In this document: positions 1 to 64,000 of the stretch, piece after piece
Layout of the letters: each line of letters opens with the position of its first letter
How positions within the stretch are numbered: the first letter of the stretch is position 1
IMG/VR virus record: IMGVR_UViG_3300027747_002198
Span: 1 to 64,000 of that record
Source of the DNA: a virus
DNA: 64,000 nt
Strand: one strand, 5' to 3'
The notes under the pieces: model-generated
The model's input: the letters and a program-made list of their open reading frames with translations, nothing else
Databases searched by the model: none
What the model was told of the DNA's origin: nothing
Translations under genes and position numbers: made by a program

Positions 1-567
1 CACTTTACTTCTGATTCATACGATTATTTTAAATACAATGGTAAAACGAATGTGTCAAAACAAACTTTTACCACAAATAAATCTAAATATCATTTTTATA
101 GGCTTTCTCGTAAATATCTACCAGAAGATTTAAAGAACTTCTATATTGCCAACTTTATTGAAGGTAAAGGCGATTGGGTAGGTGATTTGTTACAAGATGG
201 CCAAGATAATTACAATAAGTGGTTAAAACGGCAACAAAGCTTGACATATACTTTTGAAAATGATATAATGTATTTGTTTGATTTGGTAGATGGTGCTGAA
301 TTTTTTAGTCGTGATGACATACTAAAACCTATTGGTGGTGGTTGGCCAATGTTAATCACCAAATTAATGCAGAATAAAGTTTCCCTAGAATCAGTTTGTA
401 TATTAGTTGATTTGGTTGGTTGTATGCCACGATGGGAAAAACAAATAACAGAAGATATTATTTGGCCAACATGGCGTAGAATAATTAAAAAATATACACC
501 ATTTATACAATACGATAAGAATAAATTTTTACACATTTTAAAGAAGAAGATACATGAACAAGCCTAA
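1..567 (+). CDS. gp59: T4-like loader of DNA helicase (gp59), 5'-truncated by the window edge
   Basis: Frame 1 is open from base 1 (HFTSDSYDYFKYNGK, typical of the gp59 N-terminus); C-terminal VSLESVCIL...IKKYTPFI; lies upstream of gp32. Confidence 0.85.
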   Translation, partial: HFTSDSYDYFKYNGKTNVSKQTFTTNKSKYHFYRLSRKYLPEDLKNFYIANFIEGKGDWVGDLLQDGQDNYNKWLKRQQSLTYTFENDIMYLFDLVDGAEFFSRDDILKPIGGGWPMLITKLMQNKVSLESVCILVDLVGCMPRWEKQITEDIIWPTWRRIIKKYTPFIQYDKNKFLHILKKKIHEQA

Positions 568-1045
568 AATCACCGGTATTTACCTTGATATGGATGGTGT
601 GATTGCCGATTTTGTAAAACGATACAAAGAAATGTATCGGATGGAACCAAAAGAAGCAGAAAAGAAAAAACAATTTGATAAGTATTTTGATGAGTTTATT
701 GCTACTTCTCAATTTGCATCATTAGATTTAATGCCAGGTGCAATGGATGGAATTACATTTCTCCGTAAGTTGAATGTACCGACACAGATTCTATCTTCTA
801 CAGCAAATCAAGAAAGATACGAAGATATTTCTAATCAAAAATTAATTTGGTTACAAACTTATGGTATTACATTTAATGCTATATTTGTACCAGGGAAAGA
901 TTTGAAACAGAAATATGCAACACCAGACAAAATTATCATTGACGATACATTATCCGTTATTGAGCAATGGAACGCAGCAGGTGGTATTGGTATTCACCAC
1001 AAAAATTGGAAAGATACTTTGGCAATATTGAAATTATATGTTTGA
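554..1045 (+). CDS. HAD-superfamily 5'(3')-deoxyribonucleotidase-like phosphatase
   Basis: HAD motif I (YLDMDGVIADF), motif IV (IIIDD), C-terminal WNAAGGIGIHH typical of phage NT5C-like proteins. Confidence 0.8.
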   Translation: MNKPKITGIYLDMDGVIADFVKRYKEMYRMEPKEAEKKKQFDKYFDEFIATSQFASLDLMPGAMDGITFLRKLNVPTQILSSTANQERYEDISNQKLIWLQTYGITFNAIFVPGKDLKQKYATPDKIIIDDTLSVIEQWNAAGGIGIHHKNWKDTLAILKLYV

Positions 1046-1070
1046 CAATGCCTAAATATTATGATATACT
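1042..1070 (+). promoter_or_regulatory. Sigma70-type promoter for gp32 with extended -10; a late-promoter-like CTAAATA lies inside the spacer
   Basis: TTGACA (1042-1047), 17-nt spacer, TG-n-TATACT (1062-1070); CTAAATA at 1052-1058. Confidence 0.75.
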
Positions 1071-1134
1071 AGCAGTTGATTATGAGTAGTAATTTGACAT
1101 ATTCCGTTTATACACCGTTAATAAGGAGCAACAC

Positions 1135-2025
1135 ATGAGTTCATTCTCAAATCTCAAACGCCAATCTGGCAACCTCGACAAACTAACCAAAGCAGTTGAG
1201 GCACTCTCCCAATCATCTGAAGGTTCAGAAAAATCAGATAACTTTTGGAAACCACAAGTAGACAAAGCAGGCAATGGAATGGCAGTTCTGCGTTTTCTTC
1301 CTGCCTCAGCAGCTGATGGTGATGATGCTTTGCCATGGGTTAAAATCCATTCACATGGATTCCAAGGACCTGGCGGTTGGTTAATTGATAATTGCTTAAC
1401 TAGCAAGAATCAACAATGTCCTGTATGCGAACACAATTCTGCATTATGGAATTCAGGCATCGAAGCGAATAAAGATATTGTTCGCAAACAAAAGCGTAAG
1501 CTAAATTACATTGCTAACGTATATGTTGTATCGGATCCTTCCAATCGTGATAACGAAGGCAAGGTATTCTTGTACAAATTTGGTAAGAAAATCTTTGATA
1601 AGATTACCGAAGCAATGAACCCACAATTTGAAGATGAACAAGCAATCAATCCATTTGATTTGTGGAAAGGTGCTAACTTCAAGTTAAAGATTCGTAAAGT
1701 TGATGGTTATCAAAATTACGATAAGTCCGAGTTCGATTCTTCTGCACCATTATCTTCTGATGATGACGAGTTGGAAAAGATTTGGAAATCTGAGTATTCT
1801 CTAAATGATTTATTGAGTGATAAAGAATTTAAATCTTACGATGTTCTCAAAGCACGTTTAGATAAAGTTCTTGGTTTGAATGGTGAAGCACCAAAGACCA
1901 CAGTTGAAAAGGCAAAGGCAGAAGCATTTTCTGCACCTAAGAAAGCGGTAGTTGAAGATGTAGAACCAAGTTTGGCTGAAGATGATGATATGGCTTATTT
2001 TGCTAAGCTAGCTGAAGAAGATTAA
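1135..2025 (+). CDS. gp32: Single-stranded DNA-binding protein gp32
   Basis: DKAGNGMAVLRFLP, HGFQGPGGW..NC..CPVCEHN zinc site, NYDKSEF, acidic tail YFAKLAEED; SD AAGGAG upstream. Confidence 0.95.
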   Translation: MSSFSNLKRQSGNLDKLTKAVEALSQSSEGSEKSDNFWKPQVDKAGNGMAVLRFLPASAADGDDALPWVKIHSHGFQGPGGWLIDNCLTSKNQQCPVCEHNSALWNSGIEANKDIVRKQKRKLNYIANVYVVSDPSNRDNEGKVFLYKFGKKIFDKITEAMNPQFEDEQAINPFDLWKGANFKLKIRKVDGYQNYDKSEFDSSAPLSSDDDELEKIWKSEYSLNDLLSDKEFKSYDVLKARLDKVLGLNGEAPKTTVEKAKAEAFSAPKKAVVEDVEPSLAEDDDMAYFAKLAEED

Positions 2026-2047
2026 TTCTTCTAAATAGTAGTAACAC

Positions 2048-2090
2048 ACCCACCATGCCTCTTAATAATGCACACTTTGGTGGGTTTTTT
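2048..2090 (+). terminator. Intrinsic terminator-like hairpin with an unusually large 22-nt loop, between convergent genes
   Basis: ACCCACCA (2048-2055) pairs with TGGTGGGT (2078-2085), followed by a T-run. Confidence 0.6.
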
Positions 2091-2095
2091 ATTGG

Positions 2096-3295
2096 TTAAA
2101 CAACTCTCGTATTGTTGTATATCATTCGAATAAAAGTTTCTTCTTGATTACGAACAGCAGGAAGTTTTCCTGTAATTGCTTGTTGTTTCAATGCAGTATT
2201 TGTGGCAGCATTATTTACAACTGCACCAGCAACCTGACTAATTTTTTCATCTAATTTATCGAACACATTTTCTTTTGTTGCTTGAGTCATTTTTTGACCA
2301 ATATTGGCACTAATATCCGGTGTGGCCATGGCAGCAGGAGGCGGAGTTGCTGAAGTTGCTGGAGTTGCCGGAGCAGGTGATGAAGTCGGCGCAGAAGCAG
2401 GTGTTACAGGCGAGGCTGTAGGTGTTGAAGCAGGCGATGAAGAAGAAGTCGTAGCTTCTTGCCTCTCTTTTAGTGTTTTTCCTGTTTTAGGATCAAAACC
2501 TACAGACTTCAAATATTCTTCTTCTTCTTTTCCTTGTTTACCAAATTCATACCAAGATGATTTAATTTTTCCTTCATCATGTGCTTGACGAAGTAAGGTG
2601 GCTCTCTTTGATGCAACTTCATCAGCTTGAGCTTCTGTGATTGCTTTACCCTCCGTGGAAAGATCCGCTGCACCTTGAACTTTTGATGCTTCTGCATGAG
2701 CTTCTTTGGAAGCCGCAATCATTAATGCCCCAAGACTGGTGGCAAGCAAGATAGCACCGCCTACAGGACCCATAAAAAATCCTGCAACTCGACCTAATAT
2801 ACTCAATGCTGATAAAGCTCCACTACCAAGCCCAAAAACATCTAAAAGTTTGTCTATAAAGCTTTTTTCTTCTTCTTTCTGTTCAACAGCTGTAGGATTA
2901 TCTTTTTTATCTTTTGCTTCTTTTAAGGCATCAAGAAGTTCTTTATCTTTTCTTTCTTTATCTTCTTTAATTCCTTCTTCAAAATTTTTAGATTTTTCTG
3001 ATTGTAACTTATCATCATCATAAGATTTTTGCATAAGGGTTAATATTTTTTTCAAAATATCAACAACATCATTATCGGGAGAAGTTAAGGGATCAATTTT
3101 TGTTGCTTTTGCACCAGTTTCTTTAGTTTTACCTTTTTCTTTTTTAGATTTGCCAACTACTTTTTCTAAAATTTTAAGTTCTTTGTACAGATTAAAATTG
3201 GTTAAAAATATAGCCAATTTTTCCATATTCTCAGGATCAAATTTTTCTTCTAGTATTTTTATAACTTTTTCAGTTTCTTTACTAATTTCTGGCAT
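2096..3295 (-). CDS. Tape-measure/baseplate-hub-like protein (coiled coil, hydrophobic segment, Pro/Ala/Thr linker)
   Basis: Lies downstream of gp26/gp51; K/E-rich helices, Gly-rich hydrophobic stretch (GLGSGALSALSILGRVAGFFMGPVGGAILLATSLGALMIAA), C-terminal VVNN...VRNQEETF. Confidence 0.5.
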   Translation of the reverse strand: MPEISKETEKVIKILEEKFDPENMEKLAIFLTNFNLYKELKILEKVVGKSKKEKGKTKETGAKATKIDPLTSPDNDVVDILKKILTLMQKSYDDDKLQSEKSKNFEEGIKEDKERKDKELLDALKEAKDKKDNPTAVEQKEEEKSFIDKLLDVFGLGSGALSALSILGRVAGFFMGPVGGAILLATSLGALMIAASKEAHAEASKVQGAADLSTEGKAITEAQADEVASKRATLLRQAHDEGKIKSSWYEFGKQGKEEEEYLKSVGFDPKTGKTLKERQEATTSSSSPASTPTASPVTPASAPTSSPAPATPATSATPPPAAMATPDISANIGQKMTQATKENVFDKLDEKISQVAGAVVNNAATNTALKQQAITGKLPAVRNQEETFIRMIYNNTRVV

Positions 3296-3296
3296 T

Positions 3297-4694
3297 TTAT
3301 CCTAATAACTTTCTTAAATATATCGGGCGGTCATCAACCTTTTCTTCTTTTTGTGCAACCGCTTTATTTCCCATTTGAGTATTTGTTGTGGTACTATTAT
3401 TTACAACAGTTGGAGCTTTGGTGGTTTTCAATTCATCTTTAAGTGTGTCATTTGTTTTGGATACAGAAGCTACTTGTGAAGAAGGGGGTGTAGACGGAAC
3501 AGGAACAGTTTTTTGTGTGGTCTCTTGTGCAACCGAAGAAGTTCCCGATTTAGTTATAGACGAATCATTTAAAAAAGATTGAAAATATTTTTGTCTATCG
3601 TCTAAACCAATATAACCGCCGTTTACAAACTTAGTTACACCTTTAATATCGTCCCAACTACCTTTAAATCCAGCCATATATCTAATAGCGGTATCAGCAG
3701 CTTGTTTTATATTTGATACGTTATCTGGATTACCGGCAACGCCAAATTTTGTATAATTTTGTTTACCTGTTAATTGAATAAAACCTCGACCTCTAAATTT
3801 AAAACCTTCACCAGAACCTTCAGGCGCATTACCCATTCTACCACCATAAATTCGTTCTGCCACAGACTCAGGACCTCCAGCTGCCACTCTTTGTGCATCT
3901 TCTGGTGAACTAAATTTTTTAGGAAATAATTTTAATAGTGTAGGAGCTTTGTAATTAAGATTTTCACTCAATATCGAAAAACCTCCCGATTCATGAGCAA
4001 CTTGAGCCATAATGGCAGCTCGTTGTGTAACATCAGTAATTTTGGCATCATCCATGGCTTTTATCATGGCATTTTTACCTTGTTCAGATGTTACTTTGAC
4101 AGGTTTGCTTTCAGCTACTGCTTCTTTTTTTTCTAGTTTTACTGTAGGTGGTGGTTGTACTTGCTTTTGTGCTTCAACTCTAGTTGGTTCTTTAATCTCA
4201 GGATGTGGTCCTTCTTTTACAGATGGAACTGGAGCTGGTTCAGCTGCTTTTTTGGCAGCCGCTTCTTCTTTGTTTTTACCCGATACAGCCATACCCAATA
4301 CCATGGCGCCCGCACCAGCTTCAAGTATATTGCCGTCTAAACCTTTTTTAGGTTTCTTTTTTGGTTTTGGCTTTTCTTTTTTCTTTTTTGGTCCTCGTAT
4401 TGCTTCAACCAATTTTTTTGTTTTATTTTCTTCTTCTTCTTGTGTTTCTTCTTTTAAATTATTAGCAAGTTCTCTGCGCTTTAATTCATTAGCACGCATT
4501 TTGACCATAAGGTCATAAATTTTACCTAAGATTTGTACCGATTCACTGGAGAATTGAGAAGTGCCAAGGCTTTCAGGCGCTAGAGATTTTTTCATACCAG
4601 AAACTTTTGCTTTGGTTTCTGGAGAGACCGTTTTTTCAGAAGAAGAACCCGTTGAAAGTTTATCTTTCACCGAGGAAGAAATTTTAGATTTCAT
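3297..4694 (-). CDS. Tape-measure-like virion protein with a glycoside hydrolase family 19 (chitinase/endolysin-like) domain
   Basis: GH19 motifs AQVAHESGGF, ENLNY, YGGRMGN, FRGRGFIQLTGKQNY, TKFVNGG..GLDDR; immediately downstream of gp51. Confidence 0.75.
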   Translation of the reverse strand: MKSKISSSVKDKLSTGSSSEKTVSPETKAKVSGMKKSLAPESLGTSQFSSESVQILGKIYDLMVKMRANELKRRELANNLKEETQEEEENKTKKLVEAIRGPKKKKEKPKPKKKPKKGLDGNILEAGAGAMVLGMAVSGKNKEEAAAKKAAEPAPVPSVKEGPHPEIKEPTRVEAQKQVQPPPTVKLEKKEAVAESKPVKVTSEQGKNAMIKAMDDAKITDVTQRAAIMAQVAHESGGFSILSENLNYKAPTLLKLFPKKFSSPEDAQRVAAGGPESVAERIYGGRMGNAPEGSGEGFKFRGRGFIQLTGKQNYTKFGVAGNPDNVSNIKQAADTAIRYMAGFKGSWDDIKGVTKFVNGGYIGLDDRQKYFQSFLNDSSITKSGTSSVAQETTQKTVPVPSTPPSSQVASVSKTNDTLKDELKTTKAPTVVNNSTTTNTQMGNKAVAQKEEKVDDRPIYLRKLLG

Positions 4695-4829
4695 TTACCT
4701 TTTCTTTTGTCTTTCTTTTATGCGAGCATTTTCTTCTTCAACATATTGAATGAGGAGCGTGATGTAGATATCACGTTCCCAAGGTAGCATATTTTCAAGT
4801 TCAGTTAGACTATACTTATGGTGTTGCAT
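4695..4829 (-). CDS. gp51: Baseplate hub assembly catalyst gp51 (44 aa from ATG; probably the -1 frameshift extension of gp26)
   Basis: Absent from the ORF track; manual translation MQHHKYSLTELENMLPWERDIYITLLIQYVEEENARIKERQKKR is typical of gp51-like proteins; the frame stays open upstream to the gp26 stop region. Confidence 0.8.
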   Translation of the reverse strand: MQHHKYSLTELENMLPWERDIYITLLIQYVEEENARIKERQKKR

Positions 4830-4879
4830 CAAAGAAAAGTTAGTCTTATAGTAATTCTGCAAATTGTCATGACGAAATG

Positions 4880-5599
4880 TTAGCCGAAAAAACTTTCAAG
4901 TCCTTCGACATCAATAGTGTGGTGAAAACCACACTTGCTACAATCAATCTCAATAGTTTCTTTTAACTGTGGTAGATTATTAAAAAATTCTTCAACTTTA
5001 CTAAACTGTTGCTGGTTCATTGATTCTACAAACTCTAACATTTCACCTGGTTGTGCTTCATGGTCATAGTAAAATTGTTCACCATCGTAAATGTATTCAA
5101 TACTTTCAGCAATCATGTTAAAAGTGATATCATTTAAATTTTCATATTTAAACGAATCTTTAACAACACCAAATTCTGGATACTTCATTTTGATTACAAT
5201 TTTATCACTTAATTGAATCTCAGGATTATTTTCGTTAGTTTGTACTTTAATATCTAAAAGATTAACTTCTTTTTCCATGATATTATTACAAGTTTTTCCG
5301 TCAACTTCATTGTTGCAACGGTAACGACTTTCAACAACCTCACCTACAGACTTAGCACGAAGGTGAATAAAGTAATATTCAATATCAATGATAGGCAATT
5401 TTTCAACATCAATGCCTTCTGTCAAAGTGCAATTATAAAGAATATCTTTAATACACTCGTGTATTGTGCTGGATTCTTTTGATTCCATTGCCATCAACAG
5501 GTTCTTCTGTTCTTTGACAAGGAACGGTCTAAATTTTACTTTCTTTTTTGAAAGCGGCAGTTCAACTTCATAAGTTGGCACATCAAGTTTTGGTAACAT
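4880..5599 (-). CDS. gp26: Baseplate hub assembly chaperone gp26
   Basis: MLPKLDVPTYEVELP, FRPFLVKEQK, LRAKSVGE, Cys pairs including CSKC, C-terminal GLESFF. Confidence 0.9.
   Translation of the reverse strand: MLPKLDVPTYEVELPLSKKKVKFRPFLVKEQKNLLMAMESKESSTIHECIKDILYNCTLTEGIDVEKLPIIDIEYYFIHLRAKSVGEVVESRYRCNNEVDGKTCNNIMEKEVNLLDIKVQTNENNPEIQLSDKIVIKMKYPEFGVVKDSFKYENLNDITFNMIAESIEYIYDGEQFYYDHEAQPGEMLEFVESMNQQQFSKVEEFFNNLPQLKETIEIDCSKCGFHHTIDVEGLESFFG
4886..4892 (-). other. Candidate -1 programmed ribosomal frameshift site T TTT TTC at the 3' end of gp26
   Basis: Minus strand reads GAA AGT TTT TTC GGC TAA; the -1 frame reads without a stop into gp51. Confidence 0.65.
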
Positions 5600-5629
5600 A
5601 TTTTCCTCACATTCATTTACAACGGGTTG

Positions 5630-5637
5630 TATTTATC
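5630..5637 (-). promoter_or_regulatory. T4-type late promoter for gp26
   Basis: GATAAATA on the minus strand overlapping the gp54 stop; SD GAGG upstream of the gp26 ATG. Confidence 0.55.
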
Positions 5638-6319
5638 ACTCAAATAAATTATTAAAATCAACATTCTGTACTGCATCAGGTAAACTGTTAATTGCTGAAC
5701 CGAGTGCGCCAGCACCGCTACCACCTAAACCACCAATCATACTTGAAATAGATGCCAAACCAGCATCGACAAGTTCCATACCAAGTGCTTGTAGAGAATT
5801 GTTTTTCCATTCAGTATAAGCAAAAGTTACATTTAATTTAACGTATCCGTCAGCACTCCAATCCAAATCCACCTGATTCATTGAAACTGGATAAGCGTCA
5901 ATCAAATCAACAGAATAAGATAATTCACCTTGCGAATTATATTGATTAACGGTAATTGTGGTAACATAATCACCTTTGTACCTGAAATTATAGTTGTAAT
6001 TTGGATTGATAAAGTTCAACCATGCATCAAAAAAGACTTTCTGGCTCATATCACTATCTATGATAAAAGACAAATCTATATCAGTATAAGATGTTTTGTA
6101 TGGATATTTTTCAACAGGATTAGAACCTATTTTTTGATCAAGTGTTTCAAATGTTCTACCGGGTAGTTGTGCATTTTCACAACGATAAGTTAAACTTTTT
6201 GCAGAGTTAACATAAGGTATCAATGTCAAAGGTACAGGAATGCTCACATCAAATCGATTCGGCCTTGCTGGATCGACTTTAAAATTTGATCTAAATTGAG
6301 ATATATCTCCTGCTGCCAT
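5636..6319 (-). CDS. gp54: Baseplate tail-tube initiator (gp54-like, gp19 fold)
   Basis: ARPNRFDV, CENAQLPG, FFDAW, DAYPVSM..VDLDW, LNVTFAY tube-fold motifs; the true gp19 is elsewhere (60317). Confidence 0.7.
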   Translation of the reverse strand: MAAGDISQFRSNFKVDPARPNRFDVSIPVPLTLIPYVNSAKSLTYRCENAQLPGRTFETLDQKIGSNPVEKYPYKTSYTDIDLSFIIDSDMSQKVFFDAWLNFINPNYNYNFRYKGDYVTTITVNQYNSQGELSYSVDLIDAYPVSMNQVDLDWSADGYVKLNVTFAYTEWKNNSLQALGMELVDAGLASISSMIGGLGGSGAGALGSAINSLPDAVQNVDFNNLFE

Positions 6320-6329
6320 TTACTTTTCC

Positions 6330-6929
6330 TTAATTTTTCTTAATTTCGTCTATTGAATCTTGCCAAACTTCTTGCGGTTTAGCGCCCTTAAATAGTTGCA
6401 TAGGTAAGAATATTGCCACATCCCACTCATTTGGTTGAATGGTAAGTATTTTTGATTTTGTGTGGTTATACAAGTATCTTTTAATACATGGTTTAAACTC
6501 ACGGAAGCGTCTGGAGGCGTTCAAAATGTCGTAAGTGATACGAATACGTTTGACTTCATCCTCATCGTTTAGGACTGCGTAATCCAAGAGTTTGTCTAAG
6601 AATGCCACTCTATACTTAATTGGCAAATAATGAAGATTTAACCCAAGAAAACCGTCATTATATTTCTCCAGTACCAATACCAAAGGAAAACGATCATAAT
6701 AAGGCAAATCTGCCTTTCCTTTAGGATCGTAATAAAAGCAATATAATCCACCCAGCATTAATCGATTTGTTTTTCGAATGGCTGCTTCACGAGCAACACC
6801 AAGCGGAATTTGTGATGGATTTTTCAAGTCAGCAATTTTCTGGCCCAACCATCTATACGCATCTCTGGATAAAGATTGTATTTGAGCTGCCGTTTTTTGC
6901 TGAGTAATTTTTGTAAGTTTAGATGCCAT
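6330..6929 (-). CDS. gp2: DNA end protector protein gp2
   Basis: FYYDPKGK..LPYYDRFPL, GFLGLNLHYLP, KPCIKRYL. Confidence 0.9.
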   Translation of the reverse strand: MASKLTKITQQKTAAQIQSLSRDAYRWLGQKIADLKNPSQIPLGVAREAAIRKTNRLMLGGLYCFYYDPKGKADLPYYDRFPLVLVLEKYNDGFLGLNLHYLPIKYRVAFLDKLLDYAVLNDEDEVKRIRITYDILNASRRFREFKPCIKRYLYNHTKSKILTIQPNEWDVAIFLPMQLFKGAKPQEVWQDSIDEIKKN

Positions 6930-6935
6930 AATGGT

Positions 6936-6942
6936 TATTTAG
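6936..6942 (-). promoter_or_regulatory. Late promoter-like CTAAATA 6 nt upstream of the gp2 ATG
   Basis: Minus strand reads CTAAATA-ACCATT-ATG. Confidence 0.5.
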
Positions 6943-6943
6943 T

Positions 6944-7378
6944 TCAGAGTCCTAGATGTTCTTCTGTAAGTATCTTAAACTCCCAACTACGGTCAAGGCA
7001 ATACTCGGTAGCATATTTCCATTTGGCCTGATTGACACTCCATGTTACTACCTCATTTATATATTGTCTAGTAACACGCTTTTTCTGTTGTGGTTCTTGA
7101 GTTTGGTGCTTTGGTTTAACTTCTATCATCATTGTTTTGGTTTTACCATCTTTGGTTTTAACCTTAACAACAAAATCAGGAAAGTAACGATGCCATTTAT
7201 TATCAACAGGAGAAATATAAGGAACAATGATTTCTTCTGAACCCCAAGAAATGATATCGGGATTTTTGTCGAGCCAATTCATTACCCTTGCTTCCCAGCT
7301 TGAGCGGTAGATGATATTTTTATAATCCCCAACGTATTTGTGTGGATTTGATGGTGTAAATCGTCCTGAATATGCCAT
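6944..7378 (-). CDS. gp4: Head completion nuclease gp4 (TnsA-like)
   Basis: YSGRFTPSNPHKY, YRSSWE, WGSEE, HRYFPDF, IEVKP, VNQAKW. Confidence 0.92.
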   Translation of the reverse strand: MAYSGRFTPSNPHKYVGDYKNIIYRSSWEARVMNWLDKNPDIISWGSEEIIVPYISPVDNKWHRYFPDFVVKVKTKDGKTKTMMIEVKPKHQTQEPQQKKRVTRQYINEVVTWSVNQAKWKYATEYCLDRSWEFKILTEEHLGL

Positions 7379-7392
7379 AAATAGTATGTATA
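7376..7392. promoter_or_regulatory. Interdigitated divergent late promoters (gp48 on +, gp4 on -)
   Basis: + strand CATAAATA at 7376-7383; - strand TATACATA at 7392-7385; the intergenic gap is only 36 bp. Confidence 0.55.
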
Positions 7393-7414
7393 TCTCTTTT
7401 TAAAAAGGTTTCAA

Positions 7415-8356
7415 ATGGCTATTATTTCTATACCAAGTTCTATTGGTGGAGTATCTATACCTGGAGCACTCATAAACGGTCCTTTGGGTGCGTTATTTGG
7501 AAATAAATTTAATGTTGATAATTTAAAATACCCAAGAGATTTGGAATCGGCAACAAGAGGTCATGTAGTTAAATTTTCTATCAATGAAATTCAACCTATT
7601 GGATATCAAGAAGGCAAAGAATATTCACTATCTTCAGTTGGTAACGGACTTTTAGACGCCGGAACAAATGCTATTAAAAGTTTTCTTGGTTCAGGAGCGG
7701 CTGATGATGGAGAAATACAATTTAACCTAACATTAGAGCCAAGAAAAAAGAAGTTGGCCGCAACAATATCTCTGTACATGCCGGATACAGTTAACTTTAC
7801 ATATGATGCCACTTATAATGATCAAAATTTAACTGACGCCATTTCATCAGCCGCAACAGCATTACCTGGATCATTAGGTAATGCTGGTAAAATGGTTACT
7901 GGTGCAATAGAGTCTGGTGCAGGTAAACTACTATTGAAATCTCAAGGATTGGCAGTAAACCCAAACCAACAGTTATTGTTTGATGGCATACAACTTAGAA
8001 CTTATCAATTAGCTTTTACTTTTACGCCATATTCAAAACAAGAAGCAGATACAGTTAATAAAATTATAAAAACATTTAAATTATACTCACGACCAAGAAC
8101 TGTAACAGGTGCAGGTGGTATGTTGTTTATACCTCCAGCAACATTTGATTTAGATTTTTTATTTAATGGTACACCAAACAAATACATTAACAAAGTTGCT
8201 GAAAGTGTAATTACTAATATTGATGTTAATTATGCACCAGACGGATGGGCTGCACACAGCGATGGTTCTCCTGTTCAAACACAAGTAACTTTACAATTTA
8301 AAGAACTTTACCTTGTTGATAGAGATGGTACTACTGGCGTATCTAAAGGATATTAA
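7415..8356 (+). CDS. gp48: Baseplate tail-tube cap gp48
   Basis: LKYPRDL, ISLYMPD, NPNQQLLFDG...FTFTPYS..EA, TNIDVNYAPDG, LQFKEL. Confidence 0.85.
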   Translation: MAIISIPSSIGGVSIPGALINGPLGALFGNKFNVDNLKYPRDLESATRGHVVKFSINEIQPIGYQEGKEYSLSSVGNGLLDAGTNAIKSFLGSGAADDGEIQFNLTLEPRKKKLAATISLYMPDTVNFTYDATYNDQNLTDAISSAATALPGSLGNAGKMVTGAIESGAGKLLLKSQGLAVNPNQQLLFDGIQLRTYQLAFTFTPYSKQEADTVNKIIKTFKLYSRPRTVTGAGGMLFIPPATFDLDFLFNGTPNKYINKVAESVITNIDVNYAPDGWAAHSDGSPVQTQVTLQFKELYLVDRDGTTGVSKGY

Positions 8357-8358
8357 TC

Positions 8359-8955
8359 ATGCAATATTTTGATAATCTTCCAAAAATCATTTACACAGAT
8401 AGTTCTGGTGTTCGTTCAATCCGCACAGATTTGTTGGCTCGTGCTAGTATTATTCCACAAATTTTATCAAATCCAATGTTGTATTATCAATATGATATTC
8501 AAGATGGCGATACACCAGAAATTGTTGCACACAAGTATTATAATGATTCTTATCGTTATTGGATAGTTTTATTTGCAAACCAAATGTTGGATCCGCAATG
8601 GGATTGGCCATTAACATATAGTCAATTTAATGATTATATAAATGACAAATACAACGGCGTAGATATATACAATACAGTTCATCATTATGAAAAAGTAATA
8701 ACCAGTTATGATTACACAACACTTACCACAACAACCAACACCGTGACAGTAAGTTTACAAGAATACGATTCATTGTCATTAGGTACAACAACTTACACTT
8801 TACCGACTGGTACAGTAGATGTAACAATTAGCGGCAATATTGTAAATATTTACCAATATGAATTGGGTCTTAACGAAGCCAAAAGAACTATTAATTTATT
8901 AAATGTTTCTTATGTTGATCAAATTGAAAAAGAAATAAAAAAATTATTTAATTAA
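8359..8955 (+). CDS. gp53: Baseplate wedge subunit gp53 (LysM-like)
   Basis: MQYF..LPKI, YDIQDGDTPEIVAHKYY, YWIVLFAN, DPQWDWP, NEAKRTI. Confidence 0.9.
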   Translation: MQYFDNLPKIIYTDSSGVRSIRTDLLARASIIPQILSNPMLYYQYDIQDGDTPEIVAHKYYNDSYRYWIVLFANQMLDPQWDWPLTYSQFNDYINDKYNGVDIYNTVHHYEKVITSYDYTTLTTTTNTVTVSLQEYDSLSLGTTTYTLPTGTVDVTISGNIVNIYQYELGLNEAKRTINLLNVSYVDQIEKEIKKLFN

Positions 8956-8958
8956 AAT

Positions 8959-10326
8959 ATGGATACTCAACCAGTAGAATCTCCCGGATTATATTATCCA
9001 CAGGATTATAATCTTACTACATTAAATTTCTTAACCGCCAATGGTAAAAGAATTGAAATGAAAAAAATAATGAGAGAATTATCTTATTATGAGGACTTAT
9101 ACACATTTGCAATTTCTGGTTATATTAAAATAGAAGATTCTCAAGGCTTTATTGAATCGCTCCAATTAACGGGTAATGAATACCTAGAAGTCAATTTTGG
9201 CAAAATAAAAAATGCACCAAATTCTGACGACCAATTGTTCAGAGTATATAAAGTTGGTGATAGGGTTCCTGCCGGAAATCTTAACACAGAATACTATACT
9301 TTGTATTTTTGTTCTGAAGAATTGGTATTATCTGAACAAAGAAAAATAAGCAAATCATACAAAGGAATGTTAATTTCTGATATTATAACAGATGTTTTAA
9401 ATAATCAATTAAAAGTAAATAGTAAAAAAATAAACAAAATTGAAGAAACCACAGGAATGTATGATTTTGTGGTGCCAAGGATGAAGCCTTTTGAGACCAT
9501 TAGTTGGGTATCGACATATGCTCGGCCCGCAGCAACTGGAACGGTAGGTGCTGATATGTTGTTTTATGAAACAAAAGATGGATTTAATTTTAGGTCTTTA
9601 CAATCATTGTTCCAAGGAAATGTTTATGCGTCTTACAAATATCAACAAAAAAACTTAGACGACAAAGAACAGTCGATGGAAGAAAAATCAATATCAGTAT
9701 TACAATACGAATTTAATAAATCTTTTGATATTGTAAAAGATGTTGCTTCTGGTTCTTTTGCCAATCGTTTAATTACTTTAGACCCAACAACACGAACATA
9801 CAAAACAACTGATTTTGATTATAATAAATTTAAAGATCAAGCAAAATCGTTAAATCCTGATGGTATTATAAACAATCTTGAAAATCGATTTGGAGATACT
9901 TTGAATCAAGCTGCCGAAGCAGTTACTAAGCTTTTAACAAGTAATGCTGGTGAAGGCAATATACCTTACATGAAACAAAAAGAAGCAGGTTTTGCCAAAG
10001 ATATTTTTGCAGAAACCTATGTACCACAAAGAACAGCACAACTTAATTTAGCAAACTATAATGTTGTTAAATTGGCGGTACCTGGCGATCCTGGTCTTAC
10101 TGCTGGAAAAGTAATTGAATTTAACTTGATGACAATTAAACCAAGCACAACCAAAAAAGATTTAGATAAGTTCTATTCTGGTAAATATTTGGTGACAGCT
10201 GTTCGTCATGTTATTCAACCAATGAATGGAACTTATCAAACAATTTTAGAAATTGCCAAAGATAGTGCTGATAACAAATATCAAAATGTCAACAACTCTG
10301 ATTTCAAAGAGAGTGTGTCTGAATAA
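8959..10326 (+). CDS. Baseplate hub protein (gp27-like)
   Basis: Between gp53 and gp5; LFYETKDGFNFRSL, VPGDPGLTAGKVIEF, YSGKYLVTAVRH hub-type motifs. Confidence 0.7.
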   Translation: MDTQPVESPGLYYPQDYNLTTLNFLTANGKRIEMKKIMRELSYYEDLYTFAISGYIKIEDSQGFIESLQLTGNEYLEVNFGKIKNAPNSDDQLFRVYKVGDRVPAGNLNTEYYTLYFCSEELVLSEQRKISKSYKGMLISDIITDVLNNQLKVNSKKINKIEETTGMYDFVVPRMKPFETISWVSTYARPAATGTVGADMLFYETKDGFNFRSLQSLFQGNVYASYKYQQKNLDDKEQSMEEKSISVLQYEFNKSFDIVKDVASGSFANRLITLDPTTRTYKTTDFDYNKFKDQAKSLNPDGIINNLENRFGDTLNQAAEAVTKLLTSNAGEGNIPYMKQKEAGFAKDIFAETYVPQRTAQLNLANYNVVKLAVPGDPGLTAGKVIEFNLMTIKPSTTKKDLDKFYSGKYLVTAVRHVIQPMNGTYQTILEIAKDSADNKYQNVNNSDFKESVSE

Positions 10327-11213
10327 TGGAAAATTTCTTAGGAAAAGATGGTTTTAACTGGTGGATGGGAGTTGTAGAGTCCCGTGATGATCCATTAAAT
10401 CTTGGAAGATGTCAAGTTAGGATATTTGGACATCATTCAGACAATACACAAGAAATTCCTACGGGTGACTTATCATGGGCTTTACCTGGTTATTCGCCTA
10501 ATTCTGGATGGGTATCTTCTACTCCAATCAAAGGTGATTATGTTTTTGGATTCTTTTCTGATGGGGCTTCATCACAAGCACCTGTTATGTTAGCAATATT
10601 TCCTGGTATACCACAGAACGGACCAACAACAGGAGGATTTTCAGAAGGTGATCATTACCCTATAGGTGAACCCACAACAAGTCGTTTATATCGCAATGAA
10701 AAGATAGATCAAACACCAATTGGAGTGCATAATAGCAATTTAGATACTGGTGTTGCAACTGCTTCTGGAGGTTCTTGGAGTGAACCAAAATCACAATATA
10801 ATACACAACCTCCTTATAATAATGTCACCGAAACGATGGCGGGTCATGTTTTTGAGTTAGACGATACTCCGGGTGCTGAAAGAATACACCTAAATCATAA
10901 AACAAATACATTTTTTGAAATTGCGCCAGACGGAAGTAAAGTCACCAAAGTACAAGGCGACAACTATGAAATTTATATTAAAGATAATAATGTTCATGTT
11001 AAAGGTCAATGTAATATCACGGTTGATGGTAATGCTGGTGTCTACGTTAAAGGAGATAGCACATTAAAAACGGATGGTAATTCAAACATAAATGTTGGAG
11101 GTAATGCAAATTTAAATGTATCCGGTAGTTTAAATTCAAAAATTGGAAGTAATTACAATATTAACTGCGGAGGAAACTTTAAAGTTTTGGCTGCAAGAAT
11201 TGATTTAAATTAA
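10326..11213 (+). CDS. gp5: Baseplate central spike gp5 (OB fold + beta-helix, no lysozyme domain)
   Basis: WWMGVVESRDDPLNLGRCQVRIFG, GHVFELDDTPGAERI, C-terminal VxG repeats; only 295 aa. Confidence 0.9.
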   Translation: MENFLGKDGFNWWMGVVESRDDPLNLGRCQVRIFGHHSDNTQEIPTGDLSWALPGYSPNSGWVSSTPIKGDYVFGFFSDGASSQAPVMLAIFPGIPQNGPTTGGFSEGDHYPIGEPTTSRLYRNEKIDQTPIGVHNSNLDTGVATASGGSWSEPKSQYNTQPPYNNVTETMAGHVFELDDTPGAERIHLNHKTNTFFEIAPDGSKVTKVQGDNYEIYIKDNNVHVKGQCNITVDGNAGVYVKGDSTLKTDGNSNINVGGNANLNVSGSLNSKIGSNYNINCGGNFKVLAARIDLN

Positions 11214-11675
11214 ATGTCAACATTAACTCCGGCAACATTATCTACTGTATATGTGGAAACACAATTTTCTGATACAATACTTGTTCAAGAAATTGATGAT
11301 ATGGGGACTGCCTATCCGGCTAATGTAATTTCTGTTACTTCTAATTATGATCCACTTACAAATGTATTTAAATTTTCAAACACGTTTACGACAGGAAGTG
11401 TAACAATTTATGGTGCTTTTTCTTTAAATTTGTTTCCCTCATCAATTATACAGTATATTACAAAAGGAAGTTCAGATAAAATAGAAACTTTGGTTACAAC
11501 AAATTCTTTTGATTTAATTCCTACTGGTAAACAAGTATTTAATTATCAAGCGCCTAGAGCAGCCACAATTGATGTAATTTTTACAATAACAACAAACATT
11601 TCTTTTTCACAAATTACTAAAACCGTAGAATACAATTATGATACGGGTAGAATAAAATTATTGAGGTACATTTGA
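11214..11675 (+). CDS. Hypothetical protein (Thr-rich, beta-rich) between gp5 and PAAR
   Basis: 153-aa ORF abutting the gp5 stop, with a TGATG overlap into the PAAR gene. Confidence 0.6.
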   Translation: MSTLTPATLSTVYVETQFSDTILVQEIDDMGTAYPANVISVTSNYDPLTNVFKFSNTFTTGSVTIYGAFSLNLFPSSIIQYITKGSSDKIETLVTTNSFDLIPTGKQVFNYQAPRAATIDVIFTITTNISFSQITKTVEYNYDTGRIKLLRYI

Positions 11676-11974
11676 TGCCAGCACAATCTAGATTAGGAGA
11701 TATATCTGCCGGACACGCTTGTTTTCCGCCGACTCCTATTATATCAAATGTGACACAAACTGTATACATTAATGGTATACCAGCAGCTCTTTTAGGTTCC
11801 CAACTCGCTCCGCACGCTTGTGGCCGTGAAGTACACGCAGGAGGGTTAAGAAAGATTGTTTCTGGTAGTTCTTCTGTATTTTTTGAAGGAAAAGCGCCTG
11901 CCAGAATAGGTGATTCAATTGCAGATGGAGATTGCATGGCACAAGGTTCAGGTAACGTATTTGTAGGTGGTTAA
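11675..11974 (+). CDS. PAAR-repeat spike tip protein (gp5.4-like)
   Basis: SRLGD..GH.CFPPT, INGIPAA, GSSSVFFEGKAPARIGD, GSGNVFVGG; ATG at 11675. Confidence 0.9.
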   Translation: MPAQSRLGDISAGHACFPPTPIISNVTQTVYINGIPAALLGSQLAPHACGREVHAGGLRKIVSGSSSVFFEGKAPARIGDSIADGDCMAQGSGNVFVGG

Positions 11975-11983
11975 ACCAAATGG

Positions 11984-12062
11984 AAAATTCAAAAATTTGC
12001 GTTCCGGCTCCAAAAATTCTCCTTGCAGATTCAGGAGTCCAAAAAGCAATTTTACTCCTAGA
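11984..12062 (+). repeat. Intergenic structured element, copy 1 (candidate ncRNA/cis-regulatory motif)
   Basis: Aligns with 30165-30244; hairpin AGGAGT-CCA-AAAA-GCAA-TTTT-ACTCCT. Confidence 0.65.
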
Positions 12063-12067
12063 ACTCT

Positions 12068-12075
12068 GATAAATA
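12068..12075 (+). promoter_or_regulatory. Late promoter 4 nt upstream of the gp25 ATG
   Basis: GATAAATA-GAAG-ATG. Confidence 0.55.
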
Positions 12076-12079
12076 GAAG

Positions 12080-12472
12080 ATGGCAAAATTAATAAACATA
12101 TATTCGGACATAGATTTCACTTTCAGCAAACGACCTGTGGTGAAAGATGTTGCTTTAAGTTATGACGAGAAAGCAGTAATAAGGTCAATTAGAAATTTGT
12201 TGTCCTTAAAACACTACGAAAAGCCTTTTAATCCAGAAATTGGTTCAAATTTGGATGCTTTGTTATTTGAAAATTTTTCCCCACTAACTGCTTCTAGCAT
12301 TGAAACTGAAATAAGTAACATTATACAAAATTATGAACCTAGGGCATCTTTAAAAGAAGTTATTGTAAACGCATCGCCAGACAAAAATGCTTATAATGTA
12401 ACTTTAAGTTTTTACATACAAAATGCAACATTACCAACAACGGTATCACTTATATTAGAGAGAAATAGATAA
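12080..12472 (+). CDS. gp25: Baseplate wedge subunit gp25
   Basis: YSDIDFTF, AVIRSIRNL, EKPFNPEIGS, LLFE, NYEPR, LERNR. Confidence 0.92.
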   Translation: MAKLINIYSDIDFTFSKRPVVKDVALSYDEKAVIRSIRNLLSLKHYEKPFNPEIGSNLDALLFENFSPLTASSIETEISNIIQNYEPRASLKEVIVNASPDKNAYNVTLSFYIQNATLPTTVSLILERNR

Positions 12473-12473
12473 A

Positions 12474-14567
12474 ATGGCAGGAGCTAATTCTAATATTCAA
12501 ATTACAGATTTGGATTTTAATAATATTAAATCCAATCTAAAAAAATATTTGCAAGGACAAGATACACTAAAAGATTATAATTATGAAGGTTCTGCACTTT
12601 CAACTCTTTTAGACATACTGGCATACAATACACAGTATAATGCTTATTACCTTAACATGGTGTCTAATGAGATGTTTTTGGATTCTGCGTTAAAAAGAAG
12701 TTCAGTAGTTTCTCACGCCAAACTATTGGACTATGTACCAAAATCTTCAATTGCTCCATCAGCAATAATTAATTTAAAAGTTAATCAGGTAAAAGTACCA
12801 TCATTAACTTTACCGGCGTATACAAAATTTCTATCTGAAGCTATTGACGGCGTAAACTATAATTTTGTCACTACAGATTCAACAACTGTTACTGTTGATA
12901 ATACTGGTACGGCTCTTTTTCAAAATATACAAATCAAACAAGGTTTATCTGCATCAATGAGATTTACTGTTGATAGCGCCACAAATCCAAAATATCTTTT
13001 CACTATACCGGAAACAAATGTTGATACTACCAGTTTAAAGGTTAGTGTTCAACAATCTTCTTCTAGTTCTGCCACAGATAATTATACACTAGCATCTGGT
13101 TATTTAACTTTAAATTCAAATTCTTTGGTTTATTTTTTACAAGAAAGTTTAAATGGCCAATATGAAATTTATTTTGGTGATGGAGTATTAGGAAAAAAAT
13201 TGCCTGATGGTGCTATAGTCAATGTATCGTATGTTGTTACAAATGGTACTTCTTCTGCCGGAGCAAACAATTTTGTTTTAATGCAACCAATATCTGGTTA
13301 TTCAAATAATACAATTTATCCTGTATTCGCTGCTTCTCAAGGTGGAAATAAAGAATCTATAGATTCAATTAAATTTCAAGCACCAAAAAGTTATGCGGCT
13401 CAAGGCCGTGCAGTCACAAAAGAAGATTACATTACGGTGGTACAACAAAATCAATTAGGTTATTCTTTTGATGCAGTTAATGTTTGGGGTGGCCAAGAAA
13501 ATAATCCACCAGTTTATGGCCAAGTATTCATTTGTTTAAAACCAGCTGGGTCATATTTGTTTACTCAAACACAAAAACAAAGATTGTTACAAGAAGTTAT
13601 TAAGCCTATTTCGGTAATGACTGTTGAACCAAATATAGTTGACCCCGATTATACTTACCTTAAATTGAATGTTAATGTTTTATATGATCCAAAGAAAACG
13701 GCTTACACGGCTGCTCAAATTCAGTCAATTATTTCTACAGCTATTACTAATTTTGGACAATCAACATTAAATACTTTTAATTCAACATTTTCTGTACCAG
13801 AGTTGACTTTAACAATTCAAAATTCTGATCCGTCTATCATTACAAATGAAATATCAGTTCAAGTACAAAAGAAATTTTATCCAATATTAGGAGCATCAGA
13901 AACTTATACTTTGAATTACGGAGTAGGTCTTAATAAAGGAATGTTTTTAAGTGGAGTTAATAGTTTCCCTTCCATACAATATGTCGATCCTTCAAATCCA
14001 ACCAATACAATTGATGGAGTTTACATTGAAGAAGTGCCATCGGCGGTTGGAGGAGTTGAATCCATTTCGGTCACCAATCCAGGTTTTGGATATCTATATG
14101 CACCAATTATTACAATTTTGGGTGATGGAACAGGAGCAACAGCAATAGCTTCAATTAATTCCACCGGCACTATTAGTCAAATAGTTATTACTTCTGTTGG
14201 TTCAAATTATACTAATGCGGTTGTACAGATTACTCCGGATCCTAGAGATACAAATCCTGGCCAATTAGGTGCTGCAATTGCAACTGTAATTTCACAATAT
14301 GGAACTTTAAGGTTATATTATTATAATAAAAATAATATAAAAACAATAATCAATTCAAATATAGGTACTATTGATTATCTGAATGGTATTGTTACTATCA
14401 AAGATTTCAATCCATTACAAGTTTCTTCCGAGAGTGCGTTGGGGCAATTATCAATTACTGCTAACCCTTCCACAACAATTATATCATCTTATTTCAATAG
14501 AATTATTACAATTGATCCATATGATACAACTGCAATTACTGTAAATGTAACAGCCAAAAATTCATGA
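12474..14567 (+). CDS. gp6: Baseplate wedge subunit gp6
   Basis: LDFNNIKSNLKKYL, DYNYEGS.LS.LLDILAYNT, NEMFLDSA, YEIYFGDG, QGRAVTKEDY. Confidence 0.93.
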   Translation: MAGANSNIQITDLDFNNIKSNLKKYLQGQDTLKDYNYEGSALSTLLDILAYNTQYNAYYLNMVSNEMFLDSALKRSSVVSHAKLLDYVPKSSIAPSAIINLKVNQVKVPSLTLPAYTKFLSEAIDGVNYNFVTTDSTTVTVDNTGTALFQNIQIKQGLSASMRFTVDSATNPKYLFTIPETNVDTTSLKVSVQQSSSSSATDNYTLASGYLTLNSNSLVYFLQESLNGQYEIYFGDGVLGKKLPDGAIVNVSYVVTNGTSSAGANNFVLMQPISGYSNNTIYPVFAASQGGNKESIDSIKFQAPKSYAAQGRAVTKEDYITVVQQNQLGYSFDAVNVWGGQENNPPVYGQVFICLKPAGSYLFTQTQKQRLLQEVIKPISVMTVEPNIVDPDYTYLKLNVNVLYDPKKTAYTAAQIQSIISTAITNFGQSTLNTFNSTFSVPELTLTIQNSDPSIITNEISVQVQKKFYPILGASETYTLNYGVGLNKGMFLSGVNSFPSIQYVDPSNPTNTIDGVYIEEVPSAVGGVESISVTNPGFGYLYAPIITILGDGTGATAIASINSTGTISQIVITSVGSNYTNAVVQITPDPRDTNPGQLGAAIATVISQYGTLRLYYYNKNNIKTIINSNIGTIDYLNGIVTIKDFNPLQVSSESALGQLSITANPSTTIISSYFNRIITIDPYDTTAITVNVTAKNS

Positions 14568-17494
14568 TATACGGCAATAATAAAACTTCATTATTAGTAT
14601 CATCTCAACTTCCTGAATTTATTCGGGACAATCCTGACTATGCTAATTTTGTTATATTCTTTCAAGCATATTATGAATGGATGGAACAAGAAGGTGGGGT
14701 TACTCAAGGTACCAAAAATTTATTAAGTTATGATGACATTGATCAAACGACATCGCAATTTATTGATTATTTTACCAATGATTTTTTGCCTTATTTTCCT
14801 AAAGACGCATTAATTAGTAAAGCTCAGGCAGTTAAAGTTGCTCGACAATTATATGAATCTAAAGGCACTCCCGCTTCTTATCAATTTTTGTTTAGAATAT
14901 TATTTAACTCAGATGTAGATATTTTCTACACAAAGGATGCCGTATTAAAAGCCTCTGACGGCAAATGGTATGTACCTAAAAGTTTAAAAGTTGTTGATGT
15001 TCAAACTGGACAAACTAATGAGGCATTTTTAAATATATCAAATCTTAGAATAATTGGCGAAACATCAAAATCAATAGCAACAGTTGAAACCTCTGTAATA
15101 GCTGGAAATAAAGTTGAAATTTTTATTTCAAATATTGAAAGGCTTTTCCAGTCCGGTGAAATTGTTCGTGTTGTAGATTCAAATAATCAAAATATTTTAG
15201 ACTCAAATGGTAATCCTATTCGAGGAAAAATTGTAGGCCAGATTAGCCAAATTAAAATTGATCCTAAAAATAGAGGTCTTTATTATGAAGCCGGCGATCC
15301 CGTAATTGTTTATGGTGGTTTGAATAGTACTACAGGTATTGGTGCTACCGCTGAAGTTTCAACAACTCAAACTGGTGGGCTTGAACGAATAACCGTAGTG
15401 AACGGAGGGTATGGTTTTCAATCTTACCCCAACACAGTTATTTTAATAGATCAAGTCGGTGTAAATCCTTATCCAAAAGCACACCTTGTTTCCATCAATC
15501 CTGATCCACAAAAAACTGCCACTTTAGGTTTAATTCCGACCGATTCAATTTCATTAAAATGGAATGAATATATTGGTAACGTATATTTTGGAGGTACTGC
15601 ATATTCCGTTGGTGCCAACACACGAGATCCTGAAGGTTTGTCTGGTCCAAATTCGCCTAACTGGACCGGGAGTCCTTACAGGTTTGCTGCAAACTATAAT
15701 GCAAATTCAAATACAACTTTAGCAAACGCATTTAGTTTTATTAGCCTTACAACTTATCCAATAGGTTCAATTATTCTTGATAATGCTGGTTCCGGAATCA
15801 CTGCAGCACCTAATGTTTCTGCACAATCTTTAATTACAACAGATGTTGGTACTGCAAATTTATCTTCTCTTGGCATTTTGGCTCCGATACAAATTGTAAA
15901 TCCAGGTAAAGGTTATAGAGTAAACGATACTATTAATATTTTAGGTGGTAGTGGTTACGGTGCTTATGCCAATGTTGTTGGAGTATATGCTAATGGTGGT
16001 ATTTCAAATGTTTCATATGTTTATTCAGCCGCAAACACTAAACAAACTCATCCTTTAGGTGGCATGGGTTATGGTTCTGGATTACCTACACTAACGATTA
16101 CTTCTTCAAATACTCAAGCGGCCAATGCTTCATTAGTTGTAACTTCAATATTAGGTTCTGGTACAACACTTCAAGCTATTCCACAACCTACAGTAGGATC
16201 AATTATAACAATTAACATATTGAATCCAGGTGAAGATTATGTTGCGGCACCAAATGTTTCCTTTAAAGTTCAAGATGTTTTGGTGTCAAATGTAAGCGTT
16301 TCTTCTGTGCCACAAAAAGGCGATATAGTATACCAAGGAGCAAATACCAATACTGCAAGTTATATTGCTTATGTTGATTCTGTTTCACAATTAAATAAAA
16401 ACATTGATCCCACACAATCTTTATACAACCTAAGAACTTATAATTACACTTCAACTCCAAATCCACTTTTACCAGTAAAAGTTAATAACAAGAATATTGT
16501 TTTAAACATGAATGGACTTGTTTATTCTGGATATAAAAATGGAGTTATAACTTATGGTGACGGATCTGCAAAAGGTACCGCCACATTCTTAAATGGATTG
16601 ATGATAGGTGAAGGTCAATATTTAACCACTTCTGGTCAACCAAGTGGTTATGATGTATTACAAAATGAAGATTACAATAACTTCACTTATGAAATTACAG
16701 TAGAAAAAGAGATTTCTAAGTACAGAGATATATTATTAAACTTATTACATCCATCAGGAATGAAAGTTCTTGGTAGATATAAAATGAGTGCAAATTTACA
16801 ATATAATACATCATATGTTGAAGCATTACAAACTGGTCTACTATTACAAGATTATACCGGTACTCCAGGAAGTTCTGTTAGTATAGTAACTGACTTTACT
16901 AACATGAGTAATAATATTGTACAATTTAACACTTTAGGCAGTATACCTTTAAATACCATTATAACAACTGGTGTACCTGGCGTTGCTAATAGTATTTTAG
17001 AAATAACTCCTACAAATGGTCCTGCAATCCGTTCGGAAGTTATTGCAATTAATAATGCGGCTAATACTGTCACACTAAAAGAGAACACTTGGTTAACTTT
17101 TGCAAATGTTGCATATATTAGTGGTAGAAGTGGAAACAGCATTATAAATATATCATCATTGACTGGTTCCTATGATATTATTAATAATGGGAATTACAGT
17201 AATACAAGGTATCCTTTGATGGATATTGTATATGTTGGTGATACAATTAATATTGCTAATAACCCAATATTAACCGTTACAAGTATTAATTACGCAAACA
17301 ATACATTATCATTTACACCTAGTTTGACGGCAAATGCTAATGGTTTTATGTCAGTAAGAAGAACTTATAATAATATAAGTGATGGATCCGTTAAAATATT
17401 TGGTCCATTGGGTGTACAATATATTCCACAATTGTCAACAGAAGATGACAAAGTATTAACAACAGAAGATAATAACATAATCCTATTGGGGTAA
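14564..17494 (+). CDS. gp7: Baseplate wedge initiator gp7-like
   Basis: SQLPEFI, AYYEWME, YESKGTPASYQFLFRILF, YNNFTYEI...LLHPSGMK; follows gp6. Confidence 0.7.
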   Translation: MIYGNNKTSLLVSSQLPEFIRDNPDYANFVIFFQAYYEWMEQEGGVTQGTKNLLSYDDIDQTTSQFIDYFTNDFLPYFPKDALISKAQAVKVARQLYESKGTPASYQFLFRILFNSDVDIFYTKDAVLKASDGKWYVPKSLKVVDVQTGQTNEAFLNISNLRIIGETSKSIATVETSVIAGNKVEIFISNIERLFQSGEIVRVVDSNNQNILDSNGNPIRGKIVGQISQIKIDPKNRGLYYEAGDPVIVYGGLNSTTGIGATAEVSTTQTGGLERITVVNGGYGFQSYPNTVILIDQVGVNPYPKAHLVSINPDPQKTATLGLIPTDSISLKWNEYIGNVYFGGTAYSVGANTRDPEGLSGPNSPNWTGSPYRFAANYNANSNTTLANAFSFISLTTYPIGSIILDNAGSGITAAPNVSAQSLITTDVGTANLSSLGILAPIQIVNPGKGYRVNDTINILGGSGYGAYANVVGVYANGGISNVSYVYSAANTKQTHPLGGMGYGSGLPTLTITSSNTQAANASLVVTSILGSGTTLQAIPQPTVGSIITINILNPGEDYVAAPNVSFKVQDVLVSNVSVSSVPQKGDIVYQGANTNTASYIAYVDSVSQLNKNIDPTQSLYNLRTYNYTSTPNPLLPVKVNNKNIVLNMNGLVYSGYKNGVITYGDGSAKGTATFLNGLMIGEGQYLTTSGQPSGYDVLQNEDYNNFTYEITVEKEISKYRDILLNLLHPSGMKVLGRYKMSANLQYNTSYVEALQTGLLLQDYTGTPGSSVSIVTDFTNMSNNIVQFNTLGSIPLNTIITTGVPGVANSILEITPTNGPAIRSEVIAINNAANTVTLKENTWLTFANVAYISGRSGNSIINISSLTGSYDIINNGNYSNTRYPLMDIVYVGDTINIANNPILTVTSINYANNTLSFTPSLTANANGFMSVRRTYNNISDGSVKIFGPLGVQYIPQLSTEDDKVLTTEDNNIILLG

Positions 17495-17501
17495 GTAAAG
17501 A

Positions 17502-19175
17502 ATGTCCACTATAAAAATTTCACAATTAGCTCCGTTGCCTTCAATTGCGGCTAATACCTCGAATACTTTATTTCTAGGTGTTGATATTCCTTCAGGTATT
17601 ACAGGTAAATTTACTGCCACTATATTATCACAACAATTGTTTGCTAACAACATTTTAAACGTTGGTACAAACCAGCAAAATTTACCTAATACAATTGCTC
17701 AGTTTTCATTAAATGGGGAATCTTATATTCAAACTAACCTTGTTAACACTAATGATGGTGGTTCTGCTGATATTGTTGTAACCGCTAACGTTGGTTCTGG
17801 TGGTTCTGATTCGACTAACTTTATTGATATGGGTTGGGTTAATAAAAATTATCAACCAGGTTCAGAATATAATAATATTGGTACCGCAGTTAGACCAAAT
17901 GATGGTTATTTGTATACTCAAGGTACAGCAGGCCAGCCTTATGGTAACTTAATTATTGGTACAACATCTTCAAATGCGCAAATAAAATTTATCGCTGGTG
18001 GTGGTCAATCAGCAAACATTGTTGCTAGAATGACTTCAACTGGTTTGGTATTAAATACCCAATCATTTATTACTTTCTCTGACGGTACCGTACAAACCAC
18101 GGCTGGTTCCTCTGTAGCTAATACTGTATATTTACAAAACGGATTAAACACCGCTAATGCCAATATCTCATATCTTTTTGGTGTAAATTTAGCCCAAAAT
18201 ACTAATATTCAATCCGCATGGAATACTGCAAATACTGCGTTACAGAATACATCAGGAACATTTGCTGGTAGTTTAACTGTTACTGGAAATATTATATCAC
18301 TAAGTGGATCAGTTTCAACAACAAGTTTAACTTCTAACGGCACAAGTAATTTAATAGGAAATGTTGTTATTAGTGGTATCACAACAATGTTGGGTTTTGT
18401 AAGTATGAACAACTCAACATTTAGTTCAAACACCGCAATGGTAAGAATAACCGGCAGTAACAACTTCTCAGTTGTTCAACCATCCAATTCTTATTACATG
18501 TTGCAAATTACTGGTAGGGCTAATAGTGCCACCAGATTAGTAATGGATAGTTTTGGCCAAAATACTTATCCTGTATATGTTGGTCGTATGGCTAGGGGTT
18601 CTGCTGATAATCCACAGCCATCACAAAATAACGATGTGTTGCTTCGTGTAGTAGGCAATGGTTGGACAGGAACACAATTTGCTTCATCAAGTCCAACTAA
18701 AATTGATTTTGTTGCTTCTGAAAACTTTAGTGATACAAATCGTGGTACCGCAATTCAATTTTGGAATACTTCAAATGGATCAAATACAATTCAAAAAATT
18801 GCTACATTTAATGCGGATTCAGTATCATTTTCCGGTTATGTAATTCCACAAAAAGGATTCGTTTATACTCCATTGGTATATCCAAGTGTTCAAACCGCTA
18901 TTACAATTGATGTGGCCAATAATTCATTGGTTCGTGCTCAAACTGCAACCGGTTTAGCTGTGACTTTATCCAATTTAACTGCTGGCAAAGAAGTTGTGGC
19001 ATGGATTACAAATACTGCAGGTACGAATCAAACATTCACTCATGGCATTTCTGCTACAAACTCAACCACAAACTCAACCACATATGCAATACCAGGAACA
19101 TCAACTATTTTGGCAAGATATATGAGTATTGATGGTACTTTGCAAAATACTTTCGTAGCTGTCACACACGCTTAA
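17502..19175 (+). CDS. Putative baseplate-associated fibre protein
   Basis: N-terminal IKISQL, ITFSDGTVQTTA, coiled-coil NTANANI module shared with other fibres in the window. Confidence 0.55.
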   Translation: MSTIKISQLAPLPSIAANTSNTLFLGVDIPSGITGKFTATILSQQLFANNILNVGTNQQNLPNTIAQFSLNGESYIQTNLVNTNDGGSADIVVTANVGSGGSDSTNFIDMGWVNKNYQPGSEYNNIGTAVRPNDGYLYTQGTAGQPYGNLIIGTTSSNAQIKFIAGGGQSANIVARMTSTGLVLNTQSFITFSDGTVQTTAGSSVANTVYLQNGLNTANANISYLFGVNLAQNTNIQSAWNTANTALQNTSGTFAGSLTVTGNIISLSGSVSTTSLTSNGTSNLIGNVVISGITTMLGFVSMNNSTFSSNTAMVRITGSNNFSVVQPSNSYYMLQITGRANSATRLVMDSFGQNTYPVYVGRMARGSADNPQPSQNNDVLLRVVGNGWTGTQFASSSPTKIDFVASENFSDTNRGTAIQFWNTSNGSNTIQKIATFNADSVSFSGYVIPQKGFVYTPLVYPSVQTAITIDVANNSLVRAQTATGLAVTLSNLTAGKEVVAWITNTAGTNQTFTHGISATNSTTNSTTYAIPGTSTILARYMSIDGTLQNTFVAVTHA

Positions 19176-19181
19176 TAAATA
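19174..19181 (+). promoter_or_regulatory. Late promoter 4 nt upstream of the gp8 ATG
   Basis: AATAAATA-AATC-ATG. Confidence 0.5.
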
Positions 19182-19185
19182 AATC

Positions 19186-20595
19186 ATGACATTTAAATCA
19201 CTATTAACTTATGGCGCCAAAGTTGGTTCAGTAGAACAGGTCTACTATGCTCCTAATACGGTTGTTCCACCAAATTATGCAATTCCACTTTCTTCGGTCT
19301 ATTGTGTTTTGGCAAAGAATGATCCTTGGGACGATGAAAATAATCCTCCACAACCTACTCAAGACCAGCAATATATAAAATCATTTTATAATAAAATTTT
19401 TGCGGCTAAACTAATTACTTCAGATTATATTTCTCCAGTAATTCAAAGAATTGATTGGACATTCGGTTCTACTTATGATTTTTATCAAGATAATATTGAT
19501 ATGTTTGCAACCGATAGTAATGGATTTTTAATATTAAATTTCTACGTAAAAAATAGGTACGACCAAGTATTTAAATGTCTGTTCAACAATTCATCTTTGG
19601 TCGATGGAGTATATGTTGGTACGCCGTCAACTGACGAACCTAAATTCCAACCAGGTTCATACAATACAAATAAAATATACACCGGTACCGATGGTTACAA
19701 GTGGAAATATATGTTTACTGTTGACACAGGTGCAAAAGTTAAGTTTATGGATTCAAACTGGATTCCGGTTCCTGTTGGACAAAACACTCCAAACCCACTA
19801 ACAACTGCTGCAGGTATTGGAGATGTTGAAGTAATTAATGTTGTTTACGGAGGTTCTGGTTATAACACTTCTAATGCTCCTGTTTATATTACTGTTACAG
19901 GTGATGGTACCGGTGCAAATGGTACAGCATCAGTAAATAATACAACAGGTATGATTACAGACATTACTATAAATTATACTGGTTCAAATTACAGTTATGC
20001 TAATGTCGTAATACAATCAGCAAACGGTGCTGGGGCTATCGCAATAGCTCCCGTTTCTCCCGTTTCAGGTCACGGTTACGATCCAATATCTGAATTAGGT
20101 TGCAGTCATGTAATGTTGTGTGCCGAATTTAGTGGCGATGAACGTATTGGTGGAGTTCCACAGATTCCTACAGACATAATGTATCATCAAATAGGGTTAA
20201 TGGTTAATCCGGTTGATAAAAATTCATCTCCTAATCCTGCAAATGGATCAACATATCGAGTATCAACAAGTTTGACTGTTTCTCCTGGTGCAGGAGTATT
20301 TCAAAATGACGAACTCATATATCAAACAGATACTTCTGGAACAACAACTTTTGTTGGAACAGTATTAAGTTTTAATACCTCAACCAACCAGGTTTATGTG
20401 ATAAATATAAGCGGAACTCCAACATTAAACGGTCAAATTTCTGGAAATTCATCAAGAACTACGAGAGCTTTATTGCAAGTTGATCTTCCAGTATATGTGG
20501 CTGCTTCTGGATATTTGGCGTCAATAGAAAATAGAACCGGTATACAAAGAAGTCCAGACGGAATAGAACAATTTAAGTTTGTATTAGGTTATTAA
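19186..20595 (+). CDS. gp8: Baseplate wedge subunit gp8
   Basis: VIQRIDW, FYVKN...VFKCLFN, STDEP, DGYKWKYMFT, GHGYDPISELG, ENR..I.RS. Confidence 0.88.
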   Translation: MTFKSLLTYGAKVGSVEQVYYAPNTVVPPNYAIPLSSVYCVLAKNDPWDDENNPPQPTQDQQYIKSFYNKIFAAKLITSDYISPVIQRIDWTFGSTYDFYQDNIDMFATDSNGFLILNFYVKNRYDQVFKCLFNNSSLVDGVYVGTPSTDEPKFQPGSYNTNKIYTGTDGYKWKYMFTVDTGAKVKFMDSNWIPVPVGQNTPNPLTTAAGIGDVEVINVVYGGSGYNTSNAPVYITVTGDGTGANGTASVNNTTGMITDITINYTGSNYSYANVVIQSANGAGAIAIAPVSPVSGHGYDPISELGCSHVMLCAEFSGDERIGGVPQIPTDIMYHQIGLMVNPVDKNSSPNPANGSTYRVSTSLTVSPGAGVFQNDELIYQTDTSGTTTFVGTVLSFNTSTNQVYVINISGTPTLNGQISGNSSRTTRALLQVDLPVYVAASGYLASIENRTGIQRSPDGIEQFKFVLGY

Positions 20596-20604
20596 GGGAA
20601 TAAA

Positions 20605-23600
20605 ATGGCATTTAATTTTAACGCTGGTCCATACTATGATGATTTTGATCAAACAAAGAATTTTCATAGAATTCTTTTTAAACCTGGAGTTGCAGTTCAG
20701 GCCAGAGAATTAACTCAATCTCAAACTATTCTTCAAGACCAAATTACCAAATTTGCTGATAATATTTTTAAGCAAAATTCTCCTGTTACTGGAGGTCAAG
20801 TAACTACCAATTTTAATTGTTCTTATGTAAAATTACAAGCAACTTACAATAATGCCAATATTGATGTAACACAATTTATTAATAAATTAATAACAGATGC
20901 AACAGGTACAGTTTTAGCTCGTGTAATAGGTTATTCTACTCCAATTAGTAATGATCCTCCAACTTTAATTGTTTCGTATCTTTCAGGTACTCAATTTAGC
21001 GACAATTCTACAATATTTGATACTGCTCAGTCCGGATTAAAAGCTCAAACAATTGTTTCTGGTTCAACAGGACTTTCTTCTGTAGCTTCTATTTCTCAAG
21101 GTGTTTTTTATGTTCTTGGCAACTTTGTACAAGTTCAACCTTCAACAATTGTTTTAAGTAAATATAGCAGTACTCCAAATACTCGTATTGGTTTAACTAT
21201 TACGGAAGCAACTATTGATTATATTAATGATGTTTCTTTATTAGACCCTGCAGTTGGTGCATCAAATTATCAAGCACCAGGAGCTGATAGGTATTTAATT
21301 AGTTTAACATTAGATTCTCGTCCATTAACTTTTGGCGATGACCAAAACTTTATAGAATTGGTTCGTGTTGAAAACGGAGAAGTTTCAAAATTAGTTGATG
21401 GTTCGGTATACAATGTAATTGATGATTATTTTGCTAAGCGTGATTATGAAACTAATGGTGATTACGTTGTTAATGATTTTAAATTAACTCCAAAAACAAA
21501 TGTAAACGATTCTTCAAATAATACTTACATTATGTCAATTGGTAAAGGTGTTGCGTATGTTCACGGATATCGTGTAGAAAGTACAACACAAACCAATTTA
21601 GTTTCTAATCGAGCAAGAACTATAGCTTCACAAAATACTAATTCAGTATATGTTGATTACGGAAATTATTTTTATGTCAATAGTACAAATGGTATTTTTA
21701 ATAGCACAACTACTGCAAACGTTGATTTGCATTGTGTAACATTATCAAATGTTAGCACAACCAACGCAGCATCATATTCTTCAACATTAGTGGGTTCTGG
21801 TTATATTCGTTCATTGGTTTATGATCATAATTTAGTAGATTCACAAAGCAATACTTATGTGTATAGAGCTTATGTTCATGATGTTCAAACTACTTCACCA
21901 AGTGCAAACGTGGTTGCCGCAACAGTTAATACTGTAACCTTGCCTTCAACATATTCTTCATCTAACGCTGCTTACATTGGTGTTAATATTTCAATTACTA
22001 CTGGAACAGATGCTGGCGATTTTAGAACTATTGTTGCTTATAACGGCGTAACCAAAGTAGCTACAGTTAATCAAAACTGGACAGTTACACCAGACACATC
22101 TTCAATATTCTCTTTAAATTTTGACATTAAAGATACTGAAATTATTGTTGGAGCTAACAAAGCTTCTTATCCTGCAACTATTACTGCTTCTGCAGCTATT
22201 GATATTGGAAGTAGGGCCAACGGAATTTCAACAGGTACCGCTACATTAATTGGTACTGGTGCTCCAGAAATGTTGTTTAAAATTGGAAATCCTTATGTGT
22301 CGGTGCTAGGCAATACCTCTTATATAACAGAATATTTGTGGACTGGCGTTAACTTTTCATACAGTTCAGGTTCTTATAGTGCACAAATAACTGTACCTTC
22401 ATATTTGCAACACCCTGGAAATTTAGGACAAACATTATCATCAAGTCAAATTAAAAATAATTTTTACATTGTTGTAACTTCTACTGGATCAGGCTGTGTT
22501 TATAATGTTGGTCAAGTTCTTTCATGGACACTTGCTTCTAGAACTATTGGTTTGGATGCTATTAACGGTTACACAGCTACATTAACTGTGACTGCGGCTG
22601 ATTGTGGTGGAACATTTACAGCATCCATTTTAGAAAAATTAACGGCAGCAACTGCAAATGATTCTGGTACACATTTATTAAAACGTAAGAATTTAATTAC
22701 CGCCAATACAATTGCAATTAATACTTCAAATACTAACGTTGTTCCTGGAGTATATGTTGATAATACTGCGTTAACATCTTTTGGCCAAGTGTTTGTTCAA
22801 AATTCTGCTTTACCTGCACCAGGAAACAAACAAAGTTTATACCTGTCTGACGTTAAAAGTATTGTTAAAATCATTGATACGCAAAGTCCTTCTGCTTGGC
22901 CGACTGTTGCAATGATAAACAATCCTGCTTATGATGTTACGTCTAATTTCTTATTTGATAGTGGCCAAAGAGATTCATTTTATGATCACGCATCTCTACA
23001 ATTAAAAACTGGCGCTCCTACAATCAAAGGTAATTTATTTGTATTACTTAATTATTATCAACATTCGGATGGCGATGGTTATTTTAGTGTTCAGTCTTAT
23101 ACGGGGTCATCTCAACCAGATACATATCAAAGTATTCCTACTTTTACAAGCAGTCACGGAACAACATATCAATTGCGTGATGTAATGGATTTTAGACCTT
23201 CTCGATTAAATGCTCAAACAGCCTTTACATATCGTTTAGGTTATTCAACAAGTATATATTTGCCGGTAGATGGTTCTTACATAACTAACACCTATTCTTA
23301 TTATCTTGGTCGTAAAGATAAATTGGTATTAAGTAAAGATAGGAGCTTCCAAGTTATTCAAGGAAATCCTTCACTTAGTCCTATTTTCCCCGCAGAGCCA
23401 GACGGAGCATTAGTAATTGCTAATTTAACACATACACCATATACTGGTTATGTGCCAACAGAAGCTCCTTCAGGTGTCGTTCCAGATTTATCTGTACAAA
23501 AAGTTAAACACAAACGTTACACCATGCAAGATATTGCTGGTTTAGAAACTCGTATTAATCAAATTGAATACTATACATCATTGAATTCTTTGGAACAAAG

Positions 23601-26600
23601 CGCAACAAGCCTTCAAATTCCTGATGCTTACGGAATCAATCGTTTTAAAAATGGTATTCTTGTTGATGATTTTTCAAGTTATGCAACCGCAGACACATTA
23701 AATCCAGATTATAATTTAACAATTAATCGCCGCACTCGTCAAATGACAGCAGGACAAAATGTTCAAAATTTTCCATTAAAGAGTTTGGCACAAATTTATA
23801 ATATGGGATTGATTTCGCAAAGTGCAATGTCGAATTTAGGTTATACAATTAATTCCGATGGTTACGTTAACTATTTTAGTTTACCTTATAGCACAACAGA
23901 AGCAGCTTCACAAAAATTTGCTTCTCGTACAGTCAATGTTAATCCATTTGCTGTTTCAATTTCAACAGGTATAACTTCATTATCTCCAAATGTGGATAAT
24001 TGGGTGGATAACACCGCTGCACCTTCTTTGTTAATTACTGATCCTAATTTACAAGTATTCCGTTCTAGCGGTAATATCAATGTGCTAACTGCCGGCGATT
24101 GGAAAACAATCTCTGGTACATCATATACAACTTCGTATAATGTAGAAGGGCACAATATTAATCCAAGTCCGTTTGGCTATGTTGGTTACACACAAACATC
24201 AACATATACAACAACAAATCAAGCACAAACTAATGTTTTAGGACCATATGACCAAATTGGTAACACATACTCATTAAATAACGGATATATTACTGACATT
24301 TCTGTATTACCATTTATTAGAACTCAACAAATTGTAGTTCGTTCTTCTGGAATGTTGTTAAACACCTTAGTGAATAATTATTTTGATAACACAAATGTTG
24401 ATAAGTTTGTTCGTAAAGCAAATATAATTGAACTTACAGGAGTTACAGGAACATTTAATGAAGATGACGTAATTGGTTATTATACAAATAGTATATTCAC
24501 ACCAACGGCTCGGGTATTAGGCGTTTATGTTTATTCAGGAACTAATGGCACTCAAGTAAGATTGTATGTTGCGGCTGATGGTTCAACGACTACTGCAAAC
24601 TATACTACAATCGGAACAATTCAAAACGGATTCTTTGATTCAAATGGAAACTATCAAGCGTCCAGTAGTACTGGTAGTGGTACTGTTTCATCAACAACCC
24701 ATTGGGGCGGTAGAGTTACCAATGTAAGTGGTAATCAAATCACTTTGTCACCTTTGGCATCATCAACAGATATCTACTCAACTAAAACCATTTATATTTG
24801 TGCAGGATTAGGCATAGGACAATCTGCAACAATTACTTCTTACAACACATCAACTAAAGTGGCAACTTTATCCTCAAGTCTTACCGCATCGATAGGTGAT
24901 GTGTACTCAATTGGGACTTTTACCACAAATGAAGATGGTTCTCTATATGGTATCTTTAATGTGCCAGCAAATAATTTCCATACCGGCCAACGTGTGTTCC
25001 GTGTAGACAATTCTTATGGAAATACCGGAGCAGCAACTACAACAGCTGAAGGAACTTTTTATTCTGAAGGGTTACATACTGTTTCTCAAGGAGTAGATTT
25101 TGGTGCTTCACCTGCGGGCGCTAAAGGAACATTTACGCAGACCAATTATCAATCAACAAACTCAGTTCAAACATATATTTCTCCGTGGGATCCTGTGGCA
25201 CAAACATTTATCTTCCCAAAAGATAATTATCCAAATGGTTTATTTTTAAGTTCTATTACTGTATTTTTTGAAGCAAAACCATTGACATCCGCCACACCAG
25301 TTACATTATCAATTGTTGGTACACAAAATGGTTATCCAAATGGAGAAACTTTAGATCATTCTATTGTTACGTTGACTCCAGACATGGTAACCACAACAAC
25401 ACAACCAAATTCAATTGATTCGGTTGGCCAAACAGTATTTAAATTTTCTGCTCCAGTTTATATTCAACCAGGTGTATTGTATGCTTTTATCTTAAAAACA
25501 GCTTCAACCGAATATATTTTGTGGTCGGCATCTAAAGGAGATACTGCATTACCATCTTCGGTTTCAAATATACCGCCAAGTTCATCATCTTATGTTGCAC
25601 CATCAAACATCACCAAAATTGGTTCCGCACCATATGTTGGAGCTTTATTTTTATCACAAAACTCACAAACATGGACTGCTGACCAAAATCAAGATTTAAT
25701 GTTTACAATTAATCGTTGTGTATTCTCCACTAGTAGCACACCAACAATTCAATATGTGTTACCTAAAAAATTACCTCAACGTGCATTGGTTGACCAAAGT
25801 TTGGATTATTATTTAAATGCAAATAATATTTCTACTGCAATTACTAATGCGTCTAATACAGATATTTTAGTTGACGCATTTAACGTTACAACAACTGATT
25901 TTGTGCCTACAACTACAAGTATCAATTATTCTTATAGTTCAACATATGCAGGTAGTGGTTCAAGTACTCCAGTAAATAATATTCTTCCTGGAAAATTTGG
26001 TACTGCAACACAAGACGATATCTATCTGAATGACGGAAATGGTGAACGTATTATTTTGGCCAACACCAATCAGTCATTCTCGGTATACGCATCACTATCT
26101 ACAAATGACAATGCAGTTTCACCAATTATTTCTGATGCTGGTTTGTCAGTATACGCCGTTAAGTGGAATATTAACAATTGTGAATTATCCAACTCATTAA
26201 TTACAATAGTTTCTGGTGGTACAGGTTATGCAAACGGTGCTTCAGGTAATACTTATGGTTCAGCAAATGTATCCGTATCTGCTCCGACTGCTGCAAACGG
26301 TGGTATTCAAGCCTATGCGTCCGCAAACGTTGCTAATGGCGTGGTAACTTCCGTTTATATTACTACACCAGGTTCTGGTTACATATCAACACCAACAATT
26401 ACAATTACTAGTGCCACAGGTTCAGGTGCAAACGTTATAGTTGCTGGAGAAACATCCAAGAATGGCGGTAATGCTCTTTCTCGATATGTAACTAAGAAAG
26501 TTGTTTTGGATCCAGGTTACGATTCTGGAGATTTGAATGTTTATCTTACTGCTTACAGACCAGTCAATACAGATATTAATGTATACTACAAAATATTAAA

Positions 26601-26898
26601 TCGTAATGACACACAAAAGTTTGAAGATGGTGTATGGCAGTTGATGACCAAAATTAACAATTCTGGTGCTGCTTATTCACAAACAAGAGATAATACGATT
26701 GAATTTAGTTTTGCTCCTGGTACATCTGGTTCAGATCAAGGTTTTGTAACTTATACAAGTACAACAGGACAAGTATATACTACCTTTAGTCAGTTTGCAA
26801 TTAAAGTTGTATTGACTTCTTCGGATCGTACTTTTGTTCCGTACTTAACTGATCTTCGTGCTTTGGCTTTACCACCAAACACTAATACAACGGTATAA
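20605..26898 (+). CDS. Large virion structural protein, VrlC/DUF4815-like (2097 aa)
   Basis: PYYDDFD..KNFHRILFKPG.AVQARELTQ.Q, APGADR, KRYTMQDI..LE.RI..IEYYTSL, RFKNGILVDDF, DPVAQTF, C-terminal FAIKVV...DLRALAL. Confidence 0.8.
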   Translation: MAFNFNAGPYYDDFDQTKNFHRILFKPGVAVQARELTQSQTILQDQITKFADNIFKQNSPVTGGQVTTNFNCSYVKLQATYNNANIDVTQFINKLITDATGTVLARVIGYSTPISNDPPTLIVSYLSGTQFSDNSTIFDTAQSGLKAQTIVSGSTGLSSVASISQGVFYVLGNFVQVQPSTIVLSKYSSTPNTRIGLTITEATIDYINDVSLLDPAVGASNYQAPGADRYLISLTLDSRPLTFGDDQNFIELVRVENGEVSKLVDGSVYNVIDDYFAKRDYETNGDYVVNDFKLTPKTNVNDSSNNTYIMSIGKGVAYVHGYRVESTTQTNLVSNRARTIASQNTNSVYVDYGNYFYVNSTNGIFNSTTTANVDLHCVTLSNVSTTNAASYSSTLVGSGYIRSLVYDHNLVDSQSNTYVYRAYVHDVQTTSPSANVVAATVNTVTLPSTYSSSNAAYIGVNISITTGTDAGDFRTIVAYNGVTKVATVNQNWTVTPDTSSIFSLNFDIKDTEIIVGANKASYPATITASAAIDIGSRANGISTGTATLIGTGAPEMLFKIGNPYVSVLGNTSYITEYLWTGVNFSYSSGSYSAQITVPSYLQHPGNLGQTLSSSQIKNNFYIVVTSTGSGCVYNVGQVLSWTLASRTIGLDAINGYTATLTVTAADCGGTFTASILEKLTAATANDSGTHLLKRKNLITANTIAINTSNTNVVPGVYVDNTALTSFGQVFVQNSALPAPGNKQSLYLSDVKSIVKIIDTQSPSAWPTVAMINNPAYDVTSNFLFDSGQRDSFYDHASLQLKTGAPTIKGNLFVLLNYYQHSDGDGYFSVQSYTGSSQPDTYQSIPTFTSSHGTTYQLRDVMDFRPSRLNAQTAFTYRLGYSTSIYLPVDGSYITNTYSYYLGRKDKLVLSKDRSFQVIQGNPSLSPIFPAEPDGALVIANLTHTPYTGYVPTEAPSGVVPDLSVQKVKHKRYTMQDIAGLETRINQIEYYTSLNSLEQSATSLQIPDAYGINRFKNGILVDDFSSYATADTLNPDYNLTINRRTRQMTAGQNVQNFPLKSLAQIYNMGLISQSAMSNLGYTINSDGYVNYFSLPYSTTEAASQKFASRTVNVNPFAVSISTGITSLSPNVDNWVDNTAAPSLLITDPNLQVFRSSGNINVLTAGDWKTISGTSYTTSYNVEGHNINPSPFGYVGYTQTSTYTTTNQAQTNVLGPYDQIGNTYSLNNGYITDISVLPFIRTQQIVVRSSGMLLNTLVNNYFDNTNVDKFVRKANIIELTGVTGTFNEDDVIGYYTNSIFTPTARVLGVYVYSGTNGTQVRLYVAADGSTTTANYTTIGTIQNGFFDSNGNYQASSSTGSGTVSSTTHWGGRVTNVSGNQITLSPLASSTDIYSTKTIYICAGLGIGQSATITSYNTSTKVATLSSSLTASIGDVYSIGTFTTNEDGSLYGIFNVPANNFHTGQRVFRVDNSYGNTGAATTTAEGTFYSEGLHTVSQGVDFGASPAGAKGTFTQTNYQSTNSVQTYISPWDPVAQTFIFPKDNYPNGLFLSSITVFFEAKPLTSATPVTLSIVGTQNGYPNGETLDHSIVTLTPDMVTTTTQPNSIDSVGQTVFKFSAPVYIQPGVLYAFILKTASTEYILWSASKGDTALPSSVSNIPPSSSSYVAPSNITKIGSAPYVGALFLSQNSQTWTADQNQDLMFTINRCVFSTSSTPTIQYVLPKKLPQRALVDQSLDYYLNANNISTAITNASNTDILVDAFNVTTTDFVPTTTSINYSYSSTYAGSGSSTPVNNILPGKFGTATQDDIYLNDGNGERIILANTNQSFSVYASLSTNDNAVSPIISDAGLSVYAVKWNINNCELSNSLITIVSGGTGYANGASGNTYGSANVSVSAPTAANGGIQAYASANVANGVVTSVYITTPGSGYISTPTITITSATGSGANVIVAGETSKNGGNALSRYVTKKVVLDPGYDSGDLNVYLTAYRPVNTDINVYYKILNRNDTQKFEDGVWQLMTKINNSGAAYSQTRDNTIEFSFAPGTSGSDQGFVTYTSTTGQVYTTFSQFAIKVVLTSSDRTFVPYLTDLRALALPPNTNTTV

Positions 26899-26900
26899 TT

Positions 26901-27125
26901 ATGTTAGTTCAAGTTACTGGTACAAAATTGGTTCGTGATACGGAAACAATGGCTCTCATTAATAAAGATATTAATGGACTGGAAGAATATAATTTAAAAA
27001 GAAAAATTGCAGCCAGCCAAAAAGAAGAAATAAATACAATTAAATCGGAAATCAACAACATAAAAAACGATATGAGTGAAATTAAACAGTTGTTGTTCAA
27101 ACTTTTAGAAGGTACAAATGGCTAA
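26901..27125 (+). CDS. Small coiled-coil protein typically found after VrlC-like genes
   Basis: LVRDTETMALINKD, C-terminal heptads EINNIKNDMSEIKQLL. Confidence 0.7.
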   Translation: MLVQVTGTKLVRDTETMALINKDINGLEEYNLKRKIAASQKEEINTIKSEINNIKNDMSEIKQLLFKLLEGTNG

Positions 27126-30100
27126 TACAGTTTCTATTTTAGGGTATGCTAATACATTTGGTGATTGGGTAGTTACTACTAATTATTTGGCTGGTGAAAA
27201 TAATAATTTAGCGGCAAAAAATTATACCAAATCAACTGGCACATTGATTGTTTCCGACCCATCAAACGCATTTCAAGCAAATGGTCCTGTTAATTTTTAT
27301 AATACGGTAAGTGTTACCAATCCTGGTTCTTCCGTATCTATTGACAACAATTTAACAGTCAAATACGGCCAAGTATATTTTTCAAATACTCAAATAGGTT
27401 TAAATAACGCTGGTCAAATGATTGTTGGAGGATTGTTGAGTGTCAATGGTCCAGGTTTAGGTCTTGCCGTTTTAAACAATTCTCAATTGAATGGTTATTT
27501 AAGAGTAACAGGCAATACAGTTATTGCAAACACATTAAGTGTTTCTGGCACAACCGTAATTTCAAATACAGTTTCAATTTCTTTAGATACCACAGTAGGT
27601 GGTAACGTAATTGCTCAAAATTATGTTAATGTTACTAAAGATGTCAACGCTGTTAATTTTAATGCCACAAATTCCTTCAATGGTTATAATTTGGCCATTA
27701 ACGGAAATGGTTTAATAACAAACAACTTAAACGTCTATCAACAAACAAATCTTAGTGGTAACGTATTTGCTGGAAATAATATTACTACTGCACTTACTGT
27801 AACATCAAACGTAATAAATGCAAACACAACTATTAATACTCCTTCATTAAATGTGTCTGTATCTGGTTATATTTCTAACTTAACTTCTTTATTGTTGAAT
27901 GCTAATACTGTATATGCTAATACATTTAATGCCAACACAACTATTAATACTCCTTCATTAAATGTATCCACAACAGGATATGTTACAAACTTAACTTCTT
28001 CTTTATTGAATGTAAGTGGTTCATTATTTGCCAATACATTTAATGCCAATAACACCATTAACACCAAAATATTAAATGTTAGTGGTAATACATTTACAGG
28101 CAATCTTAATGCAAATGGTTACACATTCTTAGGTGGTGTATTGAATGCTGCTGGTTCGGCTTATGTAAACTCTCTATCATCAAATGGTGCAATTAATGGT
28201 ACCAATCTAACATTAAGTGGAACAACACTTAATGCTACAGGTGTATATGGACAATTCCAATCATTATACACTTCAGGTTCTGTAACTGTTAATGGCAATT
28301 TTGTAATTACTGGTACTACAGTTTATGCAACAAATACATTCACTCTTAGTGCTAACGCTAGTTCACCAATCAGTTCATACTTTAATGTGTATCGTCCATC
28401 AGCAGCAAATGCTTCTTTCCGTTGGAATGAGCCACAACAGTACTTTGAGTTAAATGATGTCAATAATGGAAATTATTACAGAATATTAACTGACGAATAT
28501 GTAAGTGATACCACTTATAATTATGGTTCAAAAAATATTGCTACATCAAATGCAGTATCTTATTTGCAAGGTGTTGCAAATACAGCAAACACAAATATTA
28601 ACAATGTAAATTTAACATTAGCTTCCAATTCAGCAACATTACAATCTAATATTGATAACGCTAATGCTAATGCAAGAAATTCTTCTTATCAAACAACAGG
28701 AACATTGCCTGCTGCTCGTTTGCCGGCATCAGGTGTAACTGCTGGATATTGGGGTGGCGCAACACAAATTCCAGTATTAAATATTGATTCTACTGGTCGT
28801 GTAATTTCAGCAGCTAATACAGCAGTATCTTCAACTTTGGCAACAGCAGGCTCGAGTGGTACAGGTAGCGTATCTTTAATTAGTCAATCATTGACTGTTA
28901 CATCATCAAACACTTATATTACTACTGTTGTTAATTCTGGTCAAACTTTAACTGTTACTCCACAAACTTCAGGTGCAACATTTGGTACCTACGGATCAAG
29001 TACATCAATTCCAGTTCTTACAGTTGACACTTTTGGTCGTGTAACTAATATAACAACGACCGCAATTTCAACTTCAATTACACTTGCTGGCGGTTCAGGT
29101 TCTGGTTCAGTTGCTGGTGGTGGAACATTAACAATAAATGGTAGTACAGGACTTACGACATCAGTAAGTGGCAGTACATATACGCTTACAAACTCTGGTG
29201 TTACTTCTATTACTGGAACAACAAATCAAATTACTGCTTCAAGTTCTACTGGTGGCGTAACATTATCATTACCTCAAAATATTAACTCTGGCGCCGCTCC
29301 AACATTTGCTGGTACAAACTTCACAAGTATTCCTAATGGCGCTTTGACCAATTCAACCATTTCTGGAATTTCTCTTGGAGGCAGTTTAAATAGTTTAACA
29401 TTTAGTAACGGTGGATCAGGAGATGCATCTGCTTCAACATATAATGGCTCTGCAGCTAAAACTATTAGTTATAACAGTATTGGAGCTTCTCCATTAGCTG
29501 GTTCTTCTAGTTTGACTACTACCGGTACAATTACTTCCGGTATTTGGTCGGCTTCTTTTGGCGCTGTATCTGGTGCAAATTTAACAGGATTGACCGCTGG
29601 TAATTTAACAGGAACTATTCCTTCGGGAGTTCTTGGAAATTCTACATTATATGTTGGAACTACTGCAATTGCACTAAACCGTGCTTCTACTTCACAAACG
29701 TTAACTGGAGTTAGTATTGACGGTAATGCTGGCGGATCAGCAGCAACATTTACAAGTACGTCACAGAATTCTCAATTCAATTCTATTGGTGTAGGTACTC
29801 CTGCTTCTACGACTGCTGGTGAAATTCGTGCCACTAATAATATTACTGCTTACTATTCTTCTGATAAGAAATTTAAAGAAAATGTTGTTGATATACCAAA
29901 TGCTCTAGATGCCGTTGATGCAATTGGTGGTAAGTTATTTGATTGGACCGATGCTTATTTGGAAGCTCATGGTGGTGAAGATGGTTACTTTAATCAAAAA
30001 CAAGATTTTGGTGTTATTGCTCAGGATGTTCAATCTGTATTCCCAAGAGCAGTCCGAACAAGACCAGATGGTTCTTTGGCAGTTGATTATGAAAAATTAG

Positions 30101-30165
30101 TTGCTTTGTCATTTGCAGCAATTAAAGAACTTAAAGCAGAAATTGAAGAATTGAAGAAGTCCTAA
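27118..30165 (+). CDS. Tail fibre with C-terminal intramolecular chaperone (peptidase S74-like) domain
   Basis: N-terminal ANTFGDW, beta repeats, GVTAG.Y...GRV repeats, GEIRATNNITAYYSSDKKFKENV, GVIAQDV, LAVDYEKL, terminal coiled coil. Confidence 0.82.
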   Translation: MANTVSILGYANTFGDWVVTTNYLAGENNNLAAKNYTKSTGTLIVSDPSNAFQANGPVNFYNTVSVTNPGSSVSIDNNLTVKYGQVYFSNTQIGLNNAGQMIVGGLLSVNGPGLGLAVLNNSQLNGYLRVTGNTVIANTLSVSGTTVISNTVSISLDTTVGGNVIAQNYVNVTKDVNAVNFNATNSFNGYNLAINGNGLITNNLNVYQQTNLSGNVFAGNNITTALTVTSNVINANTTINTPSLNVSVSGYISNLTSLLLNANTVYANTFNANTTINTPSLNVSTTGYVTNLTSSLLNVSGSLFANTFNANNTINTKILNVSGNTFTGNLNANGYTFLGGVLNAAGSAYVNSLSSNGAINGTNLTLSGTTLNATGVYGQFQSLYTSGSVTVNGNFVITGTTVYATNTFTLSANASSPISSYFNVYRPSAANASFRWNEPQQYFELNDVNNGNYYRILTDEYVSDTTYNYGSKNIATSNAVSYLQGVANTANTNINNVNLTLASNSATLQSNIDNANANARNSSYQTTGTLPAARLPASGVTAGYWGGATQIPVLNIDSTGRVISAANTAVSSTLATAGSSGTGSVSLISQSLTVTSSNTYITTVVNSGQTLTVTPQTSGATFGTYGSSTSIPVLTVDTFGRVTNITTTAISTSITLAGGSGSGSVAGGGTLTINGSTGLTTSVSGSTYTLTNSGVTSITGTTNQITASSSTGGVTLSLPQNINSGAAPTFAGTNFTSIPNGALTNSTISGISLGGSLNSLTFSNGGSGDASASTYNGSAAKTISYNSIGASPLAGSSSLTTTGTITSGIWSASFGAVSGANLTGLTAGNLTGTIPSGVLGNSTLYVGTTAIALNRASTSQTLTGVSIDGNAGGSAATFTSTSQNSQFNSIGVGTPASTTAGEIRATNNITAYYSSDKKFKENVVDIPNALDAVDAIGGKLFDWTDAYLEAHGGEDGYFNQKQDFGVIAQDVQSVFPRAVRTRPDGSLAVDYEKLVALSFAAIKELKAEIEELKKS

Positions 30166-30244
30166 AAATTCAAATTTTTGTCTTCCGGCCTCCAAATTTT
30201 CCGGACGTGATCCCAAAGTCTTAAAAGCGATTTTACTTTTGAGA
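30165..30244 (+). repeat. Intergenic structured element, copy 2 (candidate ncRNA/cis-regulatory motif)
   Basis: Aligns with 11984-12062; hairpin AAAGT-CTT-AAAA-GCGA-TTTT-ACTTT. Confidence 0.65.
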
Positions 30245-30258
30245 TTAGGTGGAAATTA

Positions 30259-30266
30259 CATAAATA
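30259..30266 (+). promoter_or_regulatory. Late promoter
   Basis: Intergenic CATAAATA upstream of SD GAGG and the ATG at 30299. Confidence 0.55.
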
Positions 30267-30298
30267 TATGATAATAATTAAATATTCCAGAGGATTTC

Positions 30299-30634
30299 AT
30301 GAGCGCAGGGTATCAAAATCTCTATATGGAACAAGGAACTACCTTTTCCACCACAATCACTTTAGATGATGTTTATTTAAATACCTATAATTTGGTGGGC
30401 TTTACTGCGTCTAGTCAGATGAGAAAGTCATATTATTCAGCCAATGCTTCAGCGGTATTTTTAACAACAATTTCTGGTGGTGCTGGCCAAATAACATTAA
30501 AACTGAATGCTAACACTACAGCGAATCTTGTTCCTGGTCGTTATGTTTACGACACTCTTATTACCAGTCCATCCAATGAAGTAACAAGAATTTTGGAAGG
30601 CACTATTGATGTTTCTCCTGGAGTAACAAGATAA
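30299..30634 (+). CDS. Conserved T4-like virion protein (Ig-like fibre adaptor)
   Basis: EQGTTFST, SQMRKSY, GRYVYD, RILEG.I.VSPGVTR. Confidence 0.7.
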   Translation: MSAGYQNLYMEQGTTFSTTITLDDVYLNTYNLVGFTASSQMRKSYYSANASAVFLTTISGGAGQITLKLNANTTANLVPGRYVYDTLITSPSNEVTRILEGTIDVSPGVTR

Positions 30635-30636
30635 TA

Positions 30637-30870
30637 ATGCCAAATGTTACTGTCACTCCATCTCAATCTATCAACGTTAGAGTAGGACCTTCATCAAATC
30701 CAACTGTTCCGGCCATCAACTATGGCGGTGCGGGCGCACAATTAAGAAACTTACTTGATGTTGATGCTAGAGATTTGCAAGACGGATATGGTATAATTTA
30801 TTCGGCCGCTACGGATAAATTTATTGTACAACAAACAGTAACTTTTAATGTTGATGGAGGTACATATTAA
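30637..30870 (+). CDS. Small virion protein
   Basis: LRNLLDVD...DGGTY C-terminus typical of T4-like fibre-associated peptides; TAATG overlap with the next gene. Confidence 0.6.
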   Translation: MPNVTVTPSQSINVRVGPSSNPTVPAINYGGAGAQLRNLLDVDARDLQDGYGIIYSAATDKFIVQQTVTFNVDGGTY

Positions 30871-32483
30871 TGACCATTCAACATTCAACTATACAATTAA
30901 AAAGAAGTAATACTGCCTTTTCGGTACCAGCACAAGATGTTTTGGCACCAGGCGAATTAGCAGTCAATATTACTGATGGTCGTCTATTTTTACAATTACA
31001 AAATGGAAATGTAGTAGACATATCTTCTACTCCTGTTGGCAACACCTATTATGTTTCTGCAACAGGCAACGACCAATTTGACGGAAAAACTCCAGGAGCT
31101 TCTAAAGCAACCATCCGTGCAGCAGTTGCAGCAGCACAACCAGGAGATTCTGTATATATTCATAGTGGCACATATACCGAAAAAACTCCAATTATTGTTC
31201 CACAACAAGTTCAAATTTCTGGTGCCGGTGAAAGAAACACTATTATTCAACCACAAGATCCTACAAAAGATATTTTTTGGATGAATAATAATGGTTATGT
31301 TACTGCTGTAAAATTTGTTAATTATTCAGGTTCAGCAATAGCATTTCCTACTCCTGTAATTGAAACCGGTACTGCACAAGGTGGCGGTAGCAATTATGTT
31401 GTTTTAGGAACTAATGCAGAACCTTATGATGATTATTATACCAGCATGCAAATTACTATTACTTCTGGACCCGCTGCAGGTCCTTTTGGAACAACAAGAA
31501 CAATTACTGCATATAATGGTAATACAAAAGTTGCCACAATAGATAGTCAAATTACTCCTTATGTTGATAACACTTGTAATTACACTCTTTCTATTCCGTT
31601 AAGAACTTCACCTGCATCTCCTACTACAAGATACACAACTTATATTACAGGAAGTCCTTACATTTATAATAGTTCTTCTATCACCTCACTTGGTGGTACA
31701 GGATTAAAAATTGATGGATCAAGAGCAACCGGTAATAAAAGTATGATATCATCTCAGTTTACTCAAGTAAACCAAGGCGGCAAAGGTGTACACATATTAA
31801 ATGATGGTTACTCACAATTGGTTTCCATCTATGGTATTTTCTGTGACACGGCTTTCTTGGCTGAATCTGGCGGTTCTGCTTCAATGGGTAACTGTAACGT
31901 AAACTTTGGTAATTACGGATTGGTGGCTAATGGTAAAGGTGCCTTAGCTATGACAGCAAAACTTAACGGCACTCAATCAGCAGGCACCTTAACAATGAAT
32001 CTTTCGAGTGTAGTTGCAAACTCTGCATTTGTAACTGCGCCAGTACCATTTTCTAGTATGGTCATGAAAATTTCGGGAGATGATCCAAATACATATTATG
32101 TTGTTAAAGGTTCTACTCCATTAGATGCTAAAGGAAATACAACAGTATCATTTGCAGTAAGCAATAATACCGTATTTGCCGATCAAACGCCGGTTTATTT
32201 TTATCAACAAAGTCAGTTAAGAGCATCAGGACAAACTTTTGAATTTGTTGGTGCAGGCACAAACATTAATGCTATACCTAGATTAGGTGGCGTGGCAGAT
32301 TCAACAAAACAAATTGTCGTATATAATGAAGGTTCTGTTTACGCCACAGCAACAGATGAAGCAGGTAACTTTACAGTTGGGGATTTAATATTAAATCAAG
32401 CAACCGCAACCATTGCTGGCCGAACATTTAGTAAGAGTTTATTTGCGCAAATGACTCCATATATTTTAGCACTCGAAGGATAA
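30870..32483 (+). CDS. Tail fibre/spike protein with pectin-lyase-like beta-helix
   Basis: N-terminal IQLKRS...LAPGELAVN.TDGRLF attachment motif; YYVSATGND, TIRAAVAAA.PGD.VYIHSGTYTE beta-helix start. Confidence 0.65.
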   Translation: MTIQHSTIQLKRSNTAFSVPAQDVLAPGELAVNITDGRLFLQLQNGNVVDISSTPVGNTYYVSATGNDQFDGKTPGASKATIRAAVAAAQPGDSVYIHSGTYTEKTPIIVPQQVQISGAGERNTIIQPQDPTKDIFWMNNNGYVTAVKFVNYSGSAIAFPTPVIETGTAQGGGSNYVVLGTNAEPYDDYYTSMQITITSGPAAGPFGTTRTITAYNGNTKVATIDSQITPYVDNTCNYTLSIPLRTSPASPTTRYTTYITGSPYIYNSSSITSLGGTGLKIDGSRATGNKSMISSQFTQVNQGGKGVHILNDGYSQLVSIYGIFCDTAFLAESGGSASMGNCNVNFGNYGLVANGKGALAMTAKLNGTQSAGTLTMNLSSVVANSAFVTAPVPFSSMVMKISGDDPNTYYVVKGSTPLDAKGNTTVSFAVSNNTVFADQTPVYFYQQSQLRASGQTFEFVGAGTNINAIPRLGGVADSTKQIVVYNEGSVYATATDEAGNFTVGDLILNQATATIAGRTFSKSLFAQMTPYILALEG

Positions 32484-32486
32484 AAA

Positions 32487-32831
32487 ATGGCAGCACAATC
32501 AATTCCATTAAATACGTTTAAAACAACAACCGCAACATTAACAACTAATTTTCAAACAATATATACTACACCTACTGGTGTAACTACTGTCGTTTTGTTG
32601 GCACAAGTTTCAAATATAGATTCAGCAAATACTATTCAAGCTTCTGCTTATTTTGTAAGAGGTGGCGTTAACACTTCAATTATTCAAGGAACTATTATTC
32701 CAACAAATGACGCAGCAACACTATTAACAGGCAAATTAATTTTACAAACAGGCGATTCATTTACTGCCAATTGTAGTATAAGTGGTTCTGGACAATTAAT
32801 TTTGTCATATTTAGAAACAGCAAATCAATAA
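32487..32831 (+). CDS. Small virion protein (beta-sandwich)
   Basis: LNTFKT, IYTTPTG, LLAQVSN, GKLILQTGD, LSYLETAN. Confidence 0.6.
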   Translation: MAAQSIPLNTFKTTTATLTTNFQTIYTTPTGVTTVVLLAQVSNIDSANTIQASAYFVRGGVNTSIIQGTIIPTNDAATLLTGKLILQTGDSFTANCSISGSGQLILSYLETANQ

Positions 32832-32837
32832 TAAAAT

Positions 32838-35800
32838 ATGACCAATAGAACTAGGCTAGTTAGCGGTCGTGTACCCACAAGTAATTCCGCTAACGTATCA
32901 CTCTCACGTTACCAATTTTTAGATTTAAGTTCTGCGGAACCTAATCTAGGTACGGCCAATAACGGAGATGTTTTAAGTTACAATACAGCAAGTCCTGGTG
33001 GCCGGCAATGGATTCCTCAAAGTTATTTGGGTGGGTTAGGACTTGCTCAGCAAGCATACAATCAAGCTAACTCCGCTAATATTTTGGCACAATCTGCATA
33101 TACTCAATCCAATGTAGCATATAATCTTGCCAGTTATGCCTCCAATACTGCTAATAATGCGTTGCCAAATACTGGTCCTTTAATCACAGTAAATTCTACA
33201 TCAAGATTATATGTTTCTAATACAACAACAAGTACAAGTAATACTACAGGTGCTTTAACTGTTGCTGGTGGTGTTGGTATTTCTGGTAATTTATTTGTTG
33301 GTGGCACAAATATTACAATAGGTGAAGGACCTGGAAATGCAACAGTTAATATTGCATCAGGTGGATTAACAGGTAATACTATTGTAGTTAACATTGGAAC
33401 TCCAACTGCAGCATATCAATATCCAATAACGTACACTAATATTTTTGGAGGAGCAACTGTTGGGGGTAACCTCACAGTTCAAGGTGGATATAATCAAATT
33501 GGTAATGGTAATTATACCACCTATGTGTATTTGGGTAATGGTTATTCATTAGCAGGTGTTATTAAAACTGTTGAAATTGGTACGAATGCTTTTATTGGTT
33601 CAAATACTAATATAGCAATTGGTACATCAGGCGGTGGAAATACAACAGTAAAATTTGGTAGTAACACAATTACCAATTTTACAAATACGGCCATATCAAC
33701 ATCGAATACCACTGGTGCTTTAACTGTTGCTGGTGGTATTGGTGTAAAAGGTAATGTGTATGCTGATGCTGTTTACTCCAATAATGCTTTAGTTCTAACT
33801 TCTGAACCTATTGGTATTTCTGCTGCATCAAATACAGTTTATATTAAAGCTGGTTTAGATTCAGCTAACGCCAATATTGCTTTGTTACAAGCATCATTAG
33901 GTACCAGTAATGCTAATATTACATATATTCTTGGTATTGATGCAACTCAAAATTCTTGGATTATATCTGCTAATGCAAACTCTGCTTTAGCATTTTCTTA
34001 TATCAATTCAGCCAATGCTAACATTGCGTTACTCCAATCAGGTTTAATTACGGCTAATGCCAACGGTGTTGCTACCGATGGTAAAATGCAATCTGCTTAT
34101 AATCAAGCTAACGTAACTGCTGGTGGTTTAATAACGGCTAATGCTAATACAGTATACACACAAGCAGGTTTAAATACTGCAAACGGAAATATAAGTGCTT
34201 TACAAGGTGGTTTGATTGCAGCCAATGCCAATAGTTTTTACATACAATCTGGCCTCAATACCGCCAATGCCAACATATCAATTATTCAAGGTGTAGACTT
34301 AACACAGAACACTTGGATTACCAATACCGATGGTAAAATGCAATCTGCTTATAATCAAGCTAATATAACCGCTGGTGGCTTGATAACTGCTAATGCTAAT
34401 ACAGTTTATATTAAAGCAGGACTTGATAGTGCTAATGCCAATATTGGTATTTTATTTGGTATTGAAACAACACAAAATACAAATATTACATACACCGATG
34501 CTAAGATGCAATCGGCATATAACCAAGCCAACGTTACTGCTGGTGGCTTAATAACTGCTAATGCCAATACAGTCTATACGCAAGCAGGACTTAATACTGC
34601 CAATGGTAACATAAGTGCATTACAAGGCGGATTAATTGCAGCCAACGCTAACTCAGCATACATTTTAGCAGGATTAATATCGGCTAATGCAAACACAGCA
34701 ATCATTCAAGGTGTTGACTTAACACAAAACACTTGGATTACCAATACAGATGGCAAGATGCAATCGGCTTATAATCAAGCAAACGTAACTGCTGGTGGCT
34801 TGATAACTGCTAATGCTAATACAGTTTATACGCAAGCAGGTTTAAATTCAGCCAATGCTAGAATAACAATTATTGAAGGTGTGGATGCGACTCAAAACAC
34901 CAACATCTCCAATAAAGTAAATTTAACTGGATCATTAAATCAAACAATTTCTGGAAATGTGACCATCACACAAGATTTAGTTGTTTCAGGTAATTTAGTC
35001 CTCACAGGAAATATTTCATCACAAAACGTACAACAGTTAGCCGTAGCTGACCCGTTAATATTATTAGGTCTTGGTAACTATGTTAGCGATACCAAAGATA
35101 TTGGTTTTGCTGGACATTATAACGATGGTACCAATGCTCACGCTGGTTTGATTAGAGATTCTGGAACAAAAGAATTTTATTTATTCAAAGGTTACACACC
35201 AGAAGTAGATTCGAACAATAACATTGATATTACAGACGCATCATTTAGTAAAGCAAACTTAAACGCTAGTTATTTTAAAGGTAATTTAATTGTTACAACA
35301 GCAGTTGTTAATGGTATTGATATTTACACTTATTCAACTTCTGCTTGGACACAAGCCAATGTAACTGCTGGTGGTTTAATAACGGCCAATGGCAATATAT
35401 CTGCATTACAAGGTGGTTTGATTAGTGCAAATGCTAATTCATTTTATATTCAATCTGGATTAAATTCAGCAAATGCCAACATAGCTTTGTTACAAACAGG
35501 ACTTATAACTGCTAACGCAAATGGTGTTGCTACTGATGGTAAAATGCAGTCTGCCTATAATCAAGCAAACGTGGTTGCTGGTGGTTTGATAACGGCTAAT
35601 GCTAACACAGTTTACATTAAAGCAGGACTTGATAGTGCCAATGCTAATATTGCTTTGTTACAAGCAGGATTAGGTACCAGTAATGCCAACATTGCATATA
35701 TTCTTGGTATTGATGCAACTCAAAATTCTTGGATTATATCTGGAAACGCAAATTCAGCTCTAGCGTTTTCTTATATTAATTCTGCTAACGCCAATATAGC

Positions 35801-37544
35801 TTTACTTCAATCTGGACTTAATACTGCTAATGCAAACATAGCTTATATTCTTGGTGTTGACTTAACTCAGAATACTTGGATTACCAATACTGATGGTAAA
35901 ATGCAATCTGCTTACAATCAAGCAAACGTGGTTGCTGGAGGATTGATTACTGCTAATGCTAATACAGTTTATATTAAAGCTGGGTTAGATTCAGCCAATG
36001 CTAATATTGCTTTGTTGCAAGCAGGATTAGGTACCAGTAATGCCAACATTGCATATATTCTTGGTATTGATGCAACTCAAAATTCTTGGATTATATCTGG
36101 AAACGCAAATTCAGCTCTAGCGTTTTCTTATATCAATTCAGCGAATGCTAACATTTCTATTTTGTTTGGCATTGAAACAACTCAGAATACTTGGATTACT
36201 AATACTGATGGTAAGATGCAGTCTGCCTATAATCAGGCTAATGCGACCGCCGGTGGTTTAATAACTGCTAATGCTAATATTGTATCAACAGACGGTAAGA
36301 TGCAGTCGGCTTATAACCAAGCCAACGTAACTGCTGGTGGTTTAATTACCGCTAACGCTAATAGTTTCTATATTCAGTCTGGATTAAATTCAGCAAATGC
36401 CAACATAGCTTTGTTACAAGCAGGACTTATAACTGCTAATGCTAATATTGTATCAACAGATGGTAAAATGCAATCAGCTTATAACCAAGCCAATGTTACC
36501 GCTGGTGGACTTATAACGGCTAATGCTAATACAGTTTATATTCAGTCTGGATTAAATTCAGCCAATGCCAATATATCATATCTTTTTGGTGTAAATTTAA
36601 CACAAAATACTTGGATTACCAATACTGATGGTTTGACACAATCGGCATATGCTCAAGCAAATGCTATTAGTTCTTATGCAAACACCACACTAAGTTATTT
36701 AAGTGGAGCTTTAATTACTACTAATGCTAATACAGTTTATATTCAATCTGGATTAAATTCAGCTAATGCCAATATTGTTTCATTACAAGCATTGGCGAAT
36801 ACAGATTATACAACTGTAACATCTCCGACAGGAACATTTGGTAGTGCAACATTAGTTCCTGTAGTTACTGTTGCTGCTAACGGTCGTATTACTAATATCA
36901 GCACAACAACAATCACCGGTGGTGGTGCCGGTGCTAACACAAATAGTTTTTCTACTATCGTTGTTTCTGGTCAACCAAGAGTAATAGCAAATAGTACTTC
37001 TTCACCATTAACATTTGTTGCTGGTACTGGAATGACTATTACTACTGTTGGCACCAGTAACACAATTACTTTTGTTTCAACGGGAGGATTTAGTGGCGGT
37101 ACAATTCCTAATCCTTTGAACATCACAAGTACATTAGTGAGTACAAATACCACCACGGGTGCTTTAGTAGTTACTGGTGGTGTTGGTATTGGTGGCGCAC
37201 TAAATGCTACATCAAAATCATTTAATATTCCACATCCAACAAAACCAGGAAAAGATTTACGTTATGGATCGTTAGAAGGTCCCGAGTTTGGTGTGTATGT
37301 TCGTGGAAAATTGGTTAATAATAACACAATTGAATTGCCTGAATATTGGACAAAATTGGTTCATAAAGATAGCATAACTGTTCAATTAACTCCTATTGGT
37401 AAATTTCAAAAACTTTCTGTTAAAGAAATTAAAGATAACAGGATTACTATTGGTAATGATGCCTTATTAAGTAATGATATTAATTGTTTTTATATTGTGT
37501 TTGCAGAAAGAGCAGATATAGATAAGCTTGAAGTGGAAAGTTAA
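32838..37544 (+). CDS. Long tail fibre with modular coiled-coil repeats and a conserved C-terminal domain
   Basis: Many TDGKMQSAYNQANVTAGGLITANAN and TQNTWI repeats; STSNTTGAL.V.GG.GI repeats; C-terminal KSFNIPHP...LRYGSLEGPE.GVYVRG. Confidence 0.75.
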   Translation: MTNRTRLVSGRVPTSNSANVSLSRYQFLDLSSAEPNLGTANNGDVLSYNTASPGGRQWIPQSYLGGLGLAQQAYNQANSANILAQSAYTQSNVAYNLASYASNTANNALPNTGPLITVNSTSRLYVSNTTTSTSNTTGALTVAGGVGISGNLFVGGTNITIGEGPGNATVNIASGGLTGNTIVVNIGTPTAAYQYPITYTNIFGGATVGGNLTVQGGYNQIGNGNYTTYVYLGNGYSLAGVIKTVEIGTNAFIGSNTNIAIGTSGGGNTTVKFGSNTITNFTNTAISTSNTTGALTVAGGIGVKGNVYADAVYSNNALVLTSEPIGISAASNTVYIKAGLDSANANIALLQASLGTSNANITYILGIDATQNSWIISANANSALAFSYINSANANIALLQSGLITANANGVATDGKMQSAYNQANVTAGGLITANANTVYTQAGLNTANGNISALQGGLIAANANSFYIQSGLNTANANISIIQGVDLTQNTWITNTDGKMQSAYNQANITAGGLITANANTVYIKAGLDSANANIGILFGIETTQNTNITYTDAKMQSAYNQANVTAGGLITANANTVYTQAGLNTANGNISALQGGLIAANANSAYILAGLISANANTAIIQGVDLTQNTWITNTDGKMQSAYNQANVTAGGLITANANTVYTQAGLNSANARITIIEGVDATQNTNISNKVNLTGSLNQTISGNVTITQDLVVSGNLVLTGNISSQNVQQLAVADPLILLGLGNYVSDTKDIGFAGHYNDGTNAHAGLIRDSGTKEFYLFKGYTPEVDSNNNIDITDASFSKANLNASYFKGNLIVTTAVVNGIDIYTYSTSAWTQANVTAGGLITANGNISALQGGLISANANSFYIQSGLNSANANIALLQTGLITANANGVATDGKMQSAYNQANVVAGGLITANANTVYIKAGLDSANANIALLQAGLGTSNANIAYILGIDATQNSWIISGNANSALAFSYINSANANIALLQSGLNTANANIAYILGVDLTQNTWITNTDGKMQSAYNQANVVAGGLITANANTVYIKAGLDSANANIALLQAGLGTSNANIAYILGIDATQNSWIISGNANSALAFSYINSANANISILFGIETTQNTWITNTDGKMQSAYNQANATAGGLITANANIVSTDGKMQSAYNQANVTAGGLITANANSFYIQSGLNSANANIALLQAGLITANANIVSTDGKMQSAYNQANVTAGGLITANANTVYIQSGLNSANANISYLFGVNLTQNTWITNTDGLTQSAYAQANAISSYANTTLSYLSGALITTNANTVYIQSGLNSANANIVSLQALANTDYTTVTSPTGTFGSATLVPVVTVAANGRITNISTTTITGGGAGANTNSFSTIVVSGQPRVIANSTSSPLTFVAGTGMTITTVGTSNTITFVSTGGFSGGTIPNPLNITSTLVSTNTTTGALVVTGGVGIGGALNATSKSFNIPHPTKPGKDLRYGSLEGPEFGVYVRGKLVNNNTIELPEYWTKLVHKDSITVQLTPIGKFQKLSVKEIKDNRITIGNDALLSNDINCFYIVFAERADIDKLEVES
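33820..36790 (+). repeat. Coding modular repeats within the long fibre gene
   Basis: Recurrent DNA modules; 35661-35776 is identical to 36018-36133. Confidence 0.85.
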
Positions 37545-37546
37545 TT

Positions 37547-38617
37547 ATGGGTGTCAATTATAATTATAGCACTATAATGAATGGATTAACAGTTTGTATT
37601 GATGCCAACAATCCAAAAAGTTATTCTGGCTCAGGCAATACTTGGATTGATTTGATTAATAAAAACGCCAATTTTAATCTAGCAAATACTCCACCATATA
37701 CTCCGGCAAATACAACCAATGGAGCTCCAGCATATTTTAGTTTTTCAAATGTTGATGTTACTGGTGCAAACACGTTAACGTATGCAACTACCGGTAATAC
37801 AATTTGGCGTGGCACTGGATTGGATTATAATTTAAATATTGGAAAAATTGGAAGTACAAATTGCACCATAGAAATTGTTTGGCGACTTACTGCTTATCCG
37901 GCACCTGGCGGTACATTTTATATGATTGATGCAACAACTGCCGGTGATGGACTTCAATTAGTTTTTAGTAATACTGGAACTACTTACCAATATGGTAATT
38001 GGCGCTGGGCAAATGGTGGTGGAATAATTAATTATTATAGTAATTCTAATCCAACGGCTTTGGTACCTTTAGGTGTTTGGCGCCACGACATACTATCGTA
38101 TAGCCTTGAGAATGGAAGTACTTGGCGAATCAATGGAGGAAATAACAATTTATCAAATAAAGTTTTAGATCGTGGTACTGTTGTTTCAGCAACTGGCGGA
38201 AATTCTGGTGTTGCCAATACTATAACATTGCCGGCCAATTTTTCATCCGCCAATACTGATTATGTGAATGATTATGTTTCTATTCTTACAGGAACAGGAT
38301 ATGGAGATGTTATCCAAATTACTGCTTATGATGGTGTAGCCAAAATTGCCACGGTTTCTCGTAACTGGAAATATGGAACACCGGATACAACTTCAACATT
38401 TCAAATTTGTGTTCCGGGTACATCCGTAAACGTAGGGCGAAACAATAGTAGGTTTGCAGCTATTGGTACACAAGCGGTAGCAAGATATCAAGATCAATTC
38501 ATTGGTGATATTGCTCTAGTGCGTATGTGGAATCGTGAGTTAACCGACTTTGAAGCAAAAACGAGTTACAATATTTTAAACAAAAAATTTAATTTTGGTT
38601 CTAACGTTACTTTCTAA
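37547..38617 (+). CDS. Concanavalin A-like lectin/LamG-domain protein
   Basis: GLTVCIDANNPKSYSGSGNTWIDL N-terminus and FIGDIALVRMWNRELT C-terminus. Confidence 0.75.
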   Translation: MGVNYNYSTIMNGLTVCIDANNPKSYSGSGNTWIDLINKNANFNLANTPPYTPANTTNGAPAYFSFSNVDVTGANTLTYATTGNTIWRGTGLDYNLNIGKIGSTNCTIEIVWRLTAYPAPGGTFYMIDATTAGDGLQLVFSNTGTTYQYGNWRWANGGGIINYYSNSNPTALVPLGVWRHDILSYSLENGSTWRINGGNNNLSNKVLDRGTVVSATGGNSGVANTITLPANFSSANTDYVNDYVSILTGTGYGDVIQITAYDGVAKIATVSRNWKYGTPDTTSTFQICVPGTSVNVGRNNSRFAAIGTQAVARYQDQFIGDIALVRMWNRELTDFEAKTSYNILNKKFNFGSNVTF

Positions 38618-38619
38618 AA

Positions 38620-39375
38620 ATGTCTTTAACGCACTCTCCCACCCTCGCAAATACTGGATTAGTAATTTGTTTTGATCCTGGAAATAATAGGAGCTTTATT
38701 CCGGCCACAAGTACAACTACATGGATTAATATAGTTAATCCATTTCAAACAATTAATGTTGGTAATAATATTTCTGCTGATTTAAGATTAATTAGTAACA
38801 ATTGTTATCTAAGTGCAAATAGCGGAGGAACATTTGTTTTTGCAAATAACCAAATTACAGGCGTTAATCAGTACATTACTACTACAGGAATTCCCGATTC
38901 TTTTTGGCAAGGCAGTTATACAATATCCGCTTGGGCATATTTTAATCAAGTGAATAAAATTGGACGCACACCAACTGGAGGAAACGATTGGCCAAATACT
39001 TTAATTGCTCACGGGCAAGGTGTTACTGATTCAAGTTTTTCTATTGGCGAAAGATTTGGAAAATTAAATTTTGGATTTTATAATGATGATTTTAATAGTG
39101 CAACCACACTTTTACCGAACACTTGGTATAATTTAGTTGGTACTTATGATTCTTCTACATCCACAAGAACAATGTACATTAATACAATTTATGATAGCTC
39201 AAAATCTGGAGGTGCTTATATTGGTACAGGAAATAATACTATAATAGCCTCCGGTACAAATTCATATTATCAATTGTATGGAAATCTTGGTAGAATTGAT
39301 ATATACAATCGAGTGTTAACGCCAACAGAAATCCAAAGATATTACTTGACAAACAAAAGTAAATATGGATTATAA
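38620..39375 (+). CDS. Concanavalin A-like lectin/LamG-domain protein
   Basis: GLVICFDPGN..SF, YTISAW, NTWYNLVGTYD, IYNRVLTPTEI...KSKYGL. Confidence 0.8.
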   Translation: MSLTHSPTLANTGLVICFDPGNNRSFIPATSTTTWINIVNPFQTINVGNNISADLRLISNNCYLSANSGGTFVFANNQITGVNQYITTTGIPDSFWQGSYTISAWAYFNQVNKIGRTPTGGNDWPNTLIAHGQGVTDSSFSIGERFGKLNFGFYNDDFNSATTLLPNTWYNLVGTYDSSTSTRTMYINTIYDSSKSGGAYIGTGNNTIIASGTNSYYQLYGNLGRIDIYNRVLTPTEIQRYYLTNKSKYGL

Positions 39376-39381
39376 AAAAAT

Positions 39382-39663
39382 ATGCAAAACCCTACAACTT
39401 TAATTTTTGATATTTCTGAATTAGATAAAATTGATTCAACTAAAATTCTTTGGCAAAACATTAGTAATGATAATACTCAAGTAATGATTGCTTGGGAAGG
39501 TGACACACCGGACTTTGTTAACAATTTAACAACTAAAGGTGATTTTTTATCTTATGATGAAGCCACCACATTTGTTCAACAAAATTTTCACAATTGGGTA
39601 AAAATGCAAACCGCAACCGCAATAAGAAATGAAGATGGTAGTATCACTTATACTGACGAATAA
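39382..39663 (+). CDS. Hypothetical protein
   Basis: 93-aa ORF in the operon (SELDKID, WEGDTPDFV). Confidence 0.6.
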   Translation: MQNPTTLIFDISELDKIDSTKILWQNISNDNTQVMIAWEGDTPDFVNNLTTKGDFLSYDEATTFVQQNFHNWVKMQTATAIRNEDGSITYTDE

Positions 39664-39666
39664 ATA
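39659..39666 (+). promoter_or_regulatory. Late promoter candidate
   Basis: AATAAATA overlapping the upstream stop, 28 nt before the ATG at 39695. Confidence 0.45.
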
Positions 39667-39694
39667 CCACAGTACAACACAAGAATAGTAAAAA

Positions 39695-42600
39695 ATGGCA
39701 TATACCGATAAGAATATAGTAATTACACCCAATTCAGGATCGTCCACCGATGATCCTAAGATTGTTTTTACTTCAGCCAATAACACTATTGGTCCTCAGA
39801 GTATTACGCTTAGGACTTATCCTACGTCTAATGGGCTACTATCTTTTGAAAGTTCTGTTGGCCAATTATTCTCCATTAGTAATACCCTCACAGGTACCCT
39901 TTTCTCAGTTAATGATATTTCTGGTATTCCTAGTATTACGGTACAAGATACTGGTCAAGTTAACTTATCACCATATAACGGTAACGTTATTATTGGCACA
40001 GCAACGACCAATACTTCACCAGCAACCGCTAGCGCCCTTTTAGTTGTAAACGGCATGCATTATGCCGACCAAGAAATTGTGGCCAATAACGGCGTTATAG
40101 TTAGAAATGATAATAGAGATTTTACTGGTCTACAATCAAAAGTGGTGTGGCGTAAATATTCAACTTCTGGTTATGTATCAGTAAACTCAGAAGAAATGAC
40201 GGCCAATATTGCTGCGGCTTCATTAGTATCATCAGGAACATTTACTGCGGTTCAACAAAATATTGCAACTGGTTTTGGTAGCAATTATCTTATGGAAGTT
40301 GCTGGTTATTTTTACGCCAATACGGCAGGTGTTTATTCTTTTGGTGTTAACTCAGACGATAACTCAGATTTATTTGTTGATGGCAAACTAGTTGCAGATT
40401 GGTTCACATCAGGTGGTCACGGCGCAGCCGCATCGGGTACTCCTGGTGGCACACAAAGAACTGTTTATTTACAAAAAGGTTTTCATAGAATTTATGGAAG
40501 ATTAGTTCAAGGTGGTGTTGGTGAATCTTTAGAATGGTTATTTAAAAATCCTGGTGATACTAATTTTACTGTAATACCGGCAGGATTATTATACCACCAG
40601 GCAACCGATTCAATAATAGCCACGGCAAACGGAATTAGTATTACAGGCTTTGCTATGTCCAATGTTATAGCCGGTAACGTTTTGACTTCTAATGTGTTAA
40701 CAAATGGAGCAGAATTAACTCTTGGTGTATCTAGTGATACCTGGGGTCCAATATCTTTAAGATTACAAAATAGAGATAACCAAAACGGACCTTTATTTGA
40801 TGCTTCACAGAGTAGAGTAGCATTACTTGATTTTGGATTTAAAACGGCAACAGCACAAAAAAATATTCGATATGAAACTAGACCAACATATTCTATTATA
40901 CCTAATCAAACTACAGTAAATGAATTTCAAATTGGTGTACCAGGTAGTGCAGATTTAGCTATTGGAAATACTTCTGTTTATGTAAGACCAAGTACAGGAA
41001 GTACTCCTTCTACCAATACAACTTCGGGTGCTTTAATCGTTGCTGGTGGTGCAGGTATTTCTGGTAACATATATACTGCTGGTGTATACATTGTAGGTTC
41101 AAGCAATGGCGTAACTTTTGGTGATGGTACAATACAAACCACTGCGGTGTTAATTGACCAAACGGCAAGAAATTTAGCAAATACCACTGCTGGCGGTTTA
41201 ATAACTGCTAATGCAAATTCATTTTATATTAAAGCAGGATTGAATTCAGCCAATGCTAATATTATTTCTTTACAAACAAAAGCAAATACTTTATTACCAA
41301 ATATTGGTTCAGTAATTACAATAAATTCGGCATCACAATTATATGTTTCTAATAATCAACCAGGATTATCTTCTGCCGTAGGAGCCTTAACGGTTATGGG
41401 TGGAATTGGTGCGCAAGATAACGTATGGATTGATGGTAATTTGTCTATTACTAATCCTATTCCATTAATACAATTTACCGGATCAAATAGTTACGTTGCA
41501 TATACAGGTACAAATAATTTAACTTCTTGGGATCAAACACCAGTTCGTTATACGTTTACCAGTGATAATGCTCCACAAGGAATAACATTTAAACCTGACG
41601 GTACTGTAATATACATTGTTGGTACTACTGCACCACAAAGGGTGTATCAATTAAGATTGAATAGTGCATGGGATCAAAGCACTGCAATTAATACGGCAGC
41701 TTTTTCAGTTGCAACTCAAGATACTTCACCACAAGATATTTGGTTTAAACCTGATGGTTCAGAAATGTATATTTTGGGTAACACCAATAAAAGAGTATGG
41801 CAATACCATTTAAATACACCATGGGATATTAATACCGCCTCATTTATTGTAAACTCAAACACCGCTAACGGATTATTACAAACACAAGATTCAACTGTGA
41901 CGGGTTTGACATTTAAACCTGACGGCACTCAAATGTACGTTAACGGTTCAAGTAACAATGCAGTGTATCAGTATACATTAAGTACTCCTTGGAGTGTGAA
42001 CACCGCAACATACACAACAAACACACAGGTTGCCGGCATAACAAGTACCGCTTTTTCTACAGTAGCAGGAACATCTGTTGCTCATGCTTTTAATACTGAT
42101 GGTACCAGAATGTTTGTTGCTGGTACTGCTTATAGAGATATTGCTGAATTCAATTTAAATACCGCATGGAACGTAGCAACATCAAGTTACAGAACAAGAA
42201 GGAACGTTTATTGGGAAGATACCGGTATATCTGGAATGTATTATACCGATACGGCAAATTCTTTGTATACAATTGGTACTGCAACCAGAATAATATTTCA
42301 ATATACAACAAATAGTACTGCAGCAGAAACTATAGCCGATAATACGGTGTTAACCGGTAACACAACGGCTAACGGTTCTTTGTTTGTTGCTGGTAACTTT
42401 AAAGCCGATGGTAATGCTCTTTTTCCATTATCGTTAACAGCATTCACAACATCAGTTACCGGTACATTGACGGCTAGTGGTACATTAACGGCTACCGGTG
42501 CACTTGGTTTAAACGGCTCTGCAACTGGTGGTGTGAACCTCGGCACTTTAGTAACAACTGGTAACTTTACTGTTGGTACTACGTTGACAACAGGAACTTT

Positions 42601-43183
42601 CCTTTATGGTGGTGTATCACAAACCGGTAACACAGTATTTGGAAGATCAACACTTACAAGTAACCTTGAAATTGCTAACGGTATAGTAATTGCCGGTAGT
42701 ACCAAAACTGTTGGTATAGGAAACTACGGTACTACAGGATCATCCACAGTTATTAACATTGGTGTTGGTTCTTTAGGTAACACAACAATTAACTTTGGTG
42801 GTAATACTAATCCGGGTAATACAGTAGTTAACTTTGGCCAAAATACGGTAGTATATACAAACTCAGTATATGCAACAACAACTACGGGTGCAATCTATAC
42901 AGATAACTTGAGATATGCTTCTAACGGAACTCCATGGGTAATGGGTTCTGGTGGCGGTAGTTCTGTATCTACATATAGCACAACGATTGGTGACGGAACA
43001 AATACCAAGTATCAAGTGTTACATAATTTAGGAAAATCTAATATTATTACAACTGTTCGTGAAACAACTTCAGGTAACGTAGTGTATCCTTCTTTACAAT
43101 ATGCAAATACTAACCAAATGAACGTGAGTTTTGTTTCTGCTCCAGCATCAAGTTTCTATACAGTTTCAATAATAGGATTCTAA
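39695..43183 (+). CDS. Multidomain receptor-binding fibre with a PA14 domain and beta-propeller repeats
   Basis: PA14 signature GYFYA..AGVYSFGVNSDDNSDLFVDG...LQKGFHRI; FKPDG...VYQY.L.TPW propeller blades; C-terminal TTIGDG...V.HNLG. Confidence 0.7.
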   Translation: MAYTDKNIVITPNSGSSTDDPKIVFTSANNTIGPQSITLRTYPTSNGLLSFESSVGQLFSISNTLTGTLFSVNDISGIPSITVQDTGQVNLSPYNGNVIIGTATTNTSPATASALLVVNGMHYADQEIVANNGVIVRNDNRDFTGLQSKVVWRKYSTSGYVSVNSEEMTANIAAASLVSSGTFTAVQQNIATGFGSNYLMEVAGYFYANTAGVYSFGVNSDDNSDLFVDGKLVADWFTSGGHGAAASGTPGGTQRTVYLQKGFHRIYGRLVQGGVGESLEWLFKNPGDTNFTVIPAGLLYHQATDSIIATANGISITGFAMSNVIAGNVLTSNVLTNGAELTLGVSSDTWGPISLRLQNRDNQNGPLFDASQSRVALLDFGFKTATAQKNIRYETRPTYSIIPNQTTVNEFQIGVPGSADLAIGNTSVYVRPSTGSTPSTNTTSGALIVAGGAGISGNIYTAGVYIVGSSNGVTFGDGTIQTTAVLIDQTARNLANTTAGGLITANANSFYIKAGLNSANANIISLQTKANTLLPNIGSVITINSASQLYVSNNQPGLSSAVGALTVMGGIGAQDNVWIDGNLSITNPIPLIQFTGSNSYVAYTGTNNLTSWDQTPVRYTFTSDNAPQGITFKPDGTVIYIVGTTAPQRVYQLRLNSAWDQSTAINTAAFSVATQDTSPQDIWFKPDGSEMYILGNTNKRVWQYHLNTPWDINTASFIVNSNTANGLLQTQDSTVTGLTFKPDGTQMYVNGSSNNAVYQYTLSTPWSVNTATYTTNTQVAGITSTAFSTVAGTSVAHAFNTDGTRMFVAGTAYRDIAEFNLNTAWNVATSSYRTRRNVYWEDTGISGMYYTDTANSLYTIGTATRIIFQYTTNSTAAETIADNTVLTGNTTANGSLFVAGNFKADGNALFPLSLTAFTTSVTGTLTASGTLTATGALGLNGSATGGVNLGTLVTTGNFTVGTTLTTGTFLYGGVSQTGNTVFGRSTLTSNLEIANGIVIAGSTKTVGIGNYGTTGSSTVINIGVGSLGNTTINFGGNTNPGNTVVNFGQNTVVYTNSVYATTTTGAIYTDNLRYASNGTPWVMGSGGGSSVSTYSTTIGDGTNTKYQVLHNLGKSNIITTVRETTSGNVVYPSLQYANTNQMNVSFVSAPASSFYTVSIIGF

Positions 43184-43184
43184 G

Positions 43185-44324
43185 ATGGCCAATACTTGGA
43201 TTATATCTCCAGATTGGCAAAACGAAATTACTGCTACAGTATACGGACAATTACCGGCGGCAGATAACAGTTCTATTGATACTGCAAACGTTGCCTTCTC
43301 ACAGTTACAAACTTTATTGAATAGAAGTGTTACTGCAAACACCACATTTTCTAACGGAATTGTATCAACTTATTCATTGGTGTATACTACTACTGGTGCA
43401 TATTCTGGTGGAGTCTTAGCGCCCAATGGCGATATACATTTTGTTCCATTTGCAGCTGCCAGAGGACAAAAAATATCAGCTGCTGGAGTAGTATCAACAT
43501 ATTCGCTAGTGTATACTGCTACTAGTGGTGCATATAGTGGTGGAGTCCTAGCACCTAATGGTGATATTCATTTTATACCAAGAAGTGCCGCAGTAGGTCA
43601 AAAAATATCAGCTGCTGGTGTAGTATCAACTTATTCATTAGTATATACAACATCTTCTGCTTATATTGGTGGAGTCCTAGCACCTAATGGAGATATACAT
43701 TTTATTCCAGCTAGTGCCAATAGAGGTCAAAAGATATCAGCTGCTGGAGTAGTATCAACATATTCATTGGTGTATACCACCAGTGGTGCATATTATGGTG
43801 GAGTATTAGCACCTAATGGTGACATACATTTTATTCTAGCTAGTGCCAATAGAGGTCAAAAGATATCATCTGCTGGTGTAGTATCAACTTATTCATTGGT
43901 GTACACCACCAGTGGTGGTGCATATTATGGTGGAGTATTAGCACCTAATGGTGACATACATTTTATTCCAAATGCTGCTAGCGTAGGACAAAAAATATCA
44001 GCTGCTGGAGTAGTATCAACATATTCATTAGTAAATACTGATACAAATGGTGCATATCAAGGTGGTGTATTAGCACCTAATGGTGATATTCATTTTGTTA
44101 TAGATGCTGCTAGTAAAGGTCAAAAAATATCATCTACAGGTACGGTGTCTACTTATTCTTTGGCGTATACTGTTGATAGTGCATATTATGGTGGAGTCCT
44201 GGCACCCAATGGAGATATACATTTCGTTCCATATGCTGCCTCAGTAGGCCAAGTTATTGTCACCGGTGCCGCACTGCCTTGGGATATTGGCACTTGTTGT
44301 TCACCATTTTTTAATAAGTTTTAA
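43185..44324 (+). CDS. Seven-repeat putative beta-propeller protein, paralogue 1
   Basis: 7 x ~43-aa repeat VSTYSLVYT-x-Y-x-GGVLAPNGDIHF-x-GQKISAAG; ends CSPFFNKF. Confidence 0.75.
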   Translation: MANTWIISPDWQNEITATVYGQLPAADNSSIDTANVAFSQLQTLLNRSVTANTTFSNGIVSTYSLVYTTTGAYSGGVLAPNGDIHFVPFAAARGQKISAAGVVSTYSLVYTATSGAYSGGVLAPNGDIHFIPRSAAVGQKISAAGVVSTYSLVYTTSSAYIGGVLAPNGDIHFIPASANRGQKISAAGVVSTYSLVYTTSGAYYGGVLAPNGDIHFILASANRGQKISSAGVVSTYSLVYTTSGGAYYGGVLAPNGDIHFIPNAASVGQKISAAGVVSTYSLVNTDTNGAYQGGVLAPNGDIHFVIDAASKGQKISSTGTVSTYSLAYTVDSAYYGGVLAPNGDIHFVPYAASVGQVIVTGAALPWDIGTCCSPFFNKF

Positions 44325-46520
44325 TTATGCCAACATTTTTAAACGATCCTAATTTTGTATCAGAAACTCAGCAGAGAGCTTGGGGAACACTCATCACAGC
44401 TAATAATAGTTCGATGGCAACTGATAGTTCTTCTTGGTTTTATGGTATGAAAGGATTGATTGATAAAAGCGTTCAAGCAGGTCAAGCATTTAGTAACGGA
44501 ATTGTAAGTACATATTCATTGGTATATACTGCGGCTCCTTCACATTTTGGTGGTGTTTTAGCACCTAATGGAGATATTCATTTTATTCCACAATCTGCTA
44601 CCAGAGGACAAAAAATATCAGCTGCTGGTGTAGTATCAACATATAGTTTGATATATACTGCTGGTAATGCATATCAAGGTGGAGTTTTAGCACCCAATGG
44701 TGACATACATTTTGTTCCATATAGCGGTACTGTTGGACAAAAAATATCAGCTGCTGGTGTAGTATCAACATATTCATTGGTATATACCGGTGGTTCTTAT
44801 AGTGGTGCAGTTTTAGCACCCAATGGTGATATACATTTTGTTCCAACTGGCGCTCCTGTGGGGCAAAAAATATCATCCGCTGGAGTAGTATCAACATATT
44901 CATTGGTATATACTGCTGGTTCATATTATGGCGGAGTTTTAGCACCTAATGGAGATATACATTTTATTAATTTTACTGCTTCTGTAGGACAAAAAATATC
45001 ATCAGCTGGAGTAGTATCAACATATTCATTAATTTCTACTGGAAATAATTTCTATACTGGCGGAGTTTTAGCACCTAATGGAGATATACATTTTATTTCT
45101 TATAATGCTGGACAAGGACAAAAAATATCAGCTGCTGGTGTAGTATCAACTTATTCATTAATCAATGCACCGGGTGCTGGTTATGCTGGTGGAGTCCTAG
45201 CACCTAATGGTGATATTCATTTTGTTCCATTTAGTGCTTCTGTGGGACAAAAAGTATCAACAGCTGGAGTAGTATCAACATATTCATTAGTGTACACAAC
45301 AGCTTTTGCATACGCTGGTGGAGTTTTAGCACCTAATGGTGATATACATTTTATTCTATATAATGCTGCCAGAGGCCAAAAAATTTCCACGCTGCCTGCA
45401 ATACCTTTTAGTTCGGGTGTTTGCTTATCACCATTCTTCAATAAGTTCTAATCATGGCAAATTATTCAATCGATCCCAATTTTGTAACTGAGGTTCAAGG
45501 TACCGCTTGGGGAACTTTACCTCAGGGAGATAATAGTACAATTGATTCTGGTGGAGTTGCGTTTGCAAACTTTCAAGATTTTTTAAATGAAGGTGTGAAT
45601 GGCGGACAACTTTTTAGTAATGCGGTGGTGAGTACATATTCATTGGTGTATACTGCTTCTACTGCATACTTTGGTGGAGTCCTAGCACCTAATGGTGATA
45701 TACATTTCGTTCCGTATGCTGCAACCGTAGGACAAAAAATATCAGCTGCTGGAGTAGTATCAACTTATTCATTGGTGTATACTGCTTCTCCTGCATATGG
45801 CGGTGGTGTTTTATCGCCTAATGGTGATATTCATTTTGTTCCATATTCTGCTAACAGGGGTCAAAAAATATCAGCTGCTGGAGTAGTATCAACTTATTCA
45901 TTGGTGTATACTGCTTCTACTGCATACTTTGGTGGAGTCCTAGCACCTAATGGAGATATTCATTTTATTCCACAAAATGCCAATAAAGGTCAAAAAATAT
46001 CAGCGGCGGGTGTCGTATCAACTTATTCATTGGTGTACACTACTACTAATGCACATGCTGGCGGAGTATTGGCAACCAATGGAGATATTCATTTTATTCC
46101 GTTTGGTGCCAATAGAGGTCAAAAAATATCAGCTGCCGGAGTAGTATCAACATATTCATTGGTATATACTGTTGCTAGTTCATATGGTGGTGGTGTTTTA
46201 GCACCAAACGGTGATATTTATTTTGTTCCTGCTTCCGCTACAGTAGGTCAAAAAATATCAGCTGCTGGTGTAGTATCCACATATTCATTGGTGTATACCA
46301 CTTCATTAGCATATTATGGTGGAGTACTAGCACCAAACGGTGATATTCATTTTGTTCCTTTTAGTGCTCCAGTAGGTCAAAAAATATCAGCTGCTGGAGT
46401 AGTATCAACTTATTCATTGGTGTATACTGCTTCTACTGCATATGTTGGTGGAATTCTAACTCCTAATGGTGATATGTATTTTGTTCCGTATGCGGCTCCA
46501 GTAGGTCAAAAAATAACACT
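43355..46520 (+). repeat. 21 coding repeats of ~126-132 nt across three genes
   Basis: Recurrent CAAAAAATATCAGCTGCTGG.GTAGTATCAAC.TATTCATT and GGTGGAGT..TAGCACCTAATGG.GATAT. Confidence 0.9.
44327..45451 (+). CDS. Seven-repeat putative beta-propeller protein, paralogue 2
   Basis: 7 repeats of the same unit; ends CLSPFFNKF. Confidence 0.75.
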   Translation: MPTFLNDPNFVSETQQRAWGTLITANNSSMATDSSSWFYGMKGLIDKSVQAGQAFSNGIVSTYSLVYTAAPSHFGGVLAPNGDIHFIPQSATRGQKISAAGVVSTYSLIYTAGNAYQGGVLAPNGDIHFVPYSGTVGQKISAAGVVSTYSLVYTGGSYSGAVLAPNGDIHFVPTGAPVGQKISSAGVVSTYSLVYTAGSYYGGVLAPNGDIHFINFTASVGQKISSAGVVSTYSLISTGNNFYTGGVLAPNGDIHFISYNAGQGQKISAAGVVSTYSLINAPGAGYAGGVLAPNGDIHFVPFSASVGQKVSTAGVVSTYSLVYTTAFAYAGGVLAPNGDIHFILYNAARGQKISTLPAIPFSSGVCLSPFFNKF

Positions 46521-46581
46521 AAATACAGGAGTGAATTTCAGTAAGGGCATTTGTATGCATCCTTATTTTAATAAATTTTAA
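45454..46581 (+). CDS. Seven-repeat putative beta-propeller protein, paralogue 3
   Basis: 7 repeats of the same unit; ends CMHPYFNKF. Confidence 0.75.
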   Translation: MANYSIDPNFVTEVQGTAWGTLPQGDNSTIDSGGVAFANFQDFLNEGVNGGQLFSNAVVSTYSLVYTASTAYFGGVLAPNGDIHFVPYAATVGQKISAAGVVSTYSLVYTASPAYGGGVLSPNGDIHFVPYSANRGQKISAAGVVSTYSLVYTASTAYFGGVLAPNGDIHFIPQNANKGQKISAAGVVSTYSLVYTTTNAHAGGVLATNGDIHFIPFGANRGQKISAAGVVSTYSLVYTVASSYGGGVLAPNGDIYFVPASATVGQKISAAGVVSTYSLVYTTSLAYYGGVLAPNGDIHFVPFSAPVGQKISAAGVVSTYSLVYTASTAYVGGILTPNGDMYFVPYAAPVGQKITLNTGVNFSKGICMHPYFNKF

Positions 46582-46609
46582 TTATAGTAACTTTGAAAGG
46601 TGGTTTACA

Positions 46610-47956
46610 ATGTATAATCGTGATAAAATTATAGCAACAATGCAAGAAATTTATGATGGTTCCAAATCTATTGCTCCCTATGTTTTAATTGCCCAACCAA
46701 GGCGTGACCTAAACGAAACTCCCGCACAAAATTTTGATGGTTATGATAACCTTCATGTGGATTTACATGGGTTCTCTCACGGTTTCGTGCATATTGGCGG
46801 AGAAAAAGTTGATGTGGCTCGCAATTATTTAATTGAACAAGCATTAGAAAGTGGTGCAAAATATCTTTTGTTTATTGGTGAAGATACTGTTGTACCATAT
46901 GACGCATTTAAAATTCTACACAAGACAGCAGAAGAAAATCCAGGTCAAGTTATTACCGGAGTTTATTATATTAAACTTTCTGATGCAATGATTATGGTTC
47001 GCAATAACGATTGGATTACTATACCAAATGTGGATCCAGGTCAACTACTTGAAGCATGGCAGACCGGTATGGACATTATGTTAATACCAATTGATTTGCT
47101 CCGTCAAATGAAAGAAGAAGAACCAGAACTTCCTTTCTGTTGTATTGGTGTAAACATTAACGATGAAATTCCGTTTATCGGTGAAGATAATTTCTTTGTT
47201 CACCGTCTACACAAAAGAGGCACAAAACTTTTGGTAAACACAGATGTTCAATGTCTACATATGGATTTGGCATCAGGTAAATACACAGCTCATCCTGATG
47301 TTGATTTAAGAAAATACTTTACAACAATTAAACCTACTGAGCGTTTAGTTTTAGAAGATAAAGAATACATTGACCGCAGGTGGTCCGACAGATTACCCGA
47401 AGGTACTGGTGGTTCAAATAGCCTGTTACAAAAGAAAATTGAAGAAGGTAATCCTATTAAATTTAATATGGGTTGTGGTCGTGATAGAATTGATGGTTAC
47501 ATTGGAGTTGATTTACTTGGTGCTGGTGCCGACATCAAACAAGATATTATGGAATTAAAACTACCAGAAAATTGTGCGGATGAAATTTTTGGTTCACATG
47601 TAATTGAACATATTCCACAACATCGTGCAATCGGTGTTTTGACATCATGGTATAATACTCTTAAAGAAGGCGGCAAATTAGTATTAGAACTTCCCAATAT
47701 TGAAGAACTCTTTAAAGATTTTGCCGAAGCCGATGATGCAAAACGATATGAAATAACCCTCTGTGTTTACGGAGCATATCTTGGGGAAATAACGCCAGAA
47801 AGCATTAAACATGGCCAAGAAAGTCCGCATGTTTGGGGTTATTATCCAAAGATATTATCAGAAATTTTAGAGAATATTGGATACAAAGAAATTCAAGTTT
47901 TACCTGTTAAAGGTGTTCATCCAGGTAAAAACTTCAGGATTGAAGCAATTAAATAA
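46610..47956 (+). CDS. Fused GT-A glycosyltransferase-like and class I SAM-dependent methyltransferase
   Basis: N-half VDVARNYLIEQAL...YLLFIGEDT, IGEDNFFVHRL...VNTDVQCLH; C-half FNMGCG..RIDGYIGVD, SHVIEHI, LKEGGKL. Confidence 0.75.
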   Translation: MYNRDKIIATMQEIYDGSKSIAPYVLIAQPRRDLNETPAQNFDGYDNLHVDLHGFSHGFVHIGGEKVDVARNYLIEQALESGAKYLLFIGEDTVVPYDAFKILHKTAEENPGQVITGVYYIKLSDAMIMVRNNDWITIPNVDPGQLLEAWQTGMDIMLIPIDLLRQMKEEEPELPFCCIGVNINDEIPFIGEDNFFVHRLHKRGTKLLVNTDVQCLHMDLASGKYTAHPDVDLRKYFTTIKPTERLVLEDKEYIDRRWSDRLPEGTGGSNSLLQKKIEEGNPIKFNMGCGRDRIDGYIGVDLLGAGADIKQDIMELKLPENCADEIFGSHVIEHIPQHRAIGVLTSWYNTLKEGGKLVLELPNIEELFKDFAEADDAKRYEITLCVYGAYLGEITPESIKHGQESPHVWGYYPKILSEILENIGYKEIQVLPVKGVHPGKNFRIEAIK

Positions 47957-47968
47957 TAAGAGGAAAAA

Positions 47969-48409
47969 ATGGCAAGTACAATATCATTAGATGGATTATC
48001 TTCTCCTGATGGAGAAACCAGAGCATTAGCTCACTTAACAGTAGAATACAATGGTAACACATACCAATGGAAATTTTTTATTCCACCAGATTCAGGTGAT
48101 TTAGGAACATTTATAGAAAATAGTAAATCCACAATTGAATCTCAAATTGATGCCAAAGAATCTGCATGGGAAAATTTGAATCCAAAAACAAGAACAATTT
48201 CCGATCCACTAGGAGAAGATGTTGTGGTCGATATTCAAAAAGAAGAAATAGTTCGACCAGACATTCCAGACTATTACGCTTTGAGGAGAAATGCTTATCC
48301 ACCTCTAGCTGAACAGATTGGTGCTTTTTGGAAAGGACCACAGGATCCAGACTATATTGCAATGCAAGCAAAAGTTTTGGCGGTTAAATCGCAATATCCA
48401 AAATCTTAA
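47969..48409 (+). CDS. Hypothetical protein with a tail-fibre-assembly-chaperone-like C-terminus
   Basis: DYYALRRNAYPPLAEQ...VLAVKSQYPKS; SD AAGAGG. Confidence 0.55.
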   Translation: MASTISLDGLSSPDGETRALAHLTVEYNGNTYQWKFFIPPDSGDLGTFIENSKSTIESQIDAKESAWENLNPKTRTISDPLGEDVVVDIQKEEIVRPDIPDYYALRRNAYPPLAEQIGAFWKGPQDPDYIAMQAKVLAVKSQYPKS

Positions 48410-48425
48410 TTGATATCCACCATGG

Positions 48426-48433
48426 TATAAATA
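48426..48433 (+). promoter_or_regulatory. T4 consensus late promoter for the gp13 operon
   Basis: Perfect TATAAATA, followed by SD GGAGG and the ATG at 48455. Confidence 0.8.
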
Positions 48434-48454
48434 CCTCTATATTAGGAGGTTTTA

Positions 48455-49228
48455 ATGGCAACAATTACCAACCGACAAGATTTTATTACTTATTGCAAGC
48501 GCAGACTTGGGTTTCCTGTTATCGAAATCAACGTGGATGACGACCAGGTTAATGATCGCATTGATGACGCACTCCAATATTTTCAGGACTACCATTTTGA
48601 TGGACTTCAAAAGGTTTATTGGATCAAAGTTCTAGATAATAACGATATTGCAAATCGGTACTTGGATGCCAGCAAAGCAAAAGATTCTCAAGGAAACACA
48701 TTAGAAATTGCGGGCGTTTCTCGTATATTTCCCATTTCAGATTCTCAGGCAAACGTCAATATGTTTGACCTTAGATATCAACTCCGTTTAAATGAGTTAT
48801 ATGACTTTACCTCCGCATCGTACATCAATTATACCTTAACAAATCAACACTTACGTTCTCTAGAAATCATGTTTACTGGAGAAGTTCCTATTCGATTCCA
48901 ACGACACACACAAAGGTTGTATATTGATTGGAATTGGGGTAATTCAGAAGCACCTACTGGTACAGTTGTTATTGCCGAAGCATATGCTTTAATTAATCCG
49001 GATGTATATAATTTGGTATGGAATGACCGTTGGCTAAAAGAATATGCCACAGCACTTATCAAAAGAACTTGGGGCAATAATATGTCCAAATTTGACAATG
49101 TTCAATTACCGGGTGGAGTTACTTTGAATGGTGGAAGAATTTTTCAGGAAGCTACGACAGAAATCGAGCGGCTTGAAAGAGAGATGGAAAATAATTACGG
49201 AGCTCCGTTAGAATGGTTCATGAACTAA
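48455..49228 (+). CDS. gp13: Neck protein gp13
   Basis: YCKRRLGFPVIEINVDDDQ, YHFDG, WLKEYATALIKRTWG.N.SKF..VQLPGGVTLNG. Confidence 0.93.
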   Translation: MATITNRQDFITYCKRRLGFPVIEINVDDDQVNDRIDDALQYFQDYHFDGLQKVYWIKVLDNNDIANRYLDASKAKDSQGNTLEIAGVSRIFPISDSQANVNMFDLRYQLRLNELYDFTSASYINYTLTNQHLRSLEIMFTGEVPIRFQRHTQRLYIDWNWGNSEAPTGTVVIAEAYALINPDVYNLVWNDRWLKEYATALIKRTWGNNMSKFDNVQLPGGVTLNGGRIFQEATTEIERLEREMENNYGAPLEWFMN

Positions 49229-49229
49229 T

Positions 49230-50114
49230 ATGGCAACTAACCACTATTTTAATAATTACAACAGCAAATACTCAGAACAAAGATTAGTTGAGGATTTAAT
49301 TGTTGAGTCCATTAAAATTATGGGCTTCGATTCATATTACTTGCCCAACAATAATGATGCTGCTCGTGATTTATTATATGGTGAAGATCCGGTTAAAAAA
49401 TTCAAATCTGCTTTTACTGTTGAAATGTATATGTCCAGTATTATGGAATATTCGGGTGAAAGAGAATTGTTTTCTAAATTTGGTTTAGAAATTAAAAACA
49501 ATATGGAAGTGATAGTATCAAAAAGGTCATTTTCAGAAAGAGTTCCACAAAATACTTTTACACGACCAAGAGAAGGGGATTTAATTTACATACCTTTTGG
49601 AAATGGTACTGGCGAATTGTTTGAAATTACTTTTGTTGAACAAAATAAAGATATGATGATGTTAGGTCGAAAATATCCTTTCTTTTATGAGATGCGTTTA
49701 GAGAAATTTAAGTATGCACAGGAATTCATTAATACTGGTATAGCTGATATTGATATGGTTATGGATAATTCGGCGTATTCTATTAACTTACAATTGAGTT
49801 CTGGTACAGGTAATTACGCAGCAAAAGAAATTGTATATCAATCACATGACGGCACTTTAGCTAATGCCGTCACTTCTGCTGTTGTACAGAGTTGGAATGA
49901 TCCTACAAATATGTTGGTGGTTACCAATATTGCCGGAGAATTTATAGACGGACTTACAATTATTGGTTCATCAACCGGTGCTGCTTATACTTTATCCACT
50001 TATGATGCGATGGCGCCAAGTATACATAACGAAATTTACGATAACAAGCTTATAGAAAATAATGCAAATTCAGTTATTGATTTTTCAGAATCTAATCCGT
50101 TTGGAAGCATATAA
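49230..50114 (+). CDS. gp14: Neck protein gp14
   Basis: EQRLVEDLIVESIKIMG, LYGED, FSKFGLE, RPREGDLIY, C-terminal DFSESNPFG. Confidence 0.92.
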   Translation: MATNHYFNNYNSKYSEQRLVEDLIVESIKIMGFDSYYLPNNNDAARDLLYGEDPVKKFKSAFTVEMYMSSIMEYSGERELFSKFGLEIKNNMEVIVSKRSFSERVPQNTFTRPREGDLIYIPFGNGTGELFEITFVEQNKDMMMLGRKYPFFYEMRLEKFKYAQEFINTGIADIDMVMDNSAYSINLQLSSGTGNYAAKEIVYQSHDGTLANAVTSAVVQSWNDPTNMLVVTNIAGEFIDGLTIIGSSTGAAYTLSTYDAMAPSIHNEIYDNKLIENNANSVIDFSESNPFGSI

Positions 50115-51205
50115 TGGCAGATACGTCATATAACCGAATTATTCGTAAACTGGTTGTTGGATTTGGCAACTTGTTTAATAATATTACTTTAGTTCGGTAT
50201 AATCCAGATAACACAGAGCAAGAACGTATGCTTGTTCCAATTATCTATGCGGCCAAAGAGTTATATGTAAAACGGTTAGAAGAAGATTATAATTTAGACA
50301 AAAAAGTTCAAATCACTTTACCAAGATTATCATTTGAAATGACTGGTTTATCTTATGATTCTTCTAGAAAACAAAATACAAATTGGAAATCTTTTGCAAA
50401 AACTACTAATGGAGTAGTATCACAATATAATCCAGTACCTTATGATTTTGATTTTTCGTTGTATCTTTACGTTAGAAATATTGAAGATGGTACTCAAATT
50501 ATAGAGCATATTCTTCCTTATTTTACTCCTGATTATACTATTAAATTAAATTTAATTCCTGAATTTGGTGTTGTCAAAGAAATTCCTGTTGTGTTGAAAG
50601 ATACCAACCAAGAAATTATCTATGAGGGTGATCGTAATAGTGGTACTAGAACAGTTATTTGGACTTTAAATTTTACAGTTAAAGGTTTTATATTTGGTAA
50701 AACTTCTGCAGCAGCATTAATTACAACATCAATTACAAATATTTTAGATAATATTAAATCTTCAGACGTAGTTCAGTTTAATATGACTACACCAGGAACA
50801 GGAACTTATCAAACAGGCGAAGGTGTTTATCAAGGTTTTTCTGCTGTTAATTCAACGGCTACAGCTAAAGTGGTTTCATTTAATAATAATGCATTACAAC
50901 TTACAAATATTAATGGCAATTTTGTATCTTCACAACCCATTTATGGCATAAAAACTAACGCCAGTTACACATTTGGATCATATCAAATTTTACCAGCTCA
51001 ATATGCACAAATTGTTACCGTTTCTAACCCAACTGATGCTAATGCTAACGTAATGTATACATACTCTACCACAGTACAAGAAGGTATTAATATTGTTAAA
51101 CCTGTACTTTCATCTAATGGATTTAATACTGATTTGAATACCAATGTATTTGGTATAGATGATTTGTTATCAGAACAAGAAAACTCAATCGATTTAGGAT
51201 CATAA
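50114..51205 (+). CDS. gp15: Tail sheath stabiliser/terminator gp15
   Basis: IRKLVVGFGNLFNNI, LPRLSFEM, YNPVPYDF, QIIEHILPYFTP, WTLNFTVKG. Confidence 0.92.
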   Translation: MADTSYNRIIRKLVVGFGNLFNNITLVRYNPDNTEQERMLVPIIYAAKELYVKRLEEDYNLDKKVQITLPRLSFEMTGLSYDSSRKQNTNWKSFAKTTNGVVSQYNPVPYDFDFSLYLYVRNIEDGTQIIEHILPYFTPDYTIKLNLIPEFGVVKEIPVVLKDTNQEIIYEGDRNSGTRTVIWTLNFTVKGFIFGKTSAAALITTSITNILDNIKSSDVVQFNMTTPGTGTYQTGEGVYQGFSAVNSTATAKVVSFNNNALQLTNINGNFVSSQPIYGIKTNASYTFGSYQILPAQYAQIVTVSNPTDANANVMYTYSTTVQEGINIVKPVLSSNGFNTDLNTNVFGIDDLLSEQENSIDLGS

Positions 51206-51206
51206 A

Positions 51207-51962
51207 ATGTCAAGAACATTACAATTTAAACGATACGCCAATACAGTCCTTACAAATATAATAGGTGCGGATGGCGAATTAATTATTGACGAAACAAACC
51301 ATTATTTAACTATTCATGACGGAGTAACTCCGGGTGGAGTTACATCACTTGGAGCTCCAGCATCTGTTATTAGTAGTTTAAAAGCCGGAAGCAACACGGT
51401 TACGCTTAGTAATAATGGAAATTTAAATTTATCGAATGGATCGCTTGTTTTTATAGACCAAAGTTTACAAAATACGGCATTTAGTTCTTTTTATATTAAT
51501 GAACTTAATGAATCTGTTGCAAATATTGCAAATTTGCAATATGCTTTTATTGGATCCAATACTAACGTAACACGAGTTGCTAATACTTTAGCAATATCAA
51601 TACAATTAGCTTACAATCAAGCCAATTCGGCCGCCCAGACTATTCCACAAAATCCGCAAACATCAAATTATGTGTTACAAAATTCTGATGCCGGTAAATT
51701 TATTTACTATACCCAATCTGCAAATGCAACATTGTACATACCTTGGACATCAAATACAAATTGGGTAAATGGCACAAGTATTATGATTGTATCTCAAACT
51801 CCGGCAGGAGCTAATGTAAAAATATCTCCAAATAACGGAGTATCATTGTACCTTGCTGGTAATTCTGTAAGTTCTTCACGAAATGTGTCAACTTATGGCA
51901 CCGCTACATTATTAATGGTTAAAGCAAATACATGGTATATTAATGGTACTGGAGTAATATAA
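51207..51962 (+). CDS. Fibre-like protein with an Mtd-N-like N-terminal attachment domain
   Basis: LQFKR...GADGELIID...IHDGVTPGG; C-terminal YVLQ.SDAGK...ATLLMVKANTWYING. Confidence 0.65.
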   Translation: MSRTLQFKRYANTVLTNIIGADGELIIDETNHYLTIHDGVTPGGVTSLGAPASVISSLKAGSNTVTLSNNGNLNLSNGSLVFIDQSLQNTAFSSFYINELNESVANIANLQYAFIGSNTNVTRVANTLAISIQLAYNQANSAAQTIPQNPQTSNYVLQNSDAGKFIYYTQSANATLYIPWTSNTNWVNGTSIMIVSQTPAGANVKISPNNGVSLYLAGNSVSSSRNVSTYGTATLLMVKANTWYINGTGVI

Positions 51963-52099
51963 TGTTAATGATGATGCATCATATGAATAGTGTGCAACAA
52001 TTGCCCATTATTACACTATTGGCTTTTGATATATCAATTAAAACTTCATATCCTTTTAGAGCAATTGATATTATGATGGACACAGCACCTACATATTAA
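51962..52099 (+). CDS. Small hypothetical protein (45 aa)
   Basis: Absent from the ORF track; TAATG overlap with the upstream stop; MLMMMHHMNSVQQLPIITLLAFDISIKTSYPFRAIDIMMDTAPTY fills the gap. Confidence 0.45.
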   Translation: MLMMMHHMNSVQQLPIITLLAFDISIKTSYPFRAIDIMMDTAPTY

Positions 52100-52101
52100 A
52101 T

Positions 52102-52109
52102 AATAAATA
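52102..52109 (+). promoter_or_regulatory. Late promoter
   Basis: Intergenic AATAAATA upstream of SD GGAG and the ATG at 52138. Confidence 0.55.
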
Positions 52110-52137
52110 AACACAAAGAAGAAACCGGAGAAACAAA

Positions 52138-55100
52138 ATGGCACGCAAAGCTATACTTGACACATACTATACATTCACACCTTCGACAAGAACTATTGTC
52201 ATTCCTAGGGCTATTCCTAAAGAACGTTTGGTATTAATTACTGATGTTACCACAAATCAGGTACTTTTTAATTTCTCTGATCCAAACCTAACAACAACAT
52301 CTTATACAATTGCCACGAGTGCCGATGGTTCTCAAACAACTACAACAATTGTATTAAACTATAATACCACTAGTTTATCATCAACTGATAAATTATCGAT
52401 TGTTGTTGACGAATATGATGAAAAATTTACTCCTTCTGAAACTTATTTGGATCCAATTAATAAGTTGCGGGTTTCTACACCACAATCATTAATTGATACC
52501 GACTACGAGTATTCAATTCAAACAACCAAATGGGAACAATTGGCTACAATTAACAATCGTCCATTTGGATATTACGTTACTGCTACTGGTGTTACTCCTT
52601 TAATTGACCTTCAAGCAGTTAATAATTCTAGAGTGTATACCGGTAATACAACAGGTACCGTATCTCCAGCAATTGGTACTCCTGTTACTATCTTGGATTC
52701 CACTTATAGTGGTGCTGATGGATTGTATATTGTTGATGCAAATAATAATCCAACATTGACCAACACAACTAATGCTGCAAATACATTCACTTACACAGGT
52801 AAATATTTTTATACCGGCACAACAGGATCAATTTACAATAACGGTGTAACGATTGCATATACCGGTCAAATTTTCAGTAATGCTTCAATTTCTATGGCTT
52901 CGGCTACTGTTGCTTCTGGCAATTTGGTTTCTGTTACAACTTCTGTGCCACATGGTTTAGCACTTGGTAATGAAATTGCTATGACTGGCGCTTCTGCTGC
53001 AAACGGATCATTTGCAGTTACAACCATTGTTAATCCTTATGTTTTTCAATATTCCACAACTGGTGCTTATTACACGCCTCCTGTTGGTGCGTTAACTCTC
53101 ACAAATGCAAATTTATATGTTCGACCACAAGGTTTAGCATTACATCGTCCATTTGACGGAGGTGTTCGTTTTTCAACAAACGCTTCATCACACAATCAAC
53201 AATATATTCGCCAAACAAGACGTTATTTCCGTTACCAATCTGGTAAAGGTATTCAAATGTCTACTGGCACAACTTTGAAACCACAGTTTAATTTAGATGG
53301 TGTTACATCTTCGGGAACACTCTGTACAGTAACAACCAAAGACCCACACAATATTACTTCTGCGATGACAATTACCGTTTCTGGTGCTAATGAAACTGCT
53401 TACAACGGAACATTTAGTGTAAACACAGTATTAAATCCTTATTCATTTACATACATTGCAAGTTCAATACCTTCTCAAACAGTAGCATCAGGTCCAGTTA
53501 ATTGCTCTGGTAATAGTTGGTATGGCGGTTATAACCGGGTTGGAATTTTTGATTCTCAAAACGGCATGTTTTGGGAATTTGACGGAACAATATTAAGTGC
53601 TGTAAAACGTAATTCAACATATCAAATTTATGGACAGGTTCAAGTTGCTGCTGGTTCTGCAACTGTTACTGCCATGCCACAATTTCCAACATATTTTAAT
53701 AAACAATTAGCCGTTGGTGATTTTATTGTTATTAAAGGCATGTCATACCGTGTTGCAGATATCTTGTCAGATAGTAAATTAACAATTCAACCTCCATATC
53801 GTGGCATGAATAATTTACAAAATGCTGTTGTTAGTAAAACAATTGATGTTCGTATACCACAATCTGCATTTAATATTGACCGTTTAGATGGAACAGGTCC
53901 TTCTGGTTATACAATTGATTTAACCAAAAACCAAATGTTCTACATTGATTATTCTTGGTATGGTGCTGGTTTTATTCGTTGGGGTGTTCGTGCTACTGAC
54001 GGTAACATTGTTTATTGTCATAAAGTTATTAATAATAACGTAAACTATTTGGCTTACATGCGTTCAGGTAATTTACCTGGTCGTTACGAAACAAATACAT
54101 TTAGCAAAACTACTTTCTTAACTGGTGGCGCAAGTGGTGTTGGTACAAACTTAAACGCATCCGATACATCACTTAACGCCGCTAGCACATCAGGATTCCC
54201 AACAACAGGAACAATTTGGATTAGAACTGCAAATAATGGCGGTTTAGGTTATGCTAACTCCGAATTTATAAACTACACAGGTATTTCGGGTAATACATTT
54301 ACCGGTTTAACCCGTGGCCAAGCAGGTTTAACTACAACCGGCAATACTGTTTTTGGTAATTCTTATATTAGTGTTTTATCAACATCAGGTGTTCAGATTG
54401 GCCAACAAGTTATTGGTGTTAATATACCTCCATCTTCTTTTGTGCAAAATATTGCAAACAGTACATCTGTTTTATTAAACTATGCGGCAACAGGTTCTAA
54501 TGTAGGATCTACTATAGTATTTGCCCCTATGTCAAATGTTGCTCAAACGTTTATTTCTTCAACAACTGCTCAAACTGCTATTGAGTTACATTCTCCAATA
54601 TTCAGTCCTGAAATTAATCATTGGGGAACTTCTGCAATTATGGATGGCGGATTTACGGCAGATAAATCATTTATTTTTACAAAAGGACAAACAACTTCCG
54701 TTAACGTAGCTCAAGGCGCCACACAAGCACTCATGAGTTTCCGTATTGCTCCAACAGCATCTAATGGTATTGGTAATTCAATGCTTGGTATGCGTGAAAT
54801 TGTTAACCGTATGCAACATTTACCATTTGAAACTGATATTTACTCAAATGGTTCTTTCTTGATTACTGTTTACTTAAATGCAACAACAAATAATTCAACA
54901 GAAATTTGGAATAGTGTTGGTGGTTCAAGTTTATCACAATATATTTTCCATAATCAAGGAACTACTGTTCAAAATAATACGGGTGAACCAGTATTTGGAT
55001 TCTATTTGAATGTACAACAAGGTATTTACCAAACAACACAACAAGATTTGACACAGTTGCTTGCTATTGGTTCTAGTATTCTTGGTGGTGGCGCTACAAA

Positions 55101-55218
55101 TGCAACTAGAGCAATTTATCCAGATGGTCCTGACGTATTGACGTTTGTTGCTCAAAATATTGATACTACATCTCGATCAATTCAAGCACGTTATTCTTGG
55201 AACGAAGCTCAGGCTTAA
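52138..55218 (+). CDS. Large virion structural protein of aquatic T4-like phages
   Basis: YYTFTPS, KLRVSTPQSLIDTDYEY, HRPFDGGV, RQTRRYFRYQSGKG, IDYSWYGAG, AYMRSGNLP, HWGTS.IMDG, W.EAQA. Confidence 0.7.
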   Translation: MARKAILDTYYTFTPSTRTIVIPRAIPKERLVLITDVTTNQVLFNFSDPNLTTTSYTIATSADGSQTTTTIVLNYNTTSLSSTDKLSIVVDEYDEKFTPSETYLDPINKLRVSTPQSLIDTDYEYSIQTTKWEQLATINNRPFGYYVTATGVTPLIDLQAVNNSRVYTGNTTGTVSPAIGTPVTILDSTYSGADGLYIVDANNNPTLTNTTNAANTFTYTGKYFYTGTTGSIYNNGVTIAYTGQIFSNASISMASATVASGNLVSVTTSVPHGLALGNEIAMTGASAANGSFAVTTIVNPYVFQYSTTGAYYTPPVGALTLTNANLYVRPQGLALHRPFDGGVRFSTNASSHNQQYIRQTRRYFRYQSGKGIQMSTGTTLKPQFNLDGVTSSGTLCTVTTKDPHNITSAMTITVSGANETAYNGTFSVNTVLNPYSFTYIASSIPSQTVASGPVNCSGNSWYGGYNRVGIFDSQNGMFWEFDGTILSAVKRNSTYQIYGQVQVAAGSATVTAMPQFPTYFNKQLAVGDFIVIKGMSYRVADILSDSKLTIQPPYRGMNNLQNAVVSKTIDVRIPQSAFNIDRLDGTGPSGYTIDLTKNQMFYIDYSWYGAGFIRWGVRATDGNIVYCHKVINNNVNYLAYMRSGNLPGRYETNTFSKTTFLTGGASGVGTNLNASDTSLNAASTSGFPTTGTIWIRTANNGGLGYANSEFINYTGISGNTFTGLTRGQAGLTTTGNTVFGNSYISVLSTSGVQIGQQVIGVNIPPSSFVQNIANSTSVLLNYAATGSNVGSTIVFAPMSNVAQTFISSTTAQTAIELHSPIFSPEINHWGTSAIMDGGFTADKSFIFTKGQTTSVNVAQGATQALMSFRIAPTASNGIGNSMLGMREIVNRMQHLPFETDIYSNGSFLITVYLNATTNNSTEIWNSVGGSSLSQYIFHNQGTTVQNNTGEPVFGFYLNVQQGIYQTTQQDLTQLLAIGSSILGGGATNATRAIYPDGPDVLTFVAQNIDTTSRSIQARYSWNEAQA

Positions 55219-55233
55219 TTAATATATTATACT

Positions 55234-55647
55234 ATGAACAATTTTGATAAAAATATGGAACAAATATTTGATGTTGTTCCATCAAAAAAAGAGGAGTTGC
55301 CAGAAGTTAAAAAGGCAACTCCTCTTTATAATTCCCCAAATATTGAAGAAGATTTAGGTGATGCTTACCAACAATCTAGAGAAAATCTTCAAGGTATTAT
55401 TGACCAAGGCAAAGAAGCCATGGAAGAAATACTCAACATAGCCAAAGCAGGACAACACCCAAGAGCATTTGAAGTTTACGGAACGTTACTTAAAAATATG
55501 GTTGACGCCAATAAAGAGCTTCTAAATATTCAAAAGCAAATGCGTGAGATGGACAAAAAGAAAGAAGTAACCAATACAAATATTGATAAAGCCATTTTTG
55601 TTGGTTCTACCGCTGAGTTGAATAAGTTATTAAAAGGAAAAGAATGA
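55234..55647 (+). CDS. gp16: Terminase small subunit gp16
   Basis: YQQSRENL, HPRAFEV, ANKELL, AIFVGSTAEL. Confidence 0.9.
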   Translation: MNNFDKNMEQIFDVVPSKKEELPEVKKATPLYNSPNIEEDLGDAYQQSRENLQGIIDQGKEAMEEILNIAKAGQHPRAFEVYGTLLKNMVDANKELLNIQKQMREMDKKKEVTNTNIDKAIFVGSTAELNKLLKGKE

Positions 55648-56375
55648 AGCTTTGGGTGAATGTGTGTTTTCATTATGTGCCAGAAAGATTACCAAAATTC
55701 TATAATCTCATAGAAAACATCAATAAATTTAAAACAAAAGGCACCAAATTAATCATCAATTGTAATACTAATTTTGATGACAACTTACCAATTAAAGTAT
55801 CGGTTCTTGATGACCCATTTCATTTGACATGGGAACACAAAAAAGATATGCAAGCTTTTTTAGAATCTGATTATACACACTTTGTTTATCTTGAAGGTAA
55901 TTTAAGCTTTACTCAAAAGAATTTAAACTATTGGTGTAAGTATAGAGAACTTTTTAAACGGAATAATCTTAATTTTATACCGGCAATTCATCGAGTTGAA
56001 ATTGGTAAAGACGGCAAAAGTTATTCTTTAGATTCTACTCGTCACGTTAATAAAAAACTATCAATAGAAATTCAAGGCCAAAAGTTTATTTCTTTACCTG
56101 AACCTTATCAAGGTATGTTTATTATGGACCGTGAAATGGTACAAGAACACATCAATTCAGATTATTTTAATCTAGGTCAAAAAGGTTGGTTTGGAATTCG
56201 TGAATCTGCCAATTTAGGTAATATGTTTATAAATGTTCCACCAGGATATCCACACCGAGCATTAGTACCTTTAGATAATTTTGATGAATGTTGTGCTGTA
56301 CATAATGGTACTGACTACCATAATGATCCTAATTCTCCTCATGCCAAAATACCTGTTACAGAGTTATTTGTATGA
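55644..56375 (+). CDS. Hypothetical protein, possibly GT-A glycosyltransferase fold
   Basis: PFHLTWEHK...YTHFVYLEGN resembles GT-A nucleotide-binding strands; ATGA overlaps on both sides. Confidence 0.45.
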   Translation: MKLWVNVCFHYVPERLPKFYNLIENINKFKTKGTKLIINCNTNFDDNLPIKVSVLDDPFHLTWEHKKDMQAFLESDYTHFVYLEGNLSFTQKNLNYWCKYRELFKRNNLNFIPAIHRVEIGKDGKSYSLDSTRHVNKKLSIEIQGQKFISLPEPYQGMFIMDREMVQEHINSDYFNLGQKGWFGIRESANLGNMFINVPPGYPHRALVPLDNFDECCAVHNGTDYHNDPNSPHAKIPVTELFV

Positions 56376-56830
56376 TATATCATAAACACCATATTATACC
56401 CAAACATGCCGGAGGTACCGATGATCCCTCAAATTTGGTTAAACTTACGGTTGAAGAACATGCAGAAGCTCATAAATTATTATTTGAACAACATGGACGT
56501 TGGCAAGATAAAGTTGCTTGGTTAACATTGTCTGGTCAGATGACTTGTGCGGAAGCTATAAAAATAACACAATCATTATCCAATAAAGGTGAGAAAAATC
56601 CTATGTATGGTAAAACGGGAAGTTTAAATTCAAATTATAAAAATAGAGGTAAAAATAGTCCTTTATATGGTAAAAAACAACCTATAGAATGGAATATAAA
56701 AAAAGCAAAAACTCTATCTGAAAATATGAAAGGTAAATGGGTTCCACCTAAAAAAGTTTGTAGGTTGTTTGATAAAAAAGAAATGGCAATGCAACAATAT
56801 ATGTGTTGGTTAAACTGGCAAAACAAATGA
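56372..56830 (+). mobile_element. Free-standing HNH homing endonuclease with NUMOD3-like DNA-binding motifs
   Basis: HKHHIIPKHAGGTDDPSNLVKLTVEEHAEAH; KGEKNPMYGK and GKNSPLYGK repeats. Confidence 0.85.
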
Positions 56831-58506
56831 CAACCAATAAACAGTCATATCGGGATAACCCACGGCTCAAACGAGTTGGAGTCCAGATTAACTATACGGA
56901 AGAACAAATCTTAGAGTATCAGAGGTGCGCCAAAGATCCTGTTTATTTTTCAAAATATATTAGTATTGTATCTTTAGACCACGGTATTGTACCTTTTGAT
57001 ATGTATGATTTTCAAAAGGACATGATTAGAACTTTTAATGAAAATCGTTTTGTTATTGTTAAATGTCCTCGGCAAGTTGGTAAAACCACTACTGCAATTG
57101 CTTATCTTCTGTGGGTTATTTTATTTCAAGACGCTCAAAACATAGCCATTTTGGCCAACAAAGGTAAAACTTCTCGTGATATTTTAGGTAAGTTACAATT
57201 GGCCTATGAGAATCTTCCTATTTGGTTACAGCAAGGTGTAGTAGAATGGAACAAAGGTAAAATTGAATTAGAAAATGATTCTAAAATTACCGCAGACTCC
57301 ACATCAAGTTCTGCTGCTCGTTCTGGTTCTTATAACATTGTATTTTTAGACGAGTTTGCATTCGTACCTTCTAATATTGCCTATGAGTTTATGGCATCGG
57401 TTTATCCTGTTATTACTTCCGGTACTAAAACAAAGATTTTGATGGTATCAACTCCCAACGGAATGAATCTGTATTATAAAATGTGGATGGATGCCGTTGA
57501 AAAACGAAGCAATTATGTTCCGTTTGAAATTCATTGGTCACAAGTTCCAGGTCGAGACCAAGAATGGCGTGAAGAAACTATTCGTAATACTTCCGAAAGG
57601 CAATTCCAACAAGAATTTGAAACGGAATTCTTAGGTTCTTCGAATACCTTAATTGCTGGAGGCAAGTTACAGCAAATGCGGTATGGTAATCCTATTGCCA
57701 CGCATGACATGTTGAAGATATATGAAGAACCTATCAAAGAAGATGGAGAGAAGAACCTAAAAGATCATATGTATTGTTTAGTAGTCGACCCCTCAGAAGG
57801 CAAAGGCCTCGACTCCAGTGCGTTCTCCGTGATTGATATGTCAGAAACTCCATATAGACAGGTAGCAACTTACAAATCTTCTTCTATATCACCTATATTA
57901 TTTCCAACCGTTATCTATAATACGGCAAAGTTGTATAATGATGCTTATGTTTTATGTGAAATTAATAATACTCAACAAATTGCCGACACGCTTCATGCCG
58001 AATTGGAGTACGAGAATTTATGGAAAGTATTTACTGGTAACAAAAAACCTCAACAATTGTCTGCCGGTTTTGCTAGAGGTGTTCAGTTAGGTCTGAAAAT
58101 GTCACCACAAGTCAAACGAATTGGTTGTTCAAACCTAAAAGCTTTGATTGAAGGTGATAAATTACTGATTAATGACTTTGATACTTATTCTGAATTAACC
58201 ACCTTTGTAGCTCAAAAGAATTCTTTTGCGGCCGAGGCGGAATCAAATGATGATTTGGTGATGGGTTTAGTCATGTTTGGGTGGGTAACTACTCAGAAAT
58301 ATTTTAAAGAAATTGTTAATCATGACGTAAGAAAACAGATTCAGTTAGAAAATATGAATCAAATGGATGAAATTACCCCTCCGGCACCAATTATTGATGA
58401 CGGGTTGGAACATGATTTTATGGTTCAAGGCGGTGACGTTTGGGAAAAAGCAAGTTCGGGTGAAGTATATGCAGAATATTCCAGAGAATTCTGGAGAAAA
58501 ATGTAA
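56827..58506 (+). CDS. gp17: Terminase large subunit gp17
   Basis: YRDNPRLKR, PRQVGKTT (Walker A), IVFLDEFAF (Walker B), STPNG, DDLVM; the start is probably the ATG at 56827 (ATGA overlap with the HNH stop). Confidence 0.96.
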   Translation: MTTNKQSYRDNPRLKRVGVQINYTEEQILEYQRCAKDPVYFSKYISIVSLDHGIVPFDMYDFQKDMIRTFNENRFVIVKCPRQVGKTTTAIAYLLWVILFQDAQNIAILANKGKTSRDILGKLQLAYENLPIWLQQGVVEWNKGKIELENDSKITADSTSSSAARSGSYNIVFLDEFAFVPSNIAYEFMASVYPVITSGTKTKILMVSTPNGMNLYYKMWMDAVEKRSNYVPFEIHWSQVPGRDQEWREETIRNTSERQFQQEFETEFLGSSNTLIAGGKLQQMRYGNPIATHDMLKIYEEPIKEDGEKNLKDHMYCLVVDPSEGKGLDSSAFSVIDMSETPYRQVATYKSSSISPILFPTVIYNTAKLYNDAYVLCEINNTQQIADTLHAELEYENLWKVFTGNKKPQQLSAGFARGVQLGLKMSPQVKRIGCSNLKALIEGDKLLINDFDTYSELTTFVAQKNSFAAEAESNDDLVMGLVMFGWVTTQKYFKEIVNHDVRKQIQLENMNQMDEITPPAPIIDDGLEHDFMVQGGDVWEKASSGEVYAEYSREFWRKM

Positions 58507-58517
58507 ATCCTGTGATT

Positions 58518-58525
58518 CATAAATA
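58518..58525 (+). promoter_or_regulatory. Late promoter for gp18
   Basis: Intergenic CATAAATA; SD AAGGAG before the ATG at 58579. Confidence 0.6.
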
Positions 58526-58578
58526 TCTGTATGGTATCATAACTGCCAAAAACATATAATAATTCAAGGAGAATTTAA

Positions 58579-60291
58579 ATGGCGATTCAACTCTCTCCAG
58601 GTGTAAACGTATCGGAAATTGACTTAACTACTGTCGTTCCTTCGGTACTTACAACTGCTGGCGCTTTTGCTGGAGCCTTTTCTTGGGGACCAGTAGGAAA
58701 AATCATATTAGTTAATAACGAAATTACATTAACACAACGATTTGGTAACCCAAACAATAATACAGCAACTTCATTTTTTACCGCAGCTGCTTTCTTGGCA
58801 TATGGTAATAATTTAAGTGTTGTCCGTGCCGCAAACAATTTGACTTACAATGCTGATGCAAACACTTCTAATCCAAATATTCAAGTTGGTAATTTAGATG
58901 TTTTTCAATATACATTGTTAAATCAAAATAATGCCAATTTATATGGCGCTTTCATGGCTCGCTATCCTGGCGCTTTAGGAAATTCTTTGGCTGTTTCTGT
59001 TTGTGATACTGCAAATCAATTTTCTTCATGGGCATATTCAGGTTCTTTTTCTTCTGCTCCAGGCACTTCTGCTTACACTTCTGCTGTAGGTGGTGCAAAT
59101 GACGAAATTCACGTTGTTGTTACTGACGTTAGTGGTTTGATATCAGGCTCTAAAGGTGCAGTATTAGAAACGTTCCCGTTCATGTCAAAAGCATTAGATG
59201 CAGAACTCAATGGTGTTTCAAACTATTATAAACAAGTTATTTTTAATAAATCACGTTACATTTATGCTGTAGATCCAGTAAATTATGCAAATAACGTAAC
59301 TAACGGCAATTGGGGTCAAATTGCTGCTAATACTAATTTTACATCTTCAAACGTAAATACCACTTTGGCTTTAAGTGGCGGTACTGATGTTGCATTAACA
59401 GAAGGTGATTATAAAAATGGTTATGGATTGTTTACAAACAAAGAAACTACAGACATTTCTTTAGTTATTACTGGTGACGCAAACGCAAACGTTCAATCGT
59501 ACATTATTGACAATATTGTTAATTCTCGTGCTGATTGCGTAGCATTTATTTCTCCTCCACAATCTGCCGTTGTAAATAACGCCGGCAACGAATCTGCAGC
59601 CATACTTAATTGGTTGAATAATACCTCAACTGGATTGCAACGTTCAACATCATTTGCTGTTGCCGACTCTGGTTGGAAATATTTTTACGACAAATACAAT
59701 CAAACATACCGTTGGATTCCATTAAATGGTGACATTGCTGGTTTGTGTGTTAATACCGACACAGTTCGTGATCCTTGGTATTCTCCAGCTGGTTTCAACC
59801 GTGGTGCAATCAAGAATGCTATTAAGTTGGCATGGAATCCAGCAAAAACATATCGTGACGCATTGTATTCAGCAGGCGTAAATCCTGTTGTATCTTTCCC
59901 TGGTCAAGGTATTGTTTTGTTTGGCGATAAAACTCTACAAGCTAAACCATCTGCTTTTGATCGTATCAATGTTCGTAGACTGTTTATTGTTCTTGAAAAG
60001 GCAATTGCCAAAGCTGCCCAATATTCACTTTTTGAATTTAACGATGACTTTACTCGTGCTCAGTTTGTTGCATTGGTAACTCCATTTCTTCGTGATGTGC
60101 AAGGTCGCCGTGGTATTACCGACTTCCGTGTTGTTTGTGATACTACAAATAATACAGCGCAAGTTATTGATTCTAATCAATTTGTGGGTGACATTTACAT
60201 TAAACCTGCTCGTTCCATCAATTACATTCAGTTGAATTTTGTGGCAGTTGGAACTGGTGTTGACTTCACAACAGTCGTTGGTGCTGTCTAA
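58579..60291 (+). CDS. gp18: Tail sheath protein gp18
   Basis: SPGVNVSEIDLT, WYSPAGFNRG, LFGDKT, FDRINVRRLF, FEFND, IKPARSINYI.LNF. Confidence 0.96.
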   Translation: MAIQLSPGVNVSEIDLTTVVPSVLTTAGAFAGAFSWGPVGKIILVNNEITLTQRFGNPNNNTATSFFTAAAFLAYGNNLSVVRAANNLTYNADANTSNPNIQVGNLDVFQYTLLNQNNANLYGAFMARYPGALGNSLAVSVCDTANQFSSWAYSGSFSSAPGTSAYTSAVGGANDEIHVVVTDVSGLISGSKGAVLETFPFMSKALDAELNGVSNYYKQVIFNKSRYIYAVDPVNYANNVTNGNWGQIAANTNFTSSNVNTTLALSGGTDVALTEGDYKNGYGLFTNKETTDISLVITGDANANVQSYIIDNIVNSRADCVAFISPPQSAVVNNAGNESAAILNWLNNTSTGLQRSTSFAVADSGWKYFYDKYNQTYRWIPLNGDIAGLCVNTDTVRDPWYSPAGFNRGAIKNAIKLAWNPAKTYRDALYSAGVNPVVSFPGQGIVLFGDKTLQAKPSAFDRINVRRLFIVLEKAIAKAAQYSLFEFNDDFTRAQFVALVTPFLRDVQGRRGITDFRVVCDTTNNTAQVIDSNQFVGDIYIKPARSINYIQLNFVAVGTGVDFTTVVGAV

Positions 60292-60297
60292 TAAATA
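60290..60297 (+). promoter_or_regulatory. Late promoter for gp19
   Basis: AATAAATA overlapping the gp18 stop; SD AGGAG. Confidence 0.55.
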
Positions 60298-60316
60298 AAC
60301 GATATAGGAGAAAACA

Positions 60317-60859
60317 ATGGCTTTTAATGTAAACGATTTTAGAGCGAATATGATTGGAGACGGTGCCCGTCCCAATCTATTCCAAGTGACTCTAACATTC
60401 CCAACTTTCACTACAAACGGTGCGGCTGCTGGTGCAAAAACCACTTTTATGGCTAAAGCGGCTCAGTTACCCGGTTCAACAATTGGTCAAGTAACTGTTC
60501 CATATTTTGGTCGTGAAGTAAAGTTTGCAGGTAACCGTACATTTACTGACTGGTCTTTGCAAATTATTAACGATGAAGATTTTGTAATTCGTAATGCACT
60601 TGAATCTTGGATGAATGCTATTAATAGTAATACCACCAATGTTCGTAATAGTGCAGCTGCTTCATCTACAAACTATACTGTTGATGCAACTGTTGATCAA
60701 TATGGTAAAACTGGCAACATTCTTAAATCATACAAATTTGTTGGTTTATTTCCTGTTGACATTGCTCCAATCGATTTAGGTTGGGATCAAAACGATGCTA
60801 TTGAAGAATACGGTGCAACATTTGCTTTCCAATATTGGGAATCAAATACTACTAGTTAA
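60317..60859 (+). CDS. gp19: Tail tube protein gp19
   Basis: GARPNLFQV, KAAQLPGS, GREVKFAGNRTF.DW, NDEDF, IEEY..TF.FQYW. Confidence 0.95.
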   Translation: MAFNVNDFRANMIGDGARPNLFQVTLTFPTFTTNGAAAGAKTTFMAKAAQLPGSTIGQVTVPYFGREVKFAGNRTFTDWSLQIINDEDFVIRNALESWMNAINSNTTNVRNSAAASSTNYTVDATVDQYGKTGNILKSYKFVGLFPVDIAPIDLGWDQNDAIEEYGATFAFQYWESNTTS

Positions 60860-60873
60860 TATATTTTTAATAC

Positions 60874-60906
60874 GAGAGGACTCCGGTCCTCTCTTTATGT
60901 TTTTTT
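60874..60906 (+). terminator. Rho-independent terminator after gp19
   Basis: GAGAGGAC-TCCG-GTCCTCTC (8-bp stem, C(UNCG)G tetraloop) followed by a T-rich tail. Confidence 0.85.
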
Positions 60907-60926
60907 GAATTGGAAAAGTAAATAAT

Positions 60927-62570
60927 ATGGCAGCTCTTAATAAATTCTCTCTGTTTGGTTTTACAATTTCTCGAGCCAAGGACGAGGAAGATGGTGCTGT
61001 TGCTCCTTCGTTTTCGCCTCCCAATAATGACGATGGTGCTCTTACCATTACATCTGCTGCTTATTACGGCACTTATGTAGATTTAGATGGTACAGCTAAA
61101 AATGAAGTAGAACTTATTTCTCGTTATCGTGAAATGTCCATGCAGCCAGAGATTGAATCCGCTATTGATGATATTGTTGGTGAAGCAATATGCCAAGATG
61201 ATGATGGTAAAATTATTCAAATTGTTATGGATGATTTAAAGCAACCAGACAAAATTAAAGATGCCATTAGAGCAGAATTTGCCAATATTTGCCGCATGTT
61301 AAATTATAACAACATGGCACAAGATATTTTTCGCCGTTATTATGTTGATGGTAGAATGTATTACCATATTATTATTGACCGTGAAAAACCAATTGAAGGT
61401 ATTAAAGAATTACGTTATATTGATCCTCGTAAACTTCGTAAAGTTCGTGAAATTAAAAAGAAAAAAGATGATCGTACTGGCGTAGAGGCAATGCATGTCA
61501 TTAACGAATATTATATTTACAATGATAAAGTGGTTACTGGTTCTTCTAGTAACTTTGGTCCTGTTGGTGTTCGGATTACCACAGATTCCATTATCTCAGT
61601 TGTATCTGGTCTTATGGACTCTCGTAGGGCTGTAGTTTTGTCGTATCTACATAAAGCAATCAAACCACTCAACCAATTAAGGATGATTGAAGATGCTACT
61701 GTCATTTATCGTATCAGTCGTGCTCCCGAGCGCCGCATTTTCTATATTGATGTGGGTAACTTACCAAAGTTAAAAGCTGAACAATATCTCCGTGATATTA
61801 TGGTCAAGTATAAAAACAAACTTGTCTATGATGCAAATACCGGTGAAGTTCGTGATGACCGTAAATTCTTATCAATGATGGAAGATTTTTGGTTACCTCG
61901 CCGTGAAGGTGGAAAAGGCACAGAAATTGCTACTCTGCCAGGCGGCCAAAACTTAGGTGAATTAGAAGATGTTAAGTATTTTGAAAAGAAATTATACAAA
62001 GCCCTTAATGTTCCTGTTTCTCGTTTAAATCCAGAAAGTTCCGGATTTACTTTAGGCCGTACAAATGAAATTACTCGTGATGAATTAAAATTTGCTAAAT
62101 TTGTTGATCGTTTGCGTAACAAGTTTGCTGAAATGTTTGATCAAGCATTAAGAGTTCAATGTGTTCTTAAAGGTATTTGTACCGCAGAAGAATGGAATGA
62201 ATTTAAAGAGCACATTCATTATGACTTCATTAAAGATAATAACTTTACTGAACTTAAAGATGCCGAGTTGATGAAAGAAAGGCTTAGTTTGTTGCAAGAA
62301 GTTGATCCATACACCGGTCGTTATTTTTCACAAGCTTGGATTCAACGTCAAGTACTACGTTTAACTGATGACCAAATTAGAGAAATGCAAAGTGAAATTG
62401 ATGAAGAAAAAGCAAATGGGTTTGGTTTACCGGTTGGCGTCATCAATCAAGTAGCACAACAATCTATGATGCAACAAGTAGCATCCGATCCTGAACAAGG
62501 TGGTGGTGAAGAAATTGATGAACAACCACAATCACCAGGAACATTTACCAAATTGAAACAAATACTATAA
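60927..62570 (+). CDS. gp20: Portal protein gp20
   Basis: YVDGRMYYH, ELRYIDPRK, NQLRMIEDA.VIYRISRAPERRIFYIDVGN, EDFWLPRREGGKGTEI.TLPGG. Confidence 0.97.
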   Translation: MAALNKFSLFGFTISRAKDEEDGAVAPSFSPPNNDDGALTITSAAYYGTYVDLDGTAKNEVELISRYREMSMQPEIESAIDDIVGEAICQDDDGKIIQIVMDDLKQPDKIKDAIRAEFANICRMLNYNNMAQDIFRRYYVDGRMYYHIIIDREKPIEGIKELRYIDPRKLRKVREIKKKKDDRTGVEAMHVINEYYIYNDKVVTGSSSNFGPVGVRITTDSIISVVSGLMDSRRAVVLSYLHKAIKPLNQLRMIEDATVIYRISRAPERRIFYIDVGNLPKLKAEQYLRDIMVKYKNKLVYDANTGEVRDDRKFLSMMEDFWLPRREGGKGTEIATLPGGQNLGELEDVKYFEKKLYKALNVPVSRLNPESSGFTLGRTNEITRDELKFAKFVDRLRNKFAEMFDQALRVQCVLKGICTAEEWNEFKEHIHYDFIKDNNFTELKDAELMKERLSLLQEVDPYTGRYFSQAWIQRQVLRLTDDQIREMQSEIDEEKANGFGLPVGVINQVAQQSMMQQVASDPEQGGGEEIDEQPQSPGTFTKLKQIL

Positions 62571-62573
62571 ATA
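62566..62573 (+). promoter_or_regulatory. T4 consensus late promoter for the prohead core genes
   Basis: Perfect TATAAATA overlapping the portal stop; SD GGAG, ATG at 62591. Confidence 0.75.
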
Positions 62574-62590
62574 CTTTATTGGAGATTAAA

Positions 62591-62785
62591 ATGACAGATA
62601 AAACAAGAGCAATTATTGATTACGCTTATGATGACAATGGTAAAGAAATGCGTGATGCTGTTTATGGCGCTATTCACGATAAAGTGATGGCACATATTGA
62701 TTCACATAAAAAAGAAATTGCACACAGTTTAATTGCTCCAGAAAGTCGTATGGCTTTACAAGAACCTCAGCAAGATGCGGAATAA
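62591..62785 (+). CDS. Small prohead core protein (gp67-like by position)
   Basis: 64-aa helical ORF immediately after the portal gene; ATG at 62591 with GGAG SD. Confidence 0.55.
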   Translation: MTDKTRAIIDYAYDDNGKEMRDAVYGAIHDKVMAHIDSHKKEIAHSLIAPESRMALQEPQQDAE

Positions 62786-62789
62786 TTAA

Positions 62790-63077
62790 GTGAAAACTTT
62801 TGACGAATTTAAAACTTCTGTTGTTACAGATGAACCAGAAATTGTTGTTGAAAATCTGGAACCAGAAGTATTGGAAGTTGAAGAATTACCTAACCTTCTA
62901 GGTGAAGCAGTTAAAAGAAAGCCTTTAGATCCGCCGGCGGTTTTGTTGATGAAACGTAAATCGGTTCGTCAATATCCAAATGGACAAAGAGTGGCATTAT
63001 ACTATGTGGATAAAATAGATAAATATGTAACCGTACCTTATACAGATATGCAATGGTCAGCAGAAGAAACAAAATAG
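62790..63077 (+). CDS. Hypothetical prohead-region protein
   Basis: MKTFDEF N-terminus, DPPAVLLMKRKSVRQYPNGQRVALYY; between portal and gp21. Confidence 0.6.
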   Translation: MKTFDEFKTSVVTDEPEIVVENLEPEVLEVEELPNLLGEAVKRKPLDPPAVLLMKRKSVRQYPNGQRVALYYVDKIDKYVTVPYTDMQWSAEETK

Positions 63078-63085
63078 GATAAAAA

Positions 63086-63652
63086 ATGGCAAATAAATTT
63101 ACTTACCAAGTATTACGAGATACTACAACAGATTGTGTTATTAAATTAACAGGACAGTTTGATGGTGTTTCAGGAAATGAATCTAATACTTCCAAAATTC
63201 AAGCAAATACTTTGTATGGAGCTTTAGATGCCAATAATGTTCCATTATACACTAGTTTAAGCCTTAGTAATACTGCAAAACCATATTACAATTTACAGTT
63301 AACTTCAGCACAATATTTTGTCAGTATGTCAACCGCTTCTCCTCCCGGTTCTATTGAACTTTTTTGGACTGGTGCAGGAGCCAATCAAAGTGCTCAATAT
63401 GCTAACTCAGCAACCATTTTCTATTTAAACGGAAACGGCGAATACGGTAGTCAACAAAATCCTGCTATTTTAAATAATGCTTCGGGTGGAAATGGAAATT
63501 TAGGAATTAATAGTTATGGTGCAACTACAAACACCGCATACACATTAATTCTTTCTTTCCGTAAGGATAACGCTTATTACCAACGTGGTCAGTTTAATGA
63601 TCCAGCTGCATTTAACTATGGTTCTTATTCTGTATCCGGCGTTAGACAGTAA
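63086..63652 (+). CDS. Hypothetical protein upstream of the prohead protease
   Basis: 188-aa ORF, SD AGGA, C-terminal RKDNAYYQRGQFNDPAAFN. Confidence 0.6.
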   Translation: MANKFTYQVLRDTTTDCVIKLTGQFDGVSGNESNTSKIQANTLYGALDANNVPLYTSLSLSNTAKPYYNLQLTSAQYFVSMSTASPPGSIELFWTGAGANQSAQYANSATIFYLNGNGEYGSQQNPAILNNASGGNGNLGINSYGATTNTAYTLILSFRKDNAYYQRGQFNDPAAFNYGSYSVSGVRQ

Positions 63653-63672
63653 AAAAGAAAGGTATTAGTAAT

Positions 63673-64000
63673 ATGAAACTAATCAAAGAAGTTACCGAAA
63701 CAGTTAGTTATCTAGCTGAAGAAAAAGACGGTAAAAAGTCATTATACATTCAAGGTCCATTTCTCCAAGCAGAAGTGGTAAATCGAAATGGTCGCAAATA
63801 TCTTAGAGAAGTAATGCAAAAAGAAGTTCAGCGTTACAACGAAAACTATGTACACAAAAACCGTGCCTTTGGTGAATTGGGTCATCCTGATACACCAACA
63901 ATCAATCTTGATAGAGTTTCACATTTAACTACGGAACTTTACCAAGAAGGTAATAATTGGATAGGCAAAGCAAAAATTCTTGACACACCTATGGGTACTA
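63673..64000 (+). CDS. gp21: Prohead core scaffold/protease gp21, 3'-truncated by the window edge
   Basis: Manual translation MKLIKE...YIQGPFLQAEVVNRNGRKY...RAFGELGHPDTPTINLDRVSH...GKAKILDTPMG. Confidence 0.93.
   Translation, partial: MKLIKEVTETVSYLAEEKDGKKSLYIQGPFLQAEVVNRNGRKYLREVMQKEVQRYNENYVHKNRAFGELGHPDTPTINLDRVSHLTTELYQEGNNWIGKAKILDTPMGT

Follow-up and report, generated by a model that had tools for sequence, protein, structure and literature searches.

Probable −1 frameshifting on a conserved T TTT TTC heptamer extends a gp26-like tail assembly chaperone of an uncultured T4-like phage with the gp51 C-terminal domain

The gene on the minus strand at positions 4880–5599 of the window, as we call the whole 64,000-nucleotide stretch analysed here (positions 1 to 64,000 of IMG/VR record IMGVR_UViG_3300027747_002198), very probably makes two proteins of 239 and 301 residues, the longer one by −1 slippage on the sequence TTTTTTC. 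Based on the comparison of related sequences, we give this reading a probability of about 0.85. The source is an uncultured T4-like phage with a complete genome of 161,799 bp. Its 239-aa 0-frame ORF codes for a gp26-like tail assembly chaperone (TAC-N) with the C-terminus ...GLESFFG*, specified by the final codons GAA AGT TTT TTC GGC TAA. The slippery heptamer T TTT TTC (4886–4892, minus strand) has the X XXY YYZ register and precedes the TAA stop codon (4880–4882) by one codon, at the coordinates that an earlier note on this DNA had given.

The −1 frame is closed by a TGA at 4898–4896 and runs open from 4895 to a TAA at 4697–4695, and its opening in the window lies just 3 nt 5′ of the heptamer. 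Read from the slip site, this frame (4695–4886, minus strand) translates as RLTFRHDNLQNYYKTNFSLMQHH...KKR, 63 codons followed by the stop, and matches profiles of the gp51 C-terminal domain. The predicted long form (TAC-NC; 4695–5599, minus strand, via the −1 slip at 4892–4886) would be 301 aa long because 238 residues precede the slip and 63 follow it. Thus, the fusion of about 301 aa through a −1 frame free of stops that the earlier note described is borne out by the minus strand. So is its remark that the fusion stop abuts the next gene, whose ATG is at 4694. A +1 reading of UUU UUU CGG was rejected, since the C of TTC is read a second time in the extension frame, as expected of the −1 phase (equivalently +2).

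We propose that this gene of a T4-like phage is a tail assembly chaperone gene decoded in two ways. The majority of ribosomes would stop at the TAA (4882–4880) and release the 239-aa short form, the counterpart of T4 gp26. We infer that a minority of the ribosomes, an efficiency likewise predicted, slip one base back on the heptamer, the Phe-tRNAs in the P and A sites re-pairing from UUU, UUC to UUU, UUU; the SD-like GAAGGA upstream and the nearby stop are candidate stimulators. Reading would then continue as CGG CTA ACA... in the −1 frame to 4695 and give the 301-aa form, the counterpart of T4 gp51. The roughly 60 added residues are predicted to fold into a small, helical domain. If the pair works like lambda gpG/gpGT, the tape measure protein, the product of the gene directly downstream, would be coated by the short and the long form, and the extension may recruit tube or hub subunits. 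Both forms would be expected to be absent from the finished particle.

The earlier note had proposed aligning the gp26–gp51 junctions across T4-like genomes, and this alignment provides the main evidence for frameshifting. Among 180 related loci with a separate extension ORF, all 180 have the extension in −1 phase, none has it in +1 or 0 phase, and 176 keep T TTT TT(C/T). These loci span the window's clade, cyanophages, pelagiphages, and KVP40-like, Menderavirus and Angelvirus phages. The heptamer is invariant, and the stop offset constant at +10, in 102 distinct junctions drawn from two clades, the window's (50) and that of the cyanophages (52). The codon before the heptamer varies (AGT/AAT/GAT/TCT/GCT, encoding S/N/D/A) and always ends in T. 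The three 0-frame third positions within the heptamer are all invariant in these junctions, and among neighbouring third positions (20 per clade in the two clades) only 1 of 40 is. Coding constraint changes frame at the same point: third-position entropy upstream is 1.21–1.40 bits in the 0 frame, and the signature shifts to the −1 frame directly past the heptamer, 5′ of the gp51 Met. In the first eight codons after the slip, the synonymous fraction is 0.62–0.65 in the −1 frame versus at most 0.31 in the other frames. Furthermore, the final 0-frame residue is variable (G/A/V) and the −1 codon overlapping it always encodes Arg. Phase, heptamer and frame switch together support the −1 frameshift fusion that the earlier note suggested.

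The heptamer by itself is not rare. TTTTTTC occurs 15 times on the two strands of the window versus 35 expected from shuffles, and is therefore depleted; it is the register, position and conservation of this copy, not its mere presence, that stand above chance. The 'FF' motif is conserved at the protein level, even in the non-shifting T4 gp26, and part of the conservation of the T run thus reflects an amino-acid constraint.

A homopolymer run is also a site at which RNA polymerase could add one U, and the pelagiphage clade carries a T8 run (AGT TTT TTT TAA). Transcriptional slippage on the T6 run would yield the identical long protein by another mechanism, and sequence alone cannot separate the two. 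However, the run is kept at exactly T6 followed by C, without lengthening, in the 102 junctions and stands in the exact X XXY YYZ register. Six U are also short for efficient slippage by bacterial RNA polymerase, and in lambda and P2 it is the ribosome that slips on the counterpart chaperone genes. We consider a transcriptional origin of the long form improbable. The error-prone nature of homopolymer runs could likewise suggest an assembly error or a formerly in-frame gp51-type gene broken by a one-base deletion, and rare in-frame forms do exist among database proteins (P0020, P0142). Yet 176 loci, found in many separate samples and isolates, share phase and stop offset, the short form has a conserved end of its own, and both frames are under purifying selection, which makes a broken gene hardly credible. 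Slippage by the ribosome remains the preferred explanation.

The small 'gp51' ORF is usually annotated from an internal ATG (4827–4829, minus strand). The sequence upstream of this codon, ACTTTTCTTTG, has no match to a Shine-Dalgarno (SD) sequence, as the earlier note had observed. Across the 102 junctions, neither a start codon nor an SD is conserved in the −1 frame: the codon at this position is ATG in 44 of the 50 junctions of the window's clade and in 26 of the 52 cyanophage junctions, and ATA, ATC, ATT, GTA or ACA elsewhere. The earliest candidate start in the extension falls anywhere between codons 2 and 34, and SD-like motifs are almost never found upstream of extension starts. We also searched the minus strand between 4830 and 4880 for sigma-70-like or terminator-like sites and the vicinity of the locus for the T4 late-promoter motif TATAAATA, and found none.

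These results bear on the possibility that the two ORFs are separate genes and no fusion is made, with 'gp51' translated alone from the ATG at 4829 (or the TTG at 4862), perhaps by ribosomes that re-initiate after stopping at the TAA at 4882–4880. Public records annotate the ORF in this way, the ATG so frequent in the window's clade would permit a free-standing 44-aa product, and the stop in KVP40-like and YB07 phages shares bases with an ATG (TAATG, TGATG). However, the start position is not conserved, with Ile, Val or Thr there in half of the cyanophage clade, and SD-like motifs are nearly always missing. Furthermore, the 19 codons 5′ of the ATG show −1 coding and fit the gp51 profile, T4 has gp51 as one contiguous fusion, and the window's genome has no other long form. 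Independent translation is thus highly improbable. The absence of a conserved start and the −1 coding from the slip site support the view of the earlier note that the small 'gp51' ORF is a frameshift extension.

The earlier note also pointed to an SD-like GAAGGA (4901–4906, minus strand) as a possible stimulator of the slip. Its location 8 nt 5′ of the heptamer is correct. The motif GA(A/G)GG is conserved upstream of the heptamer and encodes a conserved Glu-Gly, so a stimulatory role is inseparable from the constraint on the protein. T4 gp26 has Arg-Gly (AGAGG) as the counterpart of this pair, without frameshifting. Downstream RNA structure in the 86 nt 3′ of the window's heptamer was no better than in shuffles (z = +0.8), and 60-nt folds in the window's clade ranged from −1.1 to −3.1 kcal/mol with positive z, consistent with the lack of a stimulatory structure there. 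Some other clades do have a hairpin (z = −4.9 at locus L175).

The short form has a clear family assignment. The 239-aa protein matches the Pfam family PF12322 (T4_baseplate) over residues 8–238 (E = 1.4e-59; 201.9 bits, cut-off 24.5) and phrog_150 (E = 1.4e-62), and no second PF12322 gene occurs besides its own (4880–5599) in the complete genome of 161,799 bp. Residues 2–62 of the extension match phrog_634, annotated as 'baseplate hub assembly catalyst' (E = 4e-29), and the match takes in 18 of the 19 extension residues that precede the ATG. The extension also matches the C-terminal end of phrog_150, a profile of the gp26/gp51 family. It adjoins the PF12322 base domain just as the matches to the two HMMs lie next to each other within the single ORF of T4 gp51. 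A megablast search against 50,697 phage records returned no near-identical record, NCBIfam had no match for any of the four proteins searched, and no sequence relatives with solved structures were found.

The AF2 model of the 239-aa protein (pLDDT 90.2) is consistent with a tail chaperone fold at its N-terminus. The best four of 48,161 PDB chains for residues 1–95 were 3fgx (Z 7.6), 3klu (Z 7.2), 2ob9 (Z 6.6) and 5ir0 (Z 5.6), all of them small proteins, and the fifth-best chain scored Z 4.3. The PDB title of 2ob9 is HK97 tail assembly chaperone. This match to the TAC fold (Z 5.6–7.6) lies under the Z 8 level that the structure-comparison tool flags as safe. A model of a T4-like gp51 matched 3fgx weakly (Z 3.9), and a Foldseek search against the PDB gave no match with E ≤ 0.001. 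For the extension, the only fold matches were to generic helix-loop-helix structures (Z ≤ 5.3).

The window's gene shares its family with T4 gp26 (208 aa) and gp51 (249 aa), which match PF12322 with E = 9e-64 and 4e-52, respectively. In T4 gp51, PF12322 covers residues 1–201 and a phrog_634-like region follows to residue 246; this C-terminal extension matches phrog_634 with E = 1e-23. T4 gp51 thus already unites the base domain and this extension in a single frame, and the cyanophage-style 'gp51' corresponds only to its C-terminal domain. Furthermore, the in-frame '..VF(K/R)LL..' of T4-like gp51 aligns with the trans-frame 'FF|RLT' of the window, in an alignment that spans the junction. The earlier note had compared the predicted pair with T4 genes 26 and 51: the equivalence of the pairs holds, and the comparison needs correcting in that T4 gp26 and gp51 are PF12322 paralogues and gp51 is by itself the full long form. 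T4 encodes its short and long forms in two divergently transcribed paralogues without a heptamer, whereas the window's genome, with its one PF12322 gene, depends on recoding for a long form.

Both T4 gp26 and T4 gp51 count as chaperones of hub assembly, and gp51, although essential, is missing from the particle (PMC3004832). In T4 the gene order is 51-27-28-29, with gene 29 encoding the tape measure. The 3′ end of T4 gene 26 reads GAG TTC TTT GAG TTA CTA TAA, and T4 gp26 may keep a remnant of 3–4 residues of the extension after FF (E/K-L-L). Such a remnant would argue that T4 came to its two genes by duplication, followed by truncation, of a long form already fused in one frame. The tree is compatible with an origin of the T4 pair by duplication inside the Tevenvirinae, although support for the joint split is only 87/57 and long branches are involved.

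The neighbouring genes would fit a tail module. Upstream, a gene at 5636–6319 (minus strand) codes for a tail tube protein of the gp19/gp54 family, with matches to PF06841 (E = 1.4e-7), PF23849 (E = 5.7e-8) and phrog_45 (E = 2e-40). In HTVC008M and AsFcp_4, the equivalent upstream gene bears the annotation gp54 tube initiator. The gene that follows the extension (3297–4694, minus strand) encodes a 465-aa protein with an embedded lysozyme-like domain. It matches phrog_181 (E = 1.7e-49) and, weakly and at the N-terminus, the gene that S-SSM5 has in this position (E = 0.01), with no Pfam or NCBIfam family. The earlier note had called this gene tape-measure-like; its position and composition fit, and the label is drawn only from these two features. 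A second low-complexity gene, directly following (2096–3295, minus strand), codes for a 399-aa protein that had no family match in profile searches and is possibly the rest of the tape measure.

Frameshifting in this family seems to have been reported. The TAC genes of T4-like phages were identified by Vladimirov, Gautam and Davidson (Virology 2022;566:9–15; doi 10.1016/j.virol.2021.11.003), as cited in PMC10885494. According to the same citing paper, a short gene and a fused long gene replace frameshifting in some T4-like phages (Vladimirov et al., 2022). Another paper (PMC12846349) credits them with the finding that poly-T sequences in TAC-N genes of T4-like phages are −1 signals. From these citing accounts, Vladimirov et al. 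(2022) seems to describe such frameshifting already, and the idea is not new; the window's uncultured phage clade presumably falls outside that study. It is unlikely that the 2022 paper covers only the chaperone identity and the two-gene solution of T4, in which case the conserved TTTTTTC frameshift would be undocumented before. If so, the evidence from Kyanoviridae-like, pelagiphage, KVP40-like, Angelvirus, Menderavirus and freshwater-clade phages would fill the 'except T4' gap of a 2016 recoding review. A direct literature search returned no description of gp26/gp51 frameshifting, and Vladimirov et al. (2022) surfaced via the reference list of the PRFect paper.

Hundreds of T4-like genomes carry the small 'gp51' ORF, which is most likely no gene of its own but the recoded end of the chaperone gene. 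Public records and the gene calls of the window's phage thus miss a 301-aa protein; in AsFcp_4 and Vi01 the 'gp51' ORF is left unannotated altogether. For the window itself, this corrects the annotation of a feature that had until now gone unannotated here and adds no new principle. More broadly, it suggests two evolutionary routes to a pair of short and long chaperones, one recoded gene or two paralogues, and ties the long-enigmatic gp51 of T4 to the general logic of tail chaperones in long-tailed phages.

Known systems offer several parallels. In the myovirus P2, a −1 slip on six T (T TTT TTG) yields the chaperone pair E/E+E′ (Christie et al., 2002). The P2 proteins belong to an unrelated family, however, and P2 is not a T4-type phage. 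In E. coli dnaX, an SD-like element about 10 nt 5′ of the slippery heptamer is a stimulator. The window's GAAGGA, 8 nt upstream, resembles it, although the likeness is confounded with the conserved Glu-Gly, and dnaX has a strong 3′ hairpin, unlike the window, where none was found. The closest parallel is lambda gpG/gpGT, reportedly described, along with the conserved −1 frameshift of chaperone genes, by Levin in 1993 and by Xu, Hendrix and Duda in 2004, 2013 and 2014. The window's gene has no sequence similarity to lambda G/GT and uses T TTT TTC, in contrast to the G GGA AAG of lambda. Its base protein is 239 aa long and has Cys-pair motifs, with only the first ~95 residues resembling small TACs, and T4 genetics puts the function of gp26 and gp51 at hub and baseplate assembly. 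The analogy with G/GT drawn in the earlier note is supported by T4 gp51 as an in-frame long form and by gene order, and the moderate N-terminal fold match fits it. Much as in lambda, the gene would sit between a tube-family gene and a candidate tape measure gene, and its predicted frameshift would not need a downstream RNA structure.

The gene at 4880–5599 (minus strand) codes for a 239-aa protein with the conserved T4_baseplate domain (PF12322, E 1.4e-59) that also matches the 'baseplate hub' family phrog_150 and ends in CSKCGFHHTIDVEGLESFFG. Its last codons (GAA AGT TTT TTC GGC TAA, with the stop at 4882–4880) contain the slippery heptamer T TTT TTC (4892–4886, minus strand) in the exact X XXY YYZ register. 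The −1 frame is closed by a TGA just 5′ of this site (4898–4896) and stays open from 4895 through to a TAA at 4697–4695. Read from the C of TTC, it has 63 codons (RLTFRHDNLQNYYKTNFSLMQHH...KKR), so that a −1 slip after 238 residues would yield a 301-aa product. The window offers no −1 frame start codon at the heptamer, since only AAG TTT TTT follows the TGA. The first ATG of the frame lies at 4829–4827, and no Shine-Dalgarno (SD) match was found in its 5′ context (ACTTTTCTTTG). An SD-like GAAGGA (4906–4901, minus strand) is located 8 nt 5′ of the heptamer, and the stop of the extension directly adjoins the ATG of the next gene (4694). The earlier note proposed that a frameshift fuses gp26 to gp51, and all the details that it gave were confirmed in the sequence. 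TTTTTTC alone is not rare: there are 15 copies on both strands of the window, a depletion relative to the 35 ± 6 expected from dinucleotide-preserving shuffles (all 100 hold at least 15). Thus, the case rests on the register, position and conservation of the heptamer.

The 63-residue −1 translation matches the 'baseplate hub assembly catalyst' family phrog_634 (gp51) over residues 2–62 (E 4e-29). A further match is to the C-terminal end of phrog_150, the profile of the gp26 family (positions 235–276 of 282), which indicates that some gp26-family members hold the extension in frame. Two database representative proteins from outside the T4 group (P0020 and P0142) have the base domain joined to the extension in a single frame (..LEGLACFFQSRYGSHTNLESYY.. 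and ..NFFLLILSHESL..). These could be either naturally frame-fused variants or the result of assembly errors in a homopolymer.

The genes around the junction were assigned by profile searches. Upstream are a gp19/gp54-family tube protein (5636–6319, minus strand) and a gp2-like DNA end protector (6330–6929, minus strand). The downstream region (2096–4694, minus strand) has two ORFs separated by one base: the first codes for 465 aa and includes a lysozyme-like domain (phrog_181, E 2e-49), the second for a low-complexity protein of 399 aa. Gly-rich hydrophobic segments are present in both. In cyanophage relatives one gene of ~800 aa takes their place, and the pair may be two genes, one split gene or a further recoding event. 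Pfam and NCBIfam searches returned no family for either protein. We describe them as tape-measure-like from their position and composition, together with a weak match (E 0.01) of the N-terminus to the cyanophage gene that occupies this place.

We collected 212 related loci, comprising the window clade (80 loci from uncultured phages, 70–100% identity), a cyanophage clade (80 loci), pelagiphages, KVP40-like phages, Ackermannviridae and Tevenvirinae. The extension is in −1 phase in all 180 loci where it occupies a separate ORF (+1 or 0 in none), and T TTT TT(C/T) is present in 176 of them. Of the four exceptions, two come from Ackermannviridae (..ATT TTC ATT TAA) and the other two are loci that appear to be disrupted. 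An error or pseudogene in the window has a negligible probability. GAT TTT TTC with a −1 'FFRL...' extension behind it also occurs in Stenotrophomonas phage YB07 (Menderavirus) and in Aeromonas phage AsFcp_4 (Angelvirus, Straboviridae). In AsFcp_4 (L215:1908–2075) the gp51-like extension after GAT TTT TTC GAT TGA is wholly unannotated; the YB07 record (L214) lists it as a hypothetical protein whose ATG start overlaps the stop. The Ackermannviridae gp26 homologues (L005:3200–3420 of Salmonella phage Vi01; L180–L199) end in GA(A/G) ATT TTC ATT TAA, without an X XXY YYZ heptamer, and an unannotated gp51-like domain (..IDLLSYF..SMPWHLDLL) follows directly in the −1 frame. Joining the two would take either a slip of a single tRNA on T TTC or some different mechanism.

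Selection at the junction was assessed with 102 distinct sequences (50 window clade, 52 cyanophage clade). None of the seven positions of the heptamer varies, whereas only 1 of the 40 nearby third positions of the 0 frame (20 per clade) is invariant. The codon before the T run varies (AGT Ser, AAT Asn, GAT Asp, TCT Ser or GCT Ala) and ends in T in every case. The last 0-frame codon is GGN, GCN or GTN (Gly, Ala or Val), whereas every junction has CGN (Arg) as the −1 codon that overlaps it. Judged from these alignments, the conservation of the heptamer exceeds what amino-acid constraint would demand. Upstream, mean entropy by codon position (0.40/0.32/1.21 and 0.40/0.35/1.40 bits) peaks at 0-frame position 3; directly 3′ of the heptamer the maximum is at −1 frame position 3 (0.74–1.10 versus 0.02–0.49 bits elsewhere). 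Similarly, the synonymous fraction of one-base codon differences is 0.49–0.62 in the upstream 0 frame and, over the first eight post-slip codons, 0.62–0.65 in the −1 frame versus 0.08–0.31 in the other frames. The switch of both signals right after the heptamer argues that −1 translation begins there. Amino-acid conservation reaches upstream of the gp51 methionine, with the −1 coding signature running from the heptamer on and the phrog_634 match taking in 18 of the 19 residues 5′ of the ATG.

Independent initiation, by which the extension would be made only as a free peptide, is consistent with the retention of the window's ATG in 44 of 50 window-clade junctions. However, the same codon is ATG in just 26 of 52 cyanophage junctions, with Ile codons replacing it, and the first candidate start falls anywhere from extension codon 2 to codon 34. 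The TTG at 4862 is retained in just 12 of 50 junctions, and SD-like tetramers almost never precede the candidate starts. Hence neither an SD nor a start of gp51's own is conserved in the 102 junctions. A free small peptide may be made as well, but it would not account for the conserved residues 5′ of its start. Independent initiation as the sole source of the extension is highly improbable. A search of the coding strand between the two ORFs for promoter-like or terminator-like sites found none.

Two candidate stimulators flank the heptamer: the SD-like GA(A/G)GG 8–9 nt upstream, a spacing similar to that of dnaX, and, one codon 3′ of it, the stop of the 0 frame. A conserved Glu-Gly is encoded by the SD-like motif, and T4 gp26, which does not shift, has Arg-Gly (AGAGG) at this point; the motif is, therefore, a candidate only. 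No downstream RNA structure was predicted in the window or its clade, and lambda G/GT likewise lacks one. Transcriptional slippage would result in the same proteins as ribosomal frameshifting and is very unlikely.

AF2 modelled the 239-aa protein with confidence (pLDDT 90.2, pTM 0.83), and Foldseek found no significant match for the model in the PDB. Exhaustive alignment against 48,161 chains ranked four small proteins first over residues 1–95: 3fgx (Z 7.6, below the level that the tool calls safe), 3klu (YqbN, Z 7.2), 2ob9 (HK97 tail assembly chaperone, Z 6.6) and 5ir0 (Z 5.6). The fifth chain drops to Z 4.3. Of these, 2ob9 alone bears the title of a tail assembly chaperone; 3klu and 3fgx are probably proteins of this kind too. 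These matches, with Z under the safe level, fit a chaperone-like N-terminal domain. In a T4-like gp51 model (pLDDT 90.9), the extension is a small helical domain (helices 196–203, 208–221, 226–230 and 234–248) with generic structural matches only, and the N-terminal domain scores just Z 3.9 against 3fgx.

T4 genes 26 (208 aa) and 51 (249 aa) are adjacent and divergently transcribed, gene 51 being the first of the operon 51-27-28-29, in which 29 is the tape measure gene. PF12322 matches both proteins (E 9e-64 for gp26, 4e-52 for gp51). In gp51 this domain (residues 1–201) is followed directly by ~48 residues matching phrog_634, and when we scanned it with our own profiles, the HMMs of base and extension lay end to end inside the single ORF. 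T4 gp51 is thus built exactly as the 301-aa fusion is predicted to be, with T4 gp26 as the short form. Furthermore, the in-frame '..VF(K/R)LL(V/L)NPDE(I/V)F.FY..' of T4-like gp51 aligns with the window's trans-frame FF followed by RLTFRHDNLQNYY. The record of the window's genome is complete (161,799 bp, terminal repeats present) and has one PF12322 gene only, so that a gp51-type long form could be made here only via recoding. Tevenvirinae have two paralogues instead, and their gp26 lacks the heptamer (GAG TTC TTT...). T4-type gp26 (L200:826–1449, minus strand; paralogues in L205–L212) runs 3–4 residues beyond the conserved FF before its stop (EFFELL, EFFKVL, EFIRIL), and these residues resemble the first of the extension (FF then RLx; F then KLL in gp51). 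This resemblance suggests that T4-type gp26 may have arisen by truncation of an in-frame long form. Our tree neither confirmed nor refuted duplication within Tevenvirinae (87/57 support, long branches).

We put at about 85% the probability that a ribosomal −1 frameshift joins the 239-aa frame to the extension. The fusion proposed in the earlier note holds, given the uniform −1 phase, the frame switch at the heptamer and the in-frame equivalent in T4 gp51. Both gp26 and gp51 are listed as hub assembly chaperones, and gp51 is described as an essential protein with no known function that does not occur in the particle (Leiman et al., 2010; PMC3004832). A 2016 recoding review describes G-T frameshifting as conserved in long-tailed phages 'except T4' (PMC5009743). 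Our direct literature search for the frameshift found nothing; the work of Vladimirov, Gautam and Davidson (Virology 2022;566:9–15) is known to us through citing papers. As cited in the PRFect paper, some T4-like phages pair a short gene with a long, fused one in place of frameshifting (PMC10885494); as cited in a 2025 paper, TAC-N genes of T4-like phages have poly-T −1 signals (PMC12846349). On these citing accounts, we treat the chaperone identity as published in kind, and the poly-T frameshift of T4-like TAC genes quite probably is as well. The feature is real, unannotated in this phage and of a kind already known, and its value is a corrected annotation. In T4 the short and long forms are two paralogues, whereas the window has one gene whose long form needs recoding.

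Follow-up and report, generated by a model that had tools for sequence, protein, structure and literature searches.

The DNA analysed here (the window) comprises the first 64 kb of the 161,799-bp IMG/VR virus record IMGVR_UViG_3300027747_002198 (labelled G000), which has direct terminal repeats and a G+C content of 35%. The window codes for the structural module of a T4-like myovirus, whose closest cultured relatives, as judged by gp6, are Melnitz, a phage of Methylophilales, and two phages of Pelagibacter, Mosig and HTVC008M (~41% amino-acid identity). Two gaps between genes of this module hold a short element composed of a core, a spacer and a 3′ box, and both copies, as well as the genes and motifs described around them, lie on the + strand. 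Copy 1 follows a PAAR-motif gene (11672–11974; Pfam PAAR_motif, E = 4e-12; stop codon 11972–11974) and starts 9 nt past its TAA. It consists of a 27-nt core, AAAATTCAAAAATTT GCG TTCCGGCTC (11984–12010, alignment columns 7–33), a spacer that varies in sequence at fixed length (12011–12030, columns 34–53), and a 3′ box, TCAGGAGTCC AAAAAGCAATTTTACTCCTA (12031–12060, columns 54–84), which holds a hairpin drawn by the first-pass annotation. The copy ends 5 nt before GATAAATA (12068–12075), a T4-type late-promoter motif situated 4 nt 5′ of the ATG of gp25, the gene for a baseplate wedge protein (12080–12472; Pfam GPW_gp25, E = 7e-12). Copy 2 overlaps the TAA (30163–30165) of a tail-fibre gene (27118–30165; 1015 aa, with a C-terminal Peptidase_S74 chaperone according to Pfam), its core lying at 30165–30191 (covariance-model E = 1e-19), its spacer, in which TCCGG...CCGGA is able to pair, at 30192–30211, and its 3′ box at 30212–30241. 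It ends upstream of the late-promoter motif CATAAATA (30259–30266), which stands 32 nt 5′ of the next ATG, that of an LtfC-like ORF (30299–30634) with a weak Pfam LtfC match (E = 8e-4, below the curated cut-off). The designation of GATAAATA as a T4-type late promoter is putative and derives from the motif and from established knowledge of T4.

That the element is genuine and homologous in its two copies is confirmed. The coordinates given in the first-pass annotation (11984–12062 and 30165–30244, both on the + strand) are correct, and so is the position described there, with each copy at or just after a stop codon and upstream of a late-promoter motif. The two copies align without gaps and are 66% identical over 78 element columns, a wider MAFFT alignment of the pair giving a mean column identity of 74%. 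Their combined motifs occur exactly twice in the window and not once in 100 shuffles, and both copies are recovered by the family profile at E-values of 1e-17 to 1e-19 (nhmmer) and by a sequence-only covariance model at 1e-19 to 7e-21. The TTCCGGC core that had been singled out is common to both and nearly invariant across the family.

The neighbourhood of copy 1 has its own peculiarity at the spike tip, where the window has two extra genes 5′ of the element, a 153-aa ORF (11214–11675) and the PAAR gene. In the nearest relatives (L009, L003, and L088) the gp5-like spike gene directly adjoins the element (vs 10326–11974 of the window), and the gene content at the spike tip therefore differs between relatives; elsewhere among the relatives the place of the PAAR gene is taken by other genes.

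Homologues in related phages and their conservation

A search of related phage genomes yielded about 100 distinct homologues in IMG/VR contigs, and three samples were used to describe them. A gp25-anchored search gave ten relatives, with the element 5′ of gp25 in all ten. Scanning IMG/VR with a sequence pattern yielded 52 distinct homologues, a set in which the pattern forces the core, with identities of 88% in the core, 49% in the spacer, and 66% in the 3′ box. A third sample was obtained with a gp25 protein profile, independently of the pattern, and comprises the 80 best loci, whose gp25 is 55–86% identical to that of the window; the element is present in 54 of these 80, directly 5′ of the gp25 late promoter, and absent in 26. 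Key tests were repeated on 47 gp25-anchored sequences against the ascertainment bias of the 52-sequence set; the core identity dropped from 88% to 80% in this unbiased set, and the conclusions were unchanged.

In loci without the element, the late promoter adjoins or overlaps the upstream stop codon, as it does in HTVC008M and Melnitz, both of which lack the element and have gaps of 17–19 nt before gp25. A blastn comparison of the region with phage records returned no match. Because it is missing from 26 of the 80 loci as well as from Melnitz and HTVC008M, the element is clade-specific and dispensable, and its role is not an essential one.

Downstream of the element, TAAATA, 3–6 nt, and the ATG of a gp25-sized ORF succeed one another in 43 of the 52 pattern-found loci; 8 others are of the copy-2 type or otherwise different. 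The late-promoter motif of the clade (43 loci; 12068–12082 in the window) ends 4–5 nt before the gp25 ATG, and in HTVC008M (L143:2045–2065) TATAAATA is followed after 5 nt by the ATG of gp25. Such short distances in the clade and in HTVC008M would be compatible with a leaderless gp25 message. In Melnitz (L142:2065–2090), gp25 has a 17-nt leader with AGGAG instead.

The 27 nt of the core read AAAATTCGAAwwTTT, 2–3 nt, GTTCCGGCC, and the consensus of the 3′ box is ..C.AGA.TCC AAAAAGCGAwTTTACT CC/TT TA. In the unbiased set, among pairs of phages with gp25 proteins at most 75% identical, pairwise identity amounts to 80% in the core (27 nt), 53.5% in the spacer (20 nt), and 66% in the 3′ box, as compared with 75% at codon positions 1+2 and 48% at codon position 3 of gp25. 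With the core at 80% against 48% at gp25 third positions, and with its retention in about 100 phage contigs, the earlier claim of a selected non-coding element stands. The spacer, whose identity is near that of gp25 third positions, is almost without indels, and the element from core to 3′ box (columns 7–85) measures 77 nt in 46 of the 47 unbiased sequences; the spacer drifts near-neutrally in sequence at constant length. Between the 3′ box and the late promoter the distance is not constant, being 13–19 nt in gp25-type copies and ~35 nt in copy-2-type copies, and the cassette is therefore a self-contained unit.

In its first half, the core amounts to no more than an imperfect palindrome whose register shifts. 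The spacing of A-tracts has no 10.5-bp phasing (z −0.2, in a test whose z-values are inflated by the kinship of the sequences), so that an intrinsic-bend architecture is unsupported. Two other candidates were rejected, namely restriction-site logic, since the genome does not avoid TTCGAA, CCGG, or GGCC to any unusual degree, and a DGR-type template/variable repeat, since the differences between copy 1 and copy 2 are not specific to adenines. Over the whole of G000, CGCG is nearly absent (2 observed, ~75–150 expected) and GATC occurs at half the expected number (264 observed vs ~505); the scarcity of the two words suggests avoidance of restriction sites.

Tests of folding and coding

The first-pass annotation had taken the element for a structured RNA or a hairpin DNA element, with a GNRA-loop hairpin at its 3′ end kept by compensatory changes. 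This hairpin (GGAGT/ACTCC vs AAAGT/ACTTT, with AAAA/TTTT and loops GCAA/GCGA) can indeed be drawn in both window copies exactly as described, two double changes included. Copy 2 also folds somewhat better than its shuffles (z −2.08), and a subset of the homologues has a TCCGG/CCGGA hairpin, 19% having z below −1.5 for that region. However, its differences are not compensatory in the evolutionary sense, the arms being unassociated among the 52 homologues: ACTCC and ACTTT combine freely with AGAAT, AATAC, GGAGT, AAAGT, AGATT, TGGTT, and others, two of the five lower-stem pairs, 57–82 and 60–79, are unpaired in 26 and 34 of the 52, respectively, and AAAA-GNRA-TTTT occurs in 12 of the 52 only.

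RNAalifold gives a consensus of 0 pairs on 10, 52, and 47 homologues. When the hairpin and two other candidate helices were counted against column-shuffled controls, the three paired in 74.1% of cells vs 74.7% after shuffling (52 sequences) and in 67.4% vs 69.3% (47 unbiased sequences), where 500 of 500 shuffles were at least as good; covariation of the candidate helices was not above that of shuffled or slid controls. None of the helices P0, P1, and P2, nor a long-range closing helix, is supported by such counts. Minimum free energies equal those of dinucleotide shuffles, with a mean z of −0.15 on the + strand and −0.10 on the − strand; the P1 region has a mean z of −0.39 and the 3′ half one of +0.17, the minus strand being similar, and the 3′ half averages only −1.9 kcal/mol. 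With no consensus fold, pairing at the shuffle level and folding z of about 0, the structured-RNA model is largely refuted in silico, and we regard a structured RNA or hairpin DNA as very improbable. The two 'compensatory' pairs can be accounted for at chance level between paralogues that are 66% identical.

The earlier statement that the element belongs to no named family holds. For both copies, Rfam gives no match at gathering scores or E-value thresholds, and the matches at E 1.1–7.1 in a search extended to E 10 are noise. A scan for intrinsic terminators lists none at 11984–12062, and in both copies A-rich or mixed bases come after the possible hairpins; a canonical terminator is found elsewhere in the phage, at 2049–2090. 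A likeness to the 3′ end of a tRNA (TTCGAA, then GTTCCGGCCCA) was also dismissed, as ARAGORN detects no tRNA at G000:136.2 kb and the CCA is not kept across the family. The only gathering-level Rfam match in the window, to abiF at 2049–2085 (+; 44.3 bits vs 37), is unrelated to the element. The matched sequence, CCCACC...GGTGGG with a T-run (2049–2090), is located directly after a gp32-like gene and has the look of an ordinary intrinsic terminator whose loop is large.

Another reading is that of a small ORF, or of what is left of the 5′ end of a gene since lost. Copy 1 can be read from an ATG at 11980 to a TGA at 12075 (31 aa). Neither window copy interrupts this frame, in which six of their codons differ in a synonymous-looking way, and it is open in 37 of the 52 homologues. 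In one contig (L078, described below), a 274-aa ORF whose ATG overlaps the upstream stop even reads through the element in the same frame. Yet another + frame is likewise open in 37 of the 52 and a minus frame in 32, in-frame stops occur in 15 of the 52, the start codon is missing in most, and the differences between copies 1 and 2 fall on the three codon positions in numbers of 13/6/10. Moreover, the four-fold degenerate sites of GTT CCG GCC, in the only plausible frame, are invariant, which suggests that the nucleotides themselves are constrained; nor would a functionless relic hold a core identity of 80%. The element is not coding, and we give this alternative hardly any credence.

Further copies, flanking genes, and spread

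The copy-2-type elements of seven contigs constitute a single clade; copy 1 falls among the gp25-type elements of other phages. In the seven contigs the gene order is syntenic: a 2097-aa protein, a 74-aa protein, the S74 fibre, the element, and the LtfC-like ORF. Homologues of the latter, 51–69% identical, are found 3′ of the element in six contigs other than the window's, and CATAAATA, the late-promoter motif of copy 2, also follows the copy-2-type elements of the six other contigs, with GATAAATA in L023. Because the copy-2 position is syntenic in seven contigs and its elements have a clade of their own, the duplication is old; the two copies have been maintained independently.

The rest of the genome had been named as a place to look for additional copies, but no third full copy exists in the 161.8 kb according to profile and covariance-model searches. 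What they do reveal is a core-only copy at G000:136209–136244 (covariance-model E = 6e-5, genome-wide) whose internal spacing is unchanged, ~35 nt past a T5orf172/MUG113 nuclease-like gene and upstream of an early-type promoter region. The core-only family extends to 8 further contigs with the same 8-nt spacing from TTCGAA to TTCCGG. The surrounding region, G000:136170–136480 (L140:12170–12480), lies outside the window and contains, in this order after the nuclease-like gene, a hairpin CCTGGA...TCCAGG, the core-only copy, and GGCCCAAA...TTTGGGCC with a T-run; a near-consensus sigma70 promoter (TTTACA-16-TATAAT) is located ~200 nt past it, and the region is kept in 8 other contigs.

Three copies are present in G006, a near-complete relative of 156.7 kb whose gp25 is 56% identical: one at gp25, a second 18.5 kb downstream of it in surroundings that are not homologous, and a third made up of the core alone. 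The second copy (L279:1500–1600) has a perfect 8-bp inverted repeat, CCTGAGAT...ATCTCAGG, around its CCGGCC block. It is directly followed by an ATG, without a late-promoter motif, and the genes on either side of it are without homologues in the genome to which the window belongs.

All copies seen are co-oriented with their flanking genes, and the genes that end 0–8 nt before the core are diverse, including the gp5-like spike, PAAR, a ~280-aa '...INS' family, the S74 fibre, and others. A foreign ORF occurs on the other side. In L078:2908–3732 (IMGVR_UViG_3300009155_000939), the 274-aa ORF mentioned above is situated between the element and the gp25 late promoter. It belongs to no Pfam family, its ATG overlaps the stop codon of the upstream gp5-like gene, and the element itself makes up the first ~25 codons of the ORF, which may resemble a CmcJ/2OG-oxygenase-like auxiliary gene. 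Partial elements exist as well: L239 retains the 3′ box alone, and L225 retains a remnant of the first block.

On the gp25 tree, presence and absence of the element are interleaved, with 14 changes, at least 4 of which are forced by well-supported branches; one of the 'absent' loci is the L078 insertion case. This interleaving invites the view that the element is selfish or spread by recombination, in the manner of a MITE or of a homing-associated cassette, and is copied from phage to phage and from site to site without benefit to the phage. Copies in non-homologous contexts, the core-only copy beside a T5orf172 nuclease-like gene, the empty sites of outgroups, where the promoter adjoins the stop codon, and the constant length of the copies speak in the same direction, and presence/absence polymorphism together with copies in unrelated contexts is what a MITE-like element displays. 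However, when filled and empty sites were compared by eye (L224 vs L209; L103 vs L239), neither terminal inverted repeats beyond short A/T runs nor a target-site duplication was seen, and a genome has 2–3 copies only. Moreover, the copies cluster by position rather than by genome, which indicates long vertical maintenance, and the combination of purifying selection in blocks and a spacer that is neutral suggests that the sequence itself has a function. A purely selfish cassette is improbable.

A 480-kb contig, IMGVR_UViG_3300042922_000939, with at least 10 pattern matches was rejected as a carrier of further copies, the likeness being put down to the search pattern. Its matches (L021, L030, L051, L062, L071, L074, L090, L107, and L117) fall in at least 10 palindromic composite repeats of ~280 nt, in both orientations, with arms that begin TTTTTATAAATTCGAATYTTAACCATCCGGCCCTTTTAG. 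This repeat looks like a MITE-like one, of a jumbo phage or a cellular contig. A host origin of the element was rejected as well, as the 28 scattered matches in 185,579 prokaryote species, none of which extends beyond the pattern, are at chance level.

Reading of the cassette and comparison with known elements

Block-wise constraint, a neutral spacer of fixed length, and the lack of both fold and coding suggest that the primary sequence is read in a fixed geometry. The explanation we favour, tentatively, is a protein-read, dispensable boundary cassette at gene-module junctions, putatively a site in duplex DNA. The 77 nt of fixed length (27-nt core, 20-nt spacer, and 3′ box) lie between the stop codon that closes one late gene and the beginning of the following unit, in most cases a T4-type late promoter, and would be read there as primary sequence. 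A candidate sequence-specific protein, of the phage or of the host, would bind them as duplex DNA, and the bound site would mark where a variable upstream gene gives way to the next late unit, be it gp25 or the LtfC-like fibre gene, or would insulate the two from each other. Being conserved while the genes around it vary, the cassette may also serve as a recombination junction. The conserved blocks, the fixed geometry, the modular core-only and 3′-box-only copies, and the varied upstream genes are all in favour of such a boundary site. What the data show is the homology of the copies, their distribution and pattern of conservation, the absence of structure and of coding, dispensability, and the swapping of genes at the edges; we infer a protein as the reader, DNA instead of linear RNA as its substrate, and an effect on transcription.

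The distance between 3′ box and promoter, which varies, and the G006 copy without any late promoter argue against a classical promoter activator acting at a fixed distance. A more specific arrangement is conceivable but unlikely, in which core, 20-bp spacer, and 3′ box form a fixed-geometry DNA site on which a phage protein assembles and controls late units locally. As a roadblock or insulator, it would have gp25 and the fibre genes expressed solely from their own (leaderless-type) late promoters; as an 'enhancer', it would offer a defined loading site for the late-transcription clamp machinery. To our knowledge, no specific sequence is used by this machinery in T4, and in T4-type late transcription the 8-bp TATAAATA and the mobile clamp are thought to be sufficient, without sequence-specific upstream elements.

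One observation weakens the preference for a boundary site in DNA: a linear RNA signal would account just as well for the strict co-orientation with transcription. Such a signal, unfolded and intercistronic or 3′-untranslated, would belong to the upstream late transcript; it is a possibility to be taken seriously, if a doubtful one, and nearly as likely as the protein-bound site. The candidates are RNase E-type cleavage within the repeated GAAwUUUU, a site where a termination factor would load or pause, and a site for an RNA-binding protein, and in each case the upstream message would be separated from the downstream unit. Every copy is just past a stop codon and co-oriented, in at least 4 independent contexts, the RNA is unstructured, C exceeds G (22% vs 15%), GAAAUUUU-like stretches recur, and the core-only family has a hairpin and a T-run after it in its relatives. 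Nevertheless, known RNA processing and Rho sites are degenerate, whereas the core of the element is nearly invariant and its length is fixed to the nucleotide. In addition, the C-over-G skew is mild, and the position says little, as compact genomes put any intergenic element beside a stop codon.

Whether read by a protein on DNA, as we prefer, or otherwise, the cassette can be set beside several described systems, of which the PeSL (promoter-early stem-loop) cassettes of T4-type phages are the nearest. In these, a stem-loop resembling a terminator is joined to an early promoter of the sigma70 type or a middle promoter of the Mot type, and they occur in many copies, mostly in hyperplastic regions (Arbiol et al. 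2010, PMC2839356; Comeau et al. 2014, PMC4122927). Like a PeSL, the element is a short conserved non-coding intergenic cassette of T4-like genomes, located beside a promoter and at sites of gene-content difference, where it offers homology for modular shuffling. Unlike a PeSL, it has no conserved stem-loop, no T-run after any of its hairpins, and a long sequence-specific core of its own. Its adjacent motif, NATAAATA, is of the late type, and a consensus scan lists no sigma70-like pair in the element. Copies are few, two full and one core-only in 161.8 kb and three in the 156.7-kb relative, and those of the window reside in the baseplate/fibre module. Three of the four PeSL features examined are lacking in the element; the one found consists in insertions, deletions, and replacements at the edges (the upstream genes, the L078 ORF, and presence/absence).

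The element also shares traits with two other kinds of phage signal. Stoperators of cluster A mycobacteriophages are 13–14-bp asymmetric repressor sites near gene ends, oriented with transcription; they number ~20–30 per genome in temperate phages and bind the immunity repressor. The element resembles them in being intergenic, conserved in sequence, unstructured, near stop codons, and co-oriented, and putatively also in acting on DNA as a boundary to which a protein binds; it differs from them in that it is ~80 nt long, bipartite, and present in 2–3 copies in a T4-like (lytic-type) phage. The initiation hairpin of T4 gene 25, with its split ribosome-binding site, is reportedly the work of Nivinskas and co-workers; it is said to lie in the 5′ leader and to bring the SD near the AUG. 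It is likewise a non-coding feature immediately 5′ of gene 25 in a T4-type phage. In contrast to it, the element is upstream of the putative promoter and lacks a hairpin kept across the family, nor is the GGAG of copy 1 retained.

Conserved intergenic cassettes are already known from T4-like phages, the present one being unstructured and located beside late-promoter motifs in the structural module. The case also holds a caution, in that two double changes between diverged paralogues mimicked covariation and were not covariation. Kept in about 100 uncultured relatives of the pelagimyophages, the cassette would be, for this phage group, a new cis-acting signal at two paralogous positions that adjoin late promoters. 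It would provide a handle on the protein that reads it, and would mark the junctions at which spike-tip and tail-fibre (host-range) genes are exchanged.
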